Assembly (NCBI GenBank): GCA_040005235.1
Contig: JBDTZG010000051.1
Span: 1 to 39,411 of the forward strand
Direction of reading: 5' to 3'
Source: Acidobacteriota bacterium
GTDB taxonomy: Bacteria > Acidobacteriota > Thermoanaerobaculia > Multivoradales > UBA5704
DNA: 39,411 nt
This document shows, piece after piece, positions 1 through 39,411 of this stretch. A model generated the notes under the pieces. The model ran no database searches. It had not been told where the DNA came from and saw nothing but the letters and a program-made list of their open reading frames with translations. Position 1 is the stretch's first letter. Each line of letters starts with the position of its first letter. The translations under genes and the position numbers were made by a program.

Positions 1-115
1 CGGTGGTGAGGGGAGATCCCTGAAGGATCGCGGCAACCCCGCCCACGACGATGAATTCCACCTCGTTACGGATCAATACCCGGAGGACTTCATCGAACTT
101 GAGATCAGTTGCCAT
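1..115 (-). CDS. Nucleotidyltransferase-family protein, N-terminus only (runs off the left edge)
   Basis: Manual translation from ATG at 115 gives MATDLKFDEVLRVLIRNEVEFIVVGGVAAILQGSPLTT. The FIVVGGVAAxLxG...T pattern is typical of small MNT-like nucleotidyltransferases. Overlaps the end of the upstream ORF. Confidence 0.7.
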   Translation of the reverse strand, partial: MATDLKFDEVLRVLIRNEVEFIVVGGVAAILQGSPLTT

Positions 116-305
116 TCTGGGCGCGGATGCGAAGGACGGTGTTCATGAAATCCTGGGCGGCCTTCAAACGCTCGGTCGGCGTCAGTTTGAGCTTGTCGCG
201 GATCTGGCTGATGTCACCCCAGTCCAGACCCCACTCCGACAACTCCAATTGGTCGTAGTCGGTGGGGATTCCTTCCATCTCTGTCCTGTCGTCCTGCCGG
301 ATCAT
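105..305 (-). CDS. Small hypothetical protein coupled to the nucleotidyltransferase (possible TA-like partner)
   Basis: 66-aa ORF with DISQIRDKLKLTPTERL, overlapping the start of the nucleotidyltransferase gene. TAGGAT -10-like hexamer just upstream on the minus strand. Confidence 0.6.
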   Translation of the reverse strand: MIRQDDRTEMEGIPTDYDQLELSEWGLDWGDISQIRDKLKLTPTERLKAAQDFMNTVLRIRAQNGN

Positions 306-395
306 AACCGGATCATCCTACCAAGGTTCCGGCGACCGGCTCCGACGTTCTCGGACTTCGTCGGGTTCCGACCGACGCCAAGGGCGATCGTCGCG

Positions 396-2576
396 TCAGG
401 CGGCGCGGTGGTGCAGCAGCCGCAGGCCGTTCGCGATCACCAGCAGCGAGGCCCCCATATCGGCGGCGATTGCGGCCCAGAGAGAGGCGTGGCCGGCGAG
501 GGTGAGGACCACGAAGACCGCTTTGATCGCGAGCGAAAGCACGATGTTCTGGCGGATGATGGAAAGCGTCCGGCGGGAGTGCCGGATCAGCCAGGGGAGC
601 TTCGCCAGATCGTCCGACATAAGAGCCACGTCGGCGACTTCGATCGCCGCGTCGCTTCCTGCCGCCCCCATTGCCACGGACATCGTGGCCCGGGCCATCG
701 CCGGGGCGTCGTTGACCCCATCGCCGATCATTGCGACGGCGCCGTAGCGGGCAAGCAGCTCGTCGATCGCGGCGACTTTTTCGGCCGGCAGCATCTCGGG
801 CCTTACGTCGTCGATGCCGGTCTTCCTGCCGATCGCTTCAGCCGTGCCGCGGTTGTCGCCGGTCAACATCACGACCGCTTGGATACCCGCATCGCGCAAC
901 GCCTGGACGGACGATCTCGACTCCGGGCGGACCTCGTCGGCGATCGCGATCAGACCGCAAACGTGGTCCGCCGTTCCCACGACGACCGCCGTCTGGCCGG
1001 CTTGGGACATCTCTTCGAGCCGTTGGTGGATCTCCGGGGTCTCCTGCCCGCGCTCCTCCAAGTAACGATGCGAGCCCAGCCAGTACTCCTTCCCGTCGAA
1101 TCGCCCCGCAGCTCCTTTCCCCTGAAGGATTCGAAAGTCTTCGGCCGGCCGCACCAGGACGCCGCGGTGCTTGGCAAAGGCGAGGATCGCGCGGGCCAGA
1201 GGATGCTCGCTCCGAGCTTCCAAGGCTCCGACCCGTTCGAGCAACTCCCGCTCATCATGCCCGGCCAGCGGGACGATCTCGGTCACCTCGGGCTTGCCCC
1301 AGGTCAACGTTCCCGTCTTGTCGAGGGCCACGGCTTTGAGGCGCGACGGGATTTCGAGGAACAGGCCCCCTTTGATCAGCACGCCGTTCTTGGCGGCCGA
1401 GGCGAGCGCCGCGACGATGCTCACCGGGGTGGAGATCACCAGGGCGCACGGGCAGGCGATCACCAGCAGCACGAGCGCCCGGTAGATCCAGGCGTCCCAG
1501 GCACCGCCGAGCAGGAGAGGAGGGAGCAACAGCACCGCGAGAGCCAAGCCCAACACGACCGGGGTATACACGCGGGCAAATTTCTCGACCCATTGCTCCG
1601 ACGGTGCCCGCCGCGATTGGGCCTCGTCCACCAGGCGGATGATGTGGGCGAGCGTCGAATCCCCCGCCCGCTTCGTCGCTTCGACCTCCAACGCGCCGTC
1701 GCCGTTGATCGTTCCGGCGAAAACGTCTGTCCCTAGCTCTTTGACAACCGGCACGCTCTCCCCGGTGATCGGCGCCTGGTTGACCTCGCTCGTGCCGCTT
1801 GCGACCCGGCCGTCGAGCGGAATGCGCTCACCGGGTTTGACCAAGAGAAGCGCGCCGATCTCCACCTGCTCAGCGGGGATTTCCTCCTCGCGGCCGTCCG
1901 GATGCCGCACCCGGGCGGTCTGCGGCGTCAGGTCCATCAAGGCCTCTACGGCGCGCCGCGCCCTGCCGATGCTCCATGATTCCAAAGCGAGCGACAGGCT
2001 GAAGAGGAAGGCGACCGTCGCCCCCTCGAACCATTCGCCGATCGCGACCGCGCCGAGGACGGCGATCGTCATCAGCAGGTTCATGTCGGGACGGAAACGC
2101 CGCAGCGCATTCCAGGCCTTCGGCAAAACGGACCAGACCCCGAGGAGGATCGCGAGGCTGTAGAGAATTCGCGCAGCGACCGGGGGCCCCTCCGCGATCC
2201 CCATCCCCTCCGAGCCCAGCGCCCGGGAAATCCCTCCGGCAAGTGCCGCATGGACTGCGAAACCGGCCAAGGCGAAGGCGCCGCTCGCCGCCGTCAAGAC
2301 CGTCCGCCCGCGACGGAGCCAGAAACTCTCGGGCTCCAGGCGCTCGGCGTCGTCCTCCCAGACCTGGGCGCCCATTCCGGTGCGTTCGACCGCTTTGACG
2401 ATCTCGCGCGGCGCGATGTCGCGAGCCGGCCCGAGCACCGTCATCTTCGCCTTGAGCAGGTCGAAAGAGAGGCGCTCTTCGCCGCCGACCAGCGGGCCGA
2501 TCTCGCGCTTGAGGATCGCCACCTCCTCGGCGCAGTCCATGCCTCGGATCTTGAACTGATGCTCCTCCGTGCTCAT
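396..2576 (-). CDS. cadA: Heavy-metal translocating P1B-type ATPase (Zn/Cd/Pb, CadA/ZntA-like)
   Basis: N-terminal HMA-like GMDCAEE, TGES, CPCALVIS, DKTGTLT, SEHPLA and GDGVNDAP motifs. Start placed at MSTEE (2576), which forms an ATGA overlap with the RND stop. Confidence 0.93.
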   Translation of the reverse strand: MSTEEHQFKIRGMDCAEEVAILKREIGPLVGGEERLSFDLLKAKMTVLGPARDIAPREIVKAVERTGMGAQVWEDDAERLEPESFWLRRGRTVLTAASGAFALAGFAVHAALAGGISRALGSEGMGIAEGPPVAARILYSLAILLGVWSVLPKAWNALRRFRPDMNLLMTIAVLGAVAIGEWFEGATVAFLFSLSLALESWSIGRARRAVEALMDLTPQTARVRHPDGREEEIPAEQVEIGALLLVKPGERIPLDGRVASGTSEVNQAPITGESVPVVKELGTDVFAGTINGDGALEVEATKRAGDSTLAHIIRLVDEAQSRRAPSEQWVEKFARVYTPVVLGLALAVLLLPPLLLGGAWDAWIYRALVLLVIACPCALVISTPVSIVAALASAAKNGVLIKGGLFLEIPSRLKAVALDKTGTLTWGKPEVTEIVPLAGHDERELLERVGALEARSEHPLARAILAFAKHRGVLVRPAEDFRILQGKGAAGRFDGKEYWLGSHRYLEERGQETPEIHQRLEEMSQAGQTAVVVGTADHVCGLIAIADEVRPESRSSVQALRDAGIQAVVMLTGDNRGTAEAIGRKTGIDDVRPEMLPAEKVAAIDELLARYGAVAMIGDGVNDAPAMARATMSVAMGAAGSDAAIEVADVALMSDDLAKLPWLIRHSRRTLSIIRQNIVLSLAIKAVFVVLTLAGHASLWAAIAADMGASLLVIANGLRLLHHRAA

Positions 2577-5500
2577 GCCTCTTGCTCCCTTCCGCCCACC
2601 ACCCAAGCGTACACGCTCGGCAAGACGAGCAAGGTGAACAGCGTCGAGGTGACCAGGCCGCCGACCATGACGATCGCGAGCGGCCGTTCGAGCTCCGAGC
2701 CGCCGAAGCCGATCAGCATGGGGGCGAGGCCGAGGATCGCCGCTCCGGCGGTCATCAGCTTCGGCCGGACGCGGCCGATCGACGCCTCGCGGAGCGCGGC
2801 GCGGAATGGCAGGCCGGCGGCGATCAGCTCCTTGGTTTGGGAGATCAGCACCAGGCTGTTCTGCACCGCGACGCCGAACAGGCCGATCACGCCGACGATC
2901 GACGAGGCGTTCCAGGTCTCACCGGTAAAAGCCAGGGCGTAGAGTCCGCCGGCAAAGGCGACCGGCAGCGTACCGACGACCACCAGGACCTCGCGCGGTC
3001 GACCGAGGGCGAGAAACAGAAGCAAGACCACCAGGGCGAGGGCCACGGCGCTCGCGACCAGCAGGCGCTTCTGCGTTTCGCGCGCCTCTTCGATCTGGCC
3101 GGAGAGCGCCACGAGAGTTCCCTTCGGCAGGTCGAGCTTGGACAGTTGGCGCTCGACCGCCTGGGCGGTGCCGCCGAGATCCCCCTCGGTCCGCAGGTTC
3201 CAGCCGAGGCGGCGTTGGCCGTTCTTCCGCCGGATCAGCGAGGGCATGGTGTCCTCTTCGATCTTCGCCACCTGGCCCAGCTCGACGATCCGCCCTTCCT
3301 CGACCACGATCGGCAGACGCTCCATCTTGGTCGGCGTGAGACGGCCGTCCGCCGGAAAGCGCACCGTTCGTTCGATCCGTTGCGGGCCGTCGAATCGAGG
3401 AGCCAGGACGATCCCCTGGAGCGCCGCTTCGAGCGTTTGGAGCAGCGCTTTCCTTGGTACGTCGAGCCGGCGGAGCGCATCGTCGTCCGGCACGATCCTC
3501 CAGCGCGGCAGCGGGGCGCCCGAATCGGGCGTGACGCCCGCCACGCCGGGAACTCGGGCCAGGAGTTGCGCGATGTCGTTCGATCGACGCTCCACGACGG
3601 AAAGGTCGGGATGGAACAGCTCGACCTGAATGTCGGCTGGCGTGCCGCCGATCCCTTCCGAGATCCGCATCTTCATCGGAGTCGTCAGCTCGACGCCAAA
3701 CGGCATGTGTTCGGCCAATTCTTCCAGCTCGGATTCGACTTGCCGCACGTCGGCCCGCGGCTCAAGGACGATCAGGACATCCGATAGGTAGCTCGGCATC
3801 GGATCTTCAGTCACCTCGCCACGACCGGTGCGGCGATACGCGGCGCGGACACCGGGGATCTTCCCCGCCTCCTGTTCGAATTGACCGTTGGCCTCGTCGA
3901 TCGCGGCGAGACTCGTGTCCGACGGGAGAAACGTCTGCACCAGAAGCGCCCCCTCGTCGAGCGCGGGCAGGAAGTTCGTGCCCAGCCGGGTCGCGAGAAA
4001 GATCGCCGGCAGGGCGAGGGCGAGCGCAGCGATTTGCACCAGCGCGCCGTGGCGGAGCGCCCAATCGAGCACCGGCCGATAGACGCGTTTGATCGCCCGG
4101 ATCACCCCCGGCTCTTCGAGGCGCGTTCCGGGTGGCAGGAAGCGATCGACCAACACCGGCACCAGGGTGAAAGAGAGGACCAGCGCGATGGTCATCGCCG
4201 AGGCGACCGCGACGGCGAGCGGGGCGTACAGCTCGCCCGCCACTCCGCCGATCGCGAGCAGCGGAATGAACACCGCGAGAATCACCAGGACCGCCGTGGC
4301 GATCGGCACCCCAACCTCCGCGGCGGAATGGGCAATCGTCCGCCGACGGGCCTCGGGGTCGGAACCTTCCAGGTCGTGCAGCCGGTGGACGACGTTTTCC
4401 ACCATGATCACGCCCGCATCGACCAGCAGTCCCACGGCGATGGCGAGCCCCCCCAACGTCATCGCGTTCAATCCGAGCCCAAGGGCGAACAGCGGGATCG
4501 CGGCGCCGAGGGTCGCGAGCGGCAGGAGGACGATGACGAACAGTGCGCCGCGCAGGTTGCCCAAGAGAACGATCAACACCAGTCCCACGAACAACGCGCC
4601 GAGGGCGAGCGCCTGGGAGACGCCACCCAGCGCATGGGAGACCAAATCACCCTGGTCGTAGAACAGATCGAGCGACATCCCGGCGGGAAGCGAACGCCGC
4701 AGCTCGGGCAGCAGGGCGCGAACGCCCCGGCTGGTCGAAAGGGTGTCCGCGGTCGGCTGCTTGATCACCCGAAACGACACCACCTCGAAGCCCTTGAACC
4801 GCGCGAGACCCATTCGGAACTCCGGCGCCTCGCGCACCTCGGCGAGCTCGCCCAGGGCGACGACACCGCGCGCCGTATGCACCGGCAGGCGCCGTACTTG
4901 CTCGACCTCCGCTGCGAGCGAAGCGACCGAAACGTGCCACTGCTTGTCGCGGATCTCCAGAATGCCCGCCGAAACGTCCTTCTCGCTTCCTTCGAGCGCC
5001 TCGACGACCTGGTCGAGCGAGACTCCGACCAGGCGCATCGTCTCGGGCGAGATCGAGACCTGAAGCTGGCGCCCTTCTCCCCCGAGCAACTCGATCCGCG
5101 CCACCCCGGGCACCGATTGCAGGCGGGGGATCAGCACCTTCACCGCTTGATCGCGCAGCTTCATCGGATCGACCGCAGGACCTTGGAGCACCAGCTCCTG
5201 GATCTCCTGGAGACGGCCCGCCGCGGAGGTGAGCAGCGGCGCCGAGGTGCCCTCGGGAAAGCCAGTCATTACCCCAGCGAGCTTTTCGCCCACCAGCTGG
5301 CGCGCCCGCCATGGGTCGGTGCCAGGCTCGAATGCGACGACGATCTGCGTCACTCCGGCCTGGATCGTGCTCGTCACCCGGCGCACTCCCGGCAGGCCGG
5401 TGAGCACCTGCTCGACCGGCTGGGCCACCGTCAGCTCCAGCTCCGACGGATCGCGGCCGGGGCTCTGGATCAGAAGTTGAATCGACGGGAGCGCCAGGTT

Positions 5501-5686
5501 CGGGAAAAGATCTCGCGGTAGGCGCCAGAAGGTGAAGAACCCCGCGACGCCCCAGAGCAAGGCGAGCGCCAGAATCCACCCTCGCGCCGCGAGGGCGCCC
5601 GCGAACCAGCGCTGCAGGAGCGCGCGGCCCGCGGGCGGGACGGACGATCGATCGGCGAGCGGTGCATTCTTCTCCTCAGTGGTCAT
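2573..5686 (-). CDS. CzcA/CusA-family heavy-metal RND efflux permease
   Basis: 1037 aa with an RND layout: NAMTLGGLAIAVGLLVDAGVIMVEN, FLPALDEG, RVRPKLMT and PLAIVMVGGLVTST. Confidence 0.93.
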   Translation of the reverse strand: MTTEEKNAPLADRSSVPPAGRALLQRWFAGALAARGWILALALLWGVAGFFTFWRLPRDLFPNLALPSIQLLIQSPGRDPSELELTVAQPVEQVLTGLPGVRRVTSTIQAGVTQIVVAFEPGTDPWRARQLVGEKLAGVMTGFPEGTSAPLLTSAAGRLQEIQELVLQGPAVDPMKLRDQAVKVLIPRLQSVPGVARIELLGGEGRQLQVSISPETMRLVGVSLDQVVEALEGSEKDVSAGILEIRDKQWHVSVASLAAEVEQVRRLPVHTARGVVALGELAEVREAPEFRMGLARFKGFEVVSFRVIKQPTADTLSTSRGVRALLPELRRSLPAGMSLDLFYDQGDLVSHALGGVSQALALGALFVGLVLIVLLGNLRGALFVIVLLPLATLGAAIPLFALGLGLNAMTLGGLAIAVGLLVDAGVIMVENVVHRLHDLEGSDPEARRRTIAHSAAEVGVPIATAVLVILAVFIPLLAIGGVAGELYAPLAVAVASAMTIALVLSFTLVPVLVDRFLPPGTRLEEPGVIRAIKRVYRPVLDWALRHGALVQIAALALALPAIFLATRLGTNFLPALDEGALLVQTFLPSDTSLAAIDEANGQFEQEAGKIPGVRAAYRRTGRGEVTEDPMPSYLSDVLIVLEPRADVRQVESELEELAEHMPFGVELTTPMKMRISEGIGGTPADIQVELFHPDLSVVERRSNDIAQLLARVPGVAGVTPDSGAPLPRWRIVPDDDALRRLDVPRKALLQTLEAALQGIVLAPRFDGPQRIERTVRFPADGRLTPTKMERLPIVVEEGRIVELGQVAKIEEDTMPSLIRRKNGQRRLGWNLRTEGDLGGTAQAVERQLSKLDLPKGTLVALSGQIEEARETQKRLLVASAVALALVVLLLFLALGRPREVLVVVGTLPVAFAGGLYALAFTGETWNASSIVGVIGLFGVAVQNSLVLISQTKELIAAGLPFRAALREASIGRVRPKLMTAGAAILGLAPMLIGFGGSELERPLAIVMVGGLVTSTLFTLLVLPSVYAWVVGGREQEA

Positions 5687-6860
5687 GCTCGTCGCCCCCG
5701 CCGCCCGCGAGCTTCAGGTAGAGCGATTTGAGGAGATAGGCGCCCTCGGTCGCGATCGTCTCGCCCGGCTTTATCCCATCGAGCACGAGCACCTCGGCGC
5801 CCAGCTCGGCCCCTTTGCGCACCGGCCGCAGCTCCGCCCGGCCGGCGTCCTTCACGAACACCCCCCAGGTCCCCTCGATCAGCTGCAATGCCGCCTGCGG
5901 CAAGACGACGGCACTCGCCAGGGGAACCCGCACTTCAAGGGGTGTCCCGGCGAGAGGCCACGTCGTTTGTTCGCCAGCGAGACGCAATCGATAGGTCAAT
6001 CGGCGGGTCGCATCCGAAAGCGACGCGGGCATCCCCTCGACCGTCGCCTGCCAGCGCTGGCCGGTCGCGCGGCGCACCTCGGTCTTCGCCCCCAGCCCCC
6101 AAGTCTCCGGACCCGGCAGCGGAATCTCGACCAGCACCCGCGAAGCGCCGGGGGCGATCAACCGGCCGAGATCGCCGCCGGCTTCCACCCCCTGGCCCAC
6201 CGCCACGGCGAACGACTCGACCACCCCTCCGCGCGGCGCGCGCACCCGGTAGGTCGTCCCGGCGCTCGCCGGATCGACGCCGCGCGCCTCAAGCGCCAGG
6301 CGGGCGGAGGTCTCTTCCACCGCAGCGACTTCCGCCCCGGCCTGCGCCGCTTCGACGTCGCGCTCCGAGGTGGCGCCCCCTTCGAGCAGCCGGCGCTCGC
6401 GCGCCACTTCGCGATCGGCCTGCGCTCTACGGGAACGGGCCGCGAGCCAGGCGGCCTTTTTCTCCGCCAGCTCGGGACTGCGGATCTCGACCAGCGCTGC
6501 GCCGCGCGAAACCGACCGGCCCGGCTCGACGAGCAGCGAGGTGACGATGCCCCCGACCGGCGCCGAAAACGTCGCCGCCGATCCCGTCTCGGAGATCGCC
6601 TCCGCGGCAAACCAGGCGCCCTCCTCGCGCGGCGGCCCCACCACCGCGAAAGAAATCCCGCGGACCCCGGTGAGGTCGATCGAGCGCTGTCCCTCGCTGG
6701 AAGACTCTCCGCGCTCTACTTCGGCGGTCGCCTTTCCGCCTTCGGAGTGGGCATGCTCTGCGCTCTCGGCGGCGGGAGACTTGTCGACCTTCTTGCAGCC
6801 CCCTAACGTGAAGAACAGCGAAGAAAGGAGGACGACGAGGAGCGGGTTTCGGCAGGTCAT
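5676..6860 (-). CDS. RND efflux periplasmic adaptor (CzcB-like), lipoprotein
   Basis: Start at MTCRNP (6860; ATGA overlap with the tolC stop). Lipobox LGGC, lipoyl-like APVGGIV and APRGGVV motifs, His-containing EHAHSE and C-terminal DEHDH. Confidence 0.88.
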   Translation of the reverse strand: MTCRNPLLVVLLSSLFFTLGGCKKVDKSPAAESAEHAHSEGGKATAEVERGESSSEGQRSIDLTGVRGISFAVVGPPREEGAWFAAEAISETGSAATFSAPVGGIVTSLLVEPGRSVSRGAALVEIRSPELAEKKAAWLAARSRRAQADREVARERRLLEGGATSERDVEAAQAGAEVAAVEETSARLALEARGVDPASAGTTYRVRAPRGGVVESFAVAVGQGVEAGGDLGRLIAPGASRVLVEIPLPGPETWGLGAKTEVRRATGQRWQATVEGMPASLSDATRRLTYRLRLAGEQTTWPLAGTPLEVRVPLASAVVLPQAALQLIEGTWGVFVKDAGRAELRPVRKGAELGAEVLVLDGIKPGETIATEGAYLLKSLYLKLAGGGGDEHDH

Positions 6861-8110
6861 GGCAGCACCTCGGCGGTCAGGATGGCAAGCTCCCAGGAAG
6901 CGGCCAAGAGCGCCGCATGGCGTTGGATTCGGGAAAGCTCCGCAGCGATCACGGCACGGCGCTGAACGAGGGCCTCCGACGGGCGGGCCTTCCCTTCGGT
7001 GAGCCGCAGCTCGATCGCCCCGAGCGTGCGCTCCGGCGAGGGATCGATCGAAGCGGATGACGGAGTTTCGAACGCCGACAGGGCCGAGAAGCGGGAGCGG
7101 GCGGACGCGAACCGGCTTTTCAGCTCGGCAAGGCTTTGATCCGCCTGTCGTTCGGCGGCGGCGATCGAGGCGGCGAGCGCCTGATCCGCAGTGGGCCGCT
7201 CGGCCGCCAGCGGAAATCGATAGGCGAGGCCGAACCGCGCGACGCTCTCCTCCGCTTCGCGCGCCAGGCTCGAACGGAGCGCCCAACGCGTTTGCGACCG
7301 GCCCAAATCGAAACGCGCGAGCGCCACCGCCAGATCGCGCCGCGCGGTGAGCGCCAGGCTCAACGGGCTCGAATCGAACCGGGCGACGAGATCCACATCG
7401 GCCGGCAGGTCGGGCGGCGCCGGCTCGGCAATTCTTTCGCCGTTCCCAACCGCGGGTAAATCTTGGAGCGGCGGCTCGATCCAAACCGCGAGCTGACCCC
7501 AGGCCCCCGCCCGGGCCGCGAGAGCCTCGGCCCTGGCGGCGCGCGCTTGCTCCAAATCGAAAGCGACCAGATCGACCTCGAACGCCGCCTCGGCCCCCTG
7601 GTCCAAGCGGCGCTTCGCGATTTGCAACCAGCGCTCGACCGTCGAGACATCGTCGCCGCGCAAGAGGACCTCCCGCTCGGCGGCCCAGGCCGCGACGAAC
7701 GCCGCGGCAATCCGGCCGCGCGTTTCAAGCCGCGCCGCAGCCGGGAGCAGAGCACCTGACCGTTCCAGAGCCGCGAGGGCCTCCTCTCGACCGTTTCCCC
7801 GGCCGAGCAGCGGCAGGTCGAGATCGATCGCAATATCGGCGTACGTGGCGTCGGTCGAGCCGTTCGTTCGCCGAGGGCCGGTTTCGATCCCGAGGGTCGG
7901 TCCAGCGGCAAAGCGCGCCGAGGTGGCGCCCAGCTCGCGCCGCGCGGCGGCCAGTTCGGAGTTCGCGGCAAGCTCCTCTGCGCTGGCACGAGCCCGCGCG
8001 AGGAGATCTTCGAGCCGGGGAAGCACCTGCCCCCCGTTCGCCGACCGGGCGAGCATCAGAATGCACAACAAGGTACAAGCGGTCGTACCGACCGCGGAAC
8101 GGATGAGCAT
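6857..8110 (-). CDS. TolC/CzcC-family outer membrane efflux protein
   Basis: Signal peptide MLIRSAVGTTACTLLCILMLARSANG, helical repeats (AKRRLDQG, LRLTEGK) and position ahead of the adaptor and RND genes. GAGG RBS about 10 nt before ATG 8110. Confidence 0.8.
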   Translation of the reverse strand: MLIRSAVGTTACTLLCILMLARSANGGQVLPRLEDLLARARASAEELAANSELAAARRELGATSARFAAGPTLGIETGPRRTNGSTDATYADIAIDLDLPLLGRGNGREEALAALERSGALLPAAARLETRGRIAAAFVAAWAAEREVLLRGDDVSTVERWLQIAKRRLDQGAEAAFEVDLVAFDLEQARAARAEALAARAGAWGQLAVWIEPPLQDLPAVGNGERIAEPAPPDLPADVDLVARFDSSPLSLALTARRDLAVALARFDLGRSQTRWALRSSLAREAEESVARFGLAYRFPLAAERPTADQALAASIAAAERQADQSLAELKSRFASARSRFSALSAFETPSSASIDPSPERTLGAIELRLTEGKARPSEALVQRRAVIAAELSRIQRHAALLAASWELAILTAEVLP

Positions 8111-8117
8111 GAGCCAA

Positions 8118-8183
8118 GACCTCGCCGCTTCAGACGTGCGAAGACGCACGCCGGATTGGGGACTTCAGCGGAAAGCGGAGGTC
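8118..8183 (-). promoter_or_regulatory. Predicted RBS-sequestering stem between the leader ORF and tolC
   Basis: On the minus-strand mRNA, GACCUCCGCUU (8183-8173) is complementary to AAGCGG-CG-AGGUC (8130-8118), which contains the tolC GAGG. Inner hairpin CGUGCG-UCUU-CGCACG at 8150-8135. Confidence 0.55.
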
Positions 8184-8457
8184 AAGCGAAGAGCGGGACG
8201 TGCAGAACCGCGCGGGATACGCCGGGGAGCAGTTCGCCTCGGACCCCACCCATCGAAGCGACGAGAGACCGCTCCGCATCGGGCAGTAAAACGCCAAGGG
8301 AAGCCGGTACCACCGGGTTGCAGCAGCACGAAGCGCAAGCCTCGCGGCAAGGGGCGCCGCGGTCGCAATCATCCGAGCAGCCCAGGTCGAGCCCAGCCGC
8401 CGCACCGGCGGTAAGGATCACGAAAAGGGCGAGCAGGGCGACGGCGAGGGGCTTCAT
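8182..8457 (-). CDS. Cys-rich exported leader protein (CzcI/DUF2946-like architecture)
   Basis: 91 aa with a hydrophobic N-terminus, 7 Cys in residues 27-46 (CSDDC...C...CASCCC) and C-terminal VLHVPLFA. First ORF of the metal efflux operon. Confidence 0.75.
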   Translation of the reverse strand: MKPLAVALLALFVILTAGAAAGLDLGCSDDCDRGAPCREACASCCCNPVVPASLGVLLPDAERSLVASMGGVRGELLPGVSRAVLHVPLFA

Positions 8458-8536
8458 GCGAGGGGTACTCTATCGGAAGCAGATCTGATCCTACGATTTT
8501 GCGGATCATCCCATCGACCTTGCTGCCCGGCCCATG

Positions 8537-8558
8537 ACTGGATATATTACTGGCTATA
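8537..8558 (+). promoter_or_regulatory. Tandem operator-like repeat upstream of the antitoxin gene
   Basis: ACTGGATATA (8537-8546) and ACTGGCTATA (8549-8558) form an AT-rich patch directly before RBS GGAGG (8563-8567). Confidence 0.4.
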
Positions 8559-8572
8559 AGACGGAGGCCATC

Positions 8573-8875
8573 ATGAGCCACACTTCCCAGACCCGCGCCA
8601 TCAAGAATTACCGGAACCGACTGGTCGAACGCGGTATGGCCCGCTTCGAGGTTCTCGGCCGCGACTCAGACCGCGAGCTGATCCGCTCGTTCGCCAAGCG
8701 CCTGGCCGAAGACGGCCCCGATGCTGACCTGTTGCGGGCGGCCGTCAGCCAGGGCGACAGCAGTGAGCCGCAGCGGAGAGGCGGTATCCTCGAAGCCCTT
8801 CGGCGCTCGCCGCTCGTCGGTGCCGACGCCATTCCCGATCGTTCCTTTGAACCAGGTCGCAAGGTTGACCTGTGA
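8573..8875 (+). CDS. Putative antitoxin of the PIN toxin
   Basis: RBS GGAGG then ATG 8573. Sequence includes GMARFEVLG..DRELIR..A and GGILEALRRSPLVGAD. GTGA overlap with the PIN gene. Confidence 0.75.
   Translation: MSHTSQTRAIKNYRNRLVERGMARFEVLGRDSDRELIRSFAKRLAEDGPDADLLRAAVSQGDSSEPQRRGGILEALRRSPLVGADAIPDRSFEPGRKVDL
8789..8827 (+). repeat. Dispersed repeat copy 1 (inside the antitoxin 3' end)
   Basis: CTCGAAGCCCTTCGGCGCTCGCCGCTCGTCGGTGCCGAC, matching the copies at 10712 and 11468. Confidence 0.8.
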
Positions 8876-9300
8876 GTCGTTTCCTGCTCGACACCAACAT
8901 CATCAGCAATATCACCAAACCCGCTCCCTCCGAGTTGCTGGTCGCCTGGATGGCGAAGCAGGCAGATAACGATCTTTTCATAGCCTCTTTCACCGTCGCC
9001 GAGGTCTGGCGCGGGGTGCTGGAGAAACCTTTCGGCCGGAAGCGGGACCAACTGGAAGCCTGGTTCACCGGGCCGGAAGGTCCCTCGGCCCTTTTCGCCG
9101 GCCGCGTCCTCGCCTTCGACGAAAAAGCTGGCCTCGCTTGGGCGAGGCTGATGGCGGAGGGCAAGGCAAGAGGCCGTTCCCGCAGCGCGCTAGACACCAT
9201 CATTGCCGCGACCGCTGAGGCAAACGACTGTATCGTCGTCACGGACAACGAAGATGACTTCTATGGTGTAGAGATCTTCAATCCGCTTCGGGACCGGTAA
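8872..9300 (+). CDS. vapC: VapC-family PIN-domain toxin
   Basis: FLLDTNIIS, TVAEV, DTIIAATA and VVTDNEDDF supply the PIN acidic residues. Confidence 0.9.
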   Translation: MSRFLLDTNIISNITKPAPSELLVAWMAKQADNDLFIASFTVAEVWRGVLEKPFGRKRDQLEAWFTGPEGPSALFAGRVLAFDEKAGLAWARLMAEGKARGRSRSALDTIIAATAEANDCIVVTDNEDDFYGVEIFNPLRDR

Positions 9301-9387
9301 CAATCTTCGAGCCTCGGTTCGCGTTTAACCGAGAGGCGGCTTCAGGCGCTGATCGCCTGTGGCTCGATGAGAATCACCATCCGAGAC

Positions 9388-10620
9388 TCAAGGCGTCGGA
9401 CTGCACGCCCCCAACCTGTACCGCCGGACGATCACCTTCGGCCGGTAAGGCTCCGGGGCCGTCTCAACACCGGCCACCACGACCTCGCCGGGACTTGAGA
9501 TCACGACGGGAAAGTAACCTTGGGGAAGTTCGGCGCTGACGCGGATTACCGCGCCGCAACGCGCCAGCGAGCGATCGAGCTCTACGCCGTTCACCATCCC
9601 GCCATCGAAGACGACGAGCGCCGTCCGCGCTTTTTGATCGACCGCCGCGGTGGGAATCGCCACCTGCCCGCGGGCCGCGTAGACGGTCCGCACCGGCGAA
9701 ATCTCCCGGAGGTTTTGATCGAAACGTTGCGCCTTGAGCGTGCGGTGGAGATCGGCCTCGCGGAGGGCCCAGACCCCTTCGAACCCGGATTGCGGTCCGG
9801 CGGTCAAGGCGCTCAACTCCCGCACGTCCGTGGCCACCAAAACAGGCCTGCCCATCGGTTTCCCGTCGCGCGCGTAGCGACCCAAAACGAGCTCGTTGCC
9901 CTCGCCGGAATGCGTCATCAGAGTCCAGCCGGCGACGAACCCTCCCTCGCGATCGATTACGACGTTCGGCGGGAACGTAATGCTCTCGGAAGTCGCCAAA
10001 TCGATCGACGGCGAGATCGGCGTCCCATCGACCGAAAAGGTCCGCGCGCGCAACCGGTAGGGCGGACCGACCGGACTGAGCGAGAGATTCCAGCCGATCA
10101 CGAACCCGGTGTCGCTCCCGCTCAAGCTCGGGCAACTTTCCTCCAACCGCGGCGGGTCGCCTTGGGCGTAGCGGATCGGGCTCCGCGGCGATCCGTCTTC
10201 GTTCATCACCCGATACGCGACGCGGGACCGCAGGTTGTTCAGATCCACCACACCCCAGGCGAACGCCAGCCGTCCTTGGCCGATCCGCGCGACTTGGGGG
10301 CAGAAGAGCGTCACCGGCGCACCACCCCGGGAATCGACCACGTCGAAGTCCCGTCGTTCCCGAAGATCGGCCTCCAGCTCCCGCGCGCGGATGACTTTTT
10401 GGTCCGCTTCGAGCCAGGTCACCACCACGCCTCTTCCCGCGAGCGGAGCAAGCCCGATGAACGGGTTGGCGGGCAACTCGGGAAACACCGACTCTCCCAA
10501 GGGTATGAGTCTTGCGGACACCGGCAGGGAAATCAGGAGCATGACCGCAGCACCGATACTGGTGGCCAGGGTCCGCCAACGCGTCGCTCGGGGAGATGAA
10601 ATTCGCAGACATCGGGTCAT
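9388..10620 (-). CDS. Secreted hypothetical protein with beta-strand repeats (propeller-like)
   Basis: Signal-like segment AAVMLLISLPVSA. Recurrent G-x-(F/V)VxxW units (GVVVTW, LAFAW, GFVIGW, GFVAGW, GFEGVW), several followed by R..(D)G.P. Start position uncertain. Confidence 0.65.
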   Translation of the reverse strand: MTRCLRISSPRATRWRTLATSIGAAVMLLISLPVSARLIPLGESVFPELPANPFIGLAPLAGRGVVVTWLEADQKVIRARELEADLRERRDFDVVDSRGGAPVTLFCPQVARIGQGRLAFAWGVVDLNNLRSRVAYRVMNEDGSPRSPIRYAQGDPPRLEESCPSLSGSDTGFVIGWNLSLSPVGPPYRLRARTFSVDGTPISPSIDLATSESITFPPNVVIDREGGFVAGWTLMTHSGEGNELVLGRYARDGKPMGRPVLVATDVRELSALTAGPQSGFEGVWALREADLHRTLKAQRFDQNLREISPVRTVYAARGQVAIPTAAVDQKARTALVVFDGGMVNGVELDRSLARCGAVIRVSAELPQGYFPVVISSPGEVVVAGVETAPEPYRPKVIVRRYRLGACSPTP

Positions 10621-10711
10621 AATCAGGGCCTCCTGCAGGGAACGTCTACTTCTTAGTACGGAGCCGGCGGCTTTCTTGTCGCTGGGGCACGATCTCCCCG
10701 AACGTGGGCTT

Positions 10712-10742
10712 CTCGAAGCGCTTCAGCGCTCGCCGCTCGTCG
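10712..10742 (+). repeat. Dispersed repeat copy 2 (intergenic)
   Basis: CTCGAAGCGCTTCAGCGCTCGCCGCTCGTCG, 29/31 identical to 8789-8819. Confidence 0.8.
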
Positions 10743-10748
10743 AGGCGT

Positions 10749-11171
10749 TCAGGACGGAGATATCTCCGAGAGCCAGCGGCCCACAGGAAGGACTCCACTC
10801 TCCAGAATGATCGTCAGATCCTTGTCTCGGGCCAGCAGCGCGCAGCCGTGCTCTTCGGCCAGGACCGCGATCAGGCAGTCGATGGTCGAGCGGATGGTCT
10901 CTCCCCTTTCGCGGAGGGTGCGGTAAAGCTCGGCGGATCGGAAGTAAAGGCCGATGTCCGGTGCCTCCAAATAGGTCAAGTCCCGAAATAGCTCTGCCAG
11001 CCGCCCGCGGCCCTTCGCTCTTCGCAGTCCTTGGAAGACTTCGGCGACGACGACACCACACGTGCAAACTTCGTGGTCGCTCGCCAGGAGGGAGGAGAGG
11101 GCTTGATGGGCCGGGGAGGCGTGGCCGTTGAGGAAGTCGACCCAGACCGAAGTGTCGACCAGGACTTTCAA
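10749..11171 (-). CDS. vapC: VapC-family PIN-domain toxin
   Basis: VLVDTSVWVDF, VVAEVFQG, STIDCLIA and LLARDKD motifs. Confidence 0.9.
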   Translation of the reverse strand: MKVLVDTSVWVDFLNGHASPAHQALSSLLASDHEVCTCGVVVAEVFQGLRRAKGRGRLAELFRDLTYLEAPDIGLYFRSAELYRTLRERGETIRSTIDCLIAVLAEEHGCALLARDKDLTIILESGVLPVGRWLSEISPS

Positions 11172-11371
11172 GCCAGGCGGTCTCGTTTGCGAAGGGCGTC
11201 CAAGTCACCCTCCCAGTGCATCTTGCCCTCGAACTGCAGTAACTCTTGCACGCGCCTTCGGCGCGAGTACTCCCGAAGCGCCTCGTTGATGATCTCGGTC
11301 TTCGTTCGGCCCGGTGAGACTTTCATCGCACCGCCGAGGGCTTCGTCGTCTACGTTGAGGGTGGTTCGCAT
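11168..11371 (-). CDS. vapB: VapB-family antitoxin
   Basis: MRTTLNVDDEAL...TKTEIINEALREY...WEGDLDALR. GGAGG RBS upstream and overlap with the vapC start. Confidence 0.88.
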   Translation of the reverse strand: MRTTLNVDDEALGGAMKVSPGRTKTEIINEALREYSRRRRVQELLQFEGKMHWEGDLDALRKRDRLA

Positions 11372-11385
11372 ACGCTGGCGCCTCC

Positions 11386-11417
11386 GATGCAGATAATATC
11401 CTGGCTTCGTCTGCATC
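11386..11417. promoter_or_regulatory. Inverted repeat, probable vapBC autoregulatory operator
   Basis: GATGCAGA (11386-11393) and TCTGCATC (11410-11417) form a perfect 8-bp inverted repeat immediately upstream of the vapB RBS. Confidence 0.55.
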
Positions 11418-11467
11418 AACAACTACCGAGAATCGACATCGGCAGGGAACTGGCGGCCATCGAGCGC

Positions 11468-11500
11468 GCCCTTCGACCCTCGCCGCTCGTCGGCGCGGAC
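11468..11500 (+). repeat. Dispersed repeat copy 3 (intergenic)
   Basis: GCCCTTCGACCCTCGCCGCTCGTCGGCGCGGAC, 29/33 identical to 8795-8827. Confidence 0.75.
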
Positions 11501-11505
11501 AAGCT

Positions 11506-13685
<2,180 letters not shown>

Positions 13686-13726
13686 CTCCACCTCGTCAAA
13701 TCCAACCTCAACAGGACGACCAAGAG

Positions 13727-14890
13727 ATGCCGATCTACCACTCGCTGGGTGAAATCCCCAAGAAGCGCCACACGGCGTTCCGACGCCCGGACGGCGGCCT
13801 CTACGCCGAAGAGCTGATGGGGCACGAAGGGTTCGTCGGCACCTCGTCTCTGCTCTACCACGTTCACCCGCCGACGGCGGTGCTTTCAGCCCGGAAGATC
13901 GCGCCGGTCGTATGGCAGGCGGACGAGGAGACCTCGCTCCGCCATCGCCATTTCCGCACGGCGGCGGCGAAGAAGGGCGGCAGCCCGACGCTCGATCGGA
14001 CGCCGGTCGTATTCAACGCTGAGGTCGCGATGCTGATCGCCGAGCCCGACCGGAATGACGAGGCGTTCTATCGCAACTCGCAGGGCGACGAATGCGTCTA
14101 CGTGGTGGAAGGAACCGGAGTGCTCGAATCAGCGTTCGGAACTCTCCCCGTCGGACCGGGCGATTACGTGGTGCTCCATCGCAACATCCTGCACCGCTGG
14201 CGTTTCGATTTCTCCGCCGGACCGGTGAAGCTGCTGGTGATCGAAAGCCGGGGCCACATCCGCTTTCCGAAACGGTATCGCAACAGAGTCGGCCAACTGC
14301 TCGAAGGGGCACCTTATTGCGAGCGCGACATTCGCCGGCCGAAAGAGCTGATCACCCACGACGAGAAGGGCGAGTTTCCGATCCTCGTCAAGCATAACCA
14401 GGCGCTCCACGAGCTGGTGCTCGATCATCATCCGTTCGACGTGGTCGGCTGGGACGGCTATTTCTATCCGTGGGCGTTCAACATCCACGATTTCGAGCCG
14501 ATCGTCGGCCGCATCCATCAGCCGCCGCCGGTGCATCAGACGTTCGAGGGGGACGGCTTCGTCATCTGCTCGTTCTGCCCGCGCCCGTACGATTTCGACC
14601 CCCAGGCGGTGCCCGCGCCGTACAACCACAGCAACGTCGATTCGGACGAGGTGCTGTTCTACGCGTCCGCCGAATTCATGAGCCGCAAGGGGATCGAATA
14701 CGGTTCGATCACCCACCACCCCGACGGCCTGCCGCATGGGCCTCACCCCGGTCGCGCCGAGGCGTCGATCGGCGCCAAGTGGACGAACGAGCTGGCGGTG
14801 ATGATGGATTCTTTCCGCCCGCTTCAGGTGGCGAAAGCTGCGATGGCTTTTGAAGATCCAGGCTATTTCCGCAGCTGGATCGAAAGCTGA
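13727..14890 (+). CDS. hmgA: Homogentisate 1,2-dioxygenase
   Basis: PKKRHTAFR, HPFDVVGWDG, HQPPPVHQTF, PYNHSNVDSDEV and HGPHPG motifs. Confidence 0.95.
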   Translation: MPIYHSLGEIPKKRHTAFRRPDGGLYAEELMGHEGFVGTSSLLYHVHPPTAVLSARKIAPVVWQADEETSLRHRHFRTAAAKKGGSPTLDRTPVVFNAEVAMLIAEPDRNDEAFYRNSQGDECVYVVEGTGVLESAFGTLPVGPGDYVVLHRNILHRWRFDFSAGPVKLLVIESRGHIRFPKRYRNRVGQLLEGAPYCERDIRRPKELITHDEKGEFPILVKHNQALHELVLDHHPFDVVGWDGYFYPWAFNIHDFEPIVGRIHQPPPVHQTFEGDGFVICSFCPRPYDFDPQAVPAPYNHSNVDSDEVLFYASAEFMSRKGIEYGSITHHPDGLPHGPHPGRAEASIGAKWTNELAVMMDSFRPLQVAKAAMAFEDPGYFRSWIES

Positions 14891-14907
14891 TTCAACAGCC
14901 GCGCCCG

Positions 14908-16845
14908 ATGACCGAAGGACCGATCTGGACCCCGACGCCTGAGCGGGCGGCCGCGGCGAATTTGTCGCGATTTTCGTCTCGCCATCTGCCGGGAGCCGGC
15001 ATGGCCGAGCTTTGGCGCTGGTCGGTCGATCATCCCGAGGAGTTCTGGACGGCGGTTTGGGAGTTTGGCGGCGTGATCGGGGAGGAGAACGAAGGCGAAC
15101 AGGAGGGGGGCTCCCGCTGGTTCCCTCGTGCTCGGGTGAACTACGCCGAGAACCTCCTCCGCTTCCGCGATGAACGCCCCGCCCTGATCGCCTGGAGCGA
15201 GAAAGGCCGCCAAAGCGAGCTGAGCTTCGCCGATCTCGCGAGGGAAGTCGCCCGCTATCAAGCCGCCCTCATCGCCTCCGGCGTCGCCCCGGGCGACCGG
15301 GTCGCAGGCTATTTACCCAACATCCCGGAGACCGTGATCGCCGCCCTGGCCGCCGCGTCGATCGGCGCGATCTGGACCTCGGTGAGCCCCGATTTCGGCG
15401 AGCGCGCTGTTCTCGATCGCTTCGGGAACATCCGACCGAAAGTGCTGTTCGCCGCGACCGCCACGCGCTACGCCGGCAGGATCATCGATCTCACCGAGCG
15501 GCTCTCCTCGATCGTCGCGGAGCTGCCCGAAACCGAGCGGATCGTGCTCGTGGGAGACCAATCGCCCGCCGCCGCACGGATTCCGCGCTCGGTGCCTCTC
15601 GCCGCCTGGCTCGACGCGGTCAATGCTCCCGAAGAGCCCACCTTCCTCCGCCTGCCGTTCGACCATCCGCTCTACGTCGTCTACTCGAGCGGCACCACGG
15701 GGCTGCCGAAGGGAATCGTCCATGGCGGGGGGGGCACTCTCCTCCAGCATCTCAAGGAGCTGATCCTCCATACCGATCTCCGCCGGGACGATCGAATCTT
15801 CTACTTTTCGACCTGCGGCTGGATGATGTGGAACTGGCTGATTTCGAGCCTGGCGGTCGGCGCCACGGTCGTCCTCTACGACGGCGCGCCCTTTTCGCCG
15901 CGCAACGACATCCTCTGGGAGATGGCCGAGGCGGAGCGGATCACGATCTTCGGCACCAGCGCCAAGTACCTGGCGGTCTGCGATAAAGAAAACCTCGCCC
16001 CGGGCTCCACCCGCGATCTCTCCGCTCTGCGGACGATTCTTTCGACCGGCAGCCCGCTCGCGCCCGAAAGCTACGACTACGTCTATAACCAAATCAAATC
16101 GGACGTTCATCTGGCAAGTATCAGCGGCGGCACCGATCTACTCTCCTGCTTCGCGCTCGGCGATCCGACCGGCCCGGTCTGGCGCGGCGAGCTGCAATGC
16201 CGCGGTCTGGGGATGGCGGTCGAGGTCTGGAGCCCCGAGGGCGAGAGCCTCGAAAGCGAATCGGGAGAACTGGTCTGCACCCGCCCCTTCCCGAGCATGC
16301 CGGTCGCGTTCTGGAACGATCCCGAAGGCGCCAAGTACCGCGCCGCCTATTTCGAGCATTTCCCCAACCGCGACGTCTGGCGTCACGGCGATTGGGCGCA
16401 ATTGACGGAACACGGCCCCAAGCACCGCGGCCTGACGATCGCCGGACGGAGCGACGCCACCCTCAATCCCGGCGGAGTGCGCATCGGAACCGCCGAGATC
16501 TACCGCCAGGTCGAGCGCTTGCCCGAGATCCTCGAAAGCCTCGCGGTCGGCCAGGAGTGGCAGGGGGATGTCCGCATCGTCCTGTTCGTCCGGCTGCGGC
16601 CCGGGGTGGTCCTCGACGATAGTCTCGCCGAACGAATCCGCCGCGAGATCCGCCAACACGCGAGTCCGCACCACGTGCCGAAGATCATCCTCGCGGTCCC
16701 CGATCTCCCCCGAACGATCAACGGCAAGCTCTCCGAGCTGGCGGTCCACGCTGCGATTCACGGTAGGGCCCTGGGTAACGCCGATGCCCTCGCGAACCCC
16801 GTGGTGCTCGATTACTTTCGGACCCTGCCGGAGCTGCACTCATGA
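14908..16845 (+). CDS. Acetoacetate--CoA ligase
   Basis: YSSGTTGLPK AMP-binding motif, GWMMWNW, SISGGTD, WRHGDW and GRSDATLNPGGVRIGTAEIY. Confidence 0.93.
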   Translation: MTEGPIWTPTPERAAAANLSRFSSRHLPGAGMAELWRWSVDHPEEFWTAVWEFGGVIGEENEGEQEGGSRWFPRARVNYAENLLRFRDERPALIAWSEKGRQSELSFADLAREVARYQAALIASGVAPGDRVAGYLPNIPETVIAALAAASIGAIWTSVSPDFGERAVLDRFGNIRPKVLFAATATRYAGRIIDLTERLSSIVAELPETERIVLVGDQSPAAARIPRSVPLAAWLDAVNAPEEPTFLRLPFDHPLYVVYSSGTTGLPKGIVHGGGGTLLQHLKELILHTDLRRDDRIFYFSTCGWMMWNWLISSLAVGATVVLYDGAPFSPRNDILWEMAEAERITIFGTSAKYLAVCDKENLAPGSTRDLSALRTILSTGSPLAPESYDYVYNQIKSDVHLASISGGTDLLSCFALGDPTGPVWRGELQCRGLGMAVEVWSPEGESLESESGELVCTRPFPSMPVAFWNDPEGAKYRAAYFEHFPNRDVWRHGDWAQLTEHGPKHRGLTIAGRSDATLNPGGVRIGTAEIYRQVERLPEILESLAVGQEWQGDVRIVLFVRLRPGVVLDDSLAERIRREIRQHASPHHVPKIILAVPDLPRTINGKLSELAVHAAIHGRALGNADALANPVVLDYFRTLPELHS

Positions 16846-17735
16846 CTTCCGCGATCCGAGCGCTGATGACCGGCCTGATCGACTACGCGGGGCTCTTTCC
16901 TCCCGCGGGCCTGCCAATGCGGGATGCGGTCGGCAACTTCGCCCGCTATCGCCAGTCGCCCGAATTGTGGATGCTCGGCCGCATCGTCGTCCCCGCGCGG
17001 CGCCTAATGGAATTCGGCGCGACGTTCGACGAGACGCCGGAAAAAGCTCACCAAGGGAGGTGGGACCTCTCCGTGCTGCTGACCAAGGAGACGACGGAAG
17101 AGGATCTAGCGATCGCTCAAGCCTTCGCTATGAGCCAGCCTGGGATCAACCTCGGCGCGTTCGAAACACCGGCCGACTCGATCGAAGCGATCGAGCGCCT
17201 CCGCGCCCTCGTGCCGGGGGCGCAGGAGATCTACTTCGAGCTACCGCTCCAGGCGCCAAATTTGGATCAACTCCTTCTAGCCATCGCTCGAAACGGCGCC
17301 TGCGCCAAAGTCCGAACCGGCGGCCTCGAAAAGAAATCTTTTCCCTCGCCAGACGCTTTACTCACCTTCCTCACCGCCTGCACAGAAGCCCGTGCCCCGT
17401 GGAAGGCGACCGCCGGCCTCCATCACGCGCTCCGCGGCAACGCAGCGCTCACCTACAAACCGTCAAGCCCCAGCGCCAAAATGCACGGCTTCCTGAACGT
17501 TTTTCTCGCCGCCACCGCTCTCTGGGCCGGCCGGCCGCAAAGCGAAGCGCTGGCTCTGCTTTCGGGTGAAGGTCGAGGAGATCTAAAGATCGAAGACGAC
17601 GCGATCGCCTGGCGAGGGGTGCGGTTGACCGCTTCTGAGATTGCCGAGGCGCGCAGGTCGTTTTGTCGTTCGATCGGCTCCTGCTCGTTCACCGAGCCGG
17701 TCGGAGAGATCCGTGACATCGACATCCCTTTTTGA
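16842..17735 (+). CDS. Conserved-looking hypothetical enzyme within the homogentisate operon
   Basis: 297 aa, ATGA-coupled to the upstream gene. Motif-like segments LIDYAGLFPPA, AKVRTGG, KATAGLHH, MHGFLN and GSCSFTEP. Confidence 0.8.
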   Translation: MTSAIRALMTGLIDYAGLFPPAGLPMRDAVGNFARYRQSPELWMLGRIVVPARRLMEFGATFDETPEKAHQGRWDLSVLLTKETTEEDLAIAQAFAMSQPGINLGAFETPADSIEAIERLRALVPGAQEIYFELPLQAPNLDQLLLAIARNGACAKVRTGGLEKKSFPSPDALLTFLTACTEARAPWKATAGLHHALRGNAALTYKPSSPSAKMHGFLNVFLAATALWAGRPQSEALALLSGEGRGDLKIEDDAIAWRGVRLTASEIAEARRSFCRSIGSCSFTEPVGEIRDIDIPF

Positions 17736-17747
17736 AGGAGCACTTCC

Positions 17748-19064
17748 ATGACCGAATCTCGGCTCGACGAAACTCACGATCCGGCGGCGCGGAGCTTCGT
17801 TCCTTCGGCGAACGATCCCAGCACTGATTTTCCGCTCCAGAATCTGCCGCTCGGCGTCTTCCGGGTCGAAGACGAGACGCCGCGGATCGGCGTCGCGATC
17901 GGTACCCACGTGCTCGATCTGTCCGCCGCGATCTCAGTCGGGCGGCTCAGCGTGGCTCCCGATCTTGCGAATGCCTGCTCGGGTGGGTCGCTCAATGCCC
18001 TGATGCGGCTCGGCGCCGAGCCGCGCCGCGCGCTCCGGCGCCAACTGTTCGCACTTCTGCGCTCCGACAGCCCGCTCGCCGCCGACTCCGCCATGCAGGC
18101 GCGTCTGCTCCTCCCGATCGCTCGGGTCGAGATGCTCCTCCCCGCCGAGATCGGCGACTACTCGGATTTCTACGCCTCGATCGATCACGCGACCCACGTC
18201 GGATCGATGTTCCGGCCGGACAATCCAATCCTTCCGAACTACAAATGGGTGCCGATCGGCTACCACGGCCGCGCCTCGTCGATCGTGCCGAGCGGCACCG
18301 CAATCCGTAGGCCGAGCGGACAACGCAAAGCACCGGACGCGGAGGCGCCGACCTTCGGCCCGTCGCGTCAGCTCGATTACGAGCTGGAAGTGGGTGCCTG
18401 GATCGCGACCGGTAACCCGCTCGGCGACCCGATCCCCATCGACCAAGCGGAGGACCACCTGTTCGGCCTCTCCCTCCTCGACGACTGGTCCGCCCGCGAC
18501 CTGCAAGCCTGGGAGTACCAGCCGCTCGGACCGTTCCTGGGCAAGAGCTTCGCGACCACGGTGTCGCCCTGGATCGTGACGCTCGAAGCGCTCGAACCGT
18601 TCCGCGTTCCCGCGGCGACGCGCCCAGAGGGCGACCCGGCGCCGCTCCCCCATCTCGACTCGGATCAAAACCGACAGGAAGGCGCGTTTTCGATCGCGCT
18701 CGAAGTTCACCTGCAAACCCAGGCGATGCGCGAGCAGAACCTGGCGCCGCTGCGCGTCAGTCGGACCGATTTCCGCTCCCTCTACTGGACATTTCCCCAG
18801 ATGATCGCCCACCACGCGAGCAACGGCTGCAACCTGCGCCCCGGCGATTTGCTCGGCAGCGGAACGGTCTCGGGTCCTGCTCCGGAGAATCGCGGCTGCC
18901 TGCTCGAACGGACCTGGCGGGGCAAGGAGCCGCTGGAAATGCCTTCGGGAGAGAAGCGCGCTTTTCTGGAGGCGAGCGACGAGGTGAGCTTTACCGGCCG
19001 ATGCGAGCGGGATGGGTTTGTTTCGATTGGGTTCGGGGAGTGCTCGGGGCGGGTGAATTCTTAG
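17748..19064 (+). CDS. fahA: Fumarylacetoacetase
   Basis: FPLQNLP, GDYSDFY, PIGYHGRASS, LDYELE, DWSARDLQAWEYQPLGPFLGKSF and GDLLGSGTVSG. RBS AAGGAG. Confidence 0.96.
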   Translation: MTESRLDETHDPAARSFVPSANDPSTDFPLQNLPLGVFRVEDETPRIGVAIGTHVLDLSAAISVGRLSVAPDLANACSGGSLNALMRLGAEPRRALRRQLFALLRSDSPLAADSAMQARLLLPIARVEMLLPAEIGDYSDFYASIDHATHVGSMFRPDNPILPNYKWVPIGYHGRASSIVPSGTAIRRPSGQRKAPDAEAPTFGPSRQLDYELEVGAWIATGNPLGDPIPIDQAEDHLFGLSLLDDWSARDLQAWEYQPLGPFLGKSFATTVSPWIVTLEALEPFRVPAATRPEGDPAPLPHLDSDQNRQEGAFSIALEVHLQTQAMREQNLAPLRVSRTDFRSLYWTFPQMIAHHASNGCNLRPGDLLGSGTVSGPAPENRGCLLERTWRGKEPLEMPSGEKRAFLEASDEVSFTGRCERDGFVSIGFGECSGRVNS

Positions 19065-19070
19065 GCGTCC

Positions 19071-19364
19071 CTACCTTCGGCCCGCCCAATAGGCAGGACG
19101 GCGACGCTGGTGAGCCACAGCGATGATCCGCAGCTCTTCCCGACTCAATTGGTAGATGATGCTGTAAGGGAATCGACGCAGCAAAAACCTGCGGCAAGTG
19201 CCCCGAAATATTGCCCCCGATTGTGGATTTTCGAGCAAGGAACGGGCAGCGCGTTCAAACTCCGAGACAAAAGCAAGGCCCAATTCGACATCCGCAGTGG
19301 CGGTGTAGAAGGCAGCCGCGTCCTGAAGCTCGCTCAGTGCGGCCGGTACGATGACCAGCTTCAC
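19071..19364 (-). CDS. RelE/ParE-family toxin
   Basis: GTG start overlapping the antitoxin stop. VKLVIVPAALSELQDAAAFY...RRFPYSIIY...IIAVAHQRRRPAYW. Confidence 0.88.
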   Translation of the reverse strand: MKLVIVPAALSELQDAAAFYTATADVELGLAFVSEFERAARSLLENPQSGAIFRGTCRRFLLRRFPYSIIYQLSREELRIIAVAHQRRRPAYWAGRR

Positions 19365-19579
19365 CGAAGACCAGCGCGAACCTGCGCGAGCGCCTCGGCA
19401 AGGGGGATGACTTGGACGGCGCCGCTCTCGACTTCCGCTACGCGGCGCTCCACTTCGGCGGCCCAAGCTTCTTCGATCCCCTCGTCTTGATCCAGGCTGG
19501 CGAGCAGGTGCTGGGCGAGAACCGCCCGCTCTTCCGCCGAGAGTTCCAGGGCTTGCTGTTCGAGAGTGGCGAGATCCAT
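19361..19579 (-). CDS. Addiction-module antitoxin protein
   Basis: ALELSAEERAVLAQHLLASL...AWAAEVERR. RBS AAGGAGG and a TAGAAT -10 upstream. Confidence 0.88.
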   Translation of the reverse strand: MDLATLEQQALELSAEERAVLAQHLLASLDQDEGIEEAWAAEVERRVAEVESGAVQVIPLAEALAQVRAGLR

Positions 19580-19668
19580 GGGGAGGCGCCTCCTTCAGGC
19601 TTGACGGATTCTAAACCCCCGGGGACTGGAGCGCTACGATCGGCGCCCGTGGTCGCTCGGCGCCTGAC

Positions 19669-19694
19669 GCCGGCGAGACGCCGGCGGTCCCAGG
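19669..19694 (-). repeat. REP-like palindromic element
   Basis: Minus strand reads CCTGGGACC-GCCGGCG-TCT-CGCCGGC, the same family as the elements at 26555 and 26613. Confidence 0.7.
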
Positions 19695-19771
19695 AAAGCG
19701 TCGGTGGAGGTCCGCTTGGAGCGTGGTCTAGAGGTACGATCAAGGGCCTGATTCCCTGGAGCGACTGAACT

Positions 19772-21505
19772 ATGCCTTCGACGGCTCGTGGCGTTCATCT
19801 TCTTCTGGTGGCCCTGTTTGCCGTACCGCTCTGGTCGGCCCCTCCTGCCGACCTGGTGCTCCGGCACGGCGCGCTCTACACGATGGCCGCCGCCCGCGGT
19901 TGGGCGGAGGCGGTGGCGATCTCCGGTTCGAGACTGGTATTCGTCGGGGCGGATCGGGATGTGGCGCCGTTTGTCGGGCCGCAGACGCGCGTGGTCGATC
20001 TCTCCGGGCGTTTCGTGCTGCCGGGGTTTCATGACTCGCACGTGCATCTGGTCTCGGGCGGGATCGAGCTGGGGCAGTGCGATCTGAACGGCTCGAAGAC
20101 GGGGGACGAGGTTCTCGCGCGGGTAAAAGCCTGCGCCGCGGCGAAACCGGAGGCTCCCTGGATCATTGGCGGCGGTTGGGATCTGCCGCTGTTTCCCCAG
20201 GCGAATCCGCACAAGCGGCTTTTGGACGAAATCGTGCCCGATCGGCCGGTCTATTTGTCGGCGGCGGACGGGCATTCGACCTGGGTGAATTCGAAGGCTT
20301 TGGCCATCGCCGGCATCACGCGCGAGACGCCCGATCCGCCGCACGGGCGGATCGAGCGGGACGCGGAGGGGAATCCTTCCGGCACACTTCGAGAGGCGGC
20401 GGCCGATCTGGTGGACGAGCACCTTCCGGAGACCACGGCGGCCGACCGCACGGAGGGTCTGAAACGGGCGGTCGAACGGGCGCACGGTTTCGGCATCGTT
20501 TCGGTGCAGGAGGCCTCGGGTGGGGCGGAGAGCTTGGCGACGTTTCGCGCTCTGGACGCCGCGGGCGAGTTGAATCTGCGGGTGGTGGTCGCCAACTACG
20601 TCGATCCGAGCCAAGGCGTGGAGCAGGTCTCTGAATTCGTCAAGCGCCGCGATGATCCGGCGGGCAGGGTGGCTCCTCACGTGCGGGCCTCGGCCGCGAA
20701 GATCTTTGCCGACGGCGTGATCGAGGCGGGGACCGCGGCTTTGTTATCTCCTTATCTCGGCGAACGGGGAAAAGACGGCTGGCGCGGCGAGCTGGAGCTG
20801 GCCCCGGAGCGTTTCGCGGAAATCGCCACCGCGCTCGATGCGGCGGGATTTCAGATCCACGTCCATGCGATCGGCGACCGGGCGATTCGGGAGGCGCTCA
20901 ACGCCCTCGAAGCGGCGCGGAAGGCCAACGGCCCGCGCGACGCCCGGCCGCTGATCGCGCACATCCAGTTGTTCGATCCGGCGGACATTCCGCGCTTCCG
21001 GCAGCTCGGCGCGATCGCCGATTTCCAGCCGCTTTGGGCGTACGCCGATCCCTACATCGTCGATTTGACCGAGCCGCAGCTGGGCCCGGAGCGCTCGCGC
21101 TGGCTCTACCCGATGGGCTCGATGTTCCGCTCCGGCGCGGTGCTCGCCGCGGGGAGCGACTGGTCGGTCTCGTCGCTCGATCCGTTGCAGGCGATCGAGG
21201 TCGCGATCACGCGCTGCGATCCCGATCTCATCGGCCCTTGCGCCAAATCGTGGATTCCTGAGGAGCGGCTCGATCTGCCGACGATTCTGGCGGCATATAC
21301 GATCGGCGGCGCCTTCGCGAATTTCGAGGAGAAGGAGAGCGGCTCGCTCGAAGCGGGCAAACTGGCCGATCTGATCGTCCTCGATCGCAATCTGTTCGAG
21401 ATCCCGGCGAGCGAGATCTCCGAGGCCAAAGTGCTCGCCACGATGTTCGAAGGACGGATCGTCTCCGGTACTCTTCCTGCCGTATCGACCGGAGCCCGCC
21501 CATGA
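19772..21505 (+). CDS. Secreted YtcJ-like amidohydrolase (amidohydro_3)
   Basis: Signal peptide plus PGFHDSHVH, KIFADG, HAIGDRA, AHIQL, GSDWSV and GSLEAGKLADLIVL motifs. Confidence 0.92.
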   Translation: MPSTARGVHLLLVALFAVPLWSAPPADLVLRHGALYTMAAARGWAEAVAISGSRLVFVGADRDVAPFVGPQTRVVDLSGRFVLPGFHDSHVHLVSGGIELGQCDLNGSKTGDEVLARVKACAAAKPEAPWIIGGGWDLPLFPQANPHKRLLDEIVPDRPVYLSAADGHSTWVNSKALAIAGITRETPDPPHGRIERDAEGNPSGTLREAAADLVDEHLPETTAADRTEGLKRAVERAHGFGIVSVQEASGGAESLATFRALDAAGELNLRVVVANYVDPSQGVEQVSEFVKRRDDPAGRVAPHVRASAAKIFADGVIEAGTAALLSPYLGERGKDGWRGELELAPERFAEIATALDAAGFQIHVHAIGDRAIREALNALEAARKANGPRDARPLIAHIQLFDPADIPRFRQLGAIADFQPLWAYADPYIVDLTEPQLGPERSRWLYPMGSMFRSGAVLAAGSDWSVSSLDPLQAIEVAITRCDPDLIGPCAKSWIPEERLDLPTILAAYTIGGAFANFEEKESGSLEAGKLADLIVLDRNLFEIPASEISEAKVLATMFEGRIVSGTLPAVSTGARP

Positions 21506-22623
21506 AGATCCGTCGCGCCTTTCTGCTTCTTCCGCTGCTCGCGTTCGTTTCAGCCTGTTTCAACGGCCCGGTGCGCGAGACCTGGACGCTGCGCTTCCTC
21601 TCCGGCGGCTGGGTGGTCGCGGGCCGGACGATCGAGCTGTCCTCGGCGGAGGATTCGAACCCCGCCGTGGCGAAGCGGCTGGCCGCGGTGCGGCGCGACT
21701 TGCTGGAAGGGACCGACGCGTGGACCAAGCGGCTCGCCGAGATGGGGCCGATCGCCGAGAAGATCGAGCAGGAGCGGTTTACCGGGTCGATCGCCAAGGC
21801 CACGCACCGGGCCGTGCTCACCGAGACCGACCAGGTGCGGCAGCTATTCGCGGCGACGCCCGTCAACGCCTCGTACACTATCGTGTCCGGCCTCGCCGAG
21901 CTGCGCTTTGCCCCCGGACCGGCCGATCGGGCGACGCGGGCCGACCGTCAGAAGGTCCAGCGCGCTTTCAGCCCTTGGTCGGCCGACGTCGCCGCGTACA
22001 TTTCGGCCGGTTCGGCGCTGTGGAAATATCTCGACGAGCACCCCGGGCGCGCCTGGGCCTGTTTCGGCCGGTTGTTTCGGCAGGTCCGGCAGGACGGGGC
22101 GCCGGAGCCGCCGCCTCTCTCCCCGGGAAAGGAAACCCAGCTCGTCGAGGCGTTGCAGGCAGCGATGAAGAAGGTCTGGCAGCCGCTCGAAGTCGCCGAC
22201 GGGGAGGCGTTCACGCTCGATGAGCTCTCGCACCTGGTGTGGGATCCGTTCCCCGCACCGATCGAGATCCAACTTCCCGGTCCGGCGATCGAGGTCGAAG
22301 GATTCGAGACGGAAGCGGGCCACCTGATCGCCCGCGGCCCGGGGTTCTGGCACGCGCTCGAACATCTGGAAGGCCGGTGGCTCTCACCCGATCCGGTCCT
22401 CGCGTTCGTCCGCGAGAGCCGGAAGCAAAAACCCGCGTTCGATCTCGAAACGTTCCTCAACCAGCCGCGCTGGGCCAAAACGCCCCCCTCCGGCGGCGAC
22501 GTCCAAAAGGCGATGCAGACCGAGCTTTCCGGCGCGCCGGAATTCCGCGCGACCTGGAGAGTCGCCACCGACGGCGACGAGCCGGCCGAACCGGGCGACG
22601 ATTTCGACCCCTGGAAGGAGTAG
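21502..22623 (+). CDS. Hypothetical lipoprotein
   Basis: MKIRR, a hydrophobic stretch and lipobox VSAC. ATGA overlap with the amidohydrolase stop. Confidence 0.7.
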   Translation: MKIRRAFLLLPLLAFVSACFNGPVRETWTLRFLSGGWVVAGRTIELSSAEDSNPAVAKRLAAVRRDLLEGTDAWTKRLAEMGPIAEKIEQERFTGSIAKATHRAVLTETDQVRQLFAATPVNASYTIVSGLAELRFAPGPADRATRADRQKVQRAFSPWSADVAAYISAGSALWKYLDEHPGRAWACFGRLFRQVRQDGAPEPPPLSPGKETQLVEALQAAMKKVWQPLEVADGEAFTLDELSHLVWDPFPAPIEIQLPGPAIEVEGFETEAGHLIARGPGFWHALEHLEGRWLSPDPVLAFVRESRKQKPAFDLETFLNQPRWAKTPPSGGDVQKAMQTELSGAPEFRATWRVATDGDEPAEPGDDFDPWKE

Positions 22624-22680
22624 GGCGGCGGCCCTCTCGGCCTAGCTGGCCTTTGCCGCTGAGTCCAGCCCCGTCCAGGG

Positions 22681-22686
22681 TATAAT
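22681..22686 (+). promoter_or_regulatory. -10 box, probable leaderless promoter
   Basis: Perfect TATAAT 6 nt before ATG 22693, with no SD in between. Confidence 0.55.
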
Positions 22687-22692
22687 TCCTTC

Positions 22693-22968
22693 ATGATCAG
22701 AGAACCGGCTCGTGGGAGGGTCGTCACCGTAGATCTTCCGGAAGAAGCTTTCCAGCATCGGTCGTGGTCGGCTGATGAGGTTTCCCAAGAGATGCGGCGG
22801 CTTTGGCTGCTCGAAGAGGTGCGTTCGCGTCGACTCGGCTTCGGAAAGGCGGCTGAGCTAGCCGGAATGTCCGTTGCAACTTTCCTGCGCCTGATGGGAG
22901 AGCACCGCGTCAATACGTTCGACTACGACGATTCCGAGCTCGATCGCGAGTTTGGCTTGAAGTCGTGA
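22693..22968 (+). CDS. UPF0175-family putative antitoxin
   Basis: LGFGKAAELAGMSVATFLRLMGEHRV...ELDRE. GTGA overlap with the PIN gene. Confidence 0.82.
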   Translation: MIREPARGRVVTVDLPEEAFQHRSWSADEVSQEMRRLWLLEEVRSRRLGFGKAAELAGMSVATFLRLMGEHRVNTFDYDDSELDREFGLKS

Positions 22969-23474
22969 TCGTCGTAGCGGACGCCGGGCCCCTCATCCAT
23001 CTCAGTCTGATCCGCCTGCTTCGGGTCCTTCCCATTCTTTACGAGCAGGTACTGGTTCCTGATCTTGTCTTCGACGAAGTTGTCGGAGAGGAAGACTTGC
23101 TAGCAGGCAGCGCCGAGCTTCGCAATGCGGATTGGATCGAACGGGTCCGGCACGATTCCACAGCACCTCTGTTCCAACTCCTCCGTGCAGAGTTGGACCC
23201 GGGCGAAGCCGCAGCCATCTCAGTGGCAGTTGAACGACAAGCTTCTCTGGTTCTTTCGGACGATCGACCGGCGCGATTGGCGGCAGAGCAACTGGGGCTG
23301 GGTATCAAGGGGACTCTGGGGATTCTCGTCGAGGCCAAGCGGCGAGGCGAAATCCGAGAGGTTGCCCCTCTGATCACTCAACTGAAGAGCCGCGGGGTCT
23401 GGTTGTCAGACCGGCTGATAGAGCGCATTCTGACTGAGTCGGGAGAAGACGACCTCGAATCGCCCCCAACGTAA
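22965..23474 (+). CDS. DUF3368-type PIN-domain toxin
   Basis: VVADAGPLIHL, LDPGEAAAI, LSDDRPAR and GTLGILVEAKRRG motifs. Confidence 0.87.
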   Translation: MIVVADAGPLIHLSLIRLLRVLPILYEQVLVPDLVFDEVVGEEDLLAGSAELRNADWIERVRHDSTAPLFQLLRAELDPGEAAAISVAVERQASLVLSDDRPARLAAEQLGLGIKGTLGILVEAKRRGEIREVAPLITQLKSRGVWLSDRLIERILTESGEDDLESPPT

Positions 23475-23482
23475 GGCACCCT

Positions 23483-24895
23483 ATGCTTCCAGCGCCCACG
23501 CCCAACCCCGAGAATCCCCGCGTCCCGCCATCGCCCGGACCCATCCACGTCATCGGTGCCGGTTTCGCCGGGTCGGAGTGCGCCTGGCAGCTCGCGCAGC
23601 GGGGTGTCCCCGTGGTGCTCCACGAGATGCGCCCGGTGCGCTCGACCCCTGCGCACAAGACTCCCGATTTCGCCGAGCTGGTGTGCAGCAATTCTCTGCG
23701 TAGCGACGATCCTCTCCACGCCGCCGGGTTGCTCAAGCGGGAGATGGAGGCGTTCGGCTCGCTGATCATCGGTTCGGCCCGGAAAGCGGCGGTCCCGGCG
23801 GGGAGCGCCTTGGCGGTCGATCGCGATCGGTTCGCGGCAATCGTGACGGCCGCGCTTTCGACCCATCCGAACATCGAGATCCGTCGCGAGGAGGTGCTCA
23901 CCCTCCCCGCGGACGGCACGACCACGGTGATCGCCACCGGGCCGCTCACGTCGGATGCGTTGACCGCGGCGCTTCAGGGGCTGCTGGGCAAAGACGAGCT
24001 CTATTTCTACGACGCGATCGCGCCGATCGTCGAAGCCGAGAGCCTGGACCTGGGCAAACTGTTCTGGCAATCGCGCTACGGCAAAGGGGACGGCGACGAT
24101 TATCTGAACGCGCCGATGAATGAAGAGGAGTACGTGGCCTTTCACCGCGCGGTTTCCGAAGCTGAGGTGATGCTGCCGCACGATTTCGAGAAGGCGGTGT
24201 TCTTCGAAGGGTGCCTGCCGATCGAAGAAATCGCCGCCCGCGGCCTGGACACCCTGCGCTTCGGGCCGATGAAGCCGGTGGGGCTCACCGCGCCGGACGG
24301 CCGGCGGCCTTGGGCGGTGGTTCAGCTGCGGCAGGAGAATCTGGCGAAGAGCCAATTCAACCTGGTCGGCTTCCAGTCGCGCATGAAATGGGGCGATCAG
24401 GACCGGGTGCTGCGTACGATCCCCGGACTCGAAAACGCGAAGTTCGTCCGCTTCGGCCAGATCCACCGGAACACGTTCCTCAACTCCCCCACCCACCTGG
24501 ACCGTTGGTATCGCCTGAAGGCCGCGCCGCATCTGCGGCTCGCCGGTCAGATCACGGGGGTCGAGGGGTATCTCGAATCGGCCGCGACGGGCCTCGCGAT
24601 CGGCCTCTATGTGGCCCTGGAGCGCGCGGCCGGTTCGTCAGCCGAACCCTTCCCCGCGACCACCGCGCTCGGCGCCTTGATCCGCCATCTGGTCGAATCC
24701 GATCCCCGGCACTTCCAGCCCGCGAACATCAACTACGGCCTGTTCGAGGAGCTGCCCCGCCGGGTGAAGAAGGTGGACAAGAGGGCGGCTCTGGCCGATC
24801 GGGCGCACGAGGCGCTGGTCGATTGGGCGGTGCGGCACGGGGTGGCGATCGACCGGGAAAAGCTCGAAGGAGCGCCGGTTCCATGCGCCCCCTGA
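23483..24895 (+). CDS. trmFO: Folate/FAD-dependent tRNA m5U54 methyltransferase
   Basis: GAGFAGSE, ELVCSNSL, LYFYDAIAPIV, FEGCLPIE, RFGPMKPVGL and AGQITGVEGY motifs. Confidence 0.96.
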   Translation: MLPAPTPNPENPRVPPSPGPIHVIGAGFAGSECAWQLAQRGVPVVLHEMRPVRSTPAHKTPDFAELVCSNSLRSDDPLHAAGLLKREMEAFGSLIIGSARKAAVPAGSALAVDRDRFAAIVTAALSTHPNIEIRREEVLTLPADGTTTVIATGPLTSDALTAALQGLLGKDELYFYDAIAPIVEAESLDLGKLFWQSRYGKGDGDDYLNAPMNEEEYVAFHRAVSEAEVMLPHDFEKAVFFEGCLPIEEIAARGLDTLRFGPMKPVGLTAPDGRRPWAVVQLRQENLAKSQFNLVGFQSRMKWGDQDRVLRTIPGLENAKFVRFGQIHRNTFLNSPTHLDRWYRLKAAPHLRLAGQITGVEGYLESAATGLAIGLYVALERAAGSSAEPFPATTALGALIRHLVESDPRHFQPANINYGLFEELPRRVKKVDKRAALADRAHEALVDWAVRHGVAIDREKLEGAPVPCAP

Positions 24896-25815
24896 TCCAA
24901 AGCTGGCTCGAACATCTGGATGGCGAAAGGGCGCTCTCGCCGCACACGCTGCGGGCCTACGAAGGGGATCTGGTCGGATTCCTCGGGTTTCTCTCCGAAG
25001 ATTTTCTCGGGAAGGACCCGAAGACCATCGAACCGACCGAAATCGATCCGCTCGCGATCCGCTCGTTTCTCGCTGCCCAAACCAAGCGCGGCTTGTCGCG
25101 CAGAAGCCAAGGGCGCGCGCTCGCCGCGGTGCGGGGTTTTTTCCGTTGGCTGGCCCGCGAGGGGATCGTCAAAGCCAATCCGGCCCAAGGGGTGCGCACC
25201 CCGAAAGCGCCGAAGACGCTGCCTCGCCACCTGCGCCCGGGAGAGATCGAAAGCCTGCTCGCGGCACCCGACGTCAACGAGACCTTCGGCCACCGAGATC
25301 GGGCGATCCTGGAGCTGCTCTACGCGACCGGCCTCCGCGTGGGCGAGCTGGTGAGTCTCGACTGGAGCGATCTCGATCTTTCCGCCCGCACCCTGCGGGT
25401 CATCGGCAAGGGGAACAAGGAACGGATGCTCCCCTTCAACCGAGCCGCCGAAAGCGCGCTGCGCGACTGGCTAGCCCGCTGGGAACCGCTCGCCGATCCC
25501 GCCCGGCTCGCGGCCGACCCGTCCGAAGCCGAGCCGGTGTTCTTGAGCTCCAAAGGCCGCAGGCTCTCCGACCGCTCCGTCCGCCGCATCCTCGACCGCC
25601 ACGTCGCCGCGGCATCGCTCGCGGCCGGAGTCCACCCCCACACCCTCCGCCACACCTTCGCCACCCATCTCCTGGAAAACGGCGCCGACCTCCGCGCCAT
25701 CCAGGAACTCCTAGGGCACAGCTCGCTGTCCACCACCCAAAAGTACACCCACATCGAGATCGACCGGTTGTTGAACGTCTACCGGGAGTCGCATCCCCGT
25801 GCTCGGAAGGGGTGA
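24883..25815 (+). CDS. xerC: Tyrosine recombinase XerC
   Basis: Start at MRPLIQSW (24883, RBS AAGGAG). RDRAILELLYATGLRVGEL, GKGNKER, HPHTLRHTFATHLL and LLGHSSLSTTQKY. trmFO-xerC-hslVU context. Confidence 0.9.
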   Translation: MRPLIQSWLEHLDGERALSPHTLRAYEGDLVGFLGFLSEDFLGKDPKTIEPTEIDPLAIRSFLAAQTKRGLSRRSQGRALAAVRGFFRWLAREGIVKANPAQGVRTPKAPKTLPRHLRPGEIESLLAAPDVNETFGHRDRAILELLYATGLRVGELVSLDWSDLDLSARTLRVIGKGNKERMLPFNRAAESALRDWLARWEPLADPARLAADPSEAEPVFLSSKGRRLSDRSVRRILDRHVAAASLAAGVHPHTLRHTFATHLLENGADLRAIQELLGHSSLSTTQKYTHIEIDRLLNVYRESHPRARKG

Positions 25816-25981
25816 GGGGGGGCGAGCCACCACCTTCGGCTCCTCTCCCAGTCCTCACTTCCGCCGAACGACAGGTTTCTCCCCTCTGCGTCGCGGTTCG
25901 CGCGAGGCAGACACCGGTCTCCCGGGCCGAGGAAGCGCCGAGCGGGAGAAAATCACCGCTCCTCCAGGCCCGCGGAGTCTT

Positions 25982-26317
25982 CCTCTGGACCTCAGGAACG
26001 TTCCCCTGGATCTCAGGAACGTTCCCCTAGACCTCAGGAATATTCCCCCGGACCTCAGGAATGCTCCTTTGAGCCTCAGGAATACTCCGGAAAAGTCCAG
26101 GAGCACTCCTCCAGATCCTAGGAACATTCCGCTTTACCTCAGGAAGGTTCCTTTGCCTCCCAGGAAAACTCCGCTGGATCTCAGGAACATTCCGCTGGAC
26201 CACAGGTACATTCCGCTGGTGCTCAGGAATACTCCGCTGAAGCTCAGGAATGTTCCTCTGGCCTTCAGGAGTATTCCTCTTAATCTCAGGAACATTCCGC
26301 GGAACATCAGGAACATT
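25982..26317. repeat. Tandem array of 16 degenerate 21-bp units
   Basis: Consensus approximately CCNCTGGAYCTCAGGAAYRYT with exact 21-bp phase and no indels. Positions 1-2 (CC), 13-15 (AGG) and 21 (T) are invariant. Confidence 0.95.
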
Positions 26318-26554
26318 CCTCTCTGCCGGCGGAGGGGTGTTCTGGATCTGGAAACCACTCCCGTGGGCCGGCACACGGGTGTGCGAGTCGGTCGTACCGC
26401 TCCATCCGATCTGCCGACCGGTGTTTGGAAGGCCGGAAGGAGCGATTCCCTCCGTCCCGTCGCCTTCCGGCGGTCGAACCGCGCGTTTTTCTTCCGGCCG
26501 ATCGCTTCTGCCCACCCGCGCGTCCTCCCCCTGTCGCGCCTCGGGTGTGCTTTT

Positions 26555-26639
26555 CCTGGGAACGCCGCCGTCTCGGCGGCCTTCTCTGCCCCGACGCTCG
26601 CGCCTCGTCAGTGCCGAGCTGGAGCTCGGCGCTCCCAGG
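26555..26639. repeat. Inverted pair of REP-like elements
   Basis: CCTGGGAAC-GCCGCCG-TCT-CGGCGGC (26555-26580) and GCCGAGC-TGGA-GCTCGGC-GCTCCCAGG (26613-26639). Confidence 0.75.
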
Positions 26640-26748
26640 GAAAGGCACGCAGGAGCGCAGGGCGAGGTGGAATTGGGCTGGGGCTCAGGCCAATCTCCCT
26701 CCCGAACCGAAGCCCCGTCGCGAGGGCTGCTACAATGCCGGCCTCGAT

Positions 26749-27291
26749 ATGGATACCTTCCTTTCTACCACCGTCCTCCTCGTGCGACGGAACGGCCGCG
26801 TCTGCTTGGCGAGCGACGGGCAGGTGACGATGAACAACAGCACCATCGTCAAATCCGGCGCCAAGAAAATCCGCCGCACGGGCAAGGATAAGGTGCTGGT
26901 CGGCTTTGCCGGCGGTACGGCCGATGCCCTCGCTCTGTTTTTCCGTTTGGAAGAAAAGCTTGACGAGCATGGCGCGAATTTGGAGCGCGCGGTCGTCGAG
27001 CTGGCCAAGGATTGGCGCACCGATCGGGCCATGCGCCAGCTGCAGGCCGTGATGATCGTCACCGACAAGGACAAGAGCTTCCTGATCTCAGGGACAGGCG
27101 AGCTGCTTTCGCCGGATGACGAGGACGGGATTTTGTCCATCGGCTCCGGCGCCAACTTCGCCCTGGCCGCGGCCCGGGCGTTGGTCCGCATGACCGACCT
27201 TTCGGCGGCCGAAATCGTCCGCGAATCGATGCGAATCGCGAGCGAGATCTGCGTGTACACCAATGACCGGCTCACGCTCGAAGAGCTCTAG
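26749..27291 (+). CDS. hslV: ATP-dependent protease peptidase subunit HslV
   Basis: MDTFLS then TTVL (N-terminal Thr nucleophile), [27 protein letters not shown] and ICVYTN. TACAAT at 26731-26736 upstream. Confidence 0.95.
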
Positions 27292-27301
27292 GACTCCCAA
27301 G

Positions 27302-28690
27302 ATGGCGACTCCCCAGACCCCCGACGGGCCGCTTGCCCAGTCGCTCGAAAACCTCACGCCGCAGCAGATCGTCGTGGAGCTGGATAAATACGTGGTCGGC
27401 CAGCGGGCCGCCAAGCGCGCCGTGGCGATCGCTTTGCGCAATCGCTGGCGACGCCAGCAGCTCGCGCCCGAGATTGCCGACGAGATCGCGCCGAAGAACA
27501 TTCTGATGATCGGCCCGACCGGCGTCGGCAAGACCGAGATCGCCCGGCGGCTGGCGAAGCTCGCCAAGGCGCCGTTCTTGAAGGTCGAGGCGAGCAAGTT
27601 CACCGAGGTGGGCTACGTCGGCCGCGACGTCGAGTCGATGGTGCGCGACCTGGTGGAGATCGCCGTCGGCATGGTCCGCGAGGAACGGCGCGAGGCCGTG
27701 CGCGAGCTGGCGATCGTGCGGGCCGAGGATCGCCTGCTGCAACTGCTGGTGCCGCCCCGGCCGGTCTCGTCCTATCTCCATCCGCGCGAGCCCGAGGACG
27801 AAGACGACGAGATGGCCAAGACGCGCGAGAAGTTCCGCACCAAGCTGCGCGCCGGCAAGCTCGACGCCCGGACGGTCGAGGTCGAGGTGGAAGAGTCGAC
27901 CTATCCGAGCATGGACATGTTCAACCCCCAGGGGGCGGAAGACGTCGGCGCGAACTTGAAGGACATGCTGCCCGGGCTTTTCGGCCGCAAGCGCCGCACC
28001 CAGCTCGCGGTGCCCGAAGCGCGGGTGATCCTGGAGCAGCAGGAGTCGGAGAAGCTGATCGACCGCGCCGCGGTCTCGCGCGAGGCGCGGAACAGGGTCG
28101 AGCAGGGCGGCATCATCTTCCTCGACGAGATCGACAAGATCGCCGGCCGCGAAGGCGGACGGGGGCCGGACATTTCGCGCGAAGGGGTGCAGCGCGATCT
28201 GTTGCCGATCGTCGAAGGGACGACCGTCTCGTCGAAATACGGCATGGTGAAGACCGACCACATCCTGTTCATCGCGGCGGGGGCGTTTCACGTCAGCAAG
28301 CCGTCGGATCTGATCCCCGAGCTGCAAGGCCGCTTCCCCATCCGGGTCGAGCTGCACGCACTTTCGGAGAACGATTTCGTCCGCATTTTGACCGAGCCCG
28401 AAGCCGCGCTCACCAAGCAGTACATCGCGCTGCTTTCGGCCGAGGGTCTCACGGTCGGTTTCACGGAAGACGCGGTGGCCGAGATCGCCCGGATGGCGGT
28501 CGAGGTCAACGCCAGCACCGAAAACATCGGCGCCCGCCGCTTGGCGACCTTGATGGAGCGTCTGCTCGACGAGATCTCCTTCGAGGCCCCCGGCATGTCG
28601 GGTCAGCAGCTCACCTTAGACGGCGGGAACGTGCGCACGACGCTCTCCGACATCGTCAAGAACCAGGATCTCTCGCGCTATGTCCTCTAG
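27302..28690 (+). CDS. hslU: ATP-dependent protease ATPase subunit HslU
   Basis: [44 protein letters not shown] and C-terminal DLSRYVL. Confidence 0.97.
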
Positions 28691-30035
28691 CCGGCTCTCT
28701 TTTCGGTTCTCCGATCGTCTCGCGCTGCCTGCCGTGGCGCTGGGTCTCGCGATGGTTTTGACCCTGTCGGCCTGCGGCAAGAAGGGTCCGCCGCTGCCGC
28801 CGTTGCGCTCGCTTCCCGCGACCACCGCGGATCTTTCGGTCCGCCAGCGCGGAGCCCAGCTGCTGCTCGAATTCACTTACCCGACCGCGACGCCCGGAGG
28901 CCAGGCGCTGGGCGGCATCACGAGTGTCGAGGTGTGGGAGGCGGATCGTCCAGTTGTCGCGACCCCGGCAACTCCGGTGGCCCCGTTGGCCCCGACAACC
29001 GGGACGGCCGGTGCGGTGGCCGCTCCGACTCCTACCGAAATCCCCAAGGCGGAGGCTCCGACGGAAGGAGCTCAAGCGCCGATCGGGACCGCGGGGACTG
29101 CAACGACGGAACCGACGACCACGCCGGAAACCGTCGCCGAGCCGATCGTGGCTCCCGGATCGGTGGGATCGACGGTCCCTCCCGGACCGGCCGCAACCGT
29201 TCCGCCTACTCCGGCCGCACCGGCCGGGCCGGTCGTCGAGCCGGGACCTCCGGCGCTCGATCCTCGGGAATTTGCCCTCGCGGGCAAGAAGATCTTGACC
29301 CTCGCCACGGCGGACATCGGAGCGGCGACGCTGGGGGACAAGGTCGTCTTGATGTTGCCGATCGCCGAGGCCGAAGCGGACGTGACGGTGCGTCATTTCC
29401 AGATTCGGACGGTCGGCCCGCTGGGCGACCGATCCGAGCCCTCGAACACGACCCGGATCGTGCCGCGGAAAGCGCCGACCCCGCCGGCCGAAATCGTCGC
29501 GACGCCCAAGGCGGCCGGCATCGACCTGTCGTGGCAGCCGGTCCAGGGCGCCATCGGCTATCTGGTCTACCGGCGCGAGGCGGCGGCCAAGAACTACGGC
29601 AAGCCGCTCCAGGCGGTGGTCGCTCCGACGGTGAGCGTGACCGACGCCACGGCGCAGCTCGGGGCGAGCTACATCTACGCGGTGACCACCGTGAGCCGCC
29701 GGGCGCCGCTGGTCGAGAGCGCGATCCAGAGCGAGCGCGAGGTGCGCTACGCGGACCGCTATCCGCCGCCTCCCGTCACGGATCTGGTGGCGCTCGCCGA
29801 GCAGGGCCAGGTTCGGTTGATCTGGACCGGCAGCGACGCGCCGGACCTCGCGGGATACCGGATCTATCGTCGCGAAGGGGGCGATCTGCGCCGTTTGAAC
29901 GTCGAGCCGGTGGCCACCACGGAGTTCACCGATACGAACGTCGCCTCCGGCCGGACCTACGTCTACCGGGTGGTCTCGATCGACAAGACGGGCAACGAGA
30001 GCACACCGCAAGAGGTTCCGGCGACCACCCGTTAA
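28680..30035 (+). CDS. Lipoprotein with Pro/Thr/Ala-rich linker and two fibronectin type III-like domains
   Basis: Lipobox LSAC followed by [11 protein letters not shown]3-like segments LSW...GYLVYR...YIYAV and LIW...GYRIYR...[13 protein letters not shown]. Confidence 0.8.
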
Positions 30036-30052
30036 GGGGCGGCCGGCGAAAC

Positions 30053-30928
30053 GTGGCGATCGAGTTCTACAAGCTTTCGGGCAGCGGCAATGATTTTCTT
30101 GCCCTGCCCGAGCCGGAGGCCGTGCCGACACCGGAGGAGATCCGCGCCTGGTGCCGGCGCGGCGTCTCGCTCGGCGCGGACGGGTTGATCGTGATCCGGC
30201 CCGGGAACGAAATCGAAATGACGTATTGGAATGCGGACGGCTACCCCGCCGATCTCTGCCTGAACGGCACCCGCTGCGCCGCGCGGCTGGCGTTCGATCT
30301 CGGCTGGGGGGCTGCCGCGTCCGACTCTCCGCTCGCGATTCGCACCGACGCGGGGACCTGGATGGCACGGCTGCTGCCCGGCTCCCGGATCGCGCTCGAC
30401 CTGCCGTTTCCGCCATCCCCGCCGCAGGCGCTCCACCTCGAAGCGCTCGGCACCTCGCACGAAGCCTGGTCGATCACCGTCGGCGTGCCCCACCTCGTGC
30501 TCCTCTGGCCGGAGAGCCTCGCTACCGTGCCGATCGAAACGTTGGGGCCGCCTTTGCGCCGTCATCCGGCACTGGGAGCCCCCGGAGCGAACGTCGATTT
30601 CGTCCGCTTTCCCGCGGAAGGAAACCGCCGTCGAATGGAGATCCGGACGTTCGAGCGCGGTGTTGAAGGAGAGACTCTCTCTTGCGGCACCGGGGTGCTC
30701 GCTTCGGCCGCCGTGGGCCTCTCTCTTGGACTCGCCGAGCTGCCGCTCACCGTCGCCACTCAGAGCGGTTTCGAGCTTGAAGTGAGCGGCATCCCTCAAG
30801 CAGGCACCGCGGCGGGCGATCCTCCGAGCCGCTGGTCGCTGATCGGCGACGCGCGCATCGTCGCCTCGGGCGAGCTGCTGCCCGACGCCCTCGCCTCGCC
30901 TCCTGCTCCTCCGTGGAAAACTTCGTGA
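30053..30928 (+). CDS. dapF: Diaminopimelate epimerase
   Basis: GTG start at 30053. FYKLSGSGNDF, GADGLI, NADG, CLNGTRC, GVPHLV and RTFERGVEGETLSCGTG. Confidence 0.9.
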   Translation: MAIEFYKLSGSGNDFLALPEPEAVPTPEEIRAWCRRGVSLGADGLIVIRPGNEIEMTYWNADGYPADLCLNGTRCAARLAFDLGWGAAASDSPLAIRTDAGTWMARLLPGSRIALDLPFPPSPPQALHLEALGTSHEAWSITVGVPHLVLLWPESLATVPIETLGPPLRRHPALGAPGANVDFVRFPAEGNRRRMEIRTFERGVEGETLSCGTGVLASAAVGLSLGLAELPLTVATQSGFELEVSGIPQAGTAAGDPPSRWSLIGDARIVASGELLPDALASPPAPPWKTS

Positions 30929-32166
30929 TGACCGAGACCGCCCTGCCTCCCCAAATCTTCCTGCCGGTCGACGAGCAGATGGAGCTGCTGCTGCGCGGCA
31001 CCGTCGATCTGATCGACGATGCGCAACTGCGCGCGAAGCTCGAACGGTCGCGCAAATCGGGCAAGCCGCTCTCGATCAAGGCGGGGTTCGATCCCTCCTC
31101 CCCGGATCTCCATCTAGGCCATACCGTCCTGCTCCGGAAGATGCGCCACTTTCAGCGGCTGGGCCATCGGGTGGTGTTTTTGATCGGCACGTTCACCGCC
31201 CGGATCGGCGATCCGACGGGCAAAAAGACTACCCGGCCGCAGCTCACCTCCGAGCAGGTGGCGGCCAACGCCCAGACCTACCTGGAACAGGTCTACCGCA
31301 TCCTGGATCGCGATCTCACCGTGGTCGACGAGAACGGCCGCTGGCTCGACGCGCTCGGCGCCGACGGGATGGTCCGCCTGGCTGGCCGTTACACGCTGGC
31401 CCGGATGATGGAACGCGACGATTTTCGCACCCGGTATCAGAATCGCCAGCCGATCTACCTGCACGAGCTGCTCTACCCCCTCGCCCAGGGTTACGACTCG
31501 GTGGCGCTCAAGGCCGACGTCGAGCTCGGCGGTCACGATCAGATCTTCAATTTGCTGGTCGGCCGCGACCTGATGAAGGAAGAGGGGATGGAGCCGCAGG
31601 TGGCGCTCACCGTGCCGCTCTTGGTCGGCACGGACGGTGCCGAGAAAATGTCGAAAAGCTTGGGCAACGCGATCGCCCTTGAGGATTCGGCACGAGACAT
31701 GTACGGCAAGACGATGTCGCTCCCCGACGGCCCCATGTGGGACTGGTACCTGCTGCTCACCGATCTGGGCGTGGCTGAGATCGAGCAGAGAAAACGCGAC
31801 GTCCTGGCCGGCACGCTCCATCCGAAGGCCGCGAAACAGGAACTGGCGCGCCGGATCACCGCGGAATTTCACGGCGAAGAGGCGGCGGTGGAGGCGGAAG
31901 CGGAATTCGCCAAGGTCCACGGCGGCGGCGGGGTGCCCGACGAGATCGAAGAACGGGAGCTGGCGGGAGCCTGGGGCTTGGGCAAGCTGCTCGCCGCGGC
32001 CGGACTGGCCGAGAGCAACGCCGAGGCGCGCCGGTTGATCCAACAAGGGGCGGTGGCGATCGATGGCGAGCGCGCCAGCGATCCGAATCGCGAGCTGGCG
32101 CCGCGCGCCGAACCGTATCTGTTCAAGGTCGGCAAACGGCGTTTCGCCCGCGTCCGGCTGTCCTGA
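30928..32166 (+). CDS. tyrS: Tyrosine--tRNA ligase
   Basis: GFDPSSPDLHLGH (HIGH), GDPTG, QGYDSV, ELGGHDQ, KMSKS and a C-terminal S4 domain. TGATG overlap with dapF. Confidence 0.96.
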   Translation: MTETALPPQIFLPVDEQMELLLRGTVDLIDDAQLRAKLERSRKSGKPLSIKAGFDPSSPDLHLGHTVLLRKMRHFQRLGHRVVFLIGTFTARIGDPTGKKTTRPQLTSEQVAANAQTYLEQVYRILDRDLTVVDENGRWLDALGADGMVRLAGRYTLARMMERDDFRTRYQNRQPIYLHELLYPLAQGYDSVALKADVELGGHDQIFNLLVGRDLMKEEGMEPQVALTVPLLVGTDGAEKMSKSLGNAIALEDSARDMYGKTMSLPDGPMWDWYLLLTDLGVAEIEQRKRDVLAGTLHPKAAKQELARRITAEFHGEEAAVEAEAEFAKVHGGGGVPDEIEERELAGAWGLGKLLAAAGLAESNAEARRLIQQGAVAIDGERASDPNRELAPRAEPYLFKVGKRRFARVRLS

Positions 32167-32230
32167 TCCGGGAACCTGCGCGCTGCCCCACCGCGAGCGA
32201 GACCTCTGGCCGGCCGAGACGCGCGCAACC

Positions 32231-32737
32231 ATGTTCGATCTGCAACCGAAGATGGCCCGCATCCTCGCGCGTTACCGGATTCCGGTGGACGCCGCCGAGG
32301 ACATCGTGGAAGAGCTGTTCTCGACCCTGCTGCTCAAACGCGAGCTGATCTCGCAGCCGGAACGCTGGCTTCTCACCTCGCTCCAGAACCGTTGCCTGCT
32401 CTACTGGCGCAATCAGCGCGAGCAGTTGTGCCGCTCGCTCGACGCCGGCCTGCTCAGCGTTTTCGCCGGCGACGATGTCCCGGTCTCGGAAAAGGAGAGC
32501 GTTCGCTCCCGCCTCGGGGCGCTCGCTTCGCGCCTCTCCCCGCCGTGCCGAGAGAGGATCGCGCAACGCTACGGCTTGGCACCGGCGAAGCTCACCGGGG
32601 CAGGTACCGCTTCCGATACCGCGGCGGACGGCCTGGAAGAATGCGCCCGGCTCGACGACCAAACGATGCGCTGTCTCACCGCCCTCTCTCGGCGTATGCT
32701 GCGCGATGGCCTGACCTTCGAGACCTCCGATGCCTGA
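32231..32737 (+). CDS. Sigma-70/ECF-like protein, divergent
   Basis: YRIPVDAAEDIVEE...PERWLLTSLQNRCLLYWR resembles ECF region 2; LSPPCRERIAQRY...RCLTAL resembles the region 4 flanks. Start uncertain. Confidence 0.6.
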   Translation: MFDLQPKMARILARYRIPVDAAEDIVEELFSTLLLKRELISQPERWLLTSLQNRCLLYWRNQREQLCRSLDAGLLSVFAGDDVPVSEKESVRSRLGALASRLSPPCRERIAQRYGLAPAKLTGAGTASDTAADGLEECARLDDQTMRCLTALSRRMLRDGLTFETSDA

Positions 32738-33770
32738 GCGCAAGGACCCGCCGTCCCCGAGCTACCTCGCCGATCTGGTCCGCCAGATCCTCGGCCCGAC
32801 CCTTGCGGACCGCCCGGCCGGCCCGGGCAAGGTAGTTTCGGCCGACAGCGAGGATTTCCTTTCCCCCAACCGTCTGGCAAAAGGCGCCTGGGCACATTTG
32901 GCGCGGCTCGAACGGGAGCGCGGCGAAGCGGTCTTTCGGGTCGAGGAGTTGCGCGACCTGCCGGCAGAAGAGCGGCGCCTACGCCTCACGCACGATCCGG
33001 GCCTCCACCTCTGGGCGGTCGCCGAAAGTCTGCTCGCCGAAAGCAACGAATGCCGCGAGGTCCAGGACGAAGCGGCTCGCACGCCGGGCGCAATGCCCTC
33101 CCCTCCGCTTTCAAGCGCGCCGGCCGAACCGATGGCTTCGGATCTGGAGGGGAGCATGGGAGGGGCGACCACCGCGACGCTCGTCCAACCCAAAATCGCG
33201 CTCCCAAGCCCCGCCGCGATTCTCGCCGCCGAAGCGCTCCTGGTGCTCGACCGGATCGACCCGGCAGTCTACGGCGCCTCCTGCGTCGAGGATCTCTACG
33301 CCCAGTGCCATACCGCACTCGGGCTCGCCCGGCTGGCCGAAGGGGATCTCGCCGACGGCGAGCAGGAGCTGTCCCAGGCCTACGAGCATCTCGAAGCGGG
33401 CTCGGGCGATATTCTTACCCGCGCCCAGATGCTCGATTTCGAGGCCGCATTGCGCTTGGCCCAACGCCGTTTCGGCGAGGCGCTGACCGCGATCGACCGG
33501 GCCAGCCGCTCGTTCCGCACCGCCCGCGATCGGCATTTCGAGGGGCTCGCCCAACTGCGTCGCGCCGAAATCCTCCGCGCCGCCCTCCGGCGGACCGACG
33601 CGATCGTCACTTGCCGGAAGGGTCTCTCCCTGATCGATCCCGATCGGGCCGCGGTCGAAACGCGGCGCGCGCGGCGTTCTTTGGTCCGCGATCTGGCCGC
33701 CCTTGGCCGCCACGACGAGGCCGCGGCGGAAGCCGCCCGCCCTCCGGCTCTCCCGCCCGAGGTGAGCTGA
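32730..33770 (+). CDS. TPR-like helical-repeat protein coupled to the sigma-like gene
   Basis: ALGLARLAEGDLADGEQELSQAYEHL, QRRFGEALTAIDRA and DLAALGRHDEA. Overlaps the sigma-like gene stop. Confidence 0.65.
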   Translation: MPERKDPPSPSYLADLVRQILGPTLADRPAGPGKVVSADSEDFLSPNRLAKGAWAHLARLERERGEAVFRVEELRDLPAEERRLRLTHDPGLHLWAVAESLLAESNECREVQDEAARTPGAMPSPPLSSAPAEPMASDLEGSMGGATTATLVQPKIALPSPAAILAAEALLVLDRIDPAVYGASCVEDLYAQCHTALGLARLAEGDLADGEQELSQAYEHLEAGSGDILTRAQMLDFEAALRLAQRRFGEALTAIDRASRSFRTARDRHFEGLAQLRRAEILRAALRRTDAIVTCRKGLSLIDPDRAAVETRRARRSLVRDLAALGRHDEAAAEAARPPALPPEVS

Positions 33771-34775
33771 GTGATCGGCAACGCTCGACCCTCTCCCACT
33801 CGACCCTCGGCGGCTAAGAGGATGGGAATGGCGATGAGTATCGCACTATGGCTCGCCCTGCTTGGCGTCCCGGCCCGAGCCGACTCGCGGGTCCTCGCCC
33901 TGACGTTCGAGGCACTCGGTGCCGAAGGCGAGATCCGAACCGTGGTTCAGGATCTCGCCCCCGGCGCGGACCCGAAGTCCCATGCGCCCGCCCTCGACGC
34001 GGGCCTGGCGGCGATCCGGGACTTCGAAGGCCAGTTGGCGAAAGTGCCGCCGGGCGACGGCACGCCCCATCCGTTCGACGAGCGAATGCTCTCCCTGCTT
34101 GATCGCGCCCAAGGCGCCTGCTTCTGGTCCGAAGGAATCCTCGCCCCGTTCGGCCGAGGCCCGGCGCTCCCCGCCAAAGGGCCGCAGCCGGAAGGACCGG
34201 CTGCCTGTTTCCGCATCGCGATCGATCGCAAAAAGGCAACGGCCACTCTCGCCGAAGGAGCAATCCTTGACCTCAGCGAGCTGGCCGCGGGGTATGCTGT
34301 TGATCTGGCCGTTGCCGCGATTCGTGCCGGAACGGCAGGAGGATCCGCGCCGCCGGACAACGGCTGGGTGCGGCTCGGCGCCATCCAACGCTCGTTCGGA
34401 ATCGACCTCAAGCCCAAGGTCGGTAAATGGGTCGATCCGCCCGAACCGGTACGCCGCCTGGACCCCGAATTCCGCGGCTTCTACCTCTCCGACCGCGCGC
34501 TCGCCGTGGCCGCCTCGACCGACGAACCGCCGCACCTGGATCAGCGTTCGGCAACCGCGCCGACCGCCGCGATCACGGTCCTCGCGGTCACCGACCTCGC
34601 CGTCGACGCCCAGTTGCTGGCCGCCACGATGCTCATCACCGGCAGCCGCTCCGGAGAGCTACGCCTCGGCTCGGTCCAGCCCAACCCGAGCATCCTCTGG
34701 GTCTACGGCTCCGGCAACGGCCTGCCGCTCTACATCGAACACAGCTGGTCGGCGTTGCAGCGCCGGTCGCCGTAG
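33771..34775 (+). CDS. ApbE-like (FAD:protein FMN transferase fold) exported protein, divergent
   Basis: Signal peptide, FEALG, LDLSELAAGYAVD (cf. LDLGGIAKGYAVD), PHLDQRS (cf. HIIDPRTG) and ITVLA...DAQLLAAT. Start uncertain. Confidence 0.6.
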   Translation: MIGNARPSPTRPSAAKRMGMAMSIALWLALLGVPARADSRVLALTFEALGAEGEIRTVVQDLAPGADPKSHAPALDAGLAAIRDFEGQLAKVPPGDGTPHPFDERMLSLLDRAQGACFWSEGILAPFGRGPALPAKGPQPEGPAACFRIAIDRKKATATLAEGAILDLSELAAGYAVDLAVAAIRAGTAGGSAPPDNGWVRLGAIQRSFGIDLKPKVGKWVDPPEPVRRLDPEFRGFYLSDRALAVAASTDEPPHLDQRSATAPTAAITVLAVTDLAVDAQLLAATMLITGSRSGELRLGSVQPNPSILWVYGSGNGLPLYIEHSWSALQRRSP

Positions 34776-34887
34776 GGCTCTCGAGCGAAATCCGTCGCCC
34801 CAAAGTATCGAGAGTCGGCCCTCCTTTTACGTCTTTTAGGTCTGAACCAAGGCTTCGCGGAAGCGAGGCCCTTCGGGAGGACCTGGG

Positions 34888-35366
34888 ATGGCGGGTGGTC
34901 ACGATCAACTTTGGAAGGATCTGATCCAAGCGTTTCCGACGGCGGCTCGCCTCTTGGCCTACAACCGGGTGCTCGCCCTGCGCTTCGGCCTGCCGGTTCA
35001 AACGACAACGCGCGATTCCGACTATTCAACGGCGTGGCAACTTACTTAGAATTGGACGGCGGCGCTGCGGCGGAGTACGCGGCGTTGCGAGCGGCCGAAA
35101 CCGGCCCGGAGGCCAAGATGCAGCCCATTACCTGGGAAGAGAAGGTCGAAGCGCGGGGTGTCGAATTGGGGCTGGAGACTGGCTTGGCGCGCGGCCAAGA
35201 GAAGGGCATGCGTGAGGTTCTGCTGCTCCAACTCAAGCGGCGCTTCCCGACGCTCTCCAGCCGTGCGGTTCGGCGCCTGCAAGCGATCACATCGACCGAG
35301 GAGCTCGGCTCTCTGGCCGAACGACTCTTAACGGCAGGATCGCTCGAGGAACTGGGGTTGGCGTAG
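34888..35366 (+). pseudogene. Internally deleted Rpn/YhgA-like (DUF4351 C-terminus) gene
   Basis: RBS GGAGG and ATG 34888 give MAGGHDQLWKDLIQAFP joined directly to ARLLAYNRVLALRFGLPV, with a stop at 35047-35049. The C-terminal part continues in another frame to LLLQLKRRF...LAERLLTAGSLEELGLA. Confidence 0.72.
35118..35366 (+). CDS. Intact 82-aa DUF4351-like C-terminal ORF (RpnS-like)
   Basis: GGAGG at 35108-35112, ATG 35118, MQPITWEEKVEARGVELGLETG...EELGLA. Confidence 0.55.
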   Translation: MQPITWEEKVEARGVELGLETGLARGQEKGMREVLLLQLKRRFPTLSSRAVRRLQAITSTEELGSLAERLLTAGSLEELGLA

Positions 35367-35403
35367 GCGCGGGCCTATCGTCTGAAACGTCGTCTCGATC
35401 ACC

Positions 35404-35435
35404 GAAAACCGAAAGGGGCCAGGCAGGCCCCCTTC
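35404..35435 (-). terminator. Probable intrinsic terminator downstream of glyS
   Basis: GGGGCC-5 nt loop-GGCCCC stem (35415-35431) followed on the minus strand by TTTCGGTTTT. Confidence 0.55.
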
Positions 35436-35517
35436 AGATTCCGGACGGGTTCGAGGAATTTACCTAAAGCATCGGGAGCGCGGCGGAGGCCTACGGTCAA
35501 CTGAAACCCCTGGAGGC

Positions 35518-37671
35518 CTAGCGCCCCCGCAGCTCCGCCTTGTCGACCACCATCTCGGTCAGCTTCGCGGTGCGCGAGATGGTCCGGTGGATCGCCTGAA
35601 GCAGCGCGATCCGGTTCGCCCGGACGTCCAGATCGGGATCCATCACCAACACGTCGACGAAAAACTTGTCGAGCACCGGGGCGAGGTCCGCGGTGCGAAA
35701 TAGCACCCGTTCGTAATCCCGTTCGGCAAGCGCTTCGACGATTTCGGCGCGCAGATCGGCAAACGCGTCGAACAGCTCACGCTCGGCGGGCTCGACCAAG
35801 GCCGAAGGTTCGAGGTCGTGCTCCGGGGCGTCCTTGACGATGTTGGCGATCCGCTTGGCGGAGAGCACGACCGAAAGGAACCGCTCCTCGCCGCGCACTT
35901 TCTTGAGCGCCGCCACCCGGGCGCGGAGGTCGGGCAGGCTCGCCACGCCACCCGAGCCGCCGGCTCCCGCGCCGAGCGCCGCTTCAATCTCGTCGTAGGC
36001 GTACCCGAGGAGACCCAGAACGTGACGAATCCGATCGTGCAGGAACGGCCGGAGCAGGCTGAGCACCTCGTCGGCCGAGCGCGAGAGCTTGGCGCCGTAG
36101 AAGCCGACCGCCTCGCGAGCCACCGCTTCGAGGTCGAGCGAAAGCGAACCTTCCAGAGCGATCCGCACCACCCCTTGCGCCGCGCGCCGCAGGCCGAAAG
36201 GATCTTTCGAGCCCGTCGGGATCAGCCCGAGACCGAAGATGCCGACCAGCGTGTCGATCCGGTCGGCGAGCCCCGCGATCCGGCCGACGCGGCCGCGCGG
36301 GATCGAATCCTCCGTCGAAGCCGGCTGGTATTGATCGTAGATGGCCTGCCAAACCGCCTCCGGATGGCCGTCCTCGCGGGCGTAGATTCCGCCCACGTTG
36401 CCTTGGAGGGAAGTGAACTCCTTGACCATCTCGGTCGTCAGATCCACTTTGAGCAACTTGGCTGCCTCGACCGCCTGTTCGACCTCCTCGGAAGGCGATC
36501 CCAGGCGCCGGCCGATCGCCGCGGCAAGTTGGGCCAGCCGTTCCGCCTTTTCGCCGTAGGTGCCGAGCCGCTCGTGGAAACCCAACGAATCGAGCCGGCT
36601 CGCCTTCGGCGCAAGCTTGCCTTTACGGTCTTCGCCGTAGAAGAACTTGGCATCGGCGAGCCGGGCGGCGACCACGTATTCGTTGCCTGAGCGGACGCGG
36701 CCGATCGGATCGTCGGGCCGGTCCATCACGGTCAAGAACGCCGGCATCAGCCCCTCCGGCCCCTCGACGGTAAGAGCGCTCTGATGGTCGCGCAGGCTGG
36801 TCGCGAGCACCTCGGCCGGCAGCGAAAGGAACGCCGGATCGAACGCGCCGGACATGACGCCAGGGATCTCGCACAGCGCCGCCAGCTTGTCGAGCAGCGG
36901 ATCGTCTTCGACCAGCTTGCCGCCGAGCGCCTCGGCCTCGGCCGTCATCGCCGCGTGCAGCCGCTTGCGCCGCACGGCGTGGCGCACCTCCAGTCCCAGC
37001 GCCGTGAGCTTTTGCCGATAATCGGCGGCGCCGACGACCGAGAAGCTCTCCGGAGACAGGATCGGATGGCCGATCGTCGAATCGCCCGCGGCGACATCGA
37101 AGAAGGACATCGGCACGACCTTCCCGTCGAGCAGCGCGAGCAGACCCTGGACCGGCCGGACCCACGGGCCGTCTCCCGCGCCCCAGCGCATCGCCTTCGG
37201 CCAGGAGATCCCGGCAAGCACACGAGGAATCACCTGGGAAAGGATCTCGCTCGTCGCGCGCCCGGTCGTACGTTGTTTCGCCGCCAGGTACTCGCCTTTC
37301 TCGGTGGCGATCCGGATCAGCTCTTCGGGCGCCACACCGCAGCGCTTGGCGAAGCCGAGCAGTGCGGGGGTGGGCGCCCCTTCCGCGTTGTAGGCCGCAC
37401 GCACCGGCGGCCCGAGCACCTGCTCCTCGCGATCCGCCTCGCGCTCGGGGAGCCCCGAGAGAATCAGAACGAGCCGCCGCGGCGTGTAGCCGGTCTCCAC
37501 CTCGCGCGGACCGACGCCGCGAGCCATCAGCTCTTCGAACACCCGGGTCGCCAGCTCCCTCGTCCCGGGTTCGAGCATGCGCGCCGGAATCTCTTCGCTC
37601 CGCACTTCGAGCAGGAATTCACCCTTCGGAGGCTCGGTCGCCATTGGGGTCTCCACCATGATCTCAGCCAT
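35518..37671 (-). CDS. glyS: Glycine--tRNA ligase beta subunit
   Basis: FLLEVRSEEIPAR, TPRRL, WPKAMRWG, VVAARLADAKFF, MVKEFTSLQG, TGSKDPFGLRRAA, KRIANI and VRANRIALL. Confidence 0.95.
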   Translation of the reverse strand: MAEIMVETPMATEPPKGEFLLEVRSEEIPARMLEPGTRELATRVFEELMARGVGPREVETGYTPRRLVLILSGLPEREADREEQVLGPPVRAAYNAEGAPTPALLGFAKRCGVAPEELIRIATEKGEYLAAKQRTTGRATSEILSQVIPRVLAGISWPKAMRWGAGDGPWVRPVQGLLALLDGKVVPMSFFDVAAGDSTIGHPILSPESFSVVGAADYRQKLTALGLEVRHAVRRKRLHAAMTAEAEALGGKLVEDDPLLDKLAALCEIPGVMSGAFDPAFLSLPAEVLATSLRDHQSALTVEGPEGLMPAFLTVMDRPDDPIGRVRSGNEYVVAARLADAKFFYGEDRKGKLAPKASRLDSLGFHERLGTYGEKAERLAQLAAAIGRRLGSPSEEVEQAVEAAKLLKVDLTTEMVKEFTSLQGNVGGIYAREDGHPEAVWQAIYDQYQPASTEDSIPRGRVGRIAGLADRIDTLVGIFGLGLIPTGSKDPFGLRRAAQGVVRIALEGSLSLDLEAVAREAVGFYGAKLSRSADEVLSLLRPFLHDRIRHVLGLLGYAYDEIEAALGAGAGGSGGVASLPDLRARVAALKKVRGEERFLSVVLSAKRIANIVKDAPEHDLEPSALVEPAERELFDAFADLRAEIVEALAERDYERVLFRTADLAPVLDKFFVDVLVMDPDLDVRANRIALLQAIHRTISRTAKLTEMVVDKAELRGR

Positions 37672-37673
37672 GG

Positions 37674-38603
<930 letters not shown>

Positions 38604-38753
38604 GGACAGGCCTCTCTCGCGGGTCTTTCTCAACAGCCCCTCGCGTCGGGTGGAAAGTCGAATCGATCGGGAGCGCCGGTCCCTGAGGGAGCCCGGAGCG
38701 GAACCGGCATTCTCTCGCGAAGGGCGGGCGGGGGGAAGGGTGAGGTGACCGGC

Positions 38754-38966
38754 TCAGGCCGAAATCGGCATCAGGTGAAAAACTCGCCCTAGCCGGCCCG
38801 CTGCGGTGAGATCTCCCCGCCGGAGAGCTTCACGCACCTGGTCGAGCTTCTCGACCTCGCGGAGCGTCAGATACGGTCCCCACGCCTCCTCCGAATCGAC
38901 GAGCGCGACCTCGACCTCGGCGACGTAATGGCCTTCGTGGACCAGCTTCTTTCTCGAATTCGCCAT
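38754..38966 (-). CDS. Small partner protein of DUF4258 (putative antitoxin)
   Basis: [20 protein letters not shown]...KLDQVREALRRGD. TGATG overlap with the upstream gene and an AGGAGG RBS. Confidence 0.72.
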   Translation of the reverse strand: MANSRKKLVHEGHYVAEVEVALVDSEEAWGPYLTLREVEKLDQVREALRRGDLTAAGRLGRVFHLMPISA

Positions 38967-39289
38967 CAAATCCTCCTGCACCTGAAATCTGCGCTCCACT
39001 TGGCTGAGTCCGGCCGGTAGGCGGTCACAAGAACCGCCGGACTTGTCCTACCTCGGGGGATTCCCCAAACGGCGTGAAGCGGCCGATTCTCGTCATCTCG
39101 TTGCAAGACCAGGACGCAAGGCCCCTTGGGAAAGTTCGGATAGTCCTCAAGAACCTCACCGCCGGCAACCCCACGGATGATCTCCCTGGCAAGGATACCG
39201 TCCTCTGCCAGTTCGTCATAGCCGTGTTCCGAAATCCTGACTTGCTGGCTACCCACAAGAACCAGGATTCGCTCGAAAGTCTCGCTCAT
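38966..39289 (-). CDS. DUF4258-family protein (putative toxin)
   Basis: [24 protein letters not shown] and [13 protein letters not shown] motifs. Confidence 0.8.
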
Positions 39290-39411
39290 GAGCCCGCGCC
39301 GGTTTCTCCCTCATGGGCAGGCGGTCTTCCGGTCGCCTGCCTCGGTTGACTGCTCTCTACTCCGGTTTCCAGACCGGCACGCGACCGGGGGTCCAGGGGG
39401 CTCCGGCGGCG

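What the first reader, a model, noticed from the sequence alone, without database searches (positions are those of the whole stretch)
8110..8457. Cys-rich leader ORF with an anti-SD stem over the tolC RBS: candidate metal-sensing translational switch
Seen: a 91-aa ORF with a signal/TM segment, 7 Cys in 20 residues and a Pro-containing tail (RAVLHVPLFA). The sequence overlapping its stop, GACCUCCGCUU, can form 11 bp (with a 2-nt bulge) with AAGCGGCGAGGUC, which contains the tolC SD. Established: DUF2946-type upstream ORFs (CruR of Bordetella, CutF of Rhodobacter) combine export signal, Cys motif and a C-terminal Pro-containing motif to control downstream metal genes, and CzcI precedes czcCBA in Cupriavidus. 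Inference: a ribosome pausing at a non-RAPP 'HVP' motif would melt the stem and license efflux translation.
Basis: partly seen in the sequence, partly recalled or inferred. Interest (0 to 1): 0.75.

Follow-up and report, generated by a model that had tools for sequence, protein, structure and literature searches.

The report
HVP leader gating metal-efflux operon
A small, conserved cysteine-rich gene heads a zinc/cadmium-type efflux operon, and the end of its message is predicted to hide the pump's ribosome-binding site, so it likely works as a metal-triggered ribosome-stall switch like the copper sensor CutF, but with an undescribed single-proline (His-Val-Pro) tail.

Summary
The leader ORF (8457-8182, minus strand, 91 aa) is real. 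It is kept in 7 of 7 same-genus genomes, with dN/dS 0.03 in the Cys cluster and tail and 0.45 in the linker. It belongs to an unnamed family (82 distinct sequences; Acidobacteriota, Myxococcota-type) built as export signal, Cys cluster, fixed spacer (CxxC to Pro 41-44 residues in 70 of 82) and PRx[IV][LF]HVP[KLR] 2-8 residues before the stop. All 29 loci found without using the pump precede CzcC/CzcB-type genes (23 by HMM, 6 by eye).

The exact 11-bp stem is only partly supported: five core pairs have p about 0.8, the extension about 0.17, and the fold is not unusual (z -1.28). Family-wide, the SD pairs with the leader's end in 20 of 23 loci versus 14 of 120 control gene pairs.

New here: the leader looks leaderless (-10 box, no SD) and all four pump genes overlap.

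The design matches CutF/CruR. The family has no DUF2946 hit and mostly lacks the PP motif that the published survey required. Stalling and metal sensing are untested. Verdict: new variant of a known kind.

The parts
8467..8472 (-). Predicted -10 promoter box TAGAGT, 9 nt before the leader ATG; no SD, so a leaderless or near-leaderless mRNA is inferred
   Evidence: Kept in same-genus loci while sequence further upstream is not; TA at -12..-15 in 28 of 32 family loci vs 5.9% background, SD-like word in 1 of 32; starts picked by hand. The sigma-70 scan finds no full promoter.
8182..8457 (-). Leader ORF, 91 aa (HVP-family leader)
   Evidence: overall dN/dS 0.23 over 5 sequences.
8392..8457 (-). 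N-terminal export signal or membrane anchor, residues 1 to about 22 (cleavage site not predicted by a tool)
   Evidence: Sequence; AlphaFold helix 2-20 with pLDDT above 90; hydrophobic N-terminus throughout alignment A3.
8320..8379 (-). Cys cluster C27-C46 (C27, C31, C37, C41, C44, C46 conserved in the genus; CxxC = C41/C44 invariant in A3); inferred metal or disulfide sensor
   Evidence: dN/dS 0.03 for residues 23-48.
8215..8319 (-). Variable linker of conserved length (C44 to P88 = 44 residues)
   Evidence: dN/dS 0.45; CxxC-to-Pro 41-44 in 70 of 82 family members.
8185..8214 (-). Conserved tail R82-A-V-L-H86-V87-P88-L-F-A; candidate arrest motif (HVP codons 8202-8194)
   Evidence: dN/dS 0.03 with synonymous change at V and P codons; motif-only DNA scan links the motif to upstream Cys and a nearby stop.
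8178..8183 (-). 5' arm core GACCUC, overlapping the leader stop codon; anti-SD
   Evidence: Pair probability 0.79-0.81 for five pairs; 47 of 48 cells paired in 8 same-genus sequences, none varying on both sides.
8167..8177 (-). Two alternative extension arms (CGCUU 8177-8173; CCGCU 8171-8167) for AAGCGG
8133..8152 (-). Inner 8-bp hairpin that brings the SD next to the leader stop
   Evidence: MFE; inner hairpins of differing sequence in the same-genus loci folded; real spacers beat shuffled spacers in 21 of 23 loci.
8118..8123 (-). 3' arm GAGGUC containing the OEP Shine-Dalgarno core GAGG
6857..8110 (-). CzcC-like outer-membrane efflux protein
   Evidence: PF02321 E 4e-11.
5676..6860 (-). CzcB-like membrane fusion protein; start overlaps the OEP stop (ATGA)
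   Evidence: PF16576; TIGR01730 over cut-off, TIGR00999 below cut-off.
2573..5686 (-). CusA/CzcA-type RND transporter; overlaps the MFP end by 11 nt
   Evidence: PF00873; best NCBIfam TIGR00914, 597 bits, below the 701 cut-off.
396..2576 (-). P1B ATPase of the Zn/Cd/Pb type (CPC, DKTGT, N-terminal GMDCAEE); start overlaps the RND stop (ATGA)
   Evidence: TIGR01525 and TIGR01512 (cadmium family) well over cut-off, TIGR01511 (copper) barely over; junction.

Best explanation
The 91-aa ORF is a conserved leader gene that likely acts in cis as a CutF-like switch: metal binding to its exported Cys cluster would hold the ribosome at the His-Val-Pro tail, which is predicted to free the Shine-Dalgarno site of the first efflux gene. 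Shown by sequence and comparison: the ORF, selection on the Cys cluster and tail, the fixed spacer, the family's place before CzcC/CzcB-type genes, and the overlap of all four pump genes. Predicted by folding: with no ribosome present, the RNA at the leader's end pairs with the SD and keeps the OEP off. Inferred: a leaderless transcript from a simple -10 promoter is translated and the leader is exported co-translationally. Without metal, pulling by the translocon or disulfide folding carries the ribosome through HVP, it terminates quickly and the stem re-forms. With Zn/Cd-type ions bound to the Cys cluster the pull is lost, the ribosome dwells with Pro88 at or near the P site, covers the anti-SD, and translation of OEP and the coupled MFP, RND and ATPase starts. 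The direction (stall = on) is inferred from the RNA geometry and from the genes being exporters; the metal is inferred from the ATPase and MFP types only.
For: Leader in 7 of 7 same-genus genomes with invariant VLHVP and three more residues. dN/dS 0.03 Cys cluster, 0.03 tail, 0.45 linker (5 sequences). 37 of 42 cluster representatives end in HVP/HIP, 3 in PP, 2 are junk. A DNA pattern holding only the tail motif gave 57 GTDB hits: 21 of the 23 with 5 or more upstream Cys stop within 8 residues of the Pro, against 3 of the other 34 (Fisher p 2e-10). All 29 distinct loci found by leader HMM or motif precede OEP or CzcB-type MFP genes (23 by HMM, 6 by eye). CxxC-to-Pro 41-44 in 70 of 82; CruR has 45 residues between CXXC and RAPP, and spacing matters (PMC9426467); CutF works out at 41-43 from its last Cys to PPP (my arithmetic). 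SD partner lies in the leader's end in 20 of 23 loci vs 14 of 120 control pairs; median opening cost 5.9 vs 3.5 kcal/mol. Native leader-end/RBS duplexes beat cross-locus pairs (permutation p 3.4e-4) and real spacers beat shuffled ones in 21 of 23. In 17 of the 18 loci with a clear release, covering RNA to at most +16 from the Pro codon frees the SD. PP-ending leaders occupy the same slot before related OEP or MFP genes (L012, L036-L038, L040-L043). Mechanism shown for CutF in PMC9973294 and bioRxiv 10.1101/2025.02.05.636593.
Against: No experiment shows stalling, metal binding or cis action. The residue after the Pro is never Pro (K 32, L 28, R 21, I 1 of 82), whereas CutF needs PPP and EF-P and RAPP arrest needs an A-site Pro (PMC10951233). 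The window's own fold is unremarkable. In the window the SD is freed only at +14/+15 from the Pro codon, and with cover to +14 the cost fell only from 5.9 to 5.1, against 2.5 for a terminating ribosome. The test of whether release tracks the Pro or the stop was inconclusive (slope 1.6 +/- 1.5), and 5 of 23 loci showed no clear release. The native duplex ranked in the top 3 of 23 for only 8 loci. The window of -9..+24 used was chosen after seeing the folds; controls came from crude gene calls in G000 alone; C-rich tail codons pair with any GAGG (shuffled spacers still gave a median 0.33 pairing). Core pairs in the genus are fixed by the stop codon and SD and show no covariation. With a 44-residue spacer the CxxC may still sit in the translocon, so the compartment sensed is open (inference from recalled tunnel lengths).
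Confidence: 0.6

Rival explanations
1. The stem is opened by ordinary termination at the leader stop (translational coupling), and the leader protein works after export as a small periplasmic metal-binding or regulatory protein, in the manner suggested for CzcI.
For: In this genus the anti-SD begins in the stop codon, and a terminating ribosome frees the SD better than a Pro-stalled one (2.5 vs 5.1 kcal/mol). CzcI sits before czcCBA, lacks a terminal proline motif and is suggested to be a metal-sensing regulator (PMC9973294 passage).
Against: A free protein gives no reason for a length-fixed, sequence-free linker or for a motif always 2-8 residues from the stop. In several distant loci the predicted SD partner lies in or next to the HVP codons, well before the stop. 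No folded domain is predicted beyond the signal helix (pTM 0.32; low confidence).
Confidence: 0.15
2. The ribosome does pause at HVP, but the main output is transcriptional: the paused ribosome shields the intergenic RNA from Rho or nucleases, as with CruR, and the SD stem is secondary.
For: CruR works through Rho-dependent termination (PMC9426467). The intergenic RNA is C-rich on the sense strand. 7 of 39 loci have spacers above 110 nt, and several show little SD occlusion (L013, L077, L104).
Against: Most spacers are short (median 74 nt in the 23 tested; 71 here) and SD pairing with the leader's end is conserved and locus-matched. No U-tailed terminator between leader and OEP start.
Confidence: 0.13
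3. The leader is an arrest peptide that monitors envelope state (Sec pulling or periplasmic disulfide formation) and responds to thiol-reactive metals only indirectly.
For: Six conserved Cys could form three disulfides; the CutF model itself invokes disulfide-generated pulling; RAPP-type secretion monitors share signal plus terminal motif (PMC10987492).
Against: Every locus examined precedes metal-efflux genes, none sec or dsb genes; a general monitor would be expected before more varied operons.
Confidence: 0.09
4. The ORF or stem is a chance feature of GC-rich DNA.
For: Fold z -1.28; no Pfam or NCBIfam family.
Against: Purifying selection, family of 82, motif-Cys-stop association p 2e-10.
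Confidence: 0.03

Closest known systems
CutF of Rhodobacter capsulatus (cutFOG). Read: passages and sections 10-12 of PMC9973294; first of 6 parts and passages of bioRxiv 10.1101/2025.02.05.636593
   Same: Export signal, Cys motif, about 41-44 residues to a terminal proline motif, stop 2-3 residues later, short intergenic stem over the next gene's SD, downstream metal-detox gene. OEP genes of RND systems are the commonest neighbours of CutF-like genes.
   Different: CutF ends PEPEGPPPRL and depends on PPP and EF-P; this leader has one Pro in HVP. CutF controls a copper oxidase; this operon looks Zn/Cd-type. No sequence-profile link was found. 71 of 82 family members fail the PP filter used to list CutF-like proteins.
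CruR (bp2923) of Bordetella pertussis, DUF2946/PF11162. Read: first of 7 parts and passages of PMC9426467
   Same: First gene of a metal operon; CXXC at a fixed distance from a terminal motif three residues before the stop.
   Different: CruR uses RAPP, copper relieves the stall, output is Rho termination over a 162-nt spacer, the target is an importer, and the signal peptide is dispensable. PF11162 does not hit this leader.
RAPP/RQH-family and ApcA arrest peptides. Read: passages of PMC10951233, PMC10987492, PMC12992588
   Same: H-V-P can be laid on [RQH]-A-P; ApcA stalls with a non-Pro residue (Gly) in the A site; HAPP is a known variant.
   Different: HVP is not among the listed motifs (0 occurrences in the main text of PMC10987492 and PMC12992588). 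PP-ending relatives (FHPP, FQPP) suggest instead that Val replaces the first Pro, so the register is open.
CzcI of Cupriavidus metallidurans and CopL (passages of PMC9973294 only)
   Same: Small exported gene ahead of a czcCBA-type or copper operon.
   Different: CzcI is described as lacking a terminal proline motif. The CopL model NF033807 hits only a distant RPP-type leader (L015, E 4e-7, below cut-off), not HVP leaders.

Membership tests
DUF2946 (PF11162; CruR) | Match to the PF11162 profile | tested here: not met
   No hit for the leader or 44 relatives at E up to 0.5; PF11162 search of G000 finds two other places, not this one; hhalign of A3 with the genome's DUF2946-like leader gives probability 0.7%.
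DUF2946 (PF11162; CruR) | C-terminal RAPP motif | tested here: not met
   Tail is RAVLHVPLFA; the residue after the Pro is never Pro in 82 sequences.
DUF2946 (PF11162; CruR) | CXXC at a conserved distance (45 residues) from the terminal motif | tested here: met
   CxxC invariant in A3; distance to the Pro 41-44 in 70 of 82, a few residues shorter than in CruR.
CutF-like proteins (survey in PMC9973294) | Under 150 aa, with an N-terminal signal peptide | tested here: met
   91 aa; hydrophobic helix 2-20. No signal-peptide predictor was available, so cleavage is not tested.
CutF-like proteins (survey in PMC9973294) | PP within the last 15 residues | tested here: not met
   Absent here; present in 11 of 82 family members.
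CutF-like proteins (survey in PMC9973294) | Cys/His metal motif and a same-strand metal-handling gene close downstream | tested here: met
   Six conserved Cys; OEP 71 nt downstream; 29 of 29 independently found loci.
CutF mechanism | Intergenic stem that shields the downstream SD | tested here: met
   By prediction only. No probing data.
CutF mechanism | Metal-induced ribosome stalling, in cis, dependent on signal, Cys and tail | not testable with these tools
   Needs toeprinting and reporter mutants.
CutF mechanism | EF-P-dependent polyproline stall | tested here: not met
   No consecutive prolines in the tail; EF-P dependence itself is untested.
RAPP/RQH arrest peptides | [RQH]-[AG]-P in the P site with Pro (or Gly) in the A site | tested here: inconclusive
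   H-V-P followed by K/L/R; the register cannot be fixed from sequence or folding.
Known Rfam cis-regulatory RNAs | Match to an Rfam model | tested here: not met
   0 matches at E up to 5 in 7900-8700.

The most novel reading that the evidence does not exclude
HVP leaders are a separate family of metal-sensing arrest peptides in Acidobacteriota and Myxococcota-type bacteria. They stall the ribosome with a single-proline, EF-P-independent PRx[IV][LF]HVP motif, sense Zn/Cd rather than Cu, and from a leaderless transcript with no conserved operator act as the sole switch for a fully coupled CzcCBA-CadA operon.
Probability: 0.3. Interest if true: 0.75.

Novelty: new variant of a known kind. Interest (0 to 1): 0.52.

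Why it matters
In the papers read here, the mechanism of metal sensing by a nascent peptide has been worked out only for copper (CruR, CutF), and both use two or more prolines at the stall site. This family keeps the same layout but swaps the motif for His-Val-Pro. Published surveys that filter on PP or RAPP-like words would miss most of it. If it stalls, it adds a new arrest chemistry and probably a Zn/Cd sensor. Natural HVP and PP versions in the same genomic slot give ready-made swaps to test which residues matter. The general design is already known, which caps the interest.

Tried and rejected
1. Stop-codon read-through fusing leader and OEP. Rejected: the spacer is in frame in only 4 of 8 same-genus loci (71, 71, 69, 63, 64, 69, 95, 60 nt) and not in the window.

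2. Upstream GTG at 8149 as the OEP start. Rejected: no SD there, and the ATG at 8110 with GAGG is kept in kin.

3. Intrinsic terminator or known riboswitch in the spacer. None found.

4. HVP conserved only for RNA pairing. Unlikely: Val and Pro codons vary at third positions (GTC 9, GTG 2, GTT 2; CCG 6, CCC 5, CCT 1, CCA 1). His is CAC in 13 of 13 against about 74% CAC in G000, which leaves a weak RNA constraint possible.

5. Paralogues in G000. No second HVP leader.

6. Structure prediction. Uninformative beyond the signal helix; no fold search was run.

7. ESM Atlas with homologue P0002: unnamed Acidobacteriota and Myxococcota clusters at 0.95-0.96, and DUF6660 at 0.94 with 124 of 256 shared features, a lead only.

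8. Expression.

9. Metagenome scan. Only 2 close loci, one matching L007 over the stretch compared.

L018 and L019 (weak OEP hits) showed no leader. L039, L044 and L046 were not read.

11. Stall at Pro versus at the stop. Inconclusive.

12. Literature. No paper held HVP or LHVP with arrest terms. One search returned only the CutF paper as relevant, nothing relevant. The three text supplements of PMC9973294 held (8,054 characters) have no such term. Its File S1 list and HMM logos were not seen and could include some of the 11 PP-bearing members.
Full report
Observation. The minus strand holds a 91-aa ORF at 8457-8182 with a hydrophobic N-terminus, seven Cys in residues 27-46 and the tail RAVLHVPLFA. 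Its stop lies 71 nt before an outer-membrane efflux gene (PF02321). That gene is followed by a membrane fusion protein, a CusA/CzcA-type RND pump and a P1B ATPase that scores best with heavy-metal and cadmium-family models. All four genes overlap their neighbours (ATGA, 11 nt, ATGA), so translation of the first could gate the rest (inference). Homologues at 80-83% identity are labelled Thermoanaerobaculia by NCBI.

The stem as written is only partly right. In the ensemble of 8100-8200 five core pairs joining the stop codon region to the SD have probability about 0.8, the sixth 0.42, and the five extension pairs 0.11-0.18, because a second CCGCU competes; an 8-bp inner hairpin lies between the arms. 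The region folds no better than shuffles (z -1.28), and about 16% of 120 control gene pairs have an SD at least as costly to open.

The leader is a real gene. A search of 41 genomes with the OEP found it in 14, including 7 of 7 same-genus relatives. All seven carry the leader with VLHVP and three further residues. Of the seven more distant OEP loci, two have HVP leaders, three have PP-ending leaders and two weak hits have none. Over the window and four relatives, dN/dS is 0.03 in the Cys region, 0.03 in the tail, 0.45 in the linker and 0.48 in the signal. Six Cys are conserved; the seventh is private to this genome.

It belongs to a wide, unnamed family. A profile search of 1.84 billion representatives gave 42 hits: 37 end in HVP or HIP, 3 in PP, and 2 are junk. 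The profile contained HVP, so this count is partly circular. An independent test used a DNA pattern for the tail alone on GTDB genomes and gave 57 hits. Of the 23 with five or more Cys in the 75 residues upstream, 21 stop within 8 residues of the Pro; of the other 34, 3 do (Fisher p 2e-10). Record titles place the 21 in Thermoanaerobaculia, Vicinamibacteria, other Acidobacteriota, Deltaproteobacteria, Kofleriaceae, Haliangiales, Myxococcales and unclassified bacteria. Counting the 29 distinct loci found by leader profile or motif, all precede an OEP or a CzcB-type MFP, in two cases behind a small Cys/His protein; 23 were confirmed by HMM at E 1e-12 and 6 by eye. Across 82 distinct sequences, which include about 20 close kin and about 20 fixed by the pattern, the CxxC lies 41-44 residues before the Pro in 70, Arg is at -6 in 70, 2-8 residues follow the Pro, the next residue is never Pro, and only 11 have PP in the last 15 residues. 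Of 45 sequences scanned none reaches a Pfam cut-off or hits DUF2946, and no HVP leader among those scanned hits an NCBIfam model better than E 0.003.

The RNA feature is conserved as a geometry, not a sequence. I folded 39 loci and kept 23 for statistics, dropping 6 same-genus kin and 10 with spacers outside 40-110 nt or without a GGAG/GAGG core. The SD pairs mainly with the stretch from -9 to +24 of the Pro codon in 20 of 23, against 14 of 120 crude control gene pairs from G000; the median opening cost is 5.9 against 3.5 kcal/mol. That stretch was chosen after seeing the folds. Two further controls agree: native leader-end/RBS duplexes are stronger than cross-locus ones (permutation p 3.4e-4, though the native pair is in the top three for only 8 of 23), and real spacers bring the SD to the leader's end more than shuffled spacers in 21 of 23. 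Within the genus the six core pairs hold in 47 of 48 cells but never covary, since they are the stop codon and the SD; the whole 12-pair helix shows 85% pairing and three double changes that may be alignment artefacts. Covering RNA as a ribosome would frees the SD by +16 from the Pro codon in 17 of the 18 loci with a clear release; five show none. In the window the step is at +14 to +15, the edge of a Pro-stalled ribosome (footprint size recalled, not tested), and whether release follows the Pro or the stop could not be decided.

The box is kept in the genus while sequence further upstream is not. TA sits at -12 to -15 in 28 of 32 family loci against 5.9% of ATG/GTG codons in G000, and an SD-like word in 1 of 32 (starts were picked by hand from several candidates). 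I read this as a leaderless transcript without a conserved operator, which would leave regulation to translation. A canonical CxxC...RAPP leader elsewhere in G000 has the same layout, so this is not special to HVP leaders.

Mechanism. The layout is that of CutF, where copper bound to an exported Cys motif stalls the ribosome at PPP and melts a stem over the cutO SD (PMC9973294; bioRxiv 10.1101/2025.02.05.636593). The spacer also matches: 45 residues in CruR and 41-43 in CutF by my arithmetic from the numbering. I therefore favour a metal-induced stall at HVP that opens the SD (0.6), with Zn/Cd-type ions inferred from the pump genes. Rivals are plain coupling with a trans-acting exported protein (0.15), Rho or stability control as in CruR (0.13), an envelope or disulfide monitor (0.09) and chance (0.03). 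The main weakness is chemical: CutF needs PPP and EF-P, RAPP needs an A-site Pro (PMC10951233), and HVP has one Pro. ApcA shows that a non-Pro A-site residue can work, and PP-ending relatives (FHPP, FQPP, DPP, GPP) fill the same slot, so HVP is probably a substitute for a PP motif.

Membership and novelty. It works like CutF by every test possible here but is not a member of DUF2946 by profile and fails the PP filter of the published CutF-like survey. Searches for HVP or LHVP with arrest terms found no paper, and the word is absent from the main text of three papers searched for it; supplements were seen only in small part. Earlier notes of this scan describe similar leaders with other tails in other genomes (unchecked AI notes), and none matched this sequence or all search words. 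The design is thus known and recurrent; the HVP family and motif appear undescribed. Verdict: new variant of a known kind, interest 0.52.

Noticed in passing
L105 (G000:C64:19844-20170, minus strand): The same genome has a canonical CruR-like leader (signal, CxxC, 44 residues, RAPP, two more residues) scoring 20.3 bits on PF11162, below cut-off, before an exported protein of unknown type; it also has a -10 box and no SD.
   Followed up: partly
L035 and L045 (G324:C2:147976-148653), L047 (G324:C20): One genome has three HVP leaders; two are back to back and divergently oriented, each heading its own efflux genes.
   Followed up: partly
L035/L082 and L077, gene directly after the leader: A small predicted lipoprotein with repeated WCxEH..PES.C..C motifs sits between leader and MFP, and the motif recurs at the MFP N-terminus; no NCBIfam hit at 1e-12 for the L035 copy.
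   Followed up: no
window 8534-9300, plus strand: A PIN-domain gene (PF01850) and its upstream partner, a likely toxin-antitoxin pair, lie divergent from the leader. The neighbour upstream of the leader promoter differs among same-genus genomes, suggesting an insertion hot spot.
   Followed up: no
L037, L038, L040, L041, L043 (family f50, same phylum) and L012 (G038): PP-ending leaders (EPEK.PP, EIGPP) with a CxxxCxxxCxDGC cluster precede OEPs that look like the same clade as the window's, a natural PP/HVP swap.
   Followed up: partly
L015:2873-3202 and L017:911-1246: His-rich leaders ending RPPRS and RPPRT precede distant OEPs; L015 hits the CopL model at E 4e-7, below cut-off.
   Followed up: partly
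window 396-2576 and L107-L111, L114: The P1B ATPase follows the RND gene in G000, G002, G006 and G038 but not in G001, G003 or G004, so it is a variable fourth gene.
   Followed up: partly
L056, spacer after the leader stop: A 145-nt spacer contains tandem 9-nt units and their inverted copies, predicted to form one long hairpin, yet the SD still pairs with the leader's end.
   Followed up: no
L065 and L093: The leader start region and OEP of L065, and the MFP of L093, appear frameshifted; assembly error or decay was not distinguished.
   Followed up: no
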